64,000 nt of DNA from the NCBI GenBank assembly GCA_027339965.1, contig DAHWNL010000034.1, positions 1-64,000 on the forward strand, read 5' to 3'. Position 1 is the first letter of the stretch; the number at the start of each line of letters is the position of its first letter. The position numbers were made by a program, and so were the translations under genes. This DNA comes from Granulicella sp. Lineage in GTDB: Bacteria; Acidobacteriota; Terriglobia; Terriglobales; Acidobacteriaceae. A model generated the notes under the pieces. It searched no databases and was not told the origin of the DNA. It saw only the letters and a list, made by a program, of their open reading frames with translations. Of this stretch, positions 1 through 64,000 are shown piece after piece.

Positions 1-283
1 CATGCTTTTATACTACAATAAATAAGCTTCCATTAAAAGATTACTATAGACTCTTACATGCCTACATCAATAACCACAAAACAAGATTACTCCTTGCTCT
101 GCAATCACTTACCCTCGATGAGCCGGGGAAGTTCCGCCTGAATTGCGATCAGCCTGACAAGATTTGCACAGCTAATCGCGTCACGATATATTATGGTTTA
201 GAATAAGGCAACCTCTGATTTAGTAGAATCACTTTACCCCAAGCAGTACTATGCCCGCACCACACGAACGAAAGAGGACTCTT

Positions 284-1033
284 ATGATCGCTCATCGCAA
301 GTCATTCCGAAATAAGACCGCACTGGTCGCAACCCTCGCCATGTTGGCAGCGGCAGGTTGCCACAAGAAGCAGGCTGCGCCCCCTCCCCCCGCGGCCATG
401 GCTCCTGAAACTGTAGCTCCGCCGACCGCGTCGATCACGGCGGATCCGATGTCGATTGATCTTGGTCAATCCGTCGTACTCAACTGGCGCACAACCGACG
501 CGACCAGTGTGAGCATCGATGGCATCGGTCAGGTTCCTGTCAACGGAACCCAGACGGTTTCCCCCTCCAGCTCCACCAACTTCCACCTGGTCGCCACCAA
601 CTCGGGTGGAACTACAGAGGCCAATGTTCGCGTGACCGTTCGCGTGCCGGAAGTTCCCGCAGCGCCTTCCAACAACGTGAGTTCCGAGGCTGACTTCCAC
701 AATCACGTGCGCGATATTTTCTTTGCCTACGACAGCTACGATCTCTCCTCGGATGCCAAAGCATCCATCTCCGATGCTGCCGCCTACCTCAACGCTCATC
801 CAGACATCAAAATCCTGATCGGCGGCTACTGCGACGATCGCGGCTCGGCTGAGTACAATATCACCCTCGGAGAGAACCGCGCCAACGCCGCCAAGACAGC
901 TCTGGTTGCCGCTGGAGTGGATGGTGGTCGCATCCGTGTTGTCAGCTATGGCAAGGAGAAGCAGTTCTGCACCGAAGATACGGAGAGCTGCTGGCAACAA
1001 AACCGCCGCGACCAGTTCTCGATCGATCAGTAA
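284..1033 (+). CDS. pal: Peptidoglycan-associated lipoprotein (Pal/OmpA C-terminal domain) with an inserted Ig-like domain
   Basis: Lipobox LAAAGC, Pro-rich linker, beta-rich Ig-like segment, then OmpA-C motifs IFFAYD, GYCDDRGSAEYNITLGENRA and SYGKEK..C...CWQQNRR. ATG 284 follows GAGGA. Confidence 0.85.
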   Translation: MIAHRKSFRNKTALVATLAMLAAAGCHKKQAAPPPPAAMAPETVAPPTASITADPMSIDLGQSVVLNWRTTDATSVSIDGIGQVPVNGTQTVSPSSSTNFHLVATNSGGTTEANVRVTVRVPEVPAAPSNNVSSEADFHNHVRDIFFAYDSYDLSSDAKASISDAAAYLNAHPDIKILIGGYCDDRGSAEYNITLGENRANAAKTALVAAGVDGGRIRVVSYGKEKQFCTEDTESCWQQNRRDQFSIDQ

Positions 1034-1090
1034 AGCTCTTTTGTAGATGTACGGACCGACGCTGCGACCTTCATGGGCATGTTCCCAAGT

Positions 1091-1122
1091 TTTGCTCCAG
1101 CAGGCGAGCCTGCTGGAGCAAA
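1091..1122. repeat. Perfect 14-bp inverted repeat (TTTGCTCCAGCAGG-cgag-CCTGCTGGAGCAAA)
   Basis: Read directly from the sequence. No U-tract follows on either strand. Confidence 0.85.
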
Positions 1123-1196
1123 GATGAAAACCCCACTGTCGGCGGACTTCGGGAGACTGTCAGCACAGAAGCTTTTATGAGCGCGCCTTCTTGGGG

Positions 1197-1250
1197 ACCG
1201 CGCCGGATCTCATGGAACGCATGAGATCCGGCGCGGTTCTTCTTGTTTTT
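1197..1250 (+). terminator. Probable intrinsic terminator downstream of pal
   Basis: Perfect 18-bp stem ACCGCGCCGGATCTCATG/CATGAGATCCGGCGCGGT with a 5-nt loop, followed by TCTTCTTGTTTTT. Confidence 0.65.
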
Positions 1251-1549
1251 CGTCTCGACCCCCTCCTCCCACTTGCCCACCTTTCTACTCATCGCTGAGG
1301 GCTTGAACTTGTTGTTGGGAGCTTCTTGTGCAGCTTTCCATAGCCCCTTGATGCAGCAGCAACCGCTCCTTTTCCTCTGGTACAGCCCTCTGCTACAGCC
1401 GCAAAACGGCGGCTGTTCGCCTTGTCGTCGACGTCTTGTAGCATTTTCAGTGTTGCTGGGTACACCGGAGGGGGCGTGCAGTGGCGTCTTCATTGAGGAA
1501 AACGCCCATGGAGGTCGAGGCGTCGCGTTACACCTGCACTGAAAACGCC

Positions 1550-2221
1550 TTAGATGGGAGCAGCCCCATTGATGACTGTCACGCCCGGAGGCGGAGTGAA
1601 GGTGAACGCGCTCTCCGGTGCCGGTGCATTCTCGCGGATGTCCTTGAAAGTAAAAGTCGTCTCTGCCCCATCGGCATCTACAATCCGCAGCGCGTGGATC
1701 TGCCCCTGCACATCCGCTGTAATTTCCATCGACTGCACTGATTTTTCCATTCCACGCGGTACGCCGGAGAGAGTGTATCCTCCCGGAGCAAGCGTCAGGG
1801 TAAGCCCCTTCAACTCCTTAGCGATCTCCGTGTGCCCCAGCAGGAAACGAAGGGGCGAACGAAAATCGTCCAAATCTTTGGCCGGCGTTCGCTCTGCCTC
1901 AGCATCGCCCGGCGTGTAGCTGATGGCGAACCTGCCGTTCAGGACAAAGATCTTTCCCGAGGGAGCATCATAGGCCCAGCGCATCCTGCCCGGTCTGCTC
2001 AGGGTCAGCGTTCCGGTCTCGGAACGGTCAATCCCCATGCCACGATAGCGCTCGGTAAATCGCGCGGTAAGAGAGCGGAGATGGTTATAGTGCGTATCTA
2101 CCCGATGCGCCAACTGGGCTGCCGATGGAACTGCCGCAGCCGCCCAGGCCGTTGCCACGCCCGCAATCAGGGATGTTACCGTGGCAAATACCAGTAGGAG
2201 TTTTCTCGAGAGCAAAGTCAA
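1550..2221 (-). CDS. lolA: Outer-membrane lipoprotein carrier protein LolA
   Basis: Signal peptide; SLTARFTE, GTLTLSRPGRMRWAY and C-terminal FTFTPPPGV are LolA-like. Confidence 0.85.
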   Translation of the reverse strand: MTLLSRKLLLVFATVTSLIAGVATAWAAAAVPSAAQLAHRVDTHYNHLRSLTARFTERYRGMGIDRSETGTLTLSRPGRMRWAYDAPSGKIFVLNGRFAISYTPGDAEAERTPAKDLDDFRSPLRFLLGHTEIAKELKGLTLTLAPGGYTLSGVPRGMEKSVQSMEITADVQGQIHALRIVDADGAETTFTFKDIRENAPAPESAFTFTPPPGVTVINGAAPI

Positions 2222-2318
2222 AATCCAATCGAAGAGATTCCAGAGAAACTATGAAACCTGGCGCGGTTCACGAGCGAACTCTGCTCTCTGGTTTAAGACC
2301 AATAAGCCTGGAAATTCC

Positions 2319-3128
2319 TCAAGACCGAAGATCTGGGCGATTCGCCTGCTGCACCATCTCCATCAGCATCTGCCGGGTCTGCTGAGCGTTGGCCACCTCA
2401 CGGGGAAAGTTGATCCGCTGGCCTTTGATTCCTTCCGGCGTCTTCAGACGGAGGGTAAAGCCCAATCGGTCCACTGATGTCATCGCAGCCTCGCTTGCCT
2501 CAATCCCGGAGCAGGCGCGCGCCAGTAGCAGCATTGAGCCAACATGATCGGAGTTCATATGCGCCAGAATAGCGGGAGCTGATTGCATGAGCGGATCCGC
2601 AGAGGCACTCGCGTATTCAGCTGGGTCCACCCAGCCCATCACGCCAAACCCTCCCACATAGTAAAGATCCACCGGTTCCAGGCGAAAGAACCGGAAGTCC
2701 GCGAAGTCTACCCAATGGCGGCTGTTCGGGTGCCGGGTAAGATAATCCTCGCGCACTGCGGCTCTTTGCTCTCCGGTCAGCTCGGCGGCTTTGCCCAGCA
2801 AGGTAGCCCGCGCAGCTCCCAGGGGGTCACCGTCCTCTGCTGGCTGGGTCACAAACAGGCTACACCGCGGATTCTGGTGCAGATTCTGTGTATGCATGGC
2901 CATGCTGCTGATCAAAACCACCGGCCGGCCTTGGGCGTCGAGCGCAAACGGCATCAGGGATCCAAAGGGAAACCCCGCGTGCTTGCGCGAGACCGTAGAG
3001 AGCATTCCTATACTCACCAGAGAGAGCAGCGTGCGGCTGCGCTCGGCGTAGCCGGGTTCGGGGGGCTGGGGTCTGGTCCATTCAGAGGAAGCATGCTGAC
3101 GTGGCGCGGAGTCATGAGCAGACGGCAT
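2319..3128 (-). CDS. HugZ/GluBP-like protein: N-terminal pyridoxamine-5'-phosphate-oxidase-like split barrel plus C-terminal DUF2470
   Basis: LSTVS..GFPFGS...ISSMAMHTQNL..NPRCSL (PNPOx-like); ILAHMNSDH and VDRLGF (DUF2470). Confidence 0.8.
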   Translation of the reverse strand: MPSAHDSAPRQHASSEWTRPQPPEPGYAERSRTLLSLVSIGMLSTVSRKHAGFPFGSLMPFALDAQGRPVVLISSMAMHTQNLHQNPRCSLFVTQPAEDGDPLGAARATLLGKAAELTGEQRAAVREDYLTRHPNSRHWVDFADFRFFRLEPVDLYYVGGFGVMGWVDPAEYASASADPLMQSAPAILAHMNSDHVGSMLLLARACSGIEASEAAMTSVDRLGFTLRLKTPEGIKGQRINFPREVANAQQTRQMLMEMVQQANRPDLRS

Positions 3129-3476
3129 AACAACATCCTCTCACTGTCGTGGAGTCAAGATCCAGAGTTATGCTTTATCCACCGTTATGCTGCCTGCGCT
3201 TTCTCCCGTTGCGGCTATAGATGCGGGCTCAACCACCTTAAGACCGGCTTTGACTCGGGGCCCAAGCATCCCGGCTGCAAACTCCAAAACGAGATACATC
3301 TCTCCCGATATTTCACAGAGCCGGTCTTATCCTCAGCCTTCGGCCCCTTGCAAATTGCACCGGGGTCCGTAAGACTTGAGAAGACAACCTGATTTCAGCC
3401 ATCACGGTCTCGCGTCTTTCGGCAGCCATGAAGGGTATCTCATCGCTGCTCGAGAATCAGCACCGATAGCTGAAAT

Positions 3477-3554
3477 GTCCCCGTCGTCTAGAGGCCCAGG
3501 ACGACATCACACTCATGGTGTAAACACGCGGTTCGAATCCCGTCGGGGACGCCA
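3477..3554 (+). tRNA. Non-canonical tRNA-Glu-like gene (CTC within an 8-nt anticodon loop); pseudo-tRNA or specialised tRNA
   Basis: Acceptor stem GTCCCCG/CGGGGAC, Glu-type D arm GTCTAGAGGCCCAGGAC, T-loop TTCGAAT, 3' GCCA. Anticodon stem ACATC/GGTGT with loop ACACTCAT. T-stem ACGCGG/CCCGT carries one extra base. Total 78 nt. Confidence 0.8.
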
Positions 3555-3800
3555 TATCAGAGCCGACATTGTCCACTCCGCCAGCATCTACATACCGGCT
3601 GCAGGAAGCTTGCTCTCTGGGCTGGCCCTTTCTCAAAGGCCGGCGCCGTGAAGACTCCGCCAGAAAATAAGGTCAATTCCGACGCCCGCAGGTCCACTTG
3701 GAACAGCGGAGCAGCTCTTCCCGGTATTACGCAAGCACCTTGATGCCGAACAGATGGCGCAAGTCGCCTTGGGCTGATGCTGCGCAGGTAGAAACCACGC

Positions 3801-5873
3801 TCAGTGCCCTCCCAATGCCGTTTCGCCGGATTGCGGTGGATTTTTTGAGCTGCCCGCGGACGCAGCGCCTCCAAAGCTGACATAGCTGTCAGAAAATTCT
3901 GATGTCACCATCTTCGGCTGGATCACGACGCCGTTATAGAGCGTCGCCGCCAGCAGATGGTCACCGACCGGCCGCGCAAAGCGCAGCTTCCAACCCGTAT
4001 CCCAGTAGCGAACCGTAAAACCGGGAAGCTGAACCGCAAAGACCATCGAAGATGTAGCTGTCGTCAGAAGGATACGGTTTTCATGGCGATCAAAGTACAA
4101 TCCATCCACCTGAGGCGTATCGAGACTATAAACGATCTTCCACCTCAATCCATCATCAGTCGAATAGAAGACGCCTTCGCGGCCGCCCACCCACAGGTCG
4201 TGATTTCCATCGATCGCAACCGCGGAGATCTGCGACAGAGTCGACGGAAGGCCAATCGTCTTCCAATGTGCGCCTTCGTCCGTTGAGAAGTACATCTGCC
4301 TTAGACCAGCCGCGAGCAACTGGTTCTTTTCCGCGGCAACGAAGCGCACATCGTCCAGCGCTAGAGAACTCACCGGAGTCCATGCAATGCCATCGTCATC
4401 GCTCTTCAACAGCCCCTCCGAGGTGCCCGCATAGCTGATCAAGTTTCGGTCCGAGACCAGTGCATACACCACAGCATCGATCATCGGCTGCTTGGAAGAA
4501 AGCCGCTCTACTCGTAGCGCATCAAGCTCCTGGAGGCCCGGGGATCGCCGGCCATGTCCCGTCTGACGCAGCCAACGACCGGAGTTGACCCAGACATCAT
4601 CCTGGTTGCGGAAGATTCCATGCGGCGTCCCCGCCAGCAAAGTCCCTGCCGGCGTCATCGCCAGGCTGTATATATCCCGGCCATTGAGACCAATACTGTC
4701 CTCCCTCCAGTGTGCGCCACCGTCGATGCTCTGGAATACGCCTCCATCCTGCTTGTCGTTGACCACTCCTGCATAGACTGTGGCAGGGTGCATTGGATCA
4801 GCCGCATATGCCATCACCTGGCGGGAGGAGAAACCGCTGTTCGAGGATACAAAGCTGGAGGCGAAGTCCTCGCTGCGCAACACCCCGCCACGCTCCGTCG
4901 CCAACAGAATGTGTCCGGAGTCATGTGGATCCACATATACGTCATTGACCACCACATCGGAGGGCGTAAGTCGTTGCCACTGCTTGCCTCCATCCAGGGT
5001 CCTGTAGAGCCCCTCTGTGGTGCCCGCGTAGACCGTATCCAGATGCTCAGGATCCTGTTCGAGCTTGCGAGTGCGGCGTGCCTCGGAGGGAATGCCCTGC
5101 ACCTTATGAAAGAGAATCCCTGAATCGATGCTTTTGTAGATACCCGAACATGCGCTTGCATACACCACCTGCGGCAGATTCGGATCGATCAGGATGGAGA
5201 ATACATCCGAGTCATCAATAATGCCCTGCTTGATGCTCTCCCAGTGCCGGCCTCCATCAACCGTTTTCCACGGCAAGTGCCAGGTGCCCGCATAGATCAC
5301 CTGTGGGTTGCGCGGGTCGATCGCCACAGACTGTACCTCGTGAATCTCCTTACTTCCCTGCGGGCTGATCTGCATCCAGTGCAGGCCGTCGTCCATGCTG
5401 CGAAAGACGCCCTGAAGCGTGCCCGCAACCATCATCTCCGGATCAAAGGATGAGCGCGTCAAAGAGCGGATGGACTGCCCCCGCATGTCCGGGTCGCTCC
5501 ACCAGGTTTTGCCGCCATCTTCACTGATGAAGAGTCCCCCATCGGGGTGATCCACAATCCATGCTCCCACCACCAGCCGTTGCGGATTCCTGGCATCGGT
5601 GAGAATGTGATCGATGATCAAGTCGCTGCGATTCCCCACCTCTCCTAGACGCCTCCAGGTGACGCCACCATCCTGGGAGTCATACACCCAACCATTGGCC
5701 GTACCCAGGTACAGATGCTTGGAATTGTTGGGATCTGCGGCGAAGCTGCGAGCATCTCCTCCATACGGTCCAAGAGGAAACCATCGCAAAGCATGTATCG
5801 GAACGGTACACACCGTCCAATTGAATACCAGAACGGAAAGCAGACGCCAAGGCAGGAATCTCAGACGCTTCAA
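3801..5873 (-). CDS. Secreted BNR/Asp-box repeat beta-propeller protein (VPS10/glycosyl-hydrolase-like)
   Basis: Signal peptide; many S-x-D-G-G-x-x-W Asp-box repeats; GAGGAG upstream of the TTG start. Confidence 0.8.
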   Translation of the reverse strand: MKRLRFLPWRLLSVLVFNWTVCTVPIHALRWFPLGPYGGDARSFAADPNNSKHLYLGTANGWVYDSQDGGVTWRRLGEVGNRSDLIIDHILTDARNPQRLVVGAWIVDHPDGGLFISEDGGKTWWSDPDMRGQSIRSLTRSSFDPEMMVAGTLQGVFRSMDDGLHWMQISPQGSKEIHEVQSVAIDPRNPQVIYAGTWHLPWKTVDGGRHWESIKQGIIDDSDVFSILIDPNLPQVVYASACSGIYKSIDSGILFHKVQGIPSEARRTRKLEQDPEHLDTVYAGTTEGLYRTLDGGKQWQRLTPSDVVVNDVYVDPHDSGHILLATERGGVLRSEDFASSFVSSNSGFSSRQVMAYAADPMHPATVYAGVVNDKQDGGVFQSIDGGAHWREDSIGLNGRDIYSLAMTPAGTLLAGTPHGIFRNQDDVWVNSGRWLRQTGHGRRSPGLQELDALRVERLSSKQPMIDAVVYALVSDRNLISYAGTSEGLLKSDDDGIAWTPVSSLALDDVRFVAAEKNQLLAAGLRQMYFSTDEGAHWKTIGLPSTLSQISAVAIDGNHDLWVGGREGVFYSTDDGLRWKIVYSLDTPQVDGLYFDRHENRILLTTATSSMVFAVQLPGFTVRYWDTGWKLRFARPVGDHLLAATLYNGVVIQPKMVTSEFSDSYVSFGGAASAGSSKNPPQSGETALGGH

Positions 5874-6149
5874 GAAAAACTCCTCTTCTTTATCAGGCTA
5901 ACGCAAAGAGATGGGAAGCAGAAACCATCTGGCGCCGCAGAGGAATCACTCTGCGGAAAACTCCGTCGCACTGCATTTTTGCCGCACAACGAGCCAGATC
6001 GTTCCGCCCACTCCTGATCGGAAGGTATTGGGGGGGGTGAGTCGAATCACGGTCACTTCCTGGGGGCCGGATCCTCTGCGGGTGCTTATTCAGAATGGCG
6101 TTCCATCTGAGAGAGGCGCCAGAGTCTGCGAGAAAATTGCGCAACAAGG

Positions 6150-6187
6150 GCAACGGCCGGATGGGATCTCTCCCATCCGGCCGTTGC
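6150..6187 (-). terminator. Probable terminator of the OmpA-like gene
   Basis: Perfect 17-bp stem GCAACGGCCGGATGGGA/TCCCATCCGGCCGTTGC with a 4-nt loop, 16 nt after the stop. The U-tract is weak. Confidence 0.6.
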
Positions 6188-6203
6188 AGTCACGAACACA
6201 GAG

Positions 6204-7919
6204 TTAGTTGGAGCCGGTGGTGGTGGTCGAACTGCTCGCCGCCTTCTTGTGGTGGTGATGAGCATGCCGCACGCCCAAAGGCTTGCGCGGGATGGGTTTA
6301 ACCGCAGTCTCATCCACCGGCGTCAGTCCGTTCGTATCCAGGTTTGCTCCGGTCGGAATCAGAACCGTCTGGTCAGAGTTGGTTCCATCCTGGCCGGTGT
6401 AGACCTCGATGCTCGATGGATCCAGCCCCTTCTCCTTCACCAGATAGTCCTTCTCGTTGACGGCGCGCAGAGCCGCGCGGTGGAGCGTCTCCTTCTCCGC
6501 CAGCGCCTGTTTGCGCTGTGTGGAGCGCCCGCGGACCTTCACCGGCGCGGAGTTGCCGACAATGGCCAACTTCGCTCCGCTGTTCTGCTGATCCGTCAGG
6601 GCGATGTCATCCAGGCAAGCCTTGGCTTCATTATCGACACGCGTCGGACGAAGTTTGTCACGATCGAAGGTGATGGTGCAGAGATTCTTCGTGACAACCG
6701 GAGCCGGCGGCGGCGGCGGATTCAAATTCACCGTCGTCTGCGCTGATGCGGTCTGGCCTTGGTCATCGACTACGTTACAAGTCACGGTAATCGACGAACC
6801 GGGCGCCGCGCCCGTGGTGGACAGGGTGGCCGAAGAGGTGTTACCACTAATGGTGCCCGCTGTGGCGCTGTAGCTGTAGGTCAGGGGACGATTCTGGGGG
6901 CTGGATCCTACCGCAGTGATGGCAACCGGATCACCGGCATTGACAGTGGTCGGGTTGGCCGAGCAGCCAATGGTTGGCGGCTGGAACTGGGTCACGGTGA
7001 ACTGGGTAGAGCAGTCAGCCGACTCACCCGGCTTGTTGGCCTTGCCCTGCGCCACATGGCCTTTGACGGTATAGGTACCGGGCGCCAGACCCTTGGTGTC
7101 GATGGCCGCTACAGTGGAGTTACCCGAGACAGCGCCGCCGCTGCTGGACCAGGTGTAGTGAACTGGCTGCTTGGGGCGCAGATCGGTCGGCGTGCCGGTG
7201 ACCGTGACCGGATCACCGGGATAGATGGTGCCCGTTGGCGCCGTCACCGAGCAGGCATACTTCACGGGTGGCGGAGGCGTAAGGCTACCAAAGTGGAAGA
7301 GCAGACCGGAGCTCAACTCAGCTCCGTTCAAATTGGCTCGCCCACCCTGGAGGTAGATCGCAGGGTTTGCGGGGCCAAAGTCGATATGGGTATACCGATA
7401 ATCCGCCTCGAAGAGACGAAGCCCAAGGTGATTGTGGAAGAAAGGCAGTTGATAGTCCATACCGCCGCCGGCCATCAGCCCCGTACCCCAGGTATAGGGG
7501 TTATATCCCACGCCGCCGGGATTATTGGGTCCAACGCCTCGCACACCACCCACCAAGCCGTGCGCGAAGAGCGTATAGTTCTGCAACGGCCAGCGAACGA
7601 TCGGTCCGACGTAGTAGCCATAGAAGCCATCGCCCTGACCATTCGGGTTTGCCGTCATATTGAACTCGCCGCCAATATACTTGTTGAAGTAATAAGCGCC
7701 ACTACCCATCGCGCCCTCGTTGACGGAACCAAACTGTTCACCCGATGGCTGGATGTCACTGCTCAGACCATAGTATGAGTACCCCGTAAAAACATCCACA
7801 CGCGAGGGGCTTGGAGCGTTCGGCAAGGTACTCTGCGCGCTAATGCTGGCCACCCCACAACTGACCGCGCATGCGGCCAGAATGAGGCTGCCTAAATTAC
7901 GAAATGGACGATAAGACAT
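6204..7919 (-). CDS. Outer-membrane beta-barrel + two Ig/PKD-like domains + divergent OmpA-like C-terminal domain
   Basis: Signal peptide; barrel strands ending LLFHFG; two C-S-A/V-x-P...G-D-P-V-x-I/V-T Ig-like repeats; ITFDRDKLRPTRVDNEAKACLDDIAL OmpA-like region. Confidence 0.7.
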   Translation of the reverse strand: MSYRPFRNLGSLILAACAVSCGVASISAQSTLPNAPSPSRVDVFTGYSYYGLSSDIQPSGEQFGSVNEGAMGSGAYYFNKYIGGEFNMTANPNGQGDGFYGYYVGPIVRWPLQNYTLFAHGLVGGVRGVGPNNPGGVGYNPYTWGTGLMAGGGMDYQLPFFHNHLGLRLFEADYRYTHIDFGPANPAIYLQGGRANLNGAELSSGLLFHFGSLTPPPPVKYACSVTAPTGTIYPGDPVTVTGTPTDLRPKQPVHYTWSSSGGAVSGNSTVAAIDTKGLAPGTYTVKGHVAQGKANKPGESADCSTQFTVTQFQPPTIGCSANPTTVNAGDPVAITAVGSSPQNRPLTYSYSATAGTISGNTSSATLSTTGAAPGSSITVTCNVVDDQGQTASAQTTVNLNPPPPPAPVVTKNLCTITFDRDKLRPTRVDNEAKACLDDIALTDQQNSGAKLAIVGNSAPVKVRGRSTQRKQALAEKETLHRAALRAVNEKDYLVKEKGLDPSSIEVYTGQDGTNSDQTVLIPTGANLDTNGLTPVDETAVKPIPRKPLGVRHAHHHHKKAASSSTTTTGSN

Positions 7920-8212
7920 TCGACGATCCTCCCGATCAATCTGCTAAGTTGAAGGTTTCCAGGTACTCTTAAATCACTGCCTTTGGGGAATACTGATAAC
8001 CTAACCGTTCTCGCAACGAGTGTGAAAATTCATGCTGCAAACAGAGGAGCGCCGGCAAAACGCTTCAGTAAACAGCGAACCTTGATCTCTACCCATTATT
8101 ACATTACCGCAACTCCACCCACTTCTTGCCTCCAAATTCAAGCCGAATCCGATCTGTAACAGGCCGGAACATCTTTCGGCTCCCTTTGCCGTCACCCTTC
8201 GGTTCTCCAAAA

Positions 8213-8830
8213 TCAGTCAAGATTCAACGTCTGCCGGATGGCGCCTCGGCCAGCTTGGATCTTTTCTTGCAAGAGGGTGATCGCATAAAGTAACTGTTCG
8301 GGCCGGGGGGGGCAGCCAGGGACGTACACATCCACCGGAATGACCTGATTGACGCCCTGCACCAAAGCATAGTTGTTGAAGACTCCGCCCGAGGTCGCGC
8401 AGGCACCCATCGAGATCACCCACTTTGGTTCAGGCATCTGCTCATAGAGCTTGCGAATCACAGGAGCCATCTTTTGCGAAACCCGGCCGGCAATGATCAT
8501 CAGGTCGCTCTGGCGCGGCGAAGGACGAAACACCTCGGCGCCAAAACGGGCAATGTCATACCGGGAACCACCCATCGACATCATCTCGATCGCGCAGCAA
8601 GCTAAACCAAAAGTCATGGGCCAAATCGAGTTCTTGCGCACCCAGTTGATCGCGGCATCCAGCGACGCCAGTACAACTCCCTCCGGCTGGCCACTCCCCC
8701 AGTTCACCTCTTCCAGCTTCTCTCGGTTCTTCCCGAAGCTCTCCAGACTGCCAAAGAGATACCGGTCACTCCGCTGTTGAGCCGGGTTCGGCTGAACAAC
8801 TTTCTCTGTTTGGTTGGGGCTCTGATCCAT
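8213..8830 (-). CDS. nuoB: NADH-quinone oxidoreductase subunit B
   Basis: [42 protein letters not shown]. Start moved to ATG 8830. Confidence 0.95.
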
Positions 8831-9151
8831 CACTCCCAGTATACGTCCCCTCTGCTCGTTTTCTCCATGGAATATTGGTTGTGCAACCCATTTCTCGAGC
8901 TGGAAACAGACTCGCCGAGCCGTACGCCCTGTGTTCTCCAAGACGCTTCAGATGTCTGTTTCAGATGCCGCCATGCTTCTCGGCGTTGGATCGAATATAC
9001 GGAAATTTCGGCCGTTCCCGTGTTCCTGACGTATCTCCGCGCCCAGGCGGGGCCGCCCAGCGCAACTCTTCCAAGTCCAACTTTGGATCCCGATGACCCA
9101 GCCGCAGCCCATTTCCTCTGCAAGCCCCAGTTGAGCCGCTCCCGAACCACG

Positions 9152-11899
9152 TCAACGGCTGTTTCTGTCAATGGCGTCCAGCAGAGCCGTTCGCAACTCC
9201 CTCTCCTGCCCCGCGGTCAGCCGCCTTCCCTCGGAGGTCAGGTAGAAGACATCGATGGCAGTCTCCCCCTCGGTATCCACCAGCGCCACTTCCACATTGA
9301 AGCCAAGATCGCTCAGGGTTGCGCTAATCGCACGCAGGAGTCCGGGCACATCTTGCGTGATCACCTGCAGCAGCGTGCTGTGGGAGGATGCCGTCTCATC
9401 AAACTCGATTCGGGTCTCCACCGCCACTCGCGGAGCACGGCGCCGGGGCCGGCGGCGGCTGCTCAGCATCTTTTCCACGGAACTTCTGCCCGCCACCAAG
9501 TCCCGCACGCTGGACAGAAATCTCGCCCGCTCACTTTCGTTCAGCTCCAAAGTGTGGAAGGTGTCAGTAAATCGGAAGGTGTCCACCACCACGCCGGCCT
9601 GGTTGGCAAAGGCGTCCGCGGTGACCACATTCATCCCCCAGGCAGCCAGGGCCGCCGTAATCCCCGCAAACAGCCGTGAACGGTCGGGAGTAACCAACGT
9701 GACTTCATTCACCATCGAACCGGACTGCGTTGCCCCGTGGTGAAAGATCATTTGAAATGGATCCTCCTCGAATCGCTGCGCCATCTCGAAGTGCAGCAGC
9801 ATCGTCTCGGCCGACCGCGTGCTGACGTATCGCTCTGGAAAGCCCTTCAGAAAATGCTCCATCTCCGCCTCCCGGCCGGGCAACAGTGCCAGAACCCTAG
9901 CGATCTTCTCATTCTTGCGCCAGAACCCGGCTCCACCTACGGAAACCCGCGTGTGCACCCGCTCTTCATCGACACTTCGATCCAACTGATTGGAGGTTGC
10001 GATGTAGAGCCGCCACAGGCTCTCGGCCTTCCATGGCGTCAAGGCGTCCGGATGCACCGCAGCGATATCGGCATACGTGAACAGGGTCAACATGCGCAAC
10101 GACTCATGAGTTTGCACCCTTCCCGCAAACGCCCGCACGGTCTCGGCATCGAAGATGTCGCGCCGGATTGCGGCCGACATCTCCAAATGCATCTCGATGA
10201 GGCGCAGAACCTGACTGGAGTCATAGGCATCCATCTCCAGCCTTTGCAGCACGCTGTGCGCAAGCCGCGCGCTCTCCGCCGCGTGGCTCTCTCCCAGGCG
10301 TCCTTTGCCGGTGTCATGCAGCAGGGCAGCCAGAAACAAAAGCGCCGGGCTCTGGAGTTCTGCCAGAATGGCTCCGAAGCGCAACCTCCAGGCTTCCATC
10401 TCCTGGTGGGGCTCTCGAATTCCCTCCTTCGCCGCCTCCCTGCCCCGGCTTCTGCCGCGCTCCGCAGGTGGATCCGCCATGCCGTGCAGGGTATCGATCA
10501 AGACGAAGGTGTGTTCATCCACCGTGTAGCGGTGATAGGCATCACGAATCACGAGGGCGTCGATCCCGTGGAACTCCGGCAGAATCAGTTCCAGCACACC
10601 CAGCGAATGCATGGCGCGCAGCGCATGCCCGGCCTGCCGTCCCGTCAGAATGGCGGCAAGATGTCTCCACAACCCTGGGCCCTCTTCCAAATTCGCTGAG
10701 AGCAGCGGAGTCGCCGCCACGATTCTGTCTTCGCTACTGTGCGCCAGGCAGGCTCCGCTCTCCGCCATGGCGCGAAACGCCAGGAGCACGGTCTCCGGTT
10801 CGAGCGCAGCATCCAATCCTCGAGAAGAAATCGGATCGAGTTCCAGTACCCCGGCTTTGATCCTGAATCCGCTCTGACTGGCCCCCCGAAGCCGTTTGAC
10901 TGAAGTCGGCGTTTCCACTTGCAGCCCGGATCTCTCCGCCTCGCGCAGCAAACGCTTTTCAATTGCCCGGGCATGACGAAAGTAGACCCGCATCCAGTAC
11001 GCCGCATCCACGCCCGATCCAGCCCGATCGGAGAGACCGATCCGCCGCTGGGCGGCTGCATCCTGCGCCTCCCAGTCCAGGATGTTGTCATCCCTCTCAT
11101 GGCGATAGTGCAGAAAACAACGCACGGCGAACAGAAACGCCACGGCCTCCCACAGATCTTCGCCCTCCAGCTGATCCCCAGGAGCACCGTCAGCTTGCTT
11201 TAGCTGCCCAAGCGGTCGCCCCTTTTCTGCTCCATAGGGAAGGGTCAGACGTTTGCCTGAACGCAGCTCGTGCAGCCAGTGAGAGGCATTCACATCCCGC
11301 AATCCGCCAGGGGAGTCTTTGATATTGGGTTCCAAGTGAAACAGCGTGTCGCCAAACTTTGCGTGACGCACTCGCGTCAACCTTGCCAGGGCTTCGCCAA
11401 TCGCCCTGCCGTCGCGGGAACGCAGCTTTGCCAACGACTTTTCCTCGAATCGAGAAAAGAGAACTGCATCGCCACCCAGCCGGCGAACGTCGAGAAGCGA
11501 AAGCGCAAACTCCGGATTGTCGTTGTCCAGGCGCTCGCAATCCCCCGGCGTTCTGGTAGCCAGCGATACCTGAAGTCCGCAATCCCACAGCGACTGCGAG
11601 ATTCTGCGGATGGGCTCCTTGGCCGGCTTCTCCATCCCCTTCTCGACGCAAAACAACAGATCCACATCAGAACAGGGAAAGAGATGTCCTCTGCCGTAGC
11701 CGCCGATCGCGCAGACCGCCACCCCCTTGCCCAGGGCGGGCTCTGCCTGCAGCGCTTCCGACCAGAACTGGAGCACAACGTCATCGACCAGGGCAGACCG
11801 GCCCGCCGTGGCGCGCAAACCATCTCCATTGGATTCGAAGAGGCCGCGAATCTCCGCCATTCTTCTCTCGTAGGCGCCGCGTGCAGTTACCCCCGACAT
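9152..11899 (-). CDS. glnD: Bifunctional PII uridylyl(nucleotidyl)transferase/removing enzyme GlnD
   Basis: GGYGRG..FPCSDVDL nucleotidyltransferase motif, LEPNIKDSPGGLRD, HD domain (HRYTVDEHT, LLHDTGKG), two C-terminal ACT domains. Confidence 0.92.
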   Translation of the reverse strand: MSGVTARGAYERRMAEIRGLFESNGDGLRATAGRSALVDDVVLQFWSEALQAEPALGKGVAVCAIGGYGRGHLFPCSDVDLLFCVEKGMEKPAKEPIRRISQSLWDCGLQVSLATRTPGDCERLDNDNPEFALSLLDVRRLGGDAVLFSRFEEKSLAKLRSRDGRAIGEALARLTRVRHAKFGDTLFHLEPNIKDSPGGLRDVNASHWLHELRSGKRLTLPYGAEKGRPLGQLKQADGAPGDQLEGEDLWEAVAFLFAVRCFLHYRHERDDNILDWEAQDAAAQRRIGLSDRAGSGVDAAYWMRVYFRHARAIEKRLLREAERSGLQVETPTSVKRLRGASQSGFRIKAGVLELDPISSRGLDAALEPETVLLAFRAMAESGACLAHSSEDRIVAATPLLSANLEEGPGLWRHLAAILTGRQAGHALRAMHSLGVLELILPEFHGIDALVIRDAYHRYTVDEHTFVLIDTLHGMADPPAERGRSRGREAAKEGIREPHQEMEAWRLRFGAILAELQSPALLFLAALLHDTGKGRLGESHAAESARLAHSVLQRLEMDAYDSSQVLRLIEMHLEMSAAIRRDIFDAETVRAFAGRVQTHESLRMLTLFTYADIAAVHPDALTPWKAESLWRLYIATSNQLDRSVDEERVHTRVSVGGAGFWRKNEKIARVLALLPGREAEMEHFLKGFPERYVSTRSAETMLLHFEMAQRFEEDPFQMIFHHGATQSGSMVNEVTLVTPDRSRLFAGITAALAAWGMNVVTADAFANQAGVVVDTFRFTDTFHTLELNESERARFLSSVRDLVAGRSSVEKMLSSRRRPRRRAPRVAVETRIEFDETASSHSTLLQVITQDVPGLLRAISATLSDLGFNVEVALVDTEGETAIDVFYLTSEGRRLTAGQERELRTALLDAIDRNSR

Positions 11900-11960
11900 C
11901 GGATCCCTCCCCTGCCGCCATGCTTCGCATCACTGAAATCCGGGTCCCTGGCTTCAAGGC

Positions 11961-13774
<1,814 letters not shown>

Positions 13775-14244
13775 GGCAATCTCTGCCTGCCTCCCTTGGA
13801 TCTTTCGCTTTGTCCTTCATCCCTGCGCGGTTTTGGCTCCCCGCCGCGGAACCACACCTTGGGCGCAGCCCCCCGCAGCCGCCGCGCGGCCTGCGGAAAT
13901 CTTTTTCCATTTGATACTCATTCAAAAAGACTTATATGCCATAACCACGCTTCGCGGATCTGATTCCAAGCCGATCCAGGTACTTGCGACGCCGGTTGTT
14001 CCAGTTTCCTTAGTCTATAACCATTCCAGGTCTCCATGAGGAAGAGGAAGAACCCAGAGCTCTTCAGGGAGACATTCGAGACATTCCGACGAGCAGAGAG
14101 ACATTCACCCGGTGCACGCCCGCGACTTTGGTCCTTGAGGGTGCTGAGCAGGCACCAATCTCCGCCACAAACATCAACCGGGGCGCGCCGCCGCTGGCTA
14201 AAGCCCCATTCCCCTTCTCTGATACCTTGCGTTACTCTCTGAGG

Positions 14245-14613
14245 ATGTCCAATCCATGGCTTCATCTCCGCTGGTCAGAAGAGCCGGTCACGCAACTCAA
14301 TCCTCTTCTCCGCCGTCAGTTCGTCTCCGGGACGCAGTGTATGCTCGCTCGCCTGGAACTCCGGAAAGGCTGTACCGTCCCCCGTTATCAGCACCACCAC
14401 GAGCAGATCTCTTCCGTCCTGCGTGGAGCGCTACGTTTCCTGATGGGCGAAGAGGGTGCAACGGTGGAGACGATCGTACGCGAAGGCGAGGCTCTGGTCA
14501 TCCCCGGCCATGTTCTCCATGCCGTCGAGGCGTTAGAGGATGCCCTCGTTCTGGACGTCTTCGCCCCTCCCCGCACAGACTGGATCGCCGGCGACGATGC
14601 ATATCTGCGTTGA
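14245..14613 (+). CDS. Cupin-domain protein (KdgF-like)
   Basis: HHHEQIS.VLRG, IPGHVLHAV.ALED, LDVFAPPR.DW. Start set at ATG 14245. Confidence 0.8.
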   Translation: MSNPWLHLRWSEEPVTQLNPLLRRQFVSGTQCMLARLELRKGCTVPRYQHHHEQISSVLRGALRFLMGEEGATVETIVREGEALVIPGHVLHAVEALEDALVLDVFAPPRTDWIAGDDAYLR

Positions 14614-14711
14614 TGGAAAAGTTGCTGTATCTTGTTGACGCAGGTTGAGGATCACTTCTCCCGCAACGGGGGCATCTGGACCGGACGCGAGAGGAAATAA
14701 GGAGTATACCC

Positions 14712-15323
14712 ATGACGGATCTGGTCAAGCGTCAATTAGCCCAATCCATCGCCACCATGACTCGCGTCTTGCGTGACGAGAGCATTCATGCCGCCGTCGT
14801 CTCCGCAGCCCACATCATTACCGATGCCCTAAAGGCAGGACATAAGCTGCTGGTCTGCGGCAATGGAGGGTCAGCCGCCGACGCGCAGCATCTGGTGGCG
14901 GAGTTTGTCGCCCGCCTTACCGTAGACCGGCCTGCTTTGCGCGCCGTGGCCCTTACCACCGACACCAGCATCCTGACCGCGATCGGAAACGACCACTCCT
15001 ATGACAACATCTTCGAACGCCAGGTAGAAGCACTTGGCCAACCCGGAGACGTGCTTCTGGCGATCTCCACCTCCGGTAACTCCAAGAACTGCGTCAAAGC
15101 CCTCAATCAGGCCAAGCAACTGGGCGTGCGTACACTGGCCTTTACCGGCAACCAAGGCGGCGCCATGAGGGATCTGGCCGAGATCAACGTCATCATCCCC
15201 TCCCAGACCACCATGAACATTCAGGAGTGCCACCTCGCTCTGGAGCACATCCTGTGCATGCTGGTGGAGCGCTTCACTTTTGGAGAAGAGTTTGGTGAGC
15301 GGCCCAGGCTGCTCTCGGAGTAG
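14712..15323 (+). CDS. gmhA: Phosphoheptose isomerase (SIS domain)
   Basis: CGNGGSAADAQH, TAIGND, ISTSGNS, IQECH; AAGGAG SD. Confidence 0.93.
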   Translation: MTDLVKRQLAQSIATMTRVLRDESIHAAVVSAAHIITDALKAGHKLLVCGNGGSAADAQHLVAEFVARLTVDRPALRAVALTTDTSILTAIGNDHSYDNIFERQVEALGQPGDVLLAISTSGNSKNCVKALNQAKQLGVRTLAFTGNQGGAMRDLAEINVIIPSQTTMNIQECHLALEHILCMLVERFTFGEEFGERPRLLSE

Positions 15324-15328
15324 ATCCT

Positions 15329-16663
15329 TCAGACTCCGGCGTGATCCTCCATCTCCGCCTCTGCGGCTCCGGCAAGGATCCCCATCTCCGCATAGATCGG
15401 GCGCATCGCCTTGCGCACCGCCGGTAGCTGGGTGGTAAACCACAGAGAGCCAAGCACACACATCGACCCGTTCAGCATCACCGTATGCGGCGCGCCAAAG
15501 TGATGCGCCAGATACCCTGCCAGCAGACTGCCAAATGGAGCCATGCCTACAAAGGCCATGGTGTAATAGCTCATGACCCGGGCGCGCTTGTCTTCCGGCA
15601 CCAACGTCTGAATCACCGTATTGCTGGCGGCCATACCCTGCATCATGCCAAAGCCCACCACCATAAGCAGCAACATGGACAGCCAAAGCACATCGGAGAA
15701 ACCCAGGAGAATCAGCCCCGCTCCAAACATGCCGGCGGCGATCTGAATCATCGTCGTCAGTCCGCGCACGCTCTTGCGCATCGCCAATGATATGGCCGAT
15801 ATCAGAGCCCCCGCCCCCGAGGCGCCCGTGAGAAAGCCCAGCGTATGCGCTCCACCATGGAGAACGCCACCGGCAAAGATCGGCAACAGCACCGAAAAGG
15901 GCATACCCATCAGGTTGGTCAGCGCAAACAGCAGAAGGATCGTTTGGACCGGCTTGAAGCTGCTCACATAGGCCCAGCCCTCCTGCATCCGCGCCAGCAT
16001 GGAAGTCGAGGCATGGCCCAGCCCGTTCGGCCTCAACTTCATCATCAACAGTGAGAGAATCACCGCTCCGTAGCTGATGCCGTCTATCAGAAAGCAATAC
16101 CCTTCACCCACCCAGGCGATCACCAGCCCGGCCAGCGCCGGCCCAACCATCCGGGCCAGATTCACAATCGACGAGTTGATGGCGATAGCATTGCTCAGAT
16201 CCTCCTTGTCATCCACCATCTTCACCAGAAAAGCCTGGCGGCCCGGCATATCAAAGGCGTTGATCAAGCCCTGTAGGGAAGCCAGGACGATAACATCCCT
16301 GATGTTGATCATCCTGGAGAGCGTCAGGCCGGCGAGCGTCAGAGACTGCAGGCCGGCCAGGGTCTGGGTACACACAAGAAGCTTGCGCCGGTCCATCCGT
16401 TCCACCCATACACCGGCGAACGGCGCCAGCAGAAAGGTGAGAATCTGTCCCGAAAACCCCACCACACCCAGCAGCAGCGCCGACCCGGTCAGCCGATAAA
16501 CCAGCCAGCTCGTCGCCAGCCGAGTCATCCATGTGCCGATGACGGAAAGACTCTGCCCGGAGACAAACAGCTTGAAGTTGCGATGCTTGAGAGCTCGCCA
16601 GGCATGCGCAAACCGGCTGTTCGCCCGCTCCGCCGCCATCTCTTCCGCCACTCTTCCCACCAT
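15329..16663 (-). CDS. MFS transporter
   Basis: About 12 hydrophobic segments; RNFKLF..GQ..S..GTW and G...ERMDRRK MFS motif. Confidence 0.88.
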   Translation of the reverse strand: MVGRVAEEMAAERANSRFAHAWRALKHRNFKLFVSGQSLSVIGTWMTRLATSWLVYRLTGSALLLGVVGFSGQILTFLLAPFAGVWVERMDRRKLLVCTQTLAGLQSLTLAGLTLSRMINIRDVIVLASLQGLINAFDMPGRQAFLVKMVDDKEDLSNAIAINSSIVNLARMVGPALAGLVIAWVGEGYCFLIDGISYGAVILSLLMMKLRPNGLGHASTSMLARMQEGWAYVSSFKPVQTILLLFALTNLMGMPFSVLLPIFAGGVLHGGAHTLGFLTGASGAGALISAISLAMRKSVRGLTTMIQIAAGMFGAGLILLGFSDVLWLSMLLLMVVGFGMMQGMAASNTVIQTLVPEDKRARVMSYYTMAFVGMAPFGSLLAGYLAHHFGAPHTVMLNGSMCVLGSLWFTTQLPAVRKAMRPIYAEMGILAGAAEAEMEDHAGV

Positions 16664-16854
16664 CTCACTCTACATGCTACGGCCTGTCCCGGGGGCGCAA
16701 CCTCGATCGCGGGCTATGAAGCGTGAGCATCGTGTATCGAGGTCTTTCCCACGCTCTGGAGCAAAGATGGCTCGCACTGCCGCAGAGCGGAGAGCTCCAG
16801 CCCGCTCCATGTTCTCAGTCCATCCCTGCGGAAGCGCTCCCACCCCCGGCCTGC

Positions 16855-19023
<2,169 letters not shown>

Positions 19024-19135
19024 CAAAAAACAGAGACCTCGAGAGATACAGACTGGACTGTCCGTCAAAAGGATACCTCGGCTCCGTGCCCGCCGCCGAA
19101 CGCCGGACATCTTCACAGAGCGGTACTCTCGAATC

Positions 19136-19762
19136 ATGCACTTTGTCACCCGGTTTCTACTCTCGGCCACCAGCCCTGACCACTTTCCAACTCCCGCGCG
19201 CACCTTCGATGCCCCGGAGGTTGCCTTCCTGGGGCGTTCGAACGTTGGCAAATCTTCCCTGATCAACGCGCTGCTGGGCGCCCCGGAGGCAAAGGTCTCC
19301 TCCACGCCCGGCCGCACTCGCGCCATCAACTTCTTTGCGCTGCACAAGATCGCCGGCAAAAGTGGCGGGACAAACTTCGCCCCGCGTCCTTCATTGATCT
19401 TCGCCGACCTGCCCGGATACGGCTATGCCAAACTCTCTAAGTCGATCTCCGCCGAGTGGCCCACCTTCATCGAGCCCTACCTGGGTGAGCGCCGGCAGCT
19501 TGCGCTCTGCCTGTGCCTGGTAGACACCAACATTCCACCCCAGCCGAGCGATACCCTTCTCATCAACGCCCTGCACGCCATGCAGCGTCCTCATTTGGTG
19601 GTGGGCACCAAGTCCGATCGCCTCAGCGGCAACCAGCTTGCCAAGTCGCTCGCGGCGCTATGCAAGGCCCATGAGGTGGACCGCGTTCTACCCGCCTCTT
19701 CCAAGTCCCCGGGCGGCGTCAAAGCCCTTTGGCCGGAGATCCTTGGGGTCCTCGAAGACTAA
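19136..19762 (+). CDS. engB: Ribosome-biogenesis GTPase EngB/YihA
   Basis: G1 GRSNVGKSS, TPGRT, G3 DLPGYGYA, G4 TKSD. Start ATG 19136. Confidence 0.92.
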   Translation: MHFVTRFLLSATSPDHFPTPARTFDAPEVAFLGRSNVGKSSLINALLGAPEAKVSSTPGRTRAINFFALHKIAGKSGGTNFAPRPSLIFADLPGYGYAKLSKSISAEWPTFIEPYLGERRQLALCLCLVDTNIPPQPSDTLLINALHAMQRPHLVVGTKSDRLSGNQLAKSLAALCKAHEVDRVLPASSKSPGGVKALWPEILGVLED

Positions 19763-19982
19763 CTTCGACTGTCTGGAGCCCCCAGCTCCACCGCGGTCAC
19801 TCTTCACCGGAGAGGAGCCGCACCCACCCCAGCGCAGCGCTGACTCCCGGCTTGAATGGCAATGCAGCGAACGGACTGATAGACTCACGAGCAGAACGGA
19901 GCTGGCACCATAATCAATCACGCATGAAGAAATCACCTGCGCCAATTGCGGTCGCTCACACCGCTTTCACTATAGTCAGGAT

Positions 19983-20140
19983 CCGGGTGACCAAAACAAA
20001 AAGTCGAGGAGCCCTGCAACAACTGCGGGGAACCGCTGAGCGGCCCACGAACAAGGTGGGCAACCGAGGATGGAAAAGTCGTACACCCAGGGTAGAGGAC
20101 AGCCGCTGCGTTGAGCCCTGGAAACCCTCAACTGCGCACG
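19983..20140 (+). ncRNA. Candidate structured small RNA (family not recognised)
   Basis: TATAGT -10 at 19971-19976; closing stem GGGTG/CACCC around three short hairpins; 3' hairpin GTTGAG/CTCAAC. No convincing ORF. Confidence 0.35.
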
Positions 20141-20148
20141 TTTGGAAA

Positions 20149-20838
20149 TCACAAACTGGCCCGCTCCGCCTCCGTCAACCACGCTACCCGCGCTCCTCCC
20201 GGCGCGGGCCGCTGGTATCGCGCAATGCGCTGGATCCATGCGCGTCTCACGGTGTCCCCCTCCGGCAGCACGGCCAGCAGCCGTGCATCCACATCCCTCA
20301 ATCCGGTCATCGTCGCCGCCGCCATCGCCGTCTCCACCCATCCCCGCTCTTCCAGCCATCGCTGCAAGCCTTCACTGGGATGCACCATCCCGGCGCCGCT
20401 CTCCAGCACCAGCAACTCCCTGCCCAGGCTGTTCACTCGATCCACCACTCCGTCGAAGGCCACCCGCAGCTCCGGCAGGACGCCCCGCTCCCGCAACTCC
20501 TCCAGCGCCGGGTCGGTTTCGCCCTCCAGCACAACGCTGAGTGGGCATCCCTTGCGAATCTCGTTCTTCAGCACCCGCAGAGCCTCAGTGAGGGTGTTCA
20601 CCACAAAGTCCACCCCGCCTTGGCGAAAGACTGACTTCACCACAGCCGCGTCTGAGTCCAGCACTAGCGTGGCGCCGCCGGCGATGCTCGCCGCTGCCGG
20701 CAGCCCGGTGGCTGACACCCCAGGGCCGCAGGCAAAGAGCAGACGGCCAGCCCAGTTCTCGCGCCGAGCCATTAACTCGCCATAGATCCTCAGCGTCTGC
20801 CGCTGCAGATCCTCAGCTCTCTCCAGCACCTGTCCCAC
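20149..20838 (-). CDS. Short urocanase-like (HutU Rossmann-region) protein
   Basis: A..IAGGATLVLD...VDFVVNTLTEALRVLKNEIRKG.PLSVVLEG resembles the central NAD-binding region of urocanate hydratase. Only 229 aa. Confidence 0.55.
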   Translation of the reverse strand: MGQVLERAEDLQRQTLRIYGELMARRENWAGRLLFACGPGVSATGLPAAASIAGGATLVLDSDAAVVKSVFRQGGVDFVVNTLTEALRVLKNEIRKGCPLSVVLEGETDPALEELRERGVLPELRVAFDGVVDRVNSLGRELLVLESGAGMVHPSEGLQRWLEERGWVETAMAAATMTGLRDVDARLLAVLPEGDTVRRAWIQRIARYQRPAPGGARVAWLTEAERASL

Positions 20839-20852
20839 CCCTCTCCCTGCAC

Positions 20853-20890
20853 AAAAGGGACCCTGCAGCCGTTGGCATCGCAGGGCCCCT
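20853..20890 (-). terminator. Probable terminator after ino1
   Basis: On the minus strand, AGGGGCCCTGC...GCAGGGTCCCT stem followed by a T-run. Confidence 0.55.
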
Positions 20891-20920
20891 CTGGTCTTTA
20901 TGCTTGCCGCTCCGCAGGCG

Positions 20921-22261
20921 CTACTCTCCGTAGTACTCCAATCCGAGATGCGTGATCAGATCCTCGCCCATGATATGACGCAGGGTGTTCTTCATCTTCA
21001 TCTGCTGGATGAATAGATCGTGCTCTGGATAGACCCCCGGAGCGCTGTCCGGATCTTTGAAGAAGAAGCTCAGCCACTCCTGGATTCCCAACCCGCGCAG
21101 CGCGGGCGTGCGCGCGGCCAGATCCATGAACAGGCAGAGATCCAGTGCCAGAGGAGCGGCCAGAATCGAGTCGCGACAGAGGAAGTCCACCTTAATCTGC
21201 ATCGGGTACCCGAGCCAACCGAAGATGTCGATGTTATCCCATCCCTCTTTGTTATCTCCGCGTGGCGGGTAATAGTTGATTCGTACTTTGTGAAACACGT
21301 CGCCGTACAAATCCGGGTTCTTTTCGGGCTGGAAGATGTGTTCCAGCACACCAAGCTTGGAGACCTCCTTGGTCTTGAAGTTGTCTGGATCATCCAGCAC
21401 CTCTCCGTCGCGGTTGCCCAGGATGTTGGTGGAGTACCATCCGCTCACCCCCAGTTGGCGCGCCTTGAAGCCTGGCGCCAGCACCGTCTTCAGAAAGGTT
21501 TGCCCGGTCTTGAAGTCCTTGCCGCAGATGGGCGCATTCATCTTTTTGGAGAGCTCTTGCATGGCGGGAATGTCCACGGTAAGATTCGGCGCCCCATTGG
21601 CAAAGGGGATCCCCTCCTTCAGCGCAGCCCATGCATAGAGCATGGACGGCGAGATGTCCGGATCATCCGCCACCAGGCCCTTTTCAAACGCCTCCAAGGT
21701 CTGATGCACCGGCTTGGGCTCAATATAGATCTCCGTCGAACCACACCAGATCATCACCTGACGGTCGGTCTTGGTCTTGAACTCCGCAATCTCATTTCGA
21801 ATCTGGCTGGCCAGATCACACTTGTTCTTGCCCACCTTCTGCACCTTGGGCGTCAGACGCTTCACCCAGCGCTGATCGAAGGCTGCCGGCATCGGCTCAA
21901 TGCTTTGCAGGAACCCCTTCATGCTGTCCAACTGCTCGCGATCCAGCACTCCGGCCGTCCTGGCAGCGTCGTACAGGTTGCCCCCAAAGATGTCCCAACC
22001 GGTGAAGACCAGGTCGTCGAGCCGCGCCAAGGGAGCCCAATCCTTGATCAGTGGGGTACGATTCTCCGTGCGTTTGCCCAACCGGATCGTTCCCATCTGC
22101 GTCGTTGAGCCAAATGGCTTGGCAAATCCTCTCCGAACTGCCTCCACCCCGGCGATGAGCGTCGTCGCGACTGCTCCCATCCCAGGAATCATGATTCCAA
22201 GTTTTCCAGCGGCTGGCTTGATGCTGGCCGCATCAGGCGAGCCGGCTTTGGGTATCGACAT
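20921..22261 (-). CDS. ino1: myo-inositol-1-phosphate synthase
   Basis: GMGAVATT, FTGWDI, NGAP, GKDFKTGQT, TNILGNRDG, CRDSILAAPL.LDL. Start ATG 22261. Confidence 0.92.
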   Translation of the reverse strand: MSIPKAGSPDAASIKPAAGKLGIMIPGMGAVATTLIAGVEAVRRGFAKPFGSTTQMGTIRLGKRTENRTPLIKDWAPLARLDDLVFTGWDIFGGNLYDAARTAGVLDREQLDSMKGFLQSIEPMPAAFDQRWVKRLTPKVQKVGKNKCDLASQIRNEIAEFKTKTDRQVMIWCGSTEIYIEPKPVHQTLEAFEKGLVADDPDISPSMLYAWAALKEGIPFANGAPNLTVDIPAMQELSKKMNAPICGKDFKTGQTFLKTVLAPGFKARQLGVSGWYSTNILGNRDGEVLDDPDNFKTKEVSKLGVLEHIFQPEKNPDLYGDVFHKVRINYYPPRGDNKEGWDNIDIFGWLGYPMQIKVDFLCRDSILAAPLALDLCLFMDLAARTPALRGLGIQEWLSFFFKDPDSAPGVYPEHDLFIQQMKMKNTLRHIMGEDLITHLGLEYYGE

Positions 22262-22549
22262 TGCGTTAAAAACCTTCCTGAAGTGCAAAGTTCCGTTCCT
22301 GCAACGGCTCCGCGCAGGGGTTGGGGGTTGGCGATCGCGATCTCTTTCCCGGAATCATGCATCACCCCGAGACTTCCAAGAGGCGCGCAACACCTCTTTT
22401 GGGAGGGGATACGATCGCGCTGGTTCACCCTCTCACGGCGAGAAGCTGCTCTAGCATCGAGCGGACACATCAAGTATCTCTCTTTGATAAACCGGGTTGC
22501 AAATAGCCGCAAGTCTTCTCGTATCATTCAATTTGAGGAACAGCAAGAA

Positions 22550-25273
22550 TTGCGCCCCCATCTGGCCACGCTGGTTGACGATCTCCGCCGCAATCGAGCG
22601 CAGACAGCCATCGTGCGCTATCGTGGGATTCGCCGCCATACCACCACCTACGCAGAGTTGGCCACCCTCTCGGGTCGATTCTCCGCCGAACTGGCTCGCC
22701 GCGACATCGCGCCCGGCGAACGCGTCGTCCTATGGGGTCAAAATTCCGCCGAGTGGGTAGGGTGCTTTTTTGGCTGCCTGCTGCGCGGTGTCCTGGCCGT
22801 CCCGCTGGACGCTGCCGGTTCAGCAGAGTTCGCCGCTCGCGTGATCGCCGACGTCAGCCCCAGACTGATCCTCGCAGACCAAGATCATCTGCCTTTGCTT
22901 CCAGCCGCCACCCCGCATCTCTCCTTAGACGATCTCGGCGCGCATCTCCCCGCCGAAACCTTGTTCAACGTCGACCCGGCCGTTCAGCTCGACACCCCCT
23001 TTCAGATCGTCTTCACCTCCGGAACCACCGCCGCGCCGAAAGGCATTGTTCATACTCATCACAACATTCTGGCTAGCCTCGATCCCATCGAGCGCGAGAT
23101 GCAAAAATACCTTCGCTACGAGCGCCTGTTCCACCCTCTGCGCTTCCTTCACACTCTTCCGCTCAGCCACGTCTTTGGGCAGTTCATGGGTCTCTGGATA
23201 CCGCCTCTGCTAGCCGCCGAAGTCCACTTCGATGCTCAGCTCGAACCGGCGCGAATGCTCGACCGCATCCGCATGAACCGCATTTCGGTGCTGCTTGCCG
23301 TGCCTCGTTCCATGGAACTGCTCCGCTCTCATCTGAAGATTCTCTTCCCAGAACTCGATGCCCAGATCGAGACCTTTGCTGACTTGCCCATCTACAGACG
23401 AATGCTTCACTTCCGGCGCGTGCATCGCTTTACCGGCTGGAAGTTCTGGGCGTTGATCTCCGGCGGAGCGGCGCTCCCCCCAGATCTGGAACTCTTCTGG
23501 GCAAGGCTCGGATACGCTGTAATCCAAGGCTACGGCATGACCGAAACCGCCGCGCTCATCACCCTCAACCATCCCTTTCACGTGGGCCGGGGAACCCTGG
23601 GCAAACCGCTGCCCGGCCGCGAGGTGCAGATCAGCCCCGAAGGTGAAATCATGGTGCGCGGCGATGTTGTCGCCGGCTCCTCCTGGGTGAACGGACGGCT
23701 CGAGCCTCGCTCCTCGGAGTGGCTCGCGACTGGCGATCTGGCCGTCCGCGAAGCCTCCGGCGAACTTCGCTTCGCAGGCCGCCGCAGTGAGGTGATCGTC
23801 ACCTCCGCTGGTCTCAACATCCACCCGGCGGATTTGGAGGCCGCACTGCTTCAACAACCCGGCGTGCGCGCAGCCGTAGTGGTCAAACTTGAGGGACCTA
23901 ACGGTCCGGAACCAGTCGCTGTGGTGCTGGCTGACGGTGATTCGGCTGACCTTCGCCATACGCTCCAGGAGGCAAATCGTCACCTCGCTGACTTCCAGCA
24001 AATGCGTCACGTCTTGCGCTGGCCAGACCCCAGCCTTCCCTTCACCTCTACCGGCAAGCTCTTGCGCCGCGTGGTGGCTGAATGGGCCAGTGAGCAGATC
24101 TCCGCCAGCGCCAGTCAGCCTGCGCCCATCCGTGGTGATGTCCTACTAGAGATGATCGCCTCCATCAGCGGAGAGCCGCCCGTTTCAACAGACGATTCCG
24201 CTCGCATCGCCGAGGATCTGCACCTGGACAGTCTGGGCCGCGTGCAGCTTCAGTCCATGTTGGAGCAACGCTTCAGAATCCAACTGGAAGACGAGCAGAT
24301 CGCCCGAGCCACCACCCTTGGCAACCTTCGTTCCCTTGCCGGAGCCCATGCGCTTCCACCTCTACGGCACTCCACAGAGGATCCAGATCTGCCGGCGACT
24401 CCAGATGCAGCCGCATGCGCAACTTCACACACAACCCTTGCAGCAACAGCGGCTGCCGTTCCGAATGCGTCCCCGGCCACGCTGCCCAACTCACAACCTG
24501 CCGTTAAAGTACCCGCGCCGTCGTCGGTTCCTCTCCCCCACCGCTATCCGCGCTGGACCTGGCTCTGGCCCATCAACGCGCTCCGCATCGCCTTCCTGGA
24601 GGCCGTCGTCCGGCCGCTGGTCTGGTTCCTGGTTGCTCCACGGGTAGAACTCGCCTCCACCGTTGCGGCCCAACCCCGGCAGCCGTTGCTGGTGGTCTGC
24701 AACCACATGACAACCTACGATGTGCCCTTGCTGCTGTACGCGCTACCCGCACCGTTGCGTCGCCGAGTGGCCTGCGCCATGGCAGCGGAGATGCTGATGG
24801 ACTACCGTTGCGGCCGCGGCGCTCCAAGTGCTCTACTCAACCCGCTGCTACCGATCGCCTACTGGCTCATCACCGTTCTTTTCAACGTCTTTCCTTTACC
24901 CCGCATGGGGGGCTTCCGGCGCAGCTTCGAACACGCCGGGCAGGCTCTGGACCGCGGCTACTCAGTTATCGTCTTCCCCGAGGGCAGGCGTTCCTCCGAT
25001 GGCTCCCTGCTTCCCTTCCGCCCCGGTATTGGTCTGCTCACCCAGGAGGCCGAAGCGGCTGTCCTTCCCGTCGCCTTGGTGGGAATCGACAAGATCCTGC
25101 AGACGGATCGGCGTTGGTTCCGCTCTGGGCACATCACCATTCGCTTGGGAGAGACGATCCCCTTCGATCCTCAGGGATCCCCTGAGCAGACCACCCGCAA
25201 GCTGCGTGAAGCCATCGCCCGGTTGCTTGAATCCAGCGAAACATCAAGCGCTCCACCGAACCTTGAGCCTTGA
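22550..25273 (+). CDS. Tri-domain adenylation (AMP-binding) - acyl carrier - PlsC-type acyltransferase protein
   Basis: FTSGTTAAPKG and GYGMTE (adenylation), LHLDSLG (phosphopantetheine Ser), NHMTTYD (HX4D) and FPEGRRS (acyltransferase). Start set at TTG 22550. Confidence 0.88.
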   Translation: MRPHLATLVDDLRRNRAQTAIVRYRGIRRHTTTYAELATLSGRFSAELARRDIAPGERVVLWGQNSAEWVGCFFGCLLRGVLAVPLDAAGSAEFAARVIADVSPRLILADQDHLPLLPAATPHLSLDDLGAHLPAETLFNVDPAVQLDTPFQIVFTSGTTAAPKGIVHTHHNILASLDPIEREMQKYLRYERLFHPLRFLHTLPLSHVFGQFMGLWIPPLLAAEVHFDAQLEPARMLDRIRMNRISVLLAVPRSMELLRSHLKILFPELDAQIETFADLPIYRRMLHFRRVHRFTGWKFWALISGGAALPPDLELFWARLGYAVIQGYGMTETAALITLNHPFHVGRGTLGKPLPGREVQISPEGEIMVRGDVVAGSSWVNGRLEPRSSEWLATGDLAVREASGELRFAGRRSEVIVTSAGLNIHPADLEAALLQQPGVRAAVVVKLEGPNGPEPVAVVLADGDSADLRHTLQEANRHLADFQQMRHVLRWPDPSLPFTSTGKLLRRVVAEWASEQISASASQPAPIRGDVLLEMIASISGEPPVSTDDSARIAEDLHLDSLGRVQLQSMLEQRFRIQLEDEQIARATTLGNLRSLAGAHALPPLRHSTEDPDLPATPDAAACATSHTTLAATAAAVPNASPATLPNSQPAVKVPAPSSVPLPHRYPRWTWLWPINALRIAFLEAVVRPLVWFLVAPRVELASTVAAQPRQPLLVVCNHMTTYDVPLLLYALPAPLRRRVACAMAAEMLMDYRCGRGAPSALLNPLLPIAYWLITVLFNVFPLPRMGGFRRSFEHAGQALDRGYSVIVFPEGRRSSDGSLLPFRPGIGLLTQEAEAAVLPVALVGIDKILQTDRRWFRSGHITIRLGETIPFDPQGSPEQTTRKLREAIARLLESSETSSAPPNLEP

Positions 25274-25303
25274 ATGAACCTTGAGCCTTAAATGAAGCTT
25301 GAG
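25258..25303 (+). repeat. 18-bp tandem repeat, about 2.5 copies (GAACCTTGAGCCTTRAAT)
   Basis: Units at 25258, 25276 and a degenerate unit at 25294, spanning the stop codon. Confidence 0.75.
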
Positions 25304-25377
25304 ATGCTGACTTCCGCGCAGACCCTCCCGCACCGACAACAACGCCCTTCCGCCCCGCCATAAGCCGGAAGAGGTCT

Positions 25378-26004
25378 TCAATCGATATGCAGGCGCTCGC
25401 GGTTCTTCCAATGGGTCCAGAGAAAGTACGCCAGGCCGATCACCAGAACCGCCTCCACACTATGGTGGAAGCGATCAAAGAAAGCCTTGAAGCGTGGGTC
25501 GCTGTTCCACCTGTCGCCCAGCCGCAGCCCCATGTAGGCCAGCGCATAGCACCAGGGGAACGAGCCGATGAAGGTGTAGACATGGAAACGCACCTGGTTC
25601 ATTCGCGCGACCCCGGCGGGGAAGGCGATGAAGGTGCGAATAATCGGCAGCATTCGGCCCAATAGCACCGTGATCGATCCATAGCGGTTGAAGAACCGAT
25701 CCGCCATGTCCAGATCGCGTCTGCTCAACAGCAGGTAACGGCCGTAGCGCTCCACCATGGGCCGCCCACCCCACGCTCCCACCCAGTAAGCCGGTATGGA
25801 TCCCAGGTTGGAAGACAGCGATCCCACGGTTGCCAGCAGGATCAGCTCCATTTGGGTGTGTGCCAGCGCATAACCGGCCAGCGGCATAATCACCTCGGAC
25901 GGGATCGGAATGCAGGCAGCCTGGATGGCCATCAGCACGATCACCATGGTGTAACCGCCGCTGCTGATCAGGGCAACAAGGAGGGCAATCAGTTTTGCAG
26001 ACAT
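25378..26004 (-). CDS. DedA family membrane protein
   Basis: CIPIPSEVIMPLAG, GRMLPIIRTFIAFPAG. Confidence 0.92.
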   Translation of the reverse strand: MSAKLIALLVALISSGGYTMVIVLMAIQAACIPIPSEVIMPLAGYALAHTQMELILLATVGSLSSNLGSIPAYWVGAWGGRPMVERYGRYLLLSRRDLDMADRFFNRYGSITVLLGRMLPIIRTFIAFPAGVARMNQVRFHVYTFIGSFPWCYALAYMGLRLGDRWNSDPRFKAFFDRFHHSVEAVLVIGLAYFLWTHWKNRERLHID

Positions 26005-26089
26005 GAGCCTTCAGTATACGAAACCAGACCGCGACAAGGACGAATTCGCAACAAAGCGTGAAGCTGTCGCTCCAGAATCTGCCATAGTG

Positions 26090-26530
26090 CTATTCGCCCA
26101 GCTTTCCTCCCCTCGCTTCAGGCCCCGATCTTTTCCGGCGGCCCCCTTCGGCTTTAACCATGTTTAGTCTTACCGCAGCTCGAATCAGCTCCTGGAAAGC
26201 CCCTTCGTCGATTCTGTCCCCCGCATGAAAGTTGATGGCGCGACGGACAGCGCCCTCCAGACTGGCATTGAAAAGACCAGCCGGATCCTGCAGTTCCGCT
26301 CCGCGGGCAAAGGTCATCTTCACAACTCCTTTGTATCCTTCCGCCGTGCAGACCATCCCGGCGTGCGAGAACACGGGAGTTCCGGGCCGGTTGGCGCTTA
26401 CCCACTTCCACTCTTCCACCATCTCCGGGTCCGCCTGGTGGATCATCTGGCGCAGCTTTGCCAGCATCTCCCCACGCCAGTCCGTCAGCTCGCAGATCTT
26501 TCTATCGAAGCGCTGTGATGCGGATTCCAT
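26090..26530 (-). CDS. DUF1801 (YdhG-like) domain protein
   Basis: DWRG..LA.LR..I..ADP...EEWKW...GTPVF, DPAGLFNASLEG..RRAI. Confidence 0.8.
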   Translation of the reverse strand: MESASQRFDRKICELTDWRGEMLAKLRQMIHQADPEMVEEWKWVSANRPGTPVFSHAGMVCTAEGYKGVVKMTFARGAELQDPAGLFNASLEGAVRRAINFHAGDRIDEGAFQELIRAAVRLNMVKAEGGRRKRSGPEARGGKLGE

Positions 26531-26641
26531 CGCAATTGCCCCCTTCGCAAGGAGAGACTCACGCACCAAACCTTACGCAGCACCTGGCGAAACCGTCAAT
26601 CGTCCCTCTTGGAGACCCATCGAATTTGTTAACATGGAGGC

Positions 26642-27433
26642 ATGTCCGACGCCGTAACCCCGCACCCGACTCCGACCTCTGCAACCCCCGCGCGCCCCGA
26701 GAGCAACTCCGCTGGATCTCCCTCCACCCACGGCGGTGCGCCTGTCAAGCGCCAGATCGTCTGCTTCACCTTTTATAAGGTGATGCCGGAGTGGCGCCGT
26801 CTGCCGGCCGAGGAGAAGGCCGCTCACAAACAAGCCTTTGCCGATGTGCTCGCCCGCTGGAACAAGCCAGGCGAATTTCTCTCCCTGACTTACTCCACCC
26901 TGGGCACACGCGGCGATGTGGATATGTGCATCTGGAGCATCGGCTATGCCGTGGATGAGCTGAACCGCATGCGCTCCGAATTGACGGCGACCCCGCTGGG
27001 GGGATATCTGACCACCCCCCACAACTTCCTCGCCATGACCAAGCGCTCCCAGTACACCATCGACCGTGAAGACGAGAGCGAGGGCGAAGGACGCGGAGCC
27101 ATCCGCCCCGGCGGGCAGAAGTACAACTTCATATACCCGTTTTGGAAGACCCGGCCCTGGTATCTGCTCCCCGCGCCCGAACGCAAACGGCTTATGGATG
27201 AGCATATCCGTGTCGGGCTCCTCTATCCCCGCGTGAAGCTGAATACCACCTACTCGTTCGGTTTGGACGATCAGGAGTTCGTCGTGGCCTTTGAAACCAA
27301 CTTCCCGGAAGACTTCCTGGATCTGGTCCAGCAGTTGCGCGAGACCGAGGTCAGCTTGTACACCCTCAAAGACTTTCCACTCTTTAGCTGTGTGCGAATG
27401 AAGCCGATGGAGATGCTGGATCGTCTGGGCTGA
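26642..27433 (+). CDS. hemQ: Coproheme decarboxylase (ChdC/HemQ; chlorite-dismutase-like fold)
   Basis: YPFWKTRPWY, proximal His in MDEHIRVG, VKLNTTYSFGLDDQEF. The distal Arg of true chlorite dismutases is absent. Confidence 0.75.
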   Translation: MSDAVTPHPTPTSATPARPESNSAGSPSTHGGAPVKRQIVCFTFYKVMPEWRRLPAEEKAAHKQAFADVLARWNKPGEFLSLTYSTLGTRGDVDMCIWSIGYAVDELNRMRSELTATPLGGYLTTPHNFLAMTKRSQYTIDREDESEGEGRGAIRPGGQKYNFIYPFWKTRPWYLLPAPERKRLMDEHIRVGLLYPRVKLNTTYSFGLDDQEFVVAFETNFPEDFLDLVQQLRETEVSLYTLKDFPLFSCVRMKPMEMLDRLG

Positions 27434-27461
27434 CGCTATCACTTCCCAGGAAGATCATCGC

Positions 27462-28223
27462 TTGGCAAGAGCTCGCAAAAACGTGGGAGCCGACCAACCG
27501 GCAAGGGCCGTCCGCAAGGCTGCGCGGCCAGCCAAGGCCGTGCAAGCCAAACCACGCCACAGAGCGTCTGATCGGATCGCCGCCATTCTCGATAGGTTGG
27601 CCAGAGCCTATCCACACGCCGTCTGCGCACTTCGTCACCGTAACGCCTTCGAGTTGACCATCGCCACCATACTGTCTGCGCAGACCACGGATGTGGGCGT
27701 GAACAAGGTAACACCAGAGCTCTTTAAGAGGTTCCCCACTCCAGCAAAGCTGGCTGCAGCGCCGCTGCCGGAGCTGGAGCGGATCATCCACGCCACCGGT
27801 TTTTACCGTGCCAAAGCGAAGAACATTCAGGGCGCGGCCCGCGTTCTGGTGGAGAAATTTGGCGGGAAGGTTCCACAGACGATCGAAGATCTGACCAAGC
27901 TTCCGGGCGTGGCCCGCAAGACAGCCAACGTCGTGCTCGGAAGCTGGTTTGGAATCGCCTCCGGTATCGTCGTGGATACTCATGTTGGCCGTCTGGCGCG
28001 CCGCCTGGACCTCACGCAGGAGACAGATCCGGTAAAAGTGGAGCGAGACCTGGAGAAAGCGATCCCCAAACACCACTGGATTCAGTTCAGCCATGAACTG
28101 ATCCACCATGGCCGGCAGATCTGTGTTGCGCGCAAGCCGCGCTGCCTGGATTGCCCGCTGGAGCCTCTCTGCCACTGCGCGGATAAGACCTGGAACAGCG
28201 CGGAGGCTTGCTCGAACGCCTAG
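27462..28223 (+). CDS. nth: Endonuclease III
   Basis: ILSAQTTD, HhH LPGVARKTANVV, VDTHV, Fe-S motif C-X6-C-X2-C-X5-C. Confidence 0.95.
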   Translation: MARARKNVGADQPARAVRKAARPAKAVQAKPRHRASDRIAAILDRLARAYPHAVCALRHRNAFELTIATILSAQTTDVGVNKVTPELFKRFPTPAKLAAAPLPELERIIHATGFYRAKAKNIQGAARVLVEKFGGKVPQTIEDLTKLPGVARKTANVVLGSWFGIASGIVVDTHVGRLARRLDLTQETDPVKVERDLEKAIPKHHWIQFSHELIHHGRQICVARKPRCLDCPLEPLCHCADKTWNSAEACSNA

Positions 28224-28259
28224 TTCTGTATCGGCTCGGCAGCGATGACGACAAGCGGC

Positions 28260-28495
28260 ATCGAAATACGAGATAATTGAGCGCCTCTTCGAGCTTGTTG
28301 TCCTGCGGAAGATCGCCAGGCCGCAGGCCGCGCACGGGAATCTGCAGAACCTCCCGATCCGGGCACAAAGGCGCCTGCTGGGTGACTGTCGCAAGCTGCG
28401 CCATGGCATCCGTGACAGGGGTGACAGTCGTTTTGCCATCTGCATGCGTCACGGTGAGGCTTTCTACCTGAGCAAACTGGGTGCGGGAAGCTCGG
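28260..28495 (-). pseudogene. Fragment of a DUF3857/transglutaminase-like secreted protein
   Basis: Reads QVESLTVTHADGKTTVTP...APLCPDREVLQIPVRGLRPGD, which resembles the DUF3857 domain. No full-length frame. Confidence 0.5.
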
Positions 28496-28641
28496 TCTGC
28501 GCCCCTCCGCGCTCCTGACCGGCGCCATGCGCTCTAGCGTCCGCTGGGCCCAGGCACTTTCACCCAAAACTGCGCGGCTAAGCGATAATCAGGATGGCAT
28601 GCGCACACCTGCGCCGCCACGTCGCAAGGAGACAACTGGAA

Positions 28642-29625
28642 ATGATGAAAAAACTGGCTGGGATCCTCGTCCTGTTCTTCGCTTTCACCACCGCATCTTT
28701 CGCAGACATCGTTGTGCTGCACGATGGCCGCAGCTACTCCGGCACCTTCACTGGCGCACCCACCGGCAAACTCCTCTTCAAAGGAATGCATGGCACTCAG
28801 TACACCTTCCCCCTTGCACAGGTACAGTCCATCGTCTTCTCCAACGTCGCCGACCATATCACCCTGCGTGGCGGCCACGCCTATAGTGGCCAAGTGGTTG
28901 GCCTCTCCACCGTTCCCTTCAATGGCCAGAACGGCATCTCTTACGTCTTCCCGCTGGCTGACGTCACCACGATCATCTTCGCCGAGCAGCCATCACCGTC
29001 GGCCCCGATGGAAAATGCGTCCATGGGCCAGCCTGGCCAGCTGATGGCGAACGGCGCACCTGTGGCGAATGGCGCGGTGGCCTACGGTCCATCCGGCGCG
29101 GCCAACATGGGTAACTCCATCGTCGTACCGGCCGGCACGCAGATCGATGTCCGCACGGACGTCCCGATCGATACCACCAAGGACACCCTGGGCATGAAAT
29201 ACGATGCCACCGTCCAGAACAATGTTCGCGACAGCAGGGGAGTCATCATGGTCCCCGCCGGAACCCGCGCCAAACTTCAGGTCATTGACGCTTCGCAAGG
29301 CGGCATCCATGGCCAGGCCTACGCCGTCGACCTCTACGGGATTCTAGTCAACGGTACGCCCTACCTCGTCGATTCCAGCTCCGTCGGAGGCCAGGAAGGA
29401 GTCGGCTTGAACAAGCGGACGGCGCTGTTTGGGGGCGGTGGGCTCGCCCTCGGATCACTGCTCGGCGCAGCCTTTGGCGGTGGAACCGGCGCAGCCATCG
29501 GCGCACTCGCGGGCGGAGCCGGCGGGATCGGTACGCAGATATTCACCCACGGAAAAACCGTCAAGATTCCTGCCGAAACCATTCTTAGCTTTCAGTTGCA
29601 GCGCACCCTGGTTCTGCACCCGTAA
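28642..29625 (+). CDS. Secreted protein with two N-terminal repeats and a C-terminal glycine-zipper domain
   Basis: AAGGAG SD; signal peptide; D.I/V.L..G..YSG...Y.FPLA.V..I.F repeated twice; VPAGT motifs; GxxxG-rich zipper. Confidence 0.75.
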   Translation: MMKKLAGILVLFFAFTTASFADIVVLHDGRSYSGTFTGAPTGKLLFKGMHGTQYTFPLAQVQSIVFSNVADHITLRGGHAYSGQVVGLSTVPFNGQNGISYVFPLADVTTIIFAEQPSPSAPMENASMGQPGQLMANGAPVANGAVAYGPSGAANMGNSIVVPAGTQIDVRTDVPIDTTKDTLGMKYDATVQNNVRDSRGVIMVPAGTRAKLQVIDASQGGIHGQAYAVDLYGILVNGTPYLVDSSSVGGQEGVGLNKRTALFGGGGLALGSLLGAAFGGGTGAAIGALAGGAGGIGTQIFTHGKTVKIPAETILSFQLQRTLVLHP

Positions 29626-29638
29626 TCACCTTTCCAGA

Positions 29639-29662
29639 GCGGGCCGGTATCCTCCGGCCCGC
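29639..29662. terminator. GC hairpin between convergent genes
   Basis: GCGGGCCGG-tatcct-CCGGCCCGC, 13 nt after a stop codon. No clear U-tract. Confidence 0.4.
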
Positions 29663-29830
29663 CAAACCGATGCGTATACGTCGGCACTGCACAGTTTCCT
29701 GGGAAACTGGAATCCGATGCTTCAATCTTCCTGAGCGCAAGCTTTCGGGGTCCTCGTAAGGCTCGCCGGCCGGGACGAAATGAAAGCGTCGCAACCACCC
29801 GCGTCGGAAACCCAGCGACACAGGAACGCT

Positions 29831-31714
29831 TCAATCCAGGCTCTGCGTCCTTTTCCCATCCAGCAGCGCCGACACATTCTCGCCCACCCGGTCCACCAGT
29901 TGAGGACGCCCGGGCATCATGCCCTGGCAGTTATACAGCACCACAATCGCCCGGTCCTTCTGCGGTTGGAAGATGACCAACGACGAGTATCCTCCGGTGC
30001 CGCCATCATGGAAGTACATTTCCTCTCCGGGCCGCACCAGCCACGCCAAAGCAATCTTCACCACCCCGCCCGGATCGACATTCGCTCGCGGTTCCAAAAG
30101 CATGGAGATTGCCTCTGAAAGGGTTGTTCCCGCCCCCGTCGCTGGCCGGGCAAGTTCCGGATGCATCAGGAGGTTACAGTACGTCAGAAGGTCCGCTGCC
30201 GTGGAACGTAGCCCGCCAGCCCCGGCCAGCACATTCAGGCTCCATGGTCCGGCGAAATCGTGCGCACCCTGGTAGCCCTGAATGAACCTCTTCTCCTGCG
30301 CAGACGAAACCGTGATCACCGTGTCCTTGAGCCCCATCGGTCCAGTCACTTCTTTCCGGATCAACTCTTCATAAGGCATCCTGGCCTTCTGCGTCAGGGC
30401 AAATCCCAGCATCCCCACTCCGAGATTGCTGTACAGAAACTCCGGCTTATCCGCTCGCCCCACGCCATGTTCCCTCAGGAAGGACCGTAACTGCTGGGGA
30501 CCATAATCGGCATAGGGGTCGGCCAGCTCGCGCGGCTTCAGATTCTCCGGCAGCCGCGGCAACCCTGAATGGTGCATCGCCAGATCCAGCAAGGAGATCT
30601 CCGGCCCATCCGGCTTGGCTACCCAACCCGCGGGAAGAAGCTCTCGCACCGGTTGGTTCAGTGTCACTTTCTTTTGCGAGACCATCTGAGCCAGGGCCAG
30701 GGCCGTAAAGGTCTTGGTAATCGAGCCAATCTCGAAGATCGAATCAGTCTTCGCCGAGCCAAATGCCATCAACTCGCGCTGCCCGTGGTCCAACACCCCG
30801 ACGACGACGCCGCCCTGCGGCCACGCCTGCACAAGAGGCGCAAACTCCTGCCGAAGAACGTCGAAAAGTTCCTTTGGCGCCAGCGGAGGCCGCGCTGGAA
30901 GCATCCTTGGTTTCTGGCTCGCCTCGCCTGCCATCCGCGTCAGCTCCAACTGCAGTGGCTGGCCCTGCGACCATGTACCTGTGATGCTCTTTCCGCTTTC
31001 GTTCAGTGTGCCTTCATACACTCCATGGACGTCCGGAACCGTCAACGTCAGCTTTCTCCCCTTGATCATCACTTGCGCGCAAGCAATGCCCATGACGCCC
31101 TGGTCAATCGAGTCGAGCGCTCCGGCAATGGCTCCGCCCGGCTGTGTGTGGAAGTGGAAGACAAGCCGCAGCGTCACACTGCCAGCTCGTAGCGCACCCT
31201 CCCAGTCACCCTCCACCAGCGAAGGCTGGACTGCCGCCAACTCCCCCGCCGTCGCCGTCTGGTGGAAGACCAGCGGCATCGACTGTCCCCTCTGTTGCCA
31301 GGCGCTCGTCAGCGTCCTACCGTCCGCGGTCAACGCGCCGCGGTAGGCGCCCTGGACCACCGGCACAGCAAAATCCAGCGTTTTGCTGCTCAGCTTCACA
31401 TCCGCGCAAGGCAGACTCATCGCGCCTTGAGACGGCGAATCAAGCATGGCGCTCAGCACATCATCCGCCGAAACGCGAAGATGCAGCACCAGCGGCAACT
31501 TGCCGGCGATCTTTCCCTGCCACGTTCCCGCCAAAGCCCGCAAGGCCTGCATCCGGGTCGTCTCCGTCCGAGCTATCACCGTCTGCGGCCTCGCTGCGGA
31601 CGAGGCCAGACAACCTGCTGCAACCGCCAAAAGTCCCAATCTTTTCAAGGTGCTGGCCAGGTTTGCAGAACAACCGACGACAGCCAGTCGTCTCTTCCTG
31701 CATCGAATTCTCAT
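29831..31714 (-). CDS. Serine hydrolase (class C beta-lactamase-like) with two tandem N-terminal repeat domains
   Basis: FEIGSITK (SxxK), YSN, HDGGTGG; duplicated W.G....L.LV.H....LDS..QG domains. Start uncertain. Confidence 0.85.
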   Translation of the reverse strand: MRIRCRKRRLAVVGCSANLASTLKRLGLLAVAAGCLASSAARPQTVIARTETTRMQALRALAGTWQGKIAGKLPLVLHLRVSADDVLSAMLDSPSQGAMSLPCADVKLSSKTLDFAVPVVQGAYRGALTADGRTLTSAWQQRGQSMPLVFHQTATAGELAAVQPSLVEGDWEGALRAGSVTLRLVFHFHTQPGGAIAGALDSIDQGVMGIACAQVMIKGRKLTLTVPDVHGVYEGTLNESGKSITGTWSQGQPLQLELTRMAGEASQKPRMLPARPPLAPKELFDVLRQEFAPLVQAWPQGGVVVGVLDHGQRELMAFGSAKTDSIFEIGSITKTFTALALAQMVSQKKVTLNQPVRELLPAGWVAKPDGPEISLLDLAMHHSGLPRLPENLKPRELADPYADYGPQQLRSFLREHGVGRADKPEFLYSNLGVGMLGFALTQKARMPYEELIRKEVTGPMGLKDTVITVSSAQEKRFIQGYQGAHDFAGPWSLNVLAGAGGLRSTAADLLTYCNLLMHPELARPATGAGTTLSEAISMLLEPRANVDPGGVVKIALAWLVRPGEEMYFHDGGTGGYSSLVIFQPQKDRAIVVLYNCQGMMPGRPQLVDRVGENVSALLDGKRTQSLD

Positions 31715-31884
31715 TTTGGTCCCCTGTTTACGGCGAGTATACGCACAGGAGCCGCTGTCGACTGAGATCTCTCGCTTTCTTTTCTGAAAAGCTCTGAGGA
31801 ACCCCGAGCGAGCCAAGCCTCAGTTCTGCCCGCTGTAGGGAGGACAGGCGGACCGTGCCGCCAATCCAGGGTTTCGGCCCGCAT

Positions 31885-32140
31885 TCGTCGCGCGGATAAA
31901 GCTGTCGTCAAGCCGTTTCTGCTCTTTGCAGATTTGCTCCCGATCGCATGGCTCTCTTTGCATCTGTAGCGCCTCGGAGAGAATCTCCCGGTCCCGGTGT
32001 GCTGCCTGGTACGACTCGAGCCGGCGTTGCCGCTCTGGCTCCAGCGCCTGGAGATGCGCCATCAACCCCTGCGGCCGCTACTCGATCGCATCCTCTTCGC
32101 GACGTTCGATACTCTCACGAACTCTGAGGACTGGAGCTAG
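31885..32140 (-). pseudogene. fliJ: Relic of flagellar export protein FliJ (in-frame stop plus internal deletion)
   Basis: One frame reads LAPVLRVRESIERREEDAIE*RPQGLMAHLQALEPERQRRLESYQAAHRDREILSE...EQKRLDD. It has FliJ-like N- and C-termini in about 85 codons, with TAG at 32078-32080. Confidence 0.6.
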
Positions 32141-32275
32141 GCCAGGAGTTCCGGCGACCTGTCCGGGAAATCAAGAAACGACTCACGAGATGGAAGGGGA
32201 GATGAGGGGCAGAGACGAAAATCGGAATGCGGAAAATCAGCGGTAAGGATACGCCACTCACCGGTTGACAATGAC

Positions 32276-32980
32276 TCAGGTATCGCGAAGCTCGTACCCG
32301 AAGCCCCGGATGGTGTGGGTGAGCTTTCGCTCGCCCGGCCCATCCACCTTGTCACGAACATATTTCATGTAGACATCCACGATATTGCTGGACGGATTGT
32401 GCGGAGTGTCCCACACCTCTTCAAATAAGGTTGCTCTCGAAACCGGCCGTCCGGAGTGGCGCAGCATACAGTCCAGGATCGAGAACTCCCGCGGAGTAAG
32501 ATCGATCCTCCGTCCATTCCGCTCCACAAGATGCTCTTCGCGGTAGAGCCTCAGATCACCCACCTCCGAGAGATTGGGAACAACACCGGAGTGCCGTCGC
32601 AGCAGCGCTTGCACCCGGGCCAGCAGCTCCGCAAAGGAGAACGGCTTGCTGAGAAAATCGTCCGCCCCGCTCTGCAGCGCCCGTACCTTATCCTCAACCT
32701 GACAGCGCGAGGTAAGGACCAGAATCGGCATTCGCGGTCGCATGGGCCGAACCCGCCGGATCAGTTCCAAGCCATCCAGACCGGGTAGATTCAACTCCAG
32801 AATCGCTAGGTCAAAGCGTCTCTGACGGAGAGCGGAAAGTGCTGCCTCCCCGTCCGGCAGAATCTCGACGCGGTAGGACTCCGCCTCCAGCTCCTGCCGC
32901 AAGAGATCGGCCAGGGACACATTCTCATCGACAATCAAGCAACTCAATCTGGCAACTGGTCCGAGATCACGCCGTGTCAT
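32276..32980 (-). CDS. OmpR/PhoB-family response regulator with Glu at the phosphoacceptor position
   Basis: Receiver domain FDLAILELNLPGLDG, GADDFLSKPF; winged helix LTPREF...VDVYMKYVRDK...TIRGFGY. Confidence 0.88.
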   Translation of the reverse strand: MTRRDLGPVARLSCLIVDENVSLADLLRQELEAESYRVEILPDGEAALSALRQRRFDLAILELNLPGLDGLELIRRVRPMRPRMPILVLTSRCQVEDKVRALQSGADDFLSKPFSFAELLARVQALLRRHSGVVPNLSEVGDLRLYREEHLVERNGRRIDLTPREFSILDCMLRHSGRPVSRATLFEEVWDTPHNPSSNIVDVYMKYVRDKVDGPGERKLTHTIRGFGYELRDT

Positions 32981-33239
32981 CGCCTGGCCTTCTGTTCTCC
33001 GGTTCTTTGAAACACTTTTATGAATTTGAAGACTCCTTAAGATCATCTTTATCAATGATATAGAGAGTAACAATCCATATTCACTTGAATTGACTCTCGG
33101 GGCTTGCTCTCGTGACCGTCTCCTCATCCGGCTGCAGTGATTTCACTTTCCTCGAGCCATGCGCCCTACCGCAAGAGCTTCTTATCGAAATCTCATTCTT
33201 ATTTCCTGAAACGGTGGCGCGACGGTAAAATTCCGTCTT

Positions 33240-33276
33240 TGGGAACCAGAGTCGCCGATGGCGACCCTGGTTCCCA
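33240..33276. repeat. 16-bp inverted repeat with one mismatch between the divergent regulator and lexA
   Basis: TGGGAACCAG-a-GTCGCC-gat-GGCGAC-c-CTGGTTCCCA. Confidence 0.75.
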
Positions 33277-33292
33277 GAACATCAGTCCTCCA

Positions 33293-33315
33293 ATTCGCCT
33301 TTTATTCGCTAGAAT
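33293..33315 (+). promoter_or_regulatory. Putative LexA box (ATTC-N7-ATTC) adjacent to a TAGAAT -10 element
   Basis: ATTC-GCCTTTT-ATTC at 33293-33307 resembles the GTTC-N7-GTTC direct-repeat SOS box. TAGAAT at 33310-33315. Confidence 0.6.
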
Positions 33316-33321
33316 AGGCGC

Positions 33322-33927
33322 ATGGCTATCACCCGTCGGCAAAAAGAGGTTCTGGACTTCCTCACCGCCTTTACCGCCCGCAACGGCTACTCCCCGTCCT
33401 ATGAGGAGATTGCCTCGGGTCTCGGTCTGAGTTCCTTGGCCACTGTTCATAAGCACATCACCAATCTTCACGCCAAGGGCCTGCTCCAACGGGCGCAAAA
33501 CCGCAGCCGCTCCATTGACGTCGTACCCCAGCGAGCTGCGCGCAAGGCTGCGGACCGCCTTCCGCTCCTCGGGCGTATCGCGGCGGGCAAACCAGTCGAG
33601 GCCATTCAGGCCGCCGAGACCATCTCGCTGAGCGACATCATCGGAGCCCGTGAGGTCTTCGCTCTTGAAGTTCAGGGAGACTCCATGCGCGACGAACACA
33701 TCATCTCCGGCGACTACGTTTTAGTGGAACGAGCCCGCACGGCTCGCGAAGGAGAGATTGTCGTCGCGCTTGTGGACGGCTCCGACGCTACCCTCAAGCG
33801 CTTCTACCATGAGGGCAACCTGATCCGCCTGCAACCCTCCAACAGCGAGATGAAGCCCATCTATGCTCCCGCAGGCAGCGTCAGCATTCAAGGCAAGGTT
33901 CTGGGCGTGTTGCGGCGCTACAACTAA
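33322..33927 (+). CDS. lexA: SOS repressor LexA
   Basis: GYSPSYEEIA wHTH, IAAG cleavage site, GDSM catalytic Ser, TLKR catalytic Lys. Confidence 0.96.
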   Translation: MAITRRQKEVLDFLTAFTARNGYSPSYEEIASGLGLSSLATVHKHITNLHAKGLLQRAQNRSRSIDVVPQRAARKAADRLPLLGRIAAGKPVEAIQAAETISLSDIIGAREVFALEVQGDSMRDEHIISGDYVLVERARTAREGEIVVALVDGSDATLKRFYHEGNLIRLQPSNSEMKPIYAPAGSVSIQGKVLGVLRRYN

Positions 33928-34030
33928 CCCGCTGGCCCCCTCGCAACGGATCACCCGCAGGGAACCTGCCCTCTCCCATCTGCGTACTCTAGCTCCGAAG
34001 ATCAAACGTTCCATGACCTTTGGAGGCCTT

Positions 34031-34522
34031 GTGAACCCGTCTCAAAGAATCAAGTCAGGATCTGTCAGACGGCGAGGAATCATCCTCGCTGCCATACTTT
34101 GCGCTCTCAACGGCGACCGCGTGGTCGCTGCGCGAAGCATGGATCGCGCGGACCCCATCGACCCCTCCCATCCCGCCACGGCGCAGATTCGGGGTATCAA
34201 GCGTTCGGTGACGGTAACCGGAAAGGTACAGCCCATTGCCGGGGTGCAGCTCTCAATTGACAACTCGGAAGGAGAGCTCAAAGCAAGCTTGACGGCCTGC
34301 AAGGAGATCGTCCTCAAAGAGCATAAAAGCGCACTGACCATCCCCGAGCCGGCAGTGCTCGATCACGAGGATCGCAACGCCTCCGTCTGGGCGCCCGACA
34401 TCCATCGTCGGGATGGCCATCGTGGCATCGCCGTCAAAACCGGCATCTCCGCCGGCAGCCGGATGGAGGTTCTCTCCGACCTGAAGCCGGGAGTTCAGGT
34501 CATCCTGCAGCAAACATCCTAG
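34031..34522 (+). pseudogene. Internally deleted MacA/HlyD-type periplasmic adaptor
   Basis: N-terminal SVTVTGKVQP joined in frame to C-terminal SIDNSEGELKA...LTIPE...VKTGIS...EVLSDLKPG.QVIL. The lipoyl and hairpin core is missing. Confidence 0.65.
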
Positions 34523-34681
34523 CCTGGCAGCGCTCGGTCCGGCCTCGCTCGAAGTGGCTCAAGTTTTCCAGCAGCAAACGGCGGAGCGCCAGACTCTCGA
34601 CCATCTCCACATGCAGGATTTTACCCCTGAACCCCATCGGAACCCTTCAACCTCAAACTCTCGTTGCAGGAGCGAATCAAC

Positions 34682-35554
34682 ATGAAACTTCCCTTGCTCA
34701 ACGGCCTCGTACTGGCGCCTGCACTTCTGCTGGCAGCCTCTCCAGCGGCGGTAGCTGCTGACAACCACTTCGAACGCACGCTAAACGTCTCCTCGCAGCC
34801 GGATCTCTATGTCTCGACGAACGACGGCGACATCACCATTCGCCCTGGAAGCGACAACCAGATCCACATCGTCGGCCATATTCATGCCGGTTGGACCTTC
34901 TTCGGCAACCCCCAGAAGCGGATCCAGCAAATCATTGACGATCCTCCCATCTCCGACAGCGGGAGCTCCATCCGAGTCGGCCAATCAGGTGATCCAGCCC
35001 TCTACAGGGGCTTGAGCATCGACTATGACATCTCAGCGCCTGCCTCCGTAGCGCTCAATCTGCGCAGTGCCTCGGGCGACATTCTGGTGGACCATGTGGG
35101 CCGCTTCCTCTCGGCGGCGAGCGGCTCAGGCGATTTGCGCGTCCACGAGATTAACGGCCCCGCCGAGTTGGTCAGCGGTTCCGGTGACATTGAACTTGAC
35201 GAGTCGGGCGCCGGCGACATCAAGGCTAGAACCGGATCAGGAGATATCAAGATCCACGGCTTCAACGGCGGTCTCACAGTACGCAGCGGCAGCGGAGATA
35301 TCCAGGCCGACGGCCGTCTCACCGGCCCGTCAACTCTCTCCTCGGGCTCTGGAGACATCAAACTGCACCTGACCCCGGAGGCTCACTTCAATCTGGAGGC
35401 GGCAACCGGCTCTGGAGATATCGACTTGAACTTTCCGGGCGCCCCCCGCCACAGCGACCGCTCGCGGCATCACCTCACAGCGCCGGTGAACGGCGGCGGC
35501 CCACCGCTGCAGATCCGCACCGGCTCCGGCGATATCAAGATCAACCGCCATTGA
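34682..35554 (+). CDS. DUF4097 family beta-strand repeat protein (secreted)
   Basis: Signal peptide; repeated (S/T)GSGDI motifs; AGGAG SD. Confidence 0.85.
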   Translation: MKLPLLNGLVLAPALLLAASPAAVAADNHFERTLNVSSQPDLYVSTNDGDITIRPGSDNQIHIVGHIHAGWTFFGNPQKRIQQIIDDPPISDSGSSIRVGQSGDPALYRGLSIDYDISAPASVALNLRSASGDILVDHVGRFLSAASGSGDLRVHEINGPAELVSGSGDIELDESGAGDIKARTGSGDIKIHGFNGGLTVRSGSGDIQADGRLTGPSTLSSGSGDIKLHLTPEAHFNLEAATGSGDIDLNFPGAPRHSDRSRHHLTAPVNGGGPPLQIRTGSGDIKINRH

Positions 35555-35943
35555 ATCGCGCAAACGGCGTGTGCACCATCAGATCCTCCTGGCGACCGTT
35601 CTTACGCTACCAACTTTTCCGGATGGAACAAACCGCCGCGACAGCAACCGAAGGGAGCTCTCATCAAGCTGCTCAAAAGGCGAGTCACACCCAGATAGGG
35701 AGAAGAGTCTCCATCAGCGCAGATCATCCGCCCGGAAAACGCGAAAGTACTGCTCTCTGCTGCGGTCCAGCGTGCGTTTGAAACTCATCGCTGGAGTCGC
35801 CCCGTCGGCTTTGCAGTTCCGCGCGAAACACTCAGGCAGCAAAACCAATTTGTCGCATTTTTCAGCGTGGACGCAAGAATAGAGGCTGTCTCCGGCGGAG
35901 AGCAAACTACCAAGGGGCATCCACGTGAGACTTTCCAACGCCG

Positions 35944-35984
35944 AAAAGGGGCGGGGAGCGATGATGGATGTCCTTCCCGCCCCC
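35944..35984 (-). terminator. Probable terminator of the beta-oxidation operon
   Basis: Minus strand GGGGCGGG...CCCGCCCC stem followed by TTTT. Confidence 0.5.
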
Positions 35985-36158
35985 CTCCCCAAAACATGCC
36001 ATCCTATTCTCCATGGGACGTTTTGACTCAGCGGCAACCCTGTGCGCCATTCGGCTTCCCGGATGGATACGGCAGACTGCTCCTGTCTCCAGCAATCTGC
36101 CGGGCGTCAGGGCGTTCACCCTCGCACGACGTCCACAGGGCTCAGGCTTATTCCACTC

Positions 36159-37943
36159 TCACAACGTGTAACGGCCGGCTTCCACCATCGCAGCCGCAAT
36201 CTCCCGGCCCAGCGTGACCGTATTCACCGGCTCGTGCTGGGCCAGTCTGCGGAAGATCGTCATCTGCGTGCGCAGCATGTCTCCTTCGGCCACCGCGGCC
36301 AGCACACGCTCGGCTGCCGTCTCCACAATACGGAATGAACGAGCCGCATAGTACTTGGTCATCTTCACAGCCAGCTCATTCTTGCCCGCCATCTTTTCCG
36401 TCCGCAGGATCGCCGACTCCAGCGCCAGCACTTCTATCAAAACATCGGCCAGCGCTCCCATTATCTCCTGCTGCTCGGCCATGTCCGTCCCAAAACGCTG
36501 TGAAGCGGAACCGGCGCAGAATAGCCCCAGCTTCTTCGCACTGGCCAGCAGCGAACGCTCCTCTGCCAGCGGCCCGTCAAAGCTGTCGCGCGCGCTGGAA
36601 CCCGCCATCACCTCGTCCATCACTCGCTTCATCGCCGGCAGCAGCGCCAGTCGGCCCTGCTGTGCTCGCTTGATCATCCATCCTGTAATAATCAATCGAT
36701 TGATCTCATTGGTGCCCTCGAAGATCCGGTTGATCCGGGCGTCGCGATAGCTGCGTTCGGCGGGAAACTCCTCCACGTAACCGTAGCCGCCGTGCAACTG
36801 CAACATCTCGTCCACCATGCGATCCAGCATCTCCGAACCCCACACCTTCAGAATCGAGCACTCGACAGCGAACTCCTCGATCCTCTTCTGTACCTCCTGG
36901 GTATAGTCCGGCGAGTGCTTATCCAGCCCCTGCAAGGCCACATCGATCGCTCCTACCGTGCGATAGACCAGCGCCTCTCCGGCATAGATGCCCGCGGCAC
37001 AGGTGGCGATCTTCTCCTGGATCAGACCAAAGGAGGTGATGGGTTTGCCGAATGCAATCCTCTCCCGGGCATAGCGCAGGCCGTCGCGAAAGGCCTTGCG
37101 AGCCCCGCCGATGGCCGCCGCAGCCAGCTTGTACCGTCCCACGTTGAGCACGTTGAACGCAATATGATGCCCCTTGCCAGCCTCACCCAGCAGATTCTCC
37201 ACCGGAACTTTGCAATCCTCCAGGCGCAGCGGGCAGGTAGACGACCCGCGAATGCCAAGCTTGTGCTCTTCAGCCGCCACGGTCAATCCCGGCGTTCCGG
37301 CCTCCACCAGAAATGCTGTGAACTTCTCGCCATCGATCTTGGCAAAGATCGTGAAGATGTTCGCCATGCCTGCATTGGAGATCCACATCTTCTCTCCATT
37401 GAGGACGTAGTGCCTGCCATCTGGCGTCAACTTCGCCTGGGTGCGGATGTTCATCGCATCGGATCCAGCCGAGGACTCCGACAGAGCATAGGCCGCAATC
37501 CATTCTCCACTGGCGATTTTGGGCAGGTACTTTGCCTTCTGCTCTGGTGTTCCGTACCACATCAGTGGCAGAGTTCCAATGCCTGCATGCGCGCTGAAAG
37601 TCACCGAGAAGCTGCCGGAGACCGCAATCCGCTCGGCGATCAGCGCCGAGGTCACCTTGTCCAGTTCCAGCCCTCCGTACTCCTCCGGCACATCAACGCC
37701 AAGAAGTCCCAACTCGCCGGCCTCGCGCATCAACTCACGGCTCACCGCAAAGTTCTTCGCCTCGATCTCCGGCACGCGAGGAAGGATCTTTTCTTCAGCA
37801 AAGTTCGCCGTCATCTCCGCAATCTGCCGCTGTTCCGGTGAAAGATCCTCGGGCGTAAAGACATCCTGCGGACCCAGATCCTCGATCAGAAAACTTCCAC
37901 CCGACTCCCGCTGCATGCGCTTCTCAACTGCCGCTGTTCCCAT
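36159..37943 (-). CDS. Acyl-CoA dehydrogenase (FadE/AcdB-like, long form)
   Basis: YALSESSAGSD, NGEKMWISN, KLGIRGSST, QLHGGYGY, RIFEGTNEI. Confidence 0.93.
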   Translation of the reverse strand: MGTAAVEKRMQRESGGSFLIEDLGPQDVFTPEDLSPEQRQIAEMTANFAEEKILPRVPEIEAKNFAVSRELMREAGELGLLGVDVPEEYGGLELDKVTSALIAERIAVSGSFSVTFSAHAGIGTLPLMWYGTPEQKAKYLPKIASGEWIAAYALSESSAGSDAMNIRTQAKLTPDGRHYVLNGEKMWISNAGMANIFTIFAKIDGEKFTAFLVEAGTPGLTVAAEEHKLGIRGSSTCPLRLEDCKVPVENLLGEAGKGHHIAFNVLNVGRYKLAAAAIGGARKAFRDGLRYARERIAFGKPITSFGLIQEKIATCAAGIYAGEALVYRTVGAIDVALQGLDKHSPDYTQEVQKRIEEFAVECSILKVWGSEMLDRMVDEMLQLHGGYGYVEEFPAERSYRDARINRIFEGTNEINRLIITGWMIKRAQQGRLALLPAMKRVMDEVMAGSSARDSFDGPLAEERSLLASAKKLGLFCAGSASQRFGTDMAEQQEIMGALADVLIEVLALESAILRTEKMAGKNELAVKMTKYYAARSFRIVETAAERVLAAVAEGDMLRTQMTIFRRLAQHEPVNTVTLGREIAAAMVEAGRYTL

Positions 37944-37983
37944 CGTCTCTTCTCCTGCTTCTTTGCTGTTGTCTTCTCAGCCT

Positions 37984-39168
37984 TTAATTCTGCAGATTTT
38001 CAAAGATCCCGGCAGCGCCCATTCCGCCGCCGACACACATGGTCACCAAACCATACTTCGCTTTGCGCCGCTTCATCTCGCCCAGCAGCGTCGCCGTCAG
38101 TTTGGCGCCAGTGCAGCCCAGCGGATGTCCCAGGGCAATCGCTCCTCCATTGACATTCACCCGCTCCTCATCCAGTCCCAGTGTCCGGATCACGGCCAAC
38201 GACTGCGCCGCAAAGGCCTCATTGAGCTCAATGACGTCGATGTCCTTGAGCGTAAGCCCGGCCATCTTCAACGCCTTTGGAACGGCATGGACCGGTCCAA
38301 TGCCCATCTCCTCAGGAGCACATCCCGCATAAGCGAAGGAGACGAAGCGGGCCAGAGGCTTGGCTTCCAGGGCCAAGGCATGCTGCTCAGACATCACCAC
38401 TGCCGCGGCAGCGCCATCTGAGGTCTGCGAACTGTTCCCTGCCGTCACCACTCCTTTGGCATGGAACGCCGGGCGCAGCTTGGCCAGCGCCTCCGCAGAG
38501 GTATCCGCCCGCGGCCCCTCATCCACCAGAAACTCTTTCTCCACCAGGACCGGCTTTCCACCTCCATTCCAGCTTGTAGACTTCACCGTCACGGGAACAA
38601 TCTCGTCAGCAAAACGGCCCTCGGCAACCGCCGCCAGCGCCTTTTGATGGCTGCGCAGGGCAAACGCGTCGCAGTCTTCGCGGCTTACGCCGTAGTGCTT
38701 GGCCACCCGCTCCGCGGTCAGTCCCATTGACATATAAGCGCCTGGAACGTTGTCGACGAGCCAAGGATTGGCCGAGATCTTGTTACCTCCAAAGGGAACA
38801 CAGGACATGGACTCCGTGCCCCCGGCTACGATCACCTCAGCGCCTCCGCCGCGAATCCGCTCCGCCGCCAGCGCAATGGCTTGCAGTCCCGAGGCGCAGT
38901 AGCGATTCACCGTCATCGCCGCGGACTCTACCGGCAGCCTGGCCCGCAGCGCGATCAACCGCGCCACATTCATGCCCTGCTCTCCCTCCGGCATCGCGCA
39001 GCCCATGATCACATCTTCAATCTGGCTCGCGTTCAACATCGGAACGCGTTCCAGCGCTCCCATCACGGCGATTGCGCCCAGGTCATCCGGCCGGCTGTTC
39101 TTCAAGGTCCCCCGCGGAGCCTTGCCGACCGCCGTGCGAACTGCGCTAACCAGAACTGCGTCTCTCAT
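37984..39168 (-). CDS. fadA: Acetyl-CoA C-acyltransferase (3-ketoacyl-CoA thiolase)
   Basis: [30 protein letters not shown]. Confidence 0.93.
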
Positions 39169-39242
39169 CTTCCACCCCTTCCGGCTCTTTTCTCACAGCT
39201 TTGCGTTGCCATCTGTAGTCCGCGCCACGCCGGGCGCGATCC

Positions 39243-41654
39243 CTAGTTGCGCAAGGGCTTTCCTGTCTTCAGCGTGAATCCAACCCGCTCCAGCGTCTTC
39301 GCCTCGCCACAGAGTGACAGGAAGGCCTCTCGCTCCAGGTCGAGCAGGTACCGTTCGCTCAGCATAGTTCCCGCCGTCACGCCCCCACCCGTCAGCACCC
39401 TGGCTACGTGGTTGGCGATCTTTGCGTCGTGCGGACTGATGTACTGAGCCTCTAGCATCATGTTGACGCTCAGCCGTAGGGTCGCCTCCACTGAAGTCCC
39501 TGGAGCGGCAAGATCAGTTCGCAGCACCGGTGCCGTGTAGCCCGCCTGCGCCAAGCCCAGCGCCTGCTCCTTGGCGTCATGTACCAGCCGATCGCGGTTC
39601 ATCGAAATCCCATCATGGGCACCCACAATCCGCAGAGCCCGAGCTTCAAAGGCTGAGGTAGATACCTTGGCCATCGCAATCGTTTCAAAGATCCCCTTAA
39701 CGGCCTCGTACACCTCCACAGACTCCGCTCCGCCGCCAGGATGCACTGCCGCCGCCGAATCCAGCGCGCGCAGCACCATCTCCTTGCAGCCGCCGCCGGC
39801 GGGAAGCAGCCCCACGCCGGTCTCCACCAGCCCGCTGTAAAGCTCGATATGTGGCTGGCGCAACGCAGAGTGCAGGCAGATCTCCGTGCCTCCGCCCAGG
39901 CACATGCCAAAGGGCGCGGATACCACCGGGCGAGGGCAGAACTTGATGCTCTGCGTCATGGCCTGGAACTCGCGCACCACCAGGTCAATCTCATCCCACT
40001 CCTTGTCCTGAATCGCCAGCAATAGCTGCATCAGGTTTGCGCCAACCGAGAAGTTCTGCGCGTCACTGGTAATGATGAAACCGGTGAAGTGCTTCACGGC
40101 ATCCCCTTCCGGATGCAGATGTTTACGCAGAAAGCTCACGATGTCCTGACCAAGACTGTTCATCTTGGAGTGAAACTCGAAGCACCCAATTCCATCGCCG
40201 ACATCGATCAAGGAGACCCCGGGATTCTTCGCATAGACTCCATTGGTACGCTTGTAGCCGGCAACCGGCGCCAACTCCAGGGCAAGATTCACTGGCCGGT
40301 AACTTGCCGTCGCTGGATCGAAGAACTCGGCACCCTCTTCGCGATACCAGGAACTTCCGCCGGCGGCAAGCAGCCTTTCTACCGCCTCCGGCACGGGTAG
40401 CGAGGCCTCCCGCATTCTCGCAACCGTCTCCACAACCCCGGCCGCATCCCACATCGCAAACGGCCCTAGCTCCCAGTTGAACCCCGCCTTCATGGCGCGA
40501 TCGATCTCGACAATCGTATCGGCCACCTCTCCAATGCGATTGGCCGCGTATGTCCACATCTCCGGCAGAACCTGCCAGTAGAACTTCGCCACTTTGTCCT
40601 TAGCCGGGTTTCCGCTCAACAGAGCGCGAATCCTGCTCGGGAGCGAATCATTGGCCTTCGCCATCTCAATCTCCGGAAACGAGACCTTCGCCGCCGGCTT
40701 GTACTCCATCGTGCCAAGGTCCAGCACCAGCCGAAGCTCTTTGCCGTCCGCTGCGCGCGCCTTCTTATAAAACCCCTGCTGAGTCTTGTCCCCCAGCCAC
40801 TTGCGCGCCATCATCTCGGCGATCATCGGCGGCAGGGTCACGTCCGCCCGCTCATCCCGGATGTTGGCCTCAAAGTTTTTCGCTACGTTACCCAGCACAT
40901 CGATACCAACCATGTCGGCCAGACGAAAGGTGCCGGTCTTGGGCCATCCCATCGCCGCTCCCGTCAGCAGGTCAATCTCTTCAATGCTCAGCCCCTGCAG
41001 CTTCATGACGCGTAGCGTGTTGAGCATGCAGAAGGTGCCAATCCGATTCGCGATAAAGTTGGGAACGTCCTTGGCCATTACTACCGTCTTGCCTAGCCTT
41101 TTATCGGCAAACTGCGCAATGGCCATCAAGGCCTTCGGATCCGACTCCAGTGTGCGTATCAGCTCCAAGAGCCGCATGTATCTCGGCGGATTGAAGAAGT
41201 GCGTTCCGAACCAACGCTCTCGCACATGCTCCGGCAACGCCTCCGCAATCCTGGCCACCGGCAACCCGCTGGTGTTGGTGGTCAGGATGGCGTCGGCACG
41301 CAAAAACTCCACTACCTTGCTGAGCAGATTCTGCTTGATCTCCATGTTCTCGGCGACCACTTCGATCACCCAGTCGCAATCCTTCAGCCTCGGCAGATCG
41401 TCTTCAAAGTTCCCCACGCTCACCCGGCTGGCAAATGAGGGGTCCGCGAACGCCGCAGGCTTAGACCGCTTCAGCATCTCCAGCGCCCCAGCCGCCAGAC
41501 TGTTTCTCTCTCCGCTACTGGGAACCATGTCTAGCAGTAATACCGGCAGACCGGCGTTGGCCACATGCGCCGCAATGCGCGCTCCCATGGTTCCCGCGCC
41601 CAGAACCGCCACCCGCCGCACATCGTAGGAATGCTCTTGCTCATGTTCACCCAT
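39243..41654 (-). CDS. fadN: 3-hydroxyacyl-CoA dehydrogenase/enoyl-CoA hydratase (FadN-type)
   Basis: VLGAGTMG, TNTSG, HFFNPPRYM, C-terminal crotonase-like domain ending TGKPLRN. Start set at ATG 41654. Confidence 0.9.
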   Translation of the reverse strand: MGEHEQEHSYDVRRVAVLGAGTMGARIAAHVANAGLPVLLLDMVPSSGERNSLAAGALEMLKRSKPAAFADPSFASRVSVGNFEDDLPRLKDCDWVIEVVAENMEIKQNLLSKVVEFLRADAILTTNTSGLPVARIAEALPEHVRERWFGTHFFNPPRYMRLLELIRTLESDPKALMAIAQFADKRLGKTVVMAKDVPNFIANRIGTFCMLNTLRVMKLQGLSIEEIDLLTGAAMGWPKTGTFRLADMVGIDVLGNVAKNFEANIRDERADVTLPPMIAEMMARKWLGDKTQQGFYKKARAADGKELRLVLDLGTMEYKPAAKVSFPEIEMAKANDSLPSRIRALLSGNPAKDKVAKFYWQVLPEMWTYAANRIGEVADTIVEIDRAMKAGFNWELGPFAMWDAAGVVETVARMREASLPVPEAVERLLAAGGSSWYREEGAEFFDPATASYRPVNLALELAPVAGYKRTNGVYAKNPGVSLIDVGDGIGCFEFHSKMNSLGQDIVSFLRKHLHPEGDAVKHFTGFIITSDAQNFSVGANLMQLLLAIQDKEWDEIDLVVREFQAMTQSIKFCPRPVVSAPFGMCLGGGTEICLHSALRQPHIELYSGLVETGVGLLPAGGGCKEMVLRALDSAAAVHPGGGAESVEVYEAVKGIFETIAMAKVSTSAFEARALRIVGAHDGISMNRDRLVHDAKEQALGLAQAGYTAPVLRTDLAAPGTSVEATLRLSVNMMLEAQYISPHDAKIANHVARVLTGGGVTAGTMLSERYLLDLEREAFLSLCGEAKTLERVGFTLKTGKPLRN

Positions 41655-41786
41655 GTTTTCCTGTCCATCCTTCTCGCGCATTCTCTGCTCCCCTTCCAGC
41701 ACGCCACAGGAGTCAGCGCTGCCGGCCACGGCCAACCGCGCCAACGTACGACAACAAAGAATTTGCGCCGCATACTCCAGCCCGTG

Positions 41787-41817
41787 AAGAATACTGAACG
41801 AGCGGTAAAAAAGTCAA
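41787..41817 (-). promoter_or_regulatory. sigma70-like promoter of the fad operon with an embedded imperfect palindrome (possible TetR operator)
   Basis: Minus strand TTGACT-N18-TATTCT. TACTGAACGAGCGGTA at 41792-41807 is 10/16 self-complementary. Confidence 0.5.
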
Positions 41818-41945
41818 CAGCCGCAAAATTGCGCTGCCTCCCGCCCCGTCAAACCAGCGAGGAATGGACCTCTTTCCAGATGGTGAATTCGCGGGGTTGA
41901 TTCCGCCGGACCGGCACGCGCACACCCCGAAGCGAGACTGGCAGG

Positions 41946-42695
41946 TCAGCTCTTTCTGGCCCCAGGCCCACCTTTGGCCAGGGCCGTCTTTGTTGCACCG
42001 CCGACTGTCGTGGAGCCGGCCGTCAGATCCTTGCGCAGGCCTTGCGTCAGCAGGGTCGCAAACTCCGCGGCAATCTCATCCGGGGTCAGTTCTCCTTCCG
42101 GCCGGTACCAGGTTCCAATCCAGTTCACGGCTCCGGCAAGAGCAAACGATGCGAGCTTCGCATTGCAGGGCTGCACGGATCCGTCGCGAATACCCTCCTC
42201 GACATAACCCCGGATCGCCATGTCGATCTTGCGCTTGAGGTTGCGCACCTCGCGCCGGGTCTTGGCGGATAGCTCCGCATCATCCAGCATCGCCACGCAA
42301 CGGCCAAAGTCGAAACTTACCACCGCCTTGGTATACGCCTCCACATAGGCCTTTACCTTGTTGAGTCCGTTGCCGTGACTCACGGCGGCCTTATCCAGCA
42401 ATCCCTCAATCGCCAGAATTCCAAGGCGATAACACTCCACCAGAATCTCTTCCTTGTTGTGAAAGTAATAGTACAAGGCCGGCTTGGTAATCTTCAGGCG
42501 TCGGCCGAGATCGCTCATGGAAGTGCGCCGATACCCATGCTCCAGGAACAGATGCGCAGCCGTCTGCAGCACGGCATCGCGCTTGGCGTCCACATTGCGC
42601 TGCCGAACCAGGAACGCCTTCCATGGTTCTCGCGGCTGATTTTCCGCTCCACTGGTGTCTGCTGTCTTCGCCAACTCTCCCTCTTCCTTCGTCAA
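41946..42695 (-). CDS. TetR/AcrR family transcriptional regulator
   Basis: AAHLFLEHGYRRTSM...ITKPALYYYFHNKEEIL HTH; NWIGTWYRPEG C-terminal motif. Confidence 0.9.
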   Translation of the reverse strand: MTKEEGELAKTADTSGAENQPREPWKAFLVRQRNVDAKRDAVLQTAAHLFLEHGYRRTSMSDLGRRLKITKPALYYYFHNKEEILVECYRLGILAIEGLLDKAAVSHGNGLNKVKAYVEAYTKAVVSFDFGRCVAMLDDAELSAKTRREVRNLKRKIDMAIRGYVEEGIRDGSVQPCNAKLASFALAGAVNWIGTWYRPEGELTPDEIAAEFATLLTQGLRKDLTAGSTTVGGATKTALAKGGPGARKS

Positions 42696-42976
42696 GGTGA
42701 ATGAGCCAACCTGAGTCTGGCCGCCATATTATTCCATAAAACAGATGCTCTTCCGCACCTTGCGAAAAAGCAGCGGAGATCTCATCCGCAGTCTCAGAAT
42801 CCCGCAGAAGAGGACCGCAGAGGCCAGATTCTCCCAGCACCCCTCCGCCAGCATCATGGTTCCGCTTCACGGATGGAGCTGGAACCCAAAAGTGCGATCG
42901 TGCATCAGCGTAGGCTGATCTTCGTCAGGCTGGATCTAGTCTTTCGGCATCCAGACACGGCCCTTTGGACAGCACC

Positions 42977-43795
42977 TCAATCCAGAAACAGATCCTTCTG
43001 CAACGGCCCTCCAGGGGTCAGCGCATAGCCAGAAAGATCCTGTACGCCGGCCAGCGAGAGCACCTGCTCATCGAGAAAGAAGTTGCCGGTGGTTGCCCGG
43101 CTATCCTGGGTTAGAATCCAGTGCGCCGCATCGGCCATGATCTCCGGCGTCCTGCCACGCTCGGGATGAACGCTGGGAATCACCTGCAGGGCGGCCGTTG
43201 CAATGATGGTTCGTGGCCACAGCGCATTGACCGCAATTCCCTGCGCCCGAAACTCCTCCGCCATTCCCAGAACGCACATACTCATTCCATACTTCGCCAT
43301 CGTGTAAGCTGCATGCCGCTTGAACCACTTCGCCTGCATGTTCAAGGGCGGCGACAGGTTCAAAATATGGGGATTGTTGGCCCGGGCCAGATACGGCAGA
43401 CAGATCTGAGAACAGAGAAACGTACCCCGAACGTTAACACCCATCATCAGATCAAAGCGCTTCATGGTGGTCTCCGCAGTTCCAGTCAGGGTGATCGCGC
43501 TGGCGTTATTCACCAGGATATCGATTCCGCCAAAGTGATCCGCACCTCGATTGACGGCCTTGCGGACCTGTTCCTCATCGCGGACGTCCACTTCAAGCGG
43601 GAGCGCCCGTCCGCCCAGCACCTCAATGGACTCGGCTGCCGTGTAGATGGTTCCCGGCAGCTTGGGATGGGGGGTTACGGTCTTGGCCGCAACCACCACA
43701 TTGGCTCCATCCCGTGCCGCCCGCAACGCAATCGCGAGCCCAATTCCTCGGCTGGCTCCGGTGATAAACACTGTCTTATCTTGCAACGTGCCCAT
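42977..43795 (-). CDS. Short-chain dehydrogenase/reductase (HSDL2-like)
   Basis: TGASRGIG, HPKLPGTI, NNAS, YTMAK, NALWP. Confidence 0.9.
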   Translation of the reverse strand: MGTLQDKTVFITGASRGIGLAIALRAARDGANVVVAAKTVTPHPKLPGTIYTAAESIEVLGGRALPLEVDVRDEEQVRKAVNRGADHFGGIDILVNNASAITLTGTAETTMKRFDLMMGVNVRGTFLCSQICLPYLARANNPHILNLSPPLNMQAKWFKRHAAYTMAKYGMSMCVLGMAEEFRAQGIAVNALWPRTIIATAALQVIPSVHPERGRTPEIMADAAHWILTQDSRATTGNFFLDEQVLSLAGVQDLSGYALTPGGPLQKDLFLD

Positions 43796-43888
43796 TTCCC
43801 ATGCTCGCTTTCTAAGTGTCTCTCGGATCGTTCCCGGCCGCTGAGCCCATCCCCCGCCCCACCCTGCAAATCGAAGTGTAAAAAAGGG

Positions 43889-43909
43889 AGGTGACAGATG
43901 TTGTCACTT
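43889..43909. promoter_or_regulatory. Palindromic operator candidate GTGACA-N5-TGTCAC in a divergent promoter region
   Basis: Perfect 6-bp arms between the divergent SDR and acyl-CoA ligase genes, close to a TetR gene. Confidence 0.45.
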
Positions 43910-43951
43910 TTAGTTATCTTACCCTTCGTTAAGGAAATTGGAAGAACATTG

Positions 43952-45691
43952 ATGCTCTCCTTCGATCAAACCCGCTTTTCCGAGTCCATCGCTGTCGGCC
44001 CCGCCTTGCCGGATAGCGAACTGCCCCTGCCAAGGATCTATGCCTGCGAGCGAGATACGCCGTTGCAACCGCTCTTCACCCAGCCGCTGAACGGCGAACT
44101 CTTCCACTGGAACTGGTCAAGCGCCATGCAGGAGGCGCGGCGCGTGGCCGCATGGATTCAAGCTCAAAACTGGCCCAGCGGCTCCAACATCGCCATCCTC
44201 AGCAAGAACTGCGCGTGGTGGATCATGGCCGACTTTGCCATCTGGATGGCAGGACACGTCAGTGTTCCCCTGTTCACCTCCGCCAATGACGCCTCCCTGA
44301 GCAAGCTTATCCGGCATAGCCAGGCCGTTGCATGCTTTGTTGGCCAGTTGGATCATCCCCTGCCGATGGGACAGGAGGCCTTTGGAAGCCTGGCCTACAT
44401 TGCGTTCCCGAACTGCTCTGTGGAAAACATACCCCAGGGGAGCGTCTCGTGGTCCGAGATCATCGCGAAGCACTCTCCTCTGGGAGGCAATCCGCAGCGT
44501 GGAGCGGACGAGGTAGCCACCATCATCTACACCTCCGGGACCACAGGTGAATCCAAAGGGGCCATGCAAACCTTCCGATCCATGATCCTCATGGGCAAGT
44601 CCATGGAACCAGCCTTCGGCGTCAACCCTGATTCCGGGCTGGATCGAATTCTCTCCTACCTGCCGCTGGCCCATATCGCCGAGCGAGCCATCGTCGAGAT
44701 GAACTCCCTCATCGTCCCCATGCATATCTTCTTCAGCGAGGGGCTGCCCACCTTCCTCACCGACCTTGCCCGCTCCCGATGCACCCTCTTCTTCTCCATT
44801 CCTCGGCTCTACATACGATTCCAGCAGAGCGTCTTTGAAAAGATTCACCGGAGGAAACTCAATCTCCTTCTAGCCATCCCAGTCCTGGGCAGGATTGTTC
44901 GCAGAAAGATCGTCACCAATCTCGGCCTGGGCGAAACCCGGCTGATCTGCTCCGGCGGCGCGGCGATCCCGGTGGACATCATCCAGTGGTACCGCAAGCT
45001 GGGCCTCAACTTTCTGGAAGGCTACGGAATGACCGAGACCGGCATCACCCATGCGCCGCTGCCCGGCCAGGCGAGGCTGGGTTACGTTGGCAGCGCCAGC
45101 CCCTGGGCGCTTACCCGCATCTCCCCGGAGGGCGAGGTCCAGATCAAAGGCCCCATGAACATGCTGGGCTACTATCGCAATCCTGAACTCTCGCGCGAGG
45201 CGTTCACCGAGGACGGATTCTTCCGCACCGGCGATCGAGGAGAGATCGATAGCCTCGGCCGCCTTCGCCTCGTTGGCCGCATCAAGGATGAGTTCAAGAC
45301 CTCCAAAGGCAAGTACGTCGCTCCCGGCCAGATTGAAAAACTGCTTGCCGTCTCCTATCTCTTCGAGTCCGTTGCGGTCTTCGGCGACGGACTGACGGCC
45401 CCTTTCGCCATCGCCGTGCTGGCACCCCCCCTGCGCAAGAAGCAATCGAATCCCGAGGATCGCGCTGACATCGAAACCAAACTCACTGCGGAACTCGATT
45501 CGGTCAACTCCAAACTGGAGCACCACGAGCAACTCCGATTCATTGTCATCTCCGAGCAACCTTGGACAGTTGACAATCAACTTCTTACCCCCACACTCAA
45601 AGTTCGCCGGGTCGCCCTCGAACAGCGTCTCTCCCCCCGCTTCGCCGACTGGGAGGATTCCCAGAAGAAAGTGATCTGGATCGAGACGTGA
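43952..45691 (+). CDS. Long-chain acyl-CoA synthetase (AMP-binding)
   Basis: YTSGTTGESKG, SYLPLAHIAER, EGYGMTE, FRTGD, FKTSKGKYVAP, LTPTLKV. Confidence 0.9.
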   Translation: MLSFDQTRFSESIAVGPALPDSELPLPRIYACERDTPLQPLFTQPLNGELFHWNWSSAMQEARRVAAWIQAQNWPSGSNIAILSKNCAWWIMADFAIWMAGHVSVPLFTSANDASLSKLIRHSQAVACFVGQLDHPLPMGQEAFGSLAYIAFPNCSVENIPQGSVSWSEIIAKHSPLGGNPQRGADEVATIIYTSGTTGESKGAMQTFRSMILMGKSMEPAFGVNPDSGLDRILSYLPLAHIAERAIVEMNSLIVPMHIFFSEGLPTFLTDLARSRCTLFFSIPRLYIRFQQSVFEKIHRRKLNLLLAIPVLGRIVRRKIVTNLGLGETRLICSGGAAIPVDIIQWYRKLGLNFLEGYGMTETGITHAPLPGQARLGYVGSASPWALTRISPEGEVQIKGPMNMLGYYRNPELSREAFTEDGFFRTGDRGEIDSLGRLRLVGRIKDEFKTSKGKYVAPGQIEKLLAVSYLFESVAVFGDGLTAPFAIAVLAPPLRKKQSNPEDRADIETKLTAELDSVNSKLEHHEQLRFIVISEQPWTVDNQLLTPTLKVRRVALEQRLSPRFADWEDSQKKVIWIET

Positions 45692-46551
45692 AGAACCTGA
45701 AGCACCAATCGGCCACCACCCCAGAGAGCATCCATGCTCAACGGCTGCACCTCATCCTGGACGGCAAGCGCACGGAGGTCGCCCACTACAGGCTCGGTTT
45801 TCCCCAGGGCAACGTCCTCCTGTTGCATGAGGCGCTGGGCTCGGTGAGCTACTGGAAGCGCTTCCCGCACAGTCTCGCCCAGGCTTCGGGCTACAACGTG
45901 ATCGCCTACTCTCGCGCCGGTCATGGCGACTCCGAGGGTCCACTCTCCCAACGCTCGGACGCTGATTACCTGCACCAGGTCCAAGTGCTGATTCCAGCCC
46001 TTCTGGCGCACTTCAAGGTCACTGCTCCCGTGCTCTACGGTCACAGCGAAGGCGCCGGCATCGCTCTTCTCTACGCTGCCACGCACCCACTGCCTCAAAA
46101 GGGCAGCACCGAATCCAGCGGCGTCCGCGCGTTGATTCTCGAAAGCCCCTTCGTCGTTGCTACCGGCTCGGCCGGCGAGCTGATCCGGAAGATGGCGGCG
46201 TCTTACCCCGGCAGCAAGCTCCAGGAGCGCCTCGCCCACTACCACCAGCACCCGGATGAGGTCTTTTACGCTTGGTCCAACTGGGCTGCGGGACTGGGCA
46301 AGGAGATCTTTCCCCTCCAGGACTTTCTGCCACGGATCACCTGTCCTGTCCTGGCCCTCCAGGGCGAACGGGACGAATTCGGAACCTCCGGTCAATTGGA
46401 GGCGCTGCGAAGATCCATCCCTCACTTGCAACACCAAACCTTCCCCAACACCGGTCATCTCCCACACAAAGAGCAGACTGACTTTGTTCTGAAGACTGTC
46501 TTTGCGTTTCTATCCAACCTTCAGCCGCAAGGGAACGGCTCCAAATCTTAG
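45688..46551 (+). CDS. Alpha/beta-fold hydrolase
   Basis: LLHEALGS, GHSEG nucleophile elbow, QGERDEFG, TGHLPH. Overlaps the upstream stop (GTGA). Confidence 0.88.
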   Translation: MKNLKHQSATTPESIHAQRLHLILDGKRTEVAHYRLGFPQGNVLLLHEALGSVSYWKRFPHSLAQASGYNVIAYSRAGHGDSEGPLSQRSDADYLHQVQVLIPALLAHFKVTAPVLYGHSEGAGIALLYAATHPLPQKGSTESSGVRALILESPFVVATGSAGELIRKMAASYPGSKLQERLAHYHQHPDEVFYAWSNWAAGLGKEIFPLQDFLPRITCPVLALQGERDEFGTSGQLEALRRSIPHLQHQTFPNTGHLPHKEQTDFVLKTVFAFLSNLQPQGNGSKS

Positions 46552-46580
46552 TCCTGTTCCAAGACTGATTGAGGTTTACC

Positions 46581-47336
46581 ATGCCACATCCCGCTCGCTT
46601 CACGCATCACCGCAATCTATTCCTCCTGATGACGTTGGTTCTCTCGCTGAGTACTCTTCGCTCAGCCTCTGCTCAGCAGAGCTACGTTGGCCGCTATGGG
46701 GTTTACACAGGATTCTCGGATCTTTACACCCCGGGACTGAATGATATTCAGCAATACGGTTTTCATCTCCAGGCAGGAGAAGACCTGAAGTCCTGGCTTG
46801 GGGCCGGCTTTGACTACAGCGTCCAGACTGGCAATACCAGCCTGATTCCGAGCATGGCCAGTTCGGCAGTGCTGGCCGGGATTGAAGAGTTGTACGCCCA
46901 GGGAGTCCTGCCGCTTACCTACAATGTGGATGTACCCATCTCTGCAACCACGCAGACCTTTACGATGGGGCCAACCTTCAACTACCGTCACTTCTCCAAG
47001 GTCACGCTGTTCATCCACCCCAGCCTTGCCGCTTTCCGTCTCGCCGCAACCGCCCATCCGCGCGCCGGAACGGATGATCCGATCGTCGTCGGAGCGTTGG
47101 AAGCCGGAAACTATATTTCGCCGCAGGGAACCATCTCCGATTGGACCGGAGCCTACGGTTTAGGCGGCGGCGCGGAGCTCGTTCTCACTCCGCACATCGG
47201 CGCCCGCGCACAACTGGATGCGGTGTGGAATCACCCTTTCAACGCCATCCTGGGCAGCGGCGGTTGGAGCTACCGCTATTCCGTCGGGCCGGTGTTCCAT
47301 TTCGGGCGCAACATTCTCAGAACTGGCGAGGAGTAA
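46581..47336 (+). CDS. Outer-membrane beta-barrel protein
   Basis: Signal peptide; alternating amphipathic strands; ends YSVGPVFHFG, like the barrel of the 6204-7919 gene. Confidence 0.7.
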   Translation: MPHPARFTHHRNLFLLMTLVLSLSTLRSASAQQSYVGRYGVYTGFSDLYTPGLNDIQQYGFHLQAGEDLKSWLGAGFDYSVQTGNTSLIPSMASSAVLAGIEELYAQGVLPLTYNVDVPISATTQTFTMGPTFNYRHFSKVTLFIHPSLAAFRLAATAHPRAGTDDPIVVGALEAGNYISPQGTISDWTGAYGLGGGAELVLTPHIGARAQLDAVWNHPFNAILGSGGWSYRYSVGPVFHFGRNILRTGEE

Positions 47337-47408
47337 GCCCTGTCGACGTCCGCGTGCGGCCACAGCAAATGAATCGCCGCCGCACGCTTCCCTGCACTGG
47401 AGACACGC

Positions 47409-47960
47409 ATGAAGCTCTCGTTCAGATCCCTTACCGCACTCCTGGCCGCCACAATCCTCTGCGGCGGACAACCCGCGCTGGCTCACCTCAGCCCCAACAC
47501 AGCCCCCTCGGTTAGCCCGGTCCACTCTCGCATGGACGCCAGGTCCTCAGATCCTGGTGGAGATTCTGCACAAATGGCAGCTCCTTCGGGCCCCTGCACC
47601 CTGATCATCCACGTCGATGGCTTTCGCAGCCAGAAGGGCGACGCTGGCATCTCCTTGTTCACCTCCGCCGATGGCTGGCCGGAGAACAACGACAAAGCAT
47701 TCTTCCACGGCCCAAATCCCTTCTCAGGCGCCTCGGCCACCATCACCCTCCACGTCCCAACCGGACGCTACGCTATCGCCGCCCTGGCCGACACCAACGG
47801 CGACCACCATATGGATCGCAACATCTTTGGAATCCCCAAGAAGGGCTTCGGATTTTCCAACAATCCCAAGGTCTTTCTTACCGCGCCATCCTTTGACAAA
47901 GCAGCTCTCCCGGTGGTCTGCCCAGTCACCCAAACCACCATCCATCTTCTCTATCGATAA
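47409..47960 (+). CDS. DUF2141 domain secreted protein
   Basis: GRYAIA...DTNGD..MDRNIFGIPK.GFGFSNN....APSFDKA. Confidence 0.85.
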   Translation: MKLSFRSLTALLAATILCGGQPALAHLSPNTAPSVSPVHSRMDARSSDPGGDSAQMAAPSGPCTLIIHVDGFRSQKGDAGISLFTSADGWPENNDKAFFHGPNPFSGASATITLHVPTGRYAIAALADTNGDHHMDRNIFGIPKKGFGFSNNPKVFLTAPSFDKAALPVVCPVTQTTIHLLYR

Positions 47961-48162
47961 AGTTTGCTAACCAGTGAATTCTGCTGTCTCGAATCTTCCG
48001 GGCGTTTTCATCCCTCCCCACAAGCTCGGCGACCAGGGCGCTGGAGGGAAAGGACCATTTCATCGCAACCGCGGGGCTGCCTCATCGGCACGGAACAGAA
48101 AGCCATGGGCTCACTTTGCTGCACCAGACTGAAAACCGTCCCAACGGTGCTGCGAAAGCGGG

Positions 48163-49218
48163 CTATTCCGCGTTACGCCACCAGCCGGAGCGAAGCTCCG
48201 TGCCGGCAACCACCTCAGTGGGCGCACCCGGCTCCGGCAGCCACAGCTTGATTCCCCGTTCATCGGCAAGTTCCAGGATCCGCTCCACCGGTTCTCTCCA
48301 GGGGTGCAGGGCCAGGTTGAAGAGTCCCCAATGAATGGGCATCAGCAATCCGTCTGGAGCCTCCATGGCTTGAAAGGCCCTGGCGGCATTGTCGGGTCCG
48401 AGATGAATGCTGGACCACAGAGGGTGAAAGGCCCCGATCTCCAACATCATCAGATCAAAGGAGCAAGAACGCCCGTCCGGATGGCTTCTGTAGTGGCCGG
48501 CAATCTCCCCGAATCCCTCCCACCAGCCTGAGTCCGCCCCATAAAAAATCCTGTGGCGCGGCCCCTCCAGCACGAACGATCCCCACAGCGTGGTGAACCG
48601 GTCGAAGATCCCCCGACCGGAAAAGTGTCGTGCCGGCCAGGAGGTGATTCTCAACTGCCTCATCTCCGCACTCTCGGTCCAATTCAACTCTGTAATCTTC
48701 TCCGCCGCAACGCCAAAACCACGCAGCCGCTTGGCCACACCCAGCGAGGTGATCCAATGCGCCCCGGCAGCGGCCTCCGCCCTCGCCAGCCGCATCACGG
48801 TCATTGCCCCCAGGTGGTCATAGTGATCGTGGGAGATCAGCACCACATCGATTCTGGGCAGGCTCTCCATTGGCATCGTAGGCGCAAAGAAGCGCTCAGG
48901 GCCCAGGAATGGGATTGGGCTGGCTCGCTGCTCCCATACCGGATCCACCAGCACGCACATCCCATCGATCTCGATGAGAGAGGACGAGTGCCCAAACCAG
49001 GTGACGCGCAATCCGCTGGCCGGCTGGGTGGAAAAGATCGCCGGATCAGTCCGGAAAGGCCCCAAAGGCCGGCTGGGTTCCACCATCCCCCGGTTCTTCA
49101 TGTACAGAGGCAGCACCTTGAACACCAAACCGGGCCCGCCGACCTTGGTCGGCACAGGATTCAAGAACCTGCGCCCTCTCTTTTCCGCTCGCTTTAGAAA
49201 ATTCACCGATCCATCCAC
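48163..49218 (-). CDS. MBL-fold metallohydrolase (NAPE-PLD/RomA-like)
   Basis: TWFGHSS, SHDHYDHL, PARHFSGR, PIHWG. Confidence 0.9.
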   Translation of the reverse strand: MDGSVNFLKRAEKRGRRFLNPVPTKVGGPGLVFKVLPLYMKNRGMVEPSRPLGPFRTDPAIFSTQPASGLRVTWFGHSSSLIEIDGMCVLVDPVWEQRASPIPFLGPERFFAPTMPMESLPRIDVVLISHDHYDHLGAMTVMRLARAEAAAGAHWITSLGVAKRLRGFGVAAEKITELNWTESAEMRQLRITSWPARHFSGRGIFDRFTTLWGSFVLEGPRHRIFYGADSGWWEGFGEIAGHYRSHPDGRSCSFDLMMLEIGAFHPLWSSIHLGPDNAARAFQAMEAPDGLLMPIHWGLFNLALHPWREPVERILELADERGIKLWLPEPGAPTEVVAGTELRSGWWRNAE

Positions 49219-49290
49219 TCACGCAACAAACTCATAGAGTTAGACGCGCTCTGCCTCACATCGATGCAAGCGCCCCGGGCCGGCATCCCG

Positions 49291-51067
49291 CTATTCTCCG
49301 CCGTAGAGCGTTTCAATCCTCTCCTTGCACCGGTCCAGGATGACCCTGCGCATCAGCTTCATACTGGGCGTCAACTCACCGCCTTCGATACTCCACTCCT
49401 CGGCGAGCACGCCTATCTTCTTCAAGCGCTCATGGTCCTGCAACTGGGCATTGACGCGCCTTACGAGCGTCTCGTAGTGCTTCTTTACCCTTGGGTCTCG
49501 CACCAGCTCCTCATCGTCGCGCGCCATCACGCCGTGCTCCTCAGCCCATCGCCGCAGCGCCCCCAGGTCCGGCGAGATCAGAACCGCGGCAAACTTTCGC
49601 GCGTCTCCAATCACCGCCGCGTTTCCCACCAGTTCATCGGCCTTCAGCTTGCCTTCGATCGGCTGCGGCGCAATGTACTTTCCGCTGCTTGTCTTGATCA
49701 GTTCCTTCTTGCGGTCAGTGATGGAAATAAACCCGTCCTTGTAGTCTCCGATGTCTCCGGTTTTGAACCATCCATCCTCGGTGAACTCGGCCCTGGTTAG
49801 GTCCTCTTTGAGCCAATACCCGGCGAAGACCGTCTCTCCTCGCACCTGAATCTCTCCATCTTCGGCCACGCGCAGCTCCAGATTCGGAATCACCGGACTG
49901 ACCGTCCCGATCCGGTAGGCATCAAACGTGTTGCGCGACACCAGGGGCGAAGTCTCCGTCAAACCATAGCCTTCAAATATTCGGATCCCCATGTCCAGAA
50001 ACCACTTGGCCGCATCCATGCCCAGCGGCACCCCTCCAGAGACCCAGAGCTTCGCCTGGCCACCAAAGGCCGCTCTGAGCTTGCTGTAGACCAGCCTGTT
50101 GGCCAGCCGCCAACCGGGCGCGCTCGGGGTTCTTCCCTCCATCAACTCCTGGCGATGTCTCCGCCCCTGGAGCAGAGCCCAGTGCAGGATTCTCTTCCGG
50201 ATCCCTTTGGCATGGGCCTCCGTGCTCTGCCGAACCTTCTCGTACACTCGCGGCACGGCCAGAAAGATCTGCGGCCTCACGGTTTGCATCGCGCCCTTCA
50301 AATCATCAAATTTCGTCAGGTAAGCAATCCTTCCGCCATGGCCGTAAATGGCATAGCCAAGATGCCGAGCCAGGGAGTGGCTCAGAGGCAAAAATGAGAT
50401 TGTGCGATCCCCCTCTCCCATACTCAGCCCTTCCGTGGAGTAACGCAGATCCGCCGTCAGGTTGCGATGAGTCAGCCTCACGCCCTTGGGGTCGCCAGTG
50501 GTGCCGGAGGTGTAGACGATGGTTGCCAGATCCTCCGGGCGGGTCTGCCGCAGTAACGCATCGCATGTTGCATCCGCCCTCTCGAGATCTGAAGCGTGCA
50601 CGAAGATCTCAGCTAAATTGACGGCGTTGTCCAACTCGCAGTCGTCCAGCACACCAACAAACTCCAGGGTGGGAATCGCCCCTGCCGCCACTAGTTTCTT
50701 GTACTGCAGACGATTGGAAACGATAACCGCCCGCACCCCGGCATCGCGCAGGATCGAACCCACCTGACTCCGGCAAAAGGGTGTCGTAGAGCGGCACGTC
50801 AACCGCACCGATGGCCAGCACCGCAAAGTCCACCACCGGCCACTCCCAGCGATTCTCGCTGACCAGCCCGAAGCGATCTCCGCGCTCGATTCCCCAGCTC
50901 TGGAGCAGCGCCACCAACGCTCTGACGCGTCCGTACATCTGCTGCGACTTCACTTCCTTCCACTCCGAGCCGCTCTTCCACATCGCCACCGGGGTCGCGC
51001 CACGATGGCTCATGCGTTCAAACAGCTCGTTGATGGTAGAAAACTCCAGCCTCGAGAAATCGATCAT
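49291..51067 (-). pseudogene. Long-chain acyl-CoA synthetase split by a single frameshift near 50767
   Basis: Frame 1 reads ...VPLYDTLLPE. One extra base (GAG-T-CAG) then switches to QVGSILRDAG...YTSGTTGDPKG...GYGLTE in frame 2. Confidence 0.8.
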
Positions 51068-51328
51068 CCAACAATGCTCCCTTTACCCCAGGTTCCCCGC
51101 TCGACGGCATTTTACCCGCCTGCGATGAAATTAGGCGTTCCTACCCAAATTCCATAGGTTCCACGCCTGCCGCGCCTCCGGTGCGTTTCACTCCAATGCG
51201 CCACCTCCTTCTGCCGTCAAACCTGCCCCCACCCGTCTCCGCAGCTTGAACGCTCTGCAGCGGCGGTCCTGCTTCGGATGGGCGGGGCAACTTTCCCGAA
51301 CTCGCCGGCGCAGGCCGGAGTAGCTCCC

Positions 51329-51890
51329 ATGAAAGACGCTCCGCAGGTCGGCCTATCCGCTCCAACTTGCGCACCGCCCTGCGACTTGCCACTCTCTTCT
51401 CCAGCGTCAAGTTATTCCTGCAGTTTGCTCTCACGTTCTGGACGCTGCATCTCGGCTATGGCTACTTCCGGGACGAGTTCTATTCCAACGCCTGAGGCAC
51501 CGCCTTGTCTGGGCTATGTGGACCACGCGCCGATTGTAGCCCCGCAGGCTCGGCTGGGCGAGTGGCTCTTCGGAGACTCCGTATTCGCGATTCGAGTGCT
51601 GTCCGCGATTGCCGGGGCGGGGACCGTCATTCTTACCTGCATCCTCGCCTGGGCGATGGGCGGTCGCCTACCCGCCCAGGCCCTGGCCATGTTCCGTGTT
51701 CTCGTCTGCTCTCCGTTCATCGGCGTCGACGGATTTCTCTCCATGGAACTCCTTTGAGCCGGCCTTCTGGATGATCTGTGTTTTGGCGCTTCTGCTTCTG
51801 CTGGAACGGGGTTTCCGAACGGCTCTGGTGGCCGGTCTTTGGCGTAGCCGCGAGAGTTGGTTTGCTCAACAGACCCTCGATGCCCTTCGA
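51329..51890 (+). pseudogene. Degraded GT39/ArnT-like (PMT family) glycosyltransferase
   Basis: Fragments in shifting frames: GYGYFRDEFY..*, GYVDHAPIV...LFGDSVFAIR, FEPAFWM, GLLNRPSM. Truncated. Confidence 0.7.
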
Positions 51891-52013
51891 GCGCCAAAGG
51901 ACCATCTACCTGCGGCGCGGAAGGCGAGCTTCAGCGCCATTCCACTGGTCCGTTGAGAGGTATTCTTTCTAGCCTTGGGCAGGCTTGCCGGCGGCTTTGA
52001 TACCCTCCCAACA

Positions 52014-53417
52014 ATGGCTCCGCGAAAAGCTCCGAGTTCAACGCAGCAGGAGTTGCCGCGTGTTCTAACCTCAACCCACGCGCTTTCCATCGTGGTGGGC
52101 ATCATCATAGGTACCGGTATCTTTCTGGTTCCACACGAAATCATGGCCGCGGTCGGCAGTTCAAGAATGGTCTATGGCGTGTGGATCCTCGCCGGCCTGC
52201 TTTCGCTCTTTGGCGCCATGACCTACGACGAGATCGCCGCGCTGCGGCCCCGGGTAGGTGGAGAGTACGCCTTTCTGCATGACGCTTATGGTCCGCTGAC
52301 GGCCTTCCTTTACACATGGACCTGGACCACAATCGCTCGGCCCGCTTCGATCGCCACGATCGCCGCAGGCCTGATGCGCGTCCTCGGAGCCTTCCCTCTC
52401 TTCACCTTCCTGGACGATCGGACCGTAGCCGGCCTGGACTGGGGCCAGATTCTGGCGATCCTGGTCATCTGGCTGATTACCGTGCTGAATATCGTCAGCA
52501 CTCGGGACTCGGCACTTGTGCAAACTCTGCTGACCTGGCTAAAGATCGCCATGATCATGGTGATCGCATGGATCTGCTTTGCCGGCATGAGGCATTCTGC
52601 CTGGAGCCACTCCCACTTCGTCTATCACCACGCGCAGGGAGGGTTCACCGGGTTCATGGTCGCCCTCATCGCCGCACTGTGGGCTTTCGATGGCTGGTCG
52701 GATGTTTCCCAGTTGGCCGGAGAGGTGAAACAACCCCAACGATCCATGCCCCTGGCTTTGATTGGCGGAGTCCTCATTGTGGGCAGCCTATACATGCTGA
52801 TCAATGCGGCGATTCAGGATGTTCTTCCCGCCCAGACCATCGCTATCTCGCAGCGGCCGGCGACCGATGCCCTGCAACGCGTAGCGGGCAGCCTGGGCGC
52901 CGGCCTGGTGGCTGCGGGAATGGCGGTTAGCATCGGGGCCGCGCTGGTGGGCAGTTCGCTCGCCGGAGCGCGCGTTCCGTTCGCCGCCGCTCGGGACCAT
53001 CTGTTTCCTTCCGTACTGGGGGCCATCCACCCTCGCTTTCATACGCCCTGGGCCAGCTTGCTGCTGCAGTCCATCCTGAGCACCCTTCTTCTACTGGCCA
53101 TCGGAAGATATCAGACGCTTTTTTCATTGACCATCATCGCCGAATGGCTGTTCTACTCCTTGACCGCTGCCACCGTCTTCGTATTTCGTGTGCGTGAGCC
53201 AGGGGCGGCCCGGCCCTATCGCGTCACGGGCTATCCTGTGGTTCCCGCACTCTTCCTCCTGGCCGCTGCGGTGCTGTTGGCCTTCAGCTTCCTGAATCAG
53301 CCCCGAGCCTCTCTCGCCGGTATGCTGTTCGTTCTCTGCGGAGTTCCTCTGCACTTCCTGCTTCAGCGCAGAACGACGGCCTTAAAATCAGACGGGGACT
53401 CCGTAGAAGACTCGTAG
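52014..53417 (+). CDS. APC-family amino acid permease
   Basis: GIIIGTGIF, GGEYAFL, WAFDGW...AGEVKQP, HPRFHTP, RPYRV.GYP. Confidence 0.92.
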   Translation: MAPRKAPSSTQQELPRVLTSTHALSIVVGIIIGTGIFLVPHEIMAAVGSSRMVYGVWILAGLLSLFGAMTYDEIAALRPRVGGEYAFLHDAYGPLTAFLYTWTWTTIARPASIATIAAGLMRVLGAFPLFTFLDDRTVAGLDWGQILAILVIWLITVLNIVSTRDSALVQTLLTWLKIAMIMVIAWICFAGMRHSAWSHSHFVYHHAQGGFTGFMVALIAALWAFDGWSDVSQLAGEVKQPQRSMPLALIGGVLIVGSLYMLINAAIQDVLPAQTIAISQRPATDALQRVAGSLGAGLVAAGMAVSIGAALVGSSLAGARVPFAAARDHLFPSVLGAIHPRFHTPWASLLLQSILSTLLLLAIGRYQTLFSLTIIAEWLFYSLTAATVFVFRVREPGAARPYRVTGYPVVPALFLLAAAVLLAFSFLNQPRASLAGMLFVLCGVPLHFLLQRRTTALKSDGDSVEDS

Positions 53418-53443
53418 GGCGAGGAAGTAGAGGGTTTCGGACA

Positions 53444-54259
53444 TTGTCGGCCAAGCGAAAGCCCAAGCTCGGACAGAATTTTCTGGTGGACCAGAACGCC
53501 TGCCTGCGCTTGGCAAACTCCCTCGGAGATCTCAGCCGCCGAACCGTAGTGGAGATCGGCCCGGGGCATGGAGCCATCACCGAGTTGCTCGCCGAACGCT
53601 GTAAGAACCTGCACTGCGTCGAGTTCGACTCAGACCTGGCGCGAGAGTTGCAGCTTCGCTTTCGCCACCAGACCCATGTCATCATTCACCACGCGGACAT
53701 TCTCACCTCAGATCTTCACGCCATGCTGGGAGATTCCCAGTCTCTGGATGTCGTCGGCAACCTGCCCTATTACATCACCTCGGAGATCTTGCTGCTTCTG
53801 TTTGCCGCCGCTCGTCAAAGCACGATCTCGCGTGCCGTCTTGATGGTGCAGCGCGAGGTCGCCGACCGCATCGCCGCCTGTCCCGGAGCCAGGGATTACG
53901 GTGCGCTCTCTGCGCTGACACAGCTTCATGCGGCAGTCAACCACTTGTTTATTCTGCCCCCTGCGGCCTTCAAACCTCCGCCGGATGTCTACTCGACCGT
54001 GCTTCGGCTGGATTTTGCCCCGCGATTTGCCGAACTCGGAGTCTCTTTTGAAGGATTCAACACCTTCTTGCGCCTCAGCTTTGCACGAAAACGGAAGACG
54101 CTGGCCAATAATCTGCGCTCTGCCGGATACTCTGCCGCAGAACTTGCCGCCGCATGGCCCGCAAGCATTGCCGCCCAGGCGCGCTCAGAGGCTGTTCCGC
54201 TGCAAGCCATGGCGGAGCTGTATCGCTCGCTGCAGGCGGCCCGAGGACAGCAGCCGTAG
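53444..54259 (+). CDS. rsmA: 16S rRNA m6,2A dimethyltransferase RsmA/KsgA
   Basis: LGQNFL, VEIGPG.G, GNLPYYITS, MVQREVA.R, F.PPPDV.S, RKTL.NNL. Confidence 0.95.
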   Translation: MSAKRKPKLGQNFLVDQNACLRLANSLGDLSRRTVVEIGPGHGAITELLAERCKNLHCVEFDSDLARELQLRFRHQTHVIIHHADILTSDLHAMLGDSQSLDVVGNLPYYITSEILLLLFAAARQSTISRAVLMVQREVADRIAACPGARDYGALSALTQLHAAVNHLFILPPAAFKPPPDVYSTVLRLDFAPRFAELGVSFEGFNTFLRLSFARKRKTLANNLRSAGYSAAELAAAWPASIAAQARSEAVPLQAMAELYRSLQAARGQQP

Positions 54260-54271
54260 AAACGGGCCGCT

Positions 54272-54775
54272 TCAACGGAGCAGATGCTCCGCTGTCTGCG
54301 CGTGGTGGATGTGGCAGATGGCGATGGCCAGCGCATCGGCGGCATCGGCAGGCTGAGGAACCTTGTCCAGATTCAACAGCCGCGTCACCATGAACTGTAC
54401 CTGCTCTTTTGCTGCCAGACCGTAGCCCACAACCGAGTTTTTAATCGCCAAGGGAGCATATTCGGCTACCGGAACTCCGTAGTTGGCCGCCGCCAGCATC
54501 GCCACACCCCGCACCTGGCCCAACTTCAAGGCGCTCTTGGCGTTCGCCGAGAAAAAAACATCTTCAATGGCCACCACCTCGGGGCGCCAAAGCTGCAACA
54601 GCTCAGACAACTCGCCGTAGACCTGGAGCAGTCGCTGGGGAGTGGGATCCTTCTTGTTCAAGCGCACGGCCCCCGCACACAGCGGATGCAGCCTGGCGCC
54701 CCGCGCCCCGTCGCTGACCTCTACCACACCGTAGCCGGTGACCTCCGTCCCGCAATCGATGCCGAAGACCCTCAT
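54272..54775 (-). CDS. ruvC: Holliday junction resolvase RuvC
   Basis: GIDCG...TGYGV, IEDVFF, LGQVRG, GYG.AAKEQV, DAADALAIAICH. Confidence 0.95.
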   Translation of the reverse strand: MRVFGIDCGTEVTGYGVVEVSDGARGARLHPLCAGAVRLNKKDPTPQRLLQVYGELSELLQLWRPEVVAIEDVFFSANAKSALKLGQVRGVAMLAAANYGVPVAEYAPLAIKNSVVGYGLAAKEQVQFMVTRLLNLDKVPQPADAADALAIAICHIHHAQTAEHLLR

Positions 54776-54932
54776 GGGTACGAGTCTAAATCGAGAAGAG
54801 CGAGGCACTGCGCCTGAAGTTTTCAAGCAGCACCCCGCTCACCAGCCGGGCTTTGGAACCAACAGAGGTCATCGATACAATCGTGCCAAGGGCACAGGCG
54901 GCTCATGCCCTCACGAAGGTTGACAGATTCCC

Positions 54933-55829
54933 GTGAACGCTCTGCGATCTCCCATTCCGGCCAGGTTTTTGTTCGCCGGTCTGCTGACGATGGCCGCATT
55001 CTCCGGTCATGCGCTGGGACGAGCATCCGGAAGATCACCGACGGCAGGATCCAGAGCACAGGCCATCCCGAGACCACCCATCTCCACAACGTCGCAACCA
55101 CCGGCCACCAGCCCCGCACCCGTATCCATCCTCGCGCCGAGCGTCGTGCAGCGCCGGGTCATCGTGCTTGACCCGGCGCATGGAGGTGCTGACCCCGGAG
55201 CGCAGATCAGCGACACAACCTCGGAGAAGGATGTAACCTTAGCGCTGGCCTTCCGGCTGCGGGCGATGCTAGCAGCGCGCGGATTTACTGTCGTGATGAC
55301 GCGCGACTCGGATGCGCCGGCCTTACCGGCTCACGGAGACGGCAGCCTCACGCTGGATGATCGCGCCGGAGTGGCCAACCATGCTCATGCAGCAGCTTGT
55401 CTGGTGCTGCATGCCAGCAGCAGCGGAGACGGCGTGCATCTCTATCGCTCCGAACTGGACGCTGCCCCCGCAGAACCTATCGTGCCGCCATGGCTGACCG
55501 CACAGGCCGCCTGGATCCCACAGAGCCATCTTCTGCAAAGAGAGATCGCCAGAGCCTTGATGCGTTCCGGCATTCCGCTGGTGACGGGTTCTGTCTCCGT
55601 GCGGCCGATGGACTCCCTGACCTGCCCCGCCCTGATCGTCGAGTTGGCCCCTGCCGACGAGAACGTGGACAGCATTAACCGAACCGGTTACCAGCAGCAG
55701 GTGGCACGCGCGATCGCCGGAGCCCTGTTGGTCTGGGAGGGCCAGGTTCAGGGGCCACCCCAACTCTGGGTGGCCGCCACCCCAACCTCGCCGGCCGGAC
55801 ACAGCGGCAGAACGGCGCTGCACCCATGA
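54933..55829 (+). CDS. N-acetylmuramoyl-L-alanine amidase (Amidase_3)
   Basis: LDPAHGGAD.G, EKDVTL, TRDSD, L.DR...AN, LHA, LIVEL. Confidence 0.85.
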   Translation: MNALRSPIPARFLFAGLLTMAAFSGHALGRASGRSPTAGSRAQAIPRPPISTTSQPPATSPAPVSILAPSVVQRRVIVLDPAHGGADPGAQISDTTSEKDVTLALAFRLRAMLAARGFTVVMTRDSDAPALPAHGDGSLTLDDRAGVANHAHAAACLVLHASSSGDGVHLYRSELDAAPAEPIVPPWLTAQAAWIPQSHLLQREIARALMRSGIPLVTGSVSVRPMDSLTCPALIVELAPADENVDSINRTGYQQQVARAIAGALLVWEGQVQGPPQLWVAATPTSPAGHSGRTALHP

Positions 55830-56617
55830 GCGAAAGAAGCCAGCCAGCCCCGCGCCGCGCCCGGCCTGTCTCTCCGCATGCCGGGATTCAGAAGATCCAG
55901 CACCGTCAACGCAGCGTCTTCTGGTGTCTGATGCTGTGCATCTTCGCCATGGGTCTCCTTCTGGCGGTCGAGCGCCACAGGGAAAGACAGCGAATTGAGG
56001 CACTGGCCGAGCAGATGCCCATCGATGCGCCTACGGCGGTGGCAGAGACGGTGACCCTGGATCTGGCCAATGATCAGGACGGAAGCATTCATCCCGAGGT
56101 TCGCCAGATCGCCCTGCCGCAAGCCGTCAATGCGCGCGCCCGTGCCCTCATTGATCACCTGCTCGCTGCATACGCTCTGCCCGGCGCGGCCCATCCCCTG
56201 CCGCCGGGACCGGCCGTCGCCGAGGTGTTCCTGCTGCCCTTACCTGTGACGGGTTATGTAGCCAACCCCTCCTGGCCGGCCAGCAGCTCCGCTAAAGACC
56301 GAACAGCGACGCCCGTAGCCTCCAGAGATCCCATTGCCTTGCAACCACAGCGCCATGGCGGCGAACTGGCCGTCATCGACCTTCGCAACTCCTGGGTCAA
56401 CCAGCATCCCTCCGGCGTCGAGGTCGAGTCGCTCACCTTGAACTCGATCCTGGGCACCTTGCATCGCAATCTTCCTCAGATCGAGCAGGTGCGCTTTCTG
56501 GTGGATGGCCAGGCGCGTGAGACGCTGGCCGGCCATGCTGATCTTCTGCGCACCTACATCGTGCGCGACACATCCACCCAGACGGACGGAGACGCTCCTG
56601 AGCCGGTTCATCCATGA
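55826..56617 (+). CDS. GerMN-domain membrane protein
   Basis: One TM helix; AVID, E.LT..SI..TL..N.P.I..VRFLVDG..RETLAGH. Confidence 0.82.
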   Translation: MSERSQPAPRRARPVSPHAGIQKIQHRQRSVFWCLMLCIFAMGLLLAVERHRERQRIEALAEQMPIDAPTAVAETVTLDLANDQDGSIHPEVRQIALPQAVNARARALIDHLLAAYALPGAAHPLPPGPAVAEVFLLPLPVTGYVANPSWPASSSAKDRTATPVASRDPIALQPQRHGGELAVIDLRNSWVNQHPSGVEVESLTLNSILGTLHRNLPQIEQVRFLVDGQARETLAGHADLLRTYIVRDTSTQTDGDAPEPVHP

Positions 56618-56653
56618 AGAGCTCTCCCTGCAGAAGAAAATAGGAATCCAGGC

Positions 56654-57610
56654 ATGACAAAAGACAAGCACGAGAAAGCCATGGGTACTGCGCGGCCCCA
56701 CTCAAACCAGCTCGGGGAGCCCCTCGGCGCGCCGGGGCCGTCGGCGGCAGCCAGCCGCGCCGTAATCGCTGCGCCAGTCCGACGCGATGACCCACCGCAG
56801 CCACCCGTCATTGGCGTCTTTGACTCCGGCTTTGGCGGCCTCACCGTCCTGCGATCGCTGCTGGCGCGTATTCCCTCGGCACACTATATCTACCTGGGAG
56901 ACACAGCGCGCCTTCCTTATGGCGCAAAGTCTCCGGCGACCGTCGCCCGCTACGCCGTGGAAAGCGCCCGCTTCCTGGAGGAACGCGGCTGCCAATATCT
57001 GGTGATCGCCTGCAACACGGCCACGGCGCTGGCGCTCGAGGAGATCCGCATGGCTGTGCGGGTTCCTGTGCTGGGCGTGATTGAGCCCGGATCCCAGGCC
57101 GTCAGGCGCGAACTTCAAGATGCCGGCGGCGATGTTCTCGTTTTGGCCACCTCCGCCACCGTGCAGTCGCACGCCTATCGGGAAGCCTGCCGAAGGACTG
57201 GCCTGCGGGCCTTCGAGGTGGCCTGCCCTCTGCTGGTTCCTCTGGTGGAGGAGGGTTGGACAGACCACGATGTGACCCGGGCTGTCCTGCGCATCTATCT
57301 CTCCCAGGCCCTGGCGATCTGCCAGCCCAAAGCGGTTCTTCTCGGTTGCACGCACTATCCGCTGGTCGCCGGCGCGATCCAGGCGATGCTGCGAGAACTG
57401 GGATCAGATGCCATTGTGATCGACTCGGCCAAGGCGACGGCTGAGGCGGCCGAAACGGCACTTGGTGGTTGGTCCGCCACTGCGGCCGCGGAGGCCAAAG
57501 GCAACTTTGAGTGCTTTGCCACCGACTCCGTAGAGAAGTTTCAACGCCTCGGGAGCCTCTTTCTCGGTCAACCGATTGCGAGCGTGCACCTGCTCGACTT
57601 GGGCGGTTAG
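56654..57610 (+). CDS. murI: Glutamate racemase
   Basis: GVFDSGFGGLTV, DTARLPYG.KS, IACNTAT, LGCTHYP. Confidence 0.95.
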   Translation: MTKDKHEKAMGTARPHSNQLGEPLGAPGPSAAASRAVIAAPVRRDDPPQPPVIGVFDSGFGGLTVLRSLLARIPSAHYIYLGDTARLPYGAKSPATVARYAVESARFLEERGCQYLVIACNTATALALEEIRMAVRVPVLGVIEPGSQAVRRELQDAGGDVLVLATSATVQSHAYREACRRTGLRAFEVACPLLVPLVEEGWTDHDVTRAVLRIYLSQALAICQPKAVLLGCTHYPLVAGAIQAMLRELGSDAIVIDSAKATAEAAETALGGWSATAAAEAKGNFECFATDSVEKFQRLGSLFLGQPIASVHLLDLGG

Positions 57611-57683
57611 ATTCACCCTCAGGCGTCTTCCATCGGCAGGAAGATGGACACCCTAGATCCGGAACCAACTACACTGGAGAGGA

Positions 57684-58070
57684 ATGCACTACCTCCTGAA
57701 GACAGAACCGGAGAAATACTCCTTCGACGACCTTCTGCGCGACGGTGAAACCCTTTGGGATGGCGTAAAGAACGCACAAGCGTTGATGACGCTGCGCCAG
57801 ATGAGACGCGGCGAGACCTGCGTCATCTATCACTCCAATACAGGGAAGGTTGCCGTAGGCACTGCCAAAGTCATCTCTGTGACCGCCGACCCCAATGACC
57901 CGAAGACGCCTCTGGTCCGGCTTCAGGCCGGCAAGCGGCTCAAGCGGGAGAAGCCGCTGGCGGAGATTCGCCGGCAGGGCGCATTCCTTGGCTCCGTGAT
58001 GTTCCGGCAGTTTCGGCTCTCGGTTGTCCCTCTCTCCCAGGAGCAGTTCGATTGGCTTGTGCATGGCTAG
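57684..58070 (+). CDS. EVE domain protein
   Basis: YLLKTEP..YS, WDGVKN, IYHS, RLSVVP. Confidence 0.9.
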   Translation: MHYLLKTEPEKYSFDDLLRDGETLWDGVKNAQALMTLRQMRRGETCVIYHSNTGKVAVGTAKVISVTADPNDPKTPLVRLQAGKRLKREKPLAEIRRQGAFLGSVMFRQFRLSVVPLSQEQFDWLVHG

Positions 58071-58273
58071 GCCGTGCTTTCCCTTCCAGAACCTGTGACT
58101 TCTCGGCATCGATGATGCCTCTTGACGTGGGCCAGCCCCGTTGCATGCCCGCTCCCACAGATGGATGGACAAGAATAGGTCTTCGGAAGCCGGCACAGCG
58201 CCAAAGCAAGCCGGAAACTGCTATCCTTACCCTCGGTTCGTTTGATTTTCCAGCCAGTTCAGGAGTCTTCAGC

Positions 58274-59050
58274 ATGATTGATATGAAGGGCAAGGTGGCC
58301 GTGGTCTTCGGCCTCGCCAACAAGCGGAGCATCGCCTATGCGATAGCCGAAAAGCTCTCCGATGCGGGCGCAACTCTGGTGCTGTGTTACCAGAATGAGC
58401 GGCTGCGAGCGGAGGCTGAGGATCTGATCGAAGCTCTTGGACAGAAGAGCGCAGCGCTGGCTGTTCAATGTGATCTTGCCGTTGACGCGGAGATCGAGAC
58501 GGCCTTTGCCAGGATTGCGGAGACCTTTCCGGTCATCCACACCGTGGTGCATTCCGTGGCTTTTGCCCCGCAAGACGCCCTGAAAAATGACTTTTTATTG
58601 ACCAAACGCGAAGACTTCCGGATCGCCCACGACGTAAGCGTCTACTCTCTGATCGCGGTCTCACGCGCCGCAGCGCCTCTCATGACGGAGGGCGGATCCA
58701 TCATGACCATGACCTACTACGGCAGCCAGAAGGTCTTCCCCAACTACAACGTGATGGGCGTTGCCAAAGCGGCGCTGGAGGCAACGGTGCGTTATCTGGC
58801 CGCCTCCCTGGGCAGCAGACAGATTCGCGTGAACGCGATCTCTGCAGGCCCGATCCGGACGCTTGCGGCGCGGGGCGTGGGCGACTTCTCTGTGCTGCTG
58901 GACGCGGTGAACGCGCGCTCTCCACTGCACAGGAACATCGAACAGGCAGAGGTTGGCAAAGTCGCGGTCTTCCTGGCCAGCGATCTCTCCAGCGGCATGA
59001 CCGGTGAAGTGACCTATGTCGATAGCGGGTTTCACATCACCGGAATCTAG
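58274..59050 (+). CDS. fabI: Enoyl-ACP reductase FabI
   Basis: GLANKRSIA, HSVAFAP, YNVMGVAKAALE, NAISAGPIRTLAA; AGGAG SD before ATG 58274. Confidence 0.95.
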   Translation: MIDMKGKVAVVFGLANKRSIAYAIAEKLSDAGATLVLCYQNERLRAEAEDLIEALGQKSAALAVQCDLAVDAEIETAFARIAETFPVIHTVVHSVAFAPQDALKNDFLLTKREDFRIAHDVSVYSLIAVSRAAAPLMTEGGSIMTMTYYGSQKVFPNYNVMGVAKAALEATVRYLAASLGSRQIRVNAISAGPIRTLAARGVGDFSVLLDAVNARSPLHRNIEQAEVGKVAVFLASDLSSGMTGEVTYVDSGFHITGI

Positions 59051-59094
59051 ATTTCCGATTGGCGCATGAAAGTTTCACACGGAGGGATCCACAG

Positions 59095-59610
59095 ATGTCC
59101 ATCGCTGCATTGCTGCTGGAAGACTTTGACATAGAAATCTCCAATACTCGCCGCACCCTGGAGCGGGTTCCCAACGACAAGGCGGACTGGACGCCGCATA
59201 GCCGTTCCATGCCGATGGGCAAACTGGCGATGCACTGCGCCACACTGCCGTTGTTTGCCTTCTACGTCGTGGAGGACGAAGGCATGGACATGGCCAGCTC
59301 AAAACGCGAGCATGCGTCGCTGGTCTTCGAGTCGCGGGATCTGTGCCTGGCGCGCCTGGACGAGTCTGCCGCCATGTGCCGAAAGGCGCTGGCGTCAGCC
59401 AGTGATGAACACCTGGCGAAGCTCTGGCCGTTCTCTTTTGGCGCGCAGACCATCCTGAACGAGCCACGCTCCAAAACCTACAAGCTGCTTTTCCTGAACC
59501 ACATGATCCACCACACCGCCCAACTGGGCGTCTACCTGCGGTTGAACGATATTCCAGTGCCCGCACTGTATGGACCGTCAGCGGATGAGCAGTGGGAAAT
59601 GCGGAAATAA
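59095..59610 (+). CDS. DinB family protein
   Basis: TRRTLERVP, W.PH.RSM..G.LA.H, NHMIHH.AQL.VYLR...VPALYGPSADE. Confidence 0.88.
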   Translation: MSIAALLLEDFDIEISNTRRTLERVPNDKADWTPHSRSMPMGKLAMHCATLPLFAFYVVEDEGMDMASSKREHASLVFESRDLCLARLDESAAMCRKALASASDEHLAKLWPFSFGAQTILNEPRSKTYKLLFLNHMIHHTAQLGVYLRLNDIPVPALYGPSADEQWEMRK

Positions 59611-59664
59611 GCGAAATGGAAGTGGGTGCCTCCCAGAGCTTCGGCCGGAGCGCAAAGACCGCAG

Positions 59665-61533
59665 CTAGCCTGCCTTCTCGCTCAGCTCCGCCCAACGCTG
59701 GTAGATTGCGTCGTGTTCGGCCCGAGCAGCGTTCATCTCTGCCAGCGCCTCGGTGAGCGCAACCGGGTTTGTGACGACGGCCGGATCTTCCAGCCTCTTG
59801 CTCGCTGCTGAGAGCCGGTGGTCTGCCTTGTCAACGCGCTCCTCCATACCGTCGAACTCCCGCTGCTCCAGATAGGAGAGTTTCTTGCGGCTCGGCGCAG
59901 ACGAGGAGGCCGACGCTGCGGCGGTGTTCAATGGCAGCTCCGTGCCCTGCTGCGCAGGCTCGGCGTCCGCGCCGCCAGATTCTTCCTCCCTCCACTGTTC
60001 CCATTGCCTGTAGTCGGCAAAGATCCGCGCCTGGCCGCGTCCATCCAGTCCCAGCACGATGTTGGAGACGCGATCCAGCAGATAACGGTCATGCGTCACC
60101 AGCACCAAAGCCCCCTTGAACTCAAGCAGTGCCTCCTCCAGAATCTCCAGCGTGGGTATATCCAGGTCGTTGGTCGGCTCGTCGAGCATGAGGACATCGG
60201 CTGGCTGCAGCATCAGCCGCGCGATCAGCACCCGGCCACGCTCACCGCCGCTCAACCGTTCCACAGGCTGGTTCAATTGGTCGCCAGTGAACAGAAACCT
60301 GGCCGCATAACTGGCTACATGGACCACACGGTCCTGGTAGACCACTGCATCGGAGTCCGGAGCTAATGCCCTCCGCAGAGTGAGTGAGGGGTCAATCTCG
60401 CGCATCTGTGAAAAGTAGACCGTGCGCAGACCCTGGGCACGCTTGATCTCGCCGCCCGCAATCGGGATTTCTCCGGAGATAGCGCGCAGGATGGTCGTCT
60501 TGCCGCTGCCATTGGGGCCTACCAAGCCGAGCTTCATGCCGTTGGTCACGCTAAAGCTGACTGCGCGCACAATCTCCCGCCCGCCCAGAGCGATACTCAC
60601 GTCGTTCAGGGCGATCAACCTCCGGGTCTGACGGTCGGTTGCTGCGAACTCGATTCCCGCGGTTGCTGTGCGGGTGCGGGCGTCCACGTCAGCGAGCTTG
60701 CCGATCAGCTCCTGGGCGTTGTCGATGCGCGCCTTGGCTTTGGTGGCCCGCGCTTTGGGCCCGCGCCGCAGCCACTCAATCTCTGTTTTGACGCTATTGC
60801 GCAGGCTCTCCTGCATCCTGCTCTGGGCCTCCTGGTACTGCTCGCGCCCCTCCAGAAACCTGGAGTAGCTGCCACGCACCCGCAGAATGCCCTCAGCATA
60901 AAGCCGATTCAACTCCACGACCTCGCTGGCTACGTTCTCCAGGAAGTAGCGGTCATGCGAAACCACCACGCAGGCAAAACGGGCTGTCCGAAGCACGCCC
61001 TCCAACCACTCAATTCCTTCCAGGTCTAGGTGGTTGGTCGGCTCGTCGAGCAACAAGACATCGGGGTCAGTCACCATGGCCTCGGCGATGGCCAAACGCT
61101 TGCGCCAACCGCCGGAGAGGCTAGCTGCTGCGGTGTCCATGTGATTGGCTGTGGCCGCGCCCTGATCCGCAAAGCCGGCGCGTCCCAGCGTCTCGCGTAA
61201 CCGTCCCTCCATCTCTTCACTTCCGAAGCTGGAGTAGGCCGAGTTCTCCGCACCCCGCAGGGCGGATTCCAAAACACCGCGCACCGTAAGTCCAGCGGCG
61301 AACTCGGAGATCTGGCGAACGTAGCCAACCCGGGCTCGACGGCGCACAGAAACCTCTCCGCGATCCGGCTCGACTTCACCGGCAAGCACCGCCAGCAGCG
61401 TAGACTTCCCAGCCCCGTTCGGGCCGATGAGGCCAATGCGGTCGCCTTCATTTACGGCAAAGCAGATGTCTTCAAACAGGGGTGTCGCCCCAAAGCGTTT
61501 CGAGACGCCTTGAGCATTCAGAATCGGCGGCAT
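59665..61533 (-). CDS. ABC-F family ATP-binding protein (Uup-like)
   Basis: Two ABC domains (GPNGAGKS/LSGG/LDEPTNHLD and GPNGSGKT/LSGGE/LDEPTNDLD), EIEWLRRGPKAR linker, C-terminal coiled coil, no TM segment. Confidence 0.92.
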   Translation of the reverse strand: MPPILNAQGVSKRFGATPLFEDICFAVNEGDRIGLIGPNGAGKSTLLAVLAGEVEPDRGEVSVRRRARVGYVRQISEFAAGLTVRGVLESALRGAENSAYSSFGSEEMEGRLRETLGRAGFADQGAATANHMDTAAASLSGGWRKRLAIAEAMVTDPDVLLLDEPTNHLDLEGIEWLEGVLRTARFACVVVSHDRYFLENVASEVVELNRLYAEGILRVRGSYSRFLEGREQYQEAQSRMQESLRNSVKTEIEWLRRGPKARATKAKARIDNAQELIGKLADVDARTRTATAGIEFAATDRQTRRLIALNDVSIALGGREIVRAVSFSVTNGMKLGLVGPNGSGKTTILRAISGEIPIAGGEIKRAQGLRTVYFSQMREIDPSLTLRRALAPDSDAVVYQDRVVHVASYAARFLFTGDQLNQPVERLSGGERGRVLIARLMLQPADVLMLDEPTNDLDIPTLEILEEALLEFKGALVLVTHDRYLLDRVSNIVLGLDGRGQARIFADYRQWEQWREEESGGADAEPAQQGTELPLNTAAASASSSAPSRKKLSYLEQREFDGMEERVDKADHRLSAASKRLEDPAVVTNPVALTEALAEMNAARAEHDAIYQRWAELSEKAG

Positions 61534-61610
61534 GGCTTCAGTTTACCGGTTCTGCCGGCGGGGCACTGCATAGCGGCTGATCGCCAGCAACGGAGGAAGC
61601 GGCGGAAGCT

Positions 61611-61919
61611 CTACTCCAGATCGAAGTCACGCAGCGGCTTGCCCGTCAGCGGCGACTCCTTGGCCTTCTTCACCGCCTCAGCAAACTTCTTCGCCATCAC
61701 GTCTTCTTTGTTTTTTTCCGCCTGAACGGATTGGGCAAAGATCGACTCACGTCGTGCGTCCTGCTCCTTGAGCGCCCGGGCCGCTGCGCTCAGGTCCTCG
61801 AAGGTCTTCTTGCGCGGCGCCGGCGTGTGCGCGATCACCGTACGGCTGATCGGGTCTACCTTCAATATTCCACCACAATCCGGGCACATCACCTCAAATG
61901 GCTCATCGCTCAATCCCAT
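61611..61919 (-). CDS. Hypothetical protein with N-terminal CPxC motif and charged helical C-terminus
   Basis: Coding-like composition; EVMCPDCGG...PLRDFDLE; GAGG upstream. Confidence 0.7.
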   Translation of the reverse strand: MGLSDEPFEVMCPDCGGILKVDPISRTVIAHTPAPRKKTFEDLSAAARALKEQDARRESIFAQSVQAEKNKEDVMAKKFAEAVKKAKESPLTGKPLRDFDLE

Positions 61920-61965
61920 GACACACAACCTCAGCTAACGATTGTACGGCGGCGGAACATACCTG

Positions 61966-62178
61966 TTAGGAGAAGCGAGGAGTATCGCGCAGCGCCCAGA
62001 TGAGGGCCACCACCCAGCCAATCAGGGTCCAGCCAAAGAACAGGTTAACCAGAAAGATCCACCAGAAGTTGTTCGCGTGGCGGGAGCCAGCGACGAAGGT
62101 GGGCAAAAAGTGGATCAAAATCACCACGGCGCCCATCAGGACTAAAAGAAGAAGCGGTAATCCCAAAATATAAGCCAT
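61966..62178 (-). CDS. Superinfection immunity (T4 Imm-like) membrane protein
   Basis: FLPTFVA..R......IFLVNLFFGWTLIGWVVALIWA matches the Imm_superinfect family signature. Confidence 0.82.
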   Translation of the reverse strand: MAYILGLPLLLLVLMGAVVILIHFLPTFVAGSRHANNFWWIFLVNLFFGWTLIGWVVALIWALRDTPRFS

Positions 62179-62220
62179 GCCTTGCAGTATGCCTCTGAAC
62201 GCACTCTGTGTACATGGAAA

Positions 62221-63882
62221 TCAAAGAGAAAGCACCAGGTGCTCCGCCCGCTCGACGGACGCATGTTGGATCAGCTGTGCGGCCAGATCCTCGTCGTGGC
62301 GGGCCAGAAACCAGATTCCTCCCAGCACTCTTTCCTGCAGATGTCCCTCCGGGAACAGGTTCAGCATGATGGCCGACGCATGCCTGTTCAGGGAAGATTC
62401 TTTGTGCACCTCAAAGTTCGCCGCCATGCGGCGCAGGCGATTCATCTGGTAACGCATCTTGCTGGCTGAAACCCCTGCGGCGCGGCCCAGCTCCGCGCTG
62501 AGCGAAGCCATGTAAGCAGTGAGCGCTGCCAGCTCAGCTTCCAGGGTGTTCCCAACCGCTGCAAGTTTCCGTTTGCCTTCGATCGGCATGGCGCGGGCGC
62601 CCATCTTCTGTGCCAGGGCTGCCGCCGTCTTCGCCTCCAGCACATCGGAAAACCGCAACTCGTGGGCGGCCAGCGTGTTCGCAATGGCAGGCTCAACCAG
62701 CGTAGCCATCATTCGCGGCAGCACCGGTGTCACCCGGCCCAGAATCTGGCGGTATAACACCTCAGCTTGAGCGAAGTACGCCACTTCCGCTGGTCCCCCC
62801 ACGTACGCCGCCGTAGGCAGAATCGCATCCTGGAACACCGGGCGCAGCAGGGCGTTCGGGCTCAGACGCTCCGGCTCCGTCGCCAGAACTTCAAGCAGAT
62901 CCGCCGTTGTATACGCCTTTGCTCCCGCCTTCCACCCACCCTGCGCCAAACGGAGCAAAGGCCGCCTGGCGCCGCTCTCGTGATCCAGTAGAAAGAGCAG
63001 CGAATGGTCTGCGGTGACCAGTACCTGAGCGTGATATCCGTGCTCTTCCAACTCCAGCGAACGCTGTAAAAGCAACTCCCTCATCTCGTCGGAGCGCTCC
63101 AGGGCGGCCCGGAGCACACCTGCGCCCATAGCGTGGAAGGCGCGTGAGCCGGCATCCATCACCACCAGCCCGTGTGCGGCAAAGATCTTGCTGAGCAGCT
63201 TGCCGAAGGCAGATGCCATCGTCGCTCCCGGCGCATAACACTCGCGCAGCAGATCGCAGATGGGCGACCAGCCCAGCAGAGCGCAGGCGCGATCCAGCGT
63301 CACCTCAAGGCTCTCCTTGCTCGCTCCGCCTCCATCACCCAACCGCAGCCCCCCTACAGGAAGCGGACGGCTGACCTGGAGACCCAGACGTAAAGTTTCC
63401 ACCGTTGCCTGTCCCCCGGTCTTCGACAGCAGCGCCACCTGATCGGCCTCGGCTAGGTCGTGATCCTCACTAGCCATCCAAAAGATGGGCACATGCATCC
63501 GGCCGCTGGCCGCAGTGGCGTCTTGCGCCTTGCGAATGGCCGTGGCAGCCTTCAGCAGGGTCAACAATGGGCCGCCAAAGAGTGAAACTTGCTGGCCGGT
63601 CACCACGACGGCTGCGCCGTCACGCAGACTCGCGATGTTGGCCAGCGCCGCCGGACCCGCGGCCATCTGCTTGGCCTGTTCCGCCAGCGCACTCGCCAGT
63701 TCTACCCTTCGTTCTGCTTCCAGCCGGGGGGACGATCTCGCCCACCCCAGAGAGAACGGATCTGCCGGATACCAGCGCCGCACTCCTGTCCGGTCCGGAA
63801 AAGCAGCCATCTCCGTGAAGTTGCGAAACAGCGCCGTTGTTCCGGGTAAGGTCGAAAGGGGGTAGCTCTCTATTTCTTCCAT
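62221..63882 (-). CDS. bshC: Bacillithiol biosynthesis cysteine-adding enzyme BshC
   Basis: VVTGQQ..LFGGP, PIFWMASEDHD..E, SPNALLRPVFQD..LPT..YVGGPAEVAYFAQ, LQERV. Confidence 0.92.
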   Translation of the reverse strand: MEEIESYPLSTLPGTTALFRNFTEMAAFPDRTGVRRWYPADPFSLGWARSSPRLEAERRVELASALAEQAKQMAAGPAALANIASLRDGAAVVVTGQQVSLFGGPLLTLLKAATAIRKAQDATAASGRMHVPIFWMASEDHDLAEADQVALLSKTGGQATVETLRLGLQVSRPLPVGGLRLGDGGGASKESLEVTLDRACALLGWSPICDLLRECYAPGATMASAFGKLLSKIFAAHGLVVMDAGSRAFHAMGAGVLRAALERSDEMRELLLQRSLELEEHGYHAQVLVTADHSLLFLLDHESGARRPLLRLAQGGWKAGAKAYTTADLLEVLATEPERLSPNALLRPVFQDAILPTAAYVGGPAEVAYFAQAEVLYRQILGRVTPVLPRMMATLVEPAIANTLAAHELRFSDVLEAKTAAALAQKMGARAMPIEGKRKLAAVGNTLEAELAALTAYMASLSAELGRAAGVSASKMRYQMNRLRRMAANFEVHKESSLNRHASAIMLNLFPEGHLQERVLGGIWFLARHDEDLAAQLIQHASVERAEHLVLSL

Positions 63883-64000
63883 GCAGGCTCTGTTCTGTCT
63901 CTCACCCTGAGACTCTTTGGATGTCGCCGCCGGCCGACCGATGCACAGAATTCAGGACCGGAGCCTTTAACAGAGTAAAAGCCTCCCGCTTCAGCGATGT

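Follow-up and report, generated by a model that had tools for sequence, protein, structure and literature searches.

A conserved, apparently undescribed class of tRNA-Glu with a rebuilt anticodon loop in Granulicella, two further bacterial lineages and phages

The first 64,000 nt of contig DAHWNL010000034.1 from Granulicella sp. (assembly GCA_027339965.1), here called the window, contain a 78-nt RNA gene that apparently belongs to a conserved and undescribed class of tRNA-Glu, with members in three bacterial lineages and in many phages, as far as sequence comparison can tell. The RNA resembles a non-proteinogenic tRNA and is a putative member of that group; of dedicated non-ribosomal tRNAs, few cases are known. 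The literature searched, which comprised main texts and few subscription papers, contained no account of this tRNA class. A single design turns up repeatedly, in three phyla and in many phages; ARAGORN misses it or leaves it unassigned, and the class points to an uncharacterised phage enzyme pair. The features discussed are compiled in Table 1.

Table 1. Features of the window and of the phage loci compared with it
Feature	Position	Strand	Remark
tRNA-Glu-derived RNA gene, 78 nt, CCA encoded	3477..3554	+	Rfam RF00005 36.3 bits; in 26 of 101 same-genus genomes
8-nt anticodon loop: 32-38 pair plus 6-nt loop (C33, A33a, C34-U35-C36, A37); no U33	3509..3516	+	
Unpaired base 51a in T stem	3529..3529	+	C in window; C, T or A in relatives
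HugZ/HOZ-type heme-binding protein (CREG/PNPOx + DUF2470)	2319..3128	-	Neighbour, not part of unit
Promoter-like motif TTGCAA-17 nt-nAGACT, ~100 nt before RNA	3348..3376	+	Putative function
5' leader of RNA	3383..3476	+	Too diverged for BLAST in window
Phage GNAT-like + M28-type peptidase module	L278-L356, L464-L490; KY940711.1 1727-4186; MT708545.1 1969-4557		

The original prediction had described a tRNA-Glu-like element of 78 nt with an 8-nt anticodon loop, no U33 and an extra T-stem base, and this description was borne out, the Rfam tRNA score of 36.3 bits comparing with a gathering score of 29. ARAGORN made no call at its default settings and returned tRNA-??? at a relaxed score. The RNA has a 7-bp acceptor stem with G1-C72 and U2-A71, a 4-bp D stem with U11-A24 and U13-G22, a 4-nt variable region in which residue 47 is absent, and a T loop; a 5-bp anticodon stem closes the enlarged loop, ACACTCAT. 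Because the first and last loop bases pair, the anticodon arm is better described as six stem pairs around a 6-nt loop, the innermost of them, 32-38, being A-U in 13 rows of the alignment, G-C in one relative and U-A in one outgroup. A CAU (Met/Ile) reading of the loop was ruled out, as stem covariation sets the register and one relative would give CAC. In the T stem, a single unpaired C directly follows pair 51-63. Measured against the GluRS determinants as listed in PMC9976931, the identity set is complete (G1-C72, U2-A71, U11-A24, U13-G22:A46, no residue 47, and Y34-U35-C36-A37), the first anticodon base being the C34 found in every Glu(CUC) instead of U34. The earlier view that the changes hit ribosome-side parts and spare the aminoacylation side holds, all GluRS identity elements being retained. 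Where a canonical elongator has a 7-nt loop with U33 and an unbroken 5-bp T stem, all 26 copies from the genus have an 8-nt loop with C33 and an unpaired base after pair 51-63. The three EF-Tu pairs of the window RNA are identical to those of canonical tRNA (calculated ΔG -10.8, in a model without a bulge term), so that its exclusion from EF-Tu would have to come from the bulge alone.

The gene was found in 26 of 101 genomes of the same genus (Granulicella-type Acidobacteriaceae), always with 78 nt and both insertions; the named records are Granulicella or Acidobacteriaceae and include Granulicella paludicola DSM 22464 and Granulicella sp. L46. A second genome has the identical 78 nt between differing flanks, and over the 25 relatives the mean identity to the window RNA is 96% (minimum 91%), compared with 56% for the 40 nt upstream and 48% for the 40 nt downstream. 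All 22 base pairs are kept across 15 distinct rows (14 from the genus, one outgroup), and eight of the 22 have changed on both sides, with many of those changes contributed by the outgroup row. By this pattern of substitution the RNA is under purifying selection, and sequencing error and decay, which had originally been thought plausible, are refuted by the identical copy, the breadth of carriage and the kept pairs; the relatives do share the loop and T-stem anomalies (26 of 26 copies), with compensatory stem changes. A pseudogene, an assembly error or an attachment-site remnant would agree with the silence of ARAGORN and with the 3' end of the RNA, which is the same as that of the canonical Glu(UUC) gene, an end of which contig C50 has two duplicates at att-like sites. 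Almost no credence can be given to this explanation when the same two insertions recur in 26 genomes together with compensatory changes and a promoter-like motif, the design recurs in other phyla, and no loss is seen among the 22 closest relatives. These relatives were obtained by a ranking on HemA similarity, in which the 19 closest full-length relatives and three with partial HemA matches were all carriers, three further carriers being distant by this measure; the carrier and HemA tallies take in genomes flagged unpublished, namely G340 (a non-carrier) and nine order-level genomes, on which nothing else stated here depends. In a sample of the phylum, five of 401 genomes matched, four of them at chance level (five control hits). 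As to C50 itself, the two 3'-end copies of the canonical tRNA-Glu(UUC) (G000 C50:2871-2901 and C50:6791-6821) lie downstream of the gene at C50:14142-14216, as tandem integrated elements would leave them.

The promoter-like motif is present 96-148 nt upstream of the RNA in 20 of the 26 carrier loci; a consensus promoter scan returned nothing, the motif falling below that scan's rule. The leaders of several relatives retain a recognisable, decayed 3' part of a tRNA-Glu, which suggests an old tandem copy or an att remnant and, with it, an origin by tandem duplication. Metatranscriptome contigs from four of four runs contain the gene, two copies being identical over 78 nt with other flanks and two having three differences; presence on a contig does not demonstrate transcription. 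The commonest site in the genus has the atp operon end on one side and a convergent LacI gene on the other (each seen in 10 of 15 wide loci), and no enzyme-candidate neighbour is shared among these 15 loci.

The protein encoded next to the RNA in the window has a CREG/PNPOx_N domain followed by DUF2470, in the order first proposed. Full-length matches were obtained to HOZ1 (AT3G03890), MSMEG_6519 and PA4388 (PDB 6m09, 9bl1, 5bnc, 2arz; E 1e-45 to 1e-38), heme-binding proteins that are its closest solved relatives, whereas the plant GluTR-binding protein (4n7r_C, E 1e-15) is a distant one. A module of tRNA and HugZ/GluTR-binding protein was rejected: the HugZ-like gene adjoins the RNA in three of the 19 carriers possessing both (G000, G005, G337), was not found in seven of 26 carriers, two of these 99-100% complete, and occurs in 25 of the 75 genomes that lack the RNA. 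Neither adjacency nor co-occurrence of the two genes is conserved, and by these counts the HugZ-like gene is an incidental bystander.

The genome, 98.9% complete, contains a normal Glu(UUC) gene (C50:14142-14216) and a normal Glu(CUC) gene (C6:17672-17748), which answers in the affirmative the question raised at the outset whether canonical tRNA-Glu genes exist elsewhere; both types were found in four of four Granulicella-type carriers checked. It holds one GluRS, one HemA and one GluQ-like protein, the last label being our reading of a 300-aa protein that consists of the catalytic domain only. Searches of this genome for FemAB, FemAB-like, MprF, L/F-transferase, ATE_C and Acetyltransf_6 gave no match although their controls worked, LanB gave none with a control that was silent too, and the phage GNAT-like/peptidase pair described below had no homolog here by tblastn or HMM. 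The reading that we prefer, while giving it slightly less than an even chance, is that the RNA is a GluRS-charged, non-ribosomal donor of glutamate to an unrecognised enzyme. A third, spare tRNA-Glu gene would have been turned into a dedicated carrier, presumably transcribed from its own promoter and processed as a tRNA, and the product would be charged by the single GluRS of the cell, as the retention of every listed determinant leads one to expect. Codon reading is expected to suffer from the rebuilt loop, with its 32-38 pair, added base 33a and missing U33, and handling by EF-Tu or the ribosome from the 51a bulge; Glu-tRNA would thereby be kept available to an enzyme transferring or reducing its glutamyl group. 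As the phage pair was not found in this genome, the user here would be an unrecognised enzyme, with HemA as the sole known candidate present.

HemA brings in the C5 tetrapyrrole pathway, for which the RNA might be reserved if it were charged by GluRS, kept from EF-Tu and reduced by HemA. GluTR reads the tRNA core at U13-G22, and U13 is retained in 23 of 26 genus copies, which thus have U13-G22, unlike the Glu(UUC) of this genome with its C13-G22. Among known non-ribosomal users of Glu-tRNA, HemA alone was found here, and two of two other bacterial carriers tested have it as well. It competes with EF-Tu for Glu-tRNA, as described in PMC4284751. This role is nevertheless unlikely, given that the RNA never stands beside hem genes in the loci examined, that HemA occurs in 53 of 53 near-complete genus genomes, most of them without the RNA, and that the class is present in Bradyrhizobium phage BDU-MI-1. 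Alphaproteobacteria use the Shemin route (PMC4284751), so that heme supply cannot explain phage copies of the BDU-MI-1 type. Of the suggestion that the tRNA serves heme synthesis, what survives is the possibility in this genome; as the job of the whole class it falls. In Acidithiobacillus, several tRNA-Glu species have different fates, split between GluTR and EF-Tu, and PMC4284751 assigns one of them to translation only, of which a heme-only tRNA would be the reverse case.

Beyond the genus, the same design was met in Armatimonadota, Anaeromyxobacteraceae and many phages. It combines the 32-38 pair, a base added on the 5' side of the anticodon, which stays intact as Y-U-C, frequent loss of U33, a bulged or weak EF-Tu-binding stem and retained GluRS identity elements. 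A pattern for both insertions matched in large phages, a pattern search of GTDB gave 32 matches, among them an armatimonad and an Anaeromyxobacteraceae genome, and viral and metagenome scans added many further members; six of the 32 (L078, L080, L086, L097, L103, L108) were discarded as chance or non-tRNA. When 61 genomes related to the armatimonad were compared, 30 matched, all 30 loci with the 8-nt loop and the 51a bulge; the copy keeps U33 in the seven Armatimonadota genomes, of eight checked, that yielded no canonical Glu(CUC) gene by pattern. At one armatimonad locus (L087:4193-5713) the RNA lies ~1.1 kb upstream of a GluRS gene and has a UUC-type loop, unlike its relatives. The best 30 loci of Anaeromyxobacteraceae include 11 with an 8-nt loop (eight bulged, three not) and others with a 7-nt Glu(CUC) orthologue at the same tandem position, a series from 7-nt through 8-nt to 8-nt with bulge that suggests a stepwise origin; canonical UUC and CUC genes accompany the RNA in six of six bulged carriers checked. 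The acceptor stems differ among the three lineages and, on this character, independent origins are likely.

Read as a trend and without a p-value, since the sets were chosen by pattern and contain relatives, the class-level counts are as follows: positions 32 and 38 pair in 67 of 73 distinct 8-nt cores (two of them not genuine and a few ambiguous) but in only 4 of 46 controls with a 7-nt loop. C33 occurs in 44 of the 73, whereas 43 of the 46 controls have U33, and base 33a varies (T35, C20, A17, G1). These numbers overstate independence, because the patterns were refined after matches had been seen, the metagenome pattern forced Y32/R38 and the rows are related; the part of the loop fixed by the patterns is the GluRS determinant set, and some members have G37. 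Non-bulged 8-nt cores have a weak 51-63 pair in 41 of 47 cases, and their EF-Tu ΔG, calculated with the values of PMC3239215 Table 2, is -9.3 (n=44) versus -10.7 kcal/mol (n=21). About half of 28 'loop-only' viral loci were excluded, since they proved to be ordinary tRNAs with a 7-nt loop whose linker is longer. T-stem insertions after position 49 or 50 occur in 20 of the 46 pattern-selected 7-nt rows. Many phage tRNA-Glu among L137-L170 combine a normal 7-nt loop with such an extra base, some of which can alternatively be read as a 5-nt variable loop. In another group of phage tRNA-Glu with a 7-nt loop (L109, L111, L113, L114, L116, L119, L122, L126, L128, L134), two bases separate the D and anticodon stems.

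A rival proposal is that the RNA is still ribosomal, reading GAG as a triplet through its enlarged loop or acting as a +1 frameshift (four-base) tRNA. Triplet decoding is possible with an enlarged loop, as described for yeast mitochondrial tRNA-Thr (PMC5009743, PMC3113583), which has a natural 8-nt anticodon loop like the window RNA and is a working decoder (PMC5009743); PMC5009743 also mentions phage tRNAs with non-standard loops. A ribosomal role would likewise suit the Anaeromyxobacteraceae series that begins with a 7-nt Glu(CUC), and the seven of eight Armatimonadota genomes in which a canonical Glu(CUC) gene was not found by pattern. Against the donor reading count also the 51a bulge of SelC* tRNA-Cys, which is active in opal suppression (PMC5389517), the T-stem insertions in 7-nt rows and the canonical EF-Tu pairs of the window RNA. 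Unlike the mitochondrial case, however, the window genome has normal decoders and its RNA lacks U33 and has an altered T stem. The loss of U33 extends to all 26 genus copies, alongside normal UUC and CUC genes where checked, the would-be fourth anticodon base varies (A or C in the genus, and also across the class), and T stems are weak or bulged class-wide, all of which renders continued decoding rather improbable. A natural frameshift tRNA or a heme-only tRNA would, if true, also be notable.

In phages, the most widely shared neighbour of the RNA is an M28-type peptidase gene preceded by that of a ~550-aa uncharacterised protein, in which a GNAT-like core is accompanied by an invariant S-C-M motif and a Cys-rich C-terminus. 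This protein has 2,398 relatives at 50% clustering, belongs to no Pfam family and is encoded in at least 168 stretches of 2.9 million contigs. Its model has a pLDDT of 93-97, and the core gives matches with Z 4-5.3 and rmsd 3-5 over 80-105 aligned positions; the Foldseek rows are headed by FemX, MprF-type and ATE1 proteins at E 0.2-0.6, which is below significance, and acetyltransferases fit equally well. A PDB sequence search with it gave nothing relevant, and the ESM Atlas yielded nothing beyond viral clusters without names and a PcfJ lead at 0.84. The GNAT-like protein served to select 79 viral loci; 71 have the peptidase, and a uniform detector found the 8-nt RNA within 8 kb in 10, four of which were known from the first scan, and none within that distance in the other 69, which counts against the donor reading. 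Among 25 loci picked by a linked DNA polymerase, a small control, none of the 23 without the gene pair carries the RNA. A collection-wide scan for the CUC form, with a pattern written after such loops had been seen, gave 27 loci on 23 contigs; 14 of these contigs have the GNAT-like gene no more than 10 kb away, in nearly every case together with the M28-type peptidase, one has the peptidase only, five are tRNA-like without either gene and three look like chance. The isolated Bradyrhizobium phage BDU-MI-1 carries the gene pair and, ~9 kb away on the circle, a bulged tRNA-Glu with an 8-nt loop, and Rhizobium phage Pasto has the pair among its early genes, where the 9 kb inspected carry no annotation of such a tRNA. 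For copies with UUC loops in large phages, a GNAT-like neighbour is mostly not detectable. At L186, L189, L192, L193 and related large-phage loci, the 8-nt-loop tRNA-Glu adjoins genes for a CYTH-domain protein, a phrog_3668 hydrolase, which we take to be Pth2-like, and ClpB/C.

Judged by gene neighbourhood and fold, the likely user of the non-ribosomal glutamate donor in phages would be the GNAT-fold protein, acting with the M28-type peptidase as writer and eraser of a glutamyl mark. In its widest form, which is possible and which we put forward with some reserve, the proposal is that the class is excluded from the ribosome and supplies tRNA-dependent glutamylation, that the phage writer and eraser add glutamate to, and remove it from, a target of host or phage origin at an early stage of infection, and that each of the three bacterial lineages acquired its chromosomal copy independently, for its own reaction or as a supply to HemA. 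Cultured carriers exist (the two named Granulicella strains and phage BDU-MI-1), so that the ideas on charging, EF-Tu, HemA and the transferase are directly testable. Donation of glutamate would not be needed if the RNA were a tRNA mimic, a decoy or regulator that binds GluRS or absorbs anticodon nucleases, toxins or the phage glutamyl transferase. Several copies of the 8-nt-loop RNA in some phages, the replacement of the D arm in several metagenome copies whose anticodon and T arms persist, and the failure to find an acceptor enzyme in the host genome would suit a mimic. The bacterial copies, however, have a full acceptor stem, CCA and core determinants, all unchanged, which fits charging, and no defence or toxin gene is common to the neighbourhoods of the bacterial loci examined; we consider a mimic doubtful.

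Compared with known systems, the closest parallels are the Staphylococcus tRNA-Gly(UCC) and the Helicobacter pylori tRNA-Glu(UUC), each likewise an extra gene beside a normal isoacceptor (PMC3239215); the function of the Helicobacter tRNA-Glu, with its weak EF-Tu binding, is left unassigned in that source. A T stem drawn away from EF-Tu binding is common to these tRNAs and the non-bulged members of the class. They are described there as T-stem sequence outliers, whereas here the loop has been rebuilt as well. The window copy differs from both in its 51a bulge amid otherwise strong pairs, and no Fem-type partner was found for it. A bulged 51a is shared with SelC* tRNA-Cys, 8/4 tRNA-Sec and the allo-tRNAs described by Mukai et al. 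(PMC5389517; PMC7609411), the last of which occur in Acidobacteria. According to these sources, such tRNAs have 8/4 or 9/3 structures, Sec-like D arms and Cys, Ser or Ala identity; the window RNA, in contrast, is 7/5 (7-bp acceptor, 5-bp bulged T stem), with Glu identity, a short variable loop and the 8-nt anticodon loop. Further departures were noted among phage and metagenome sequences. Two phage copies (L193:10511 and 11801) have a 9-nt loop with the 51a bulge, and at L219, L220, L221, L228, L252, L270 and L275 unrelated hairpins stand in place of the D arm. In this genome, hemA (L217:2082-3086) immediately follows the gene of a membrane protein that has, by eye, the look of CcsA-type cytochrome c assembly.
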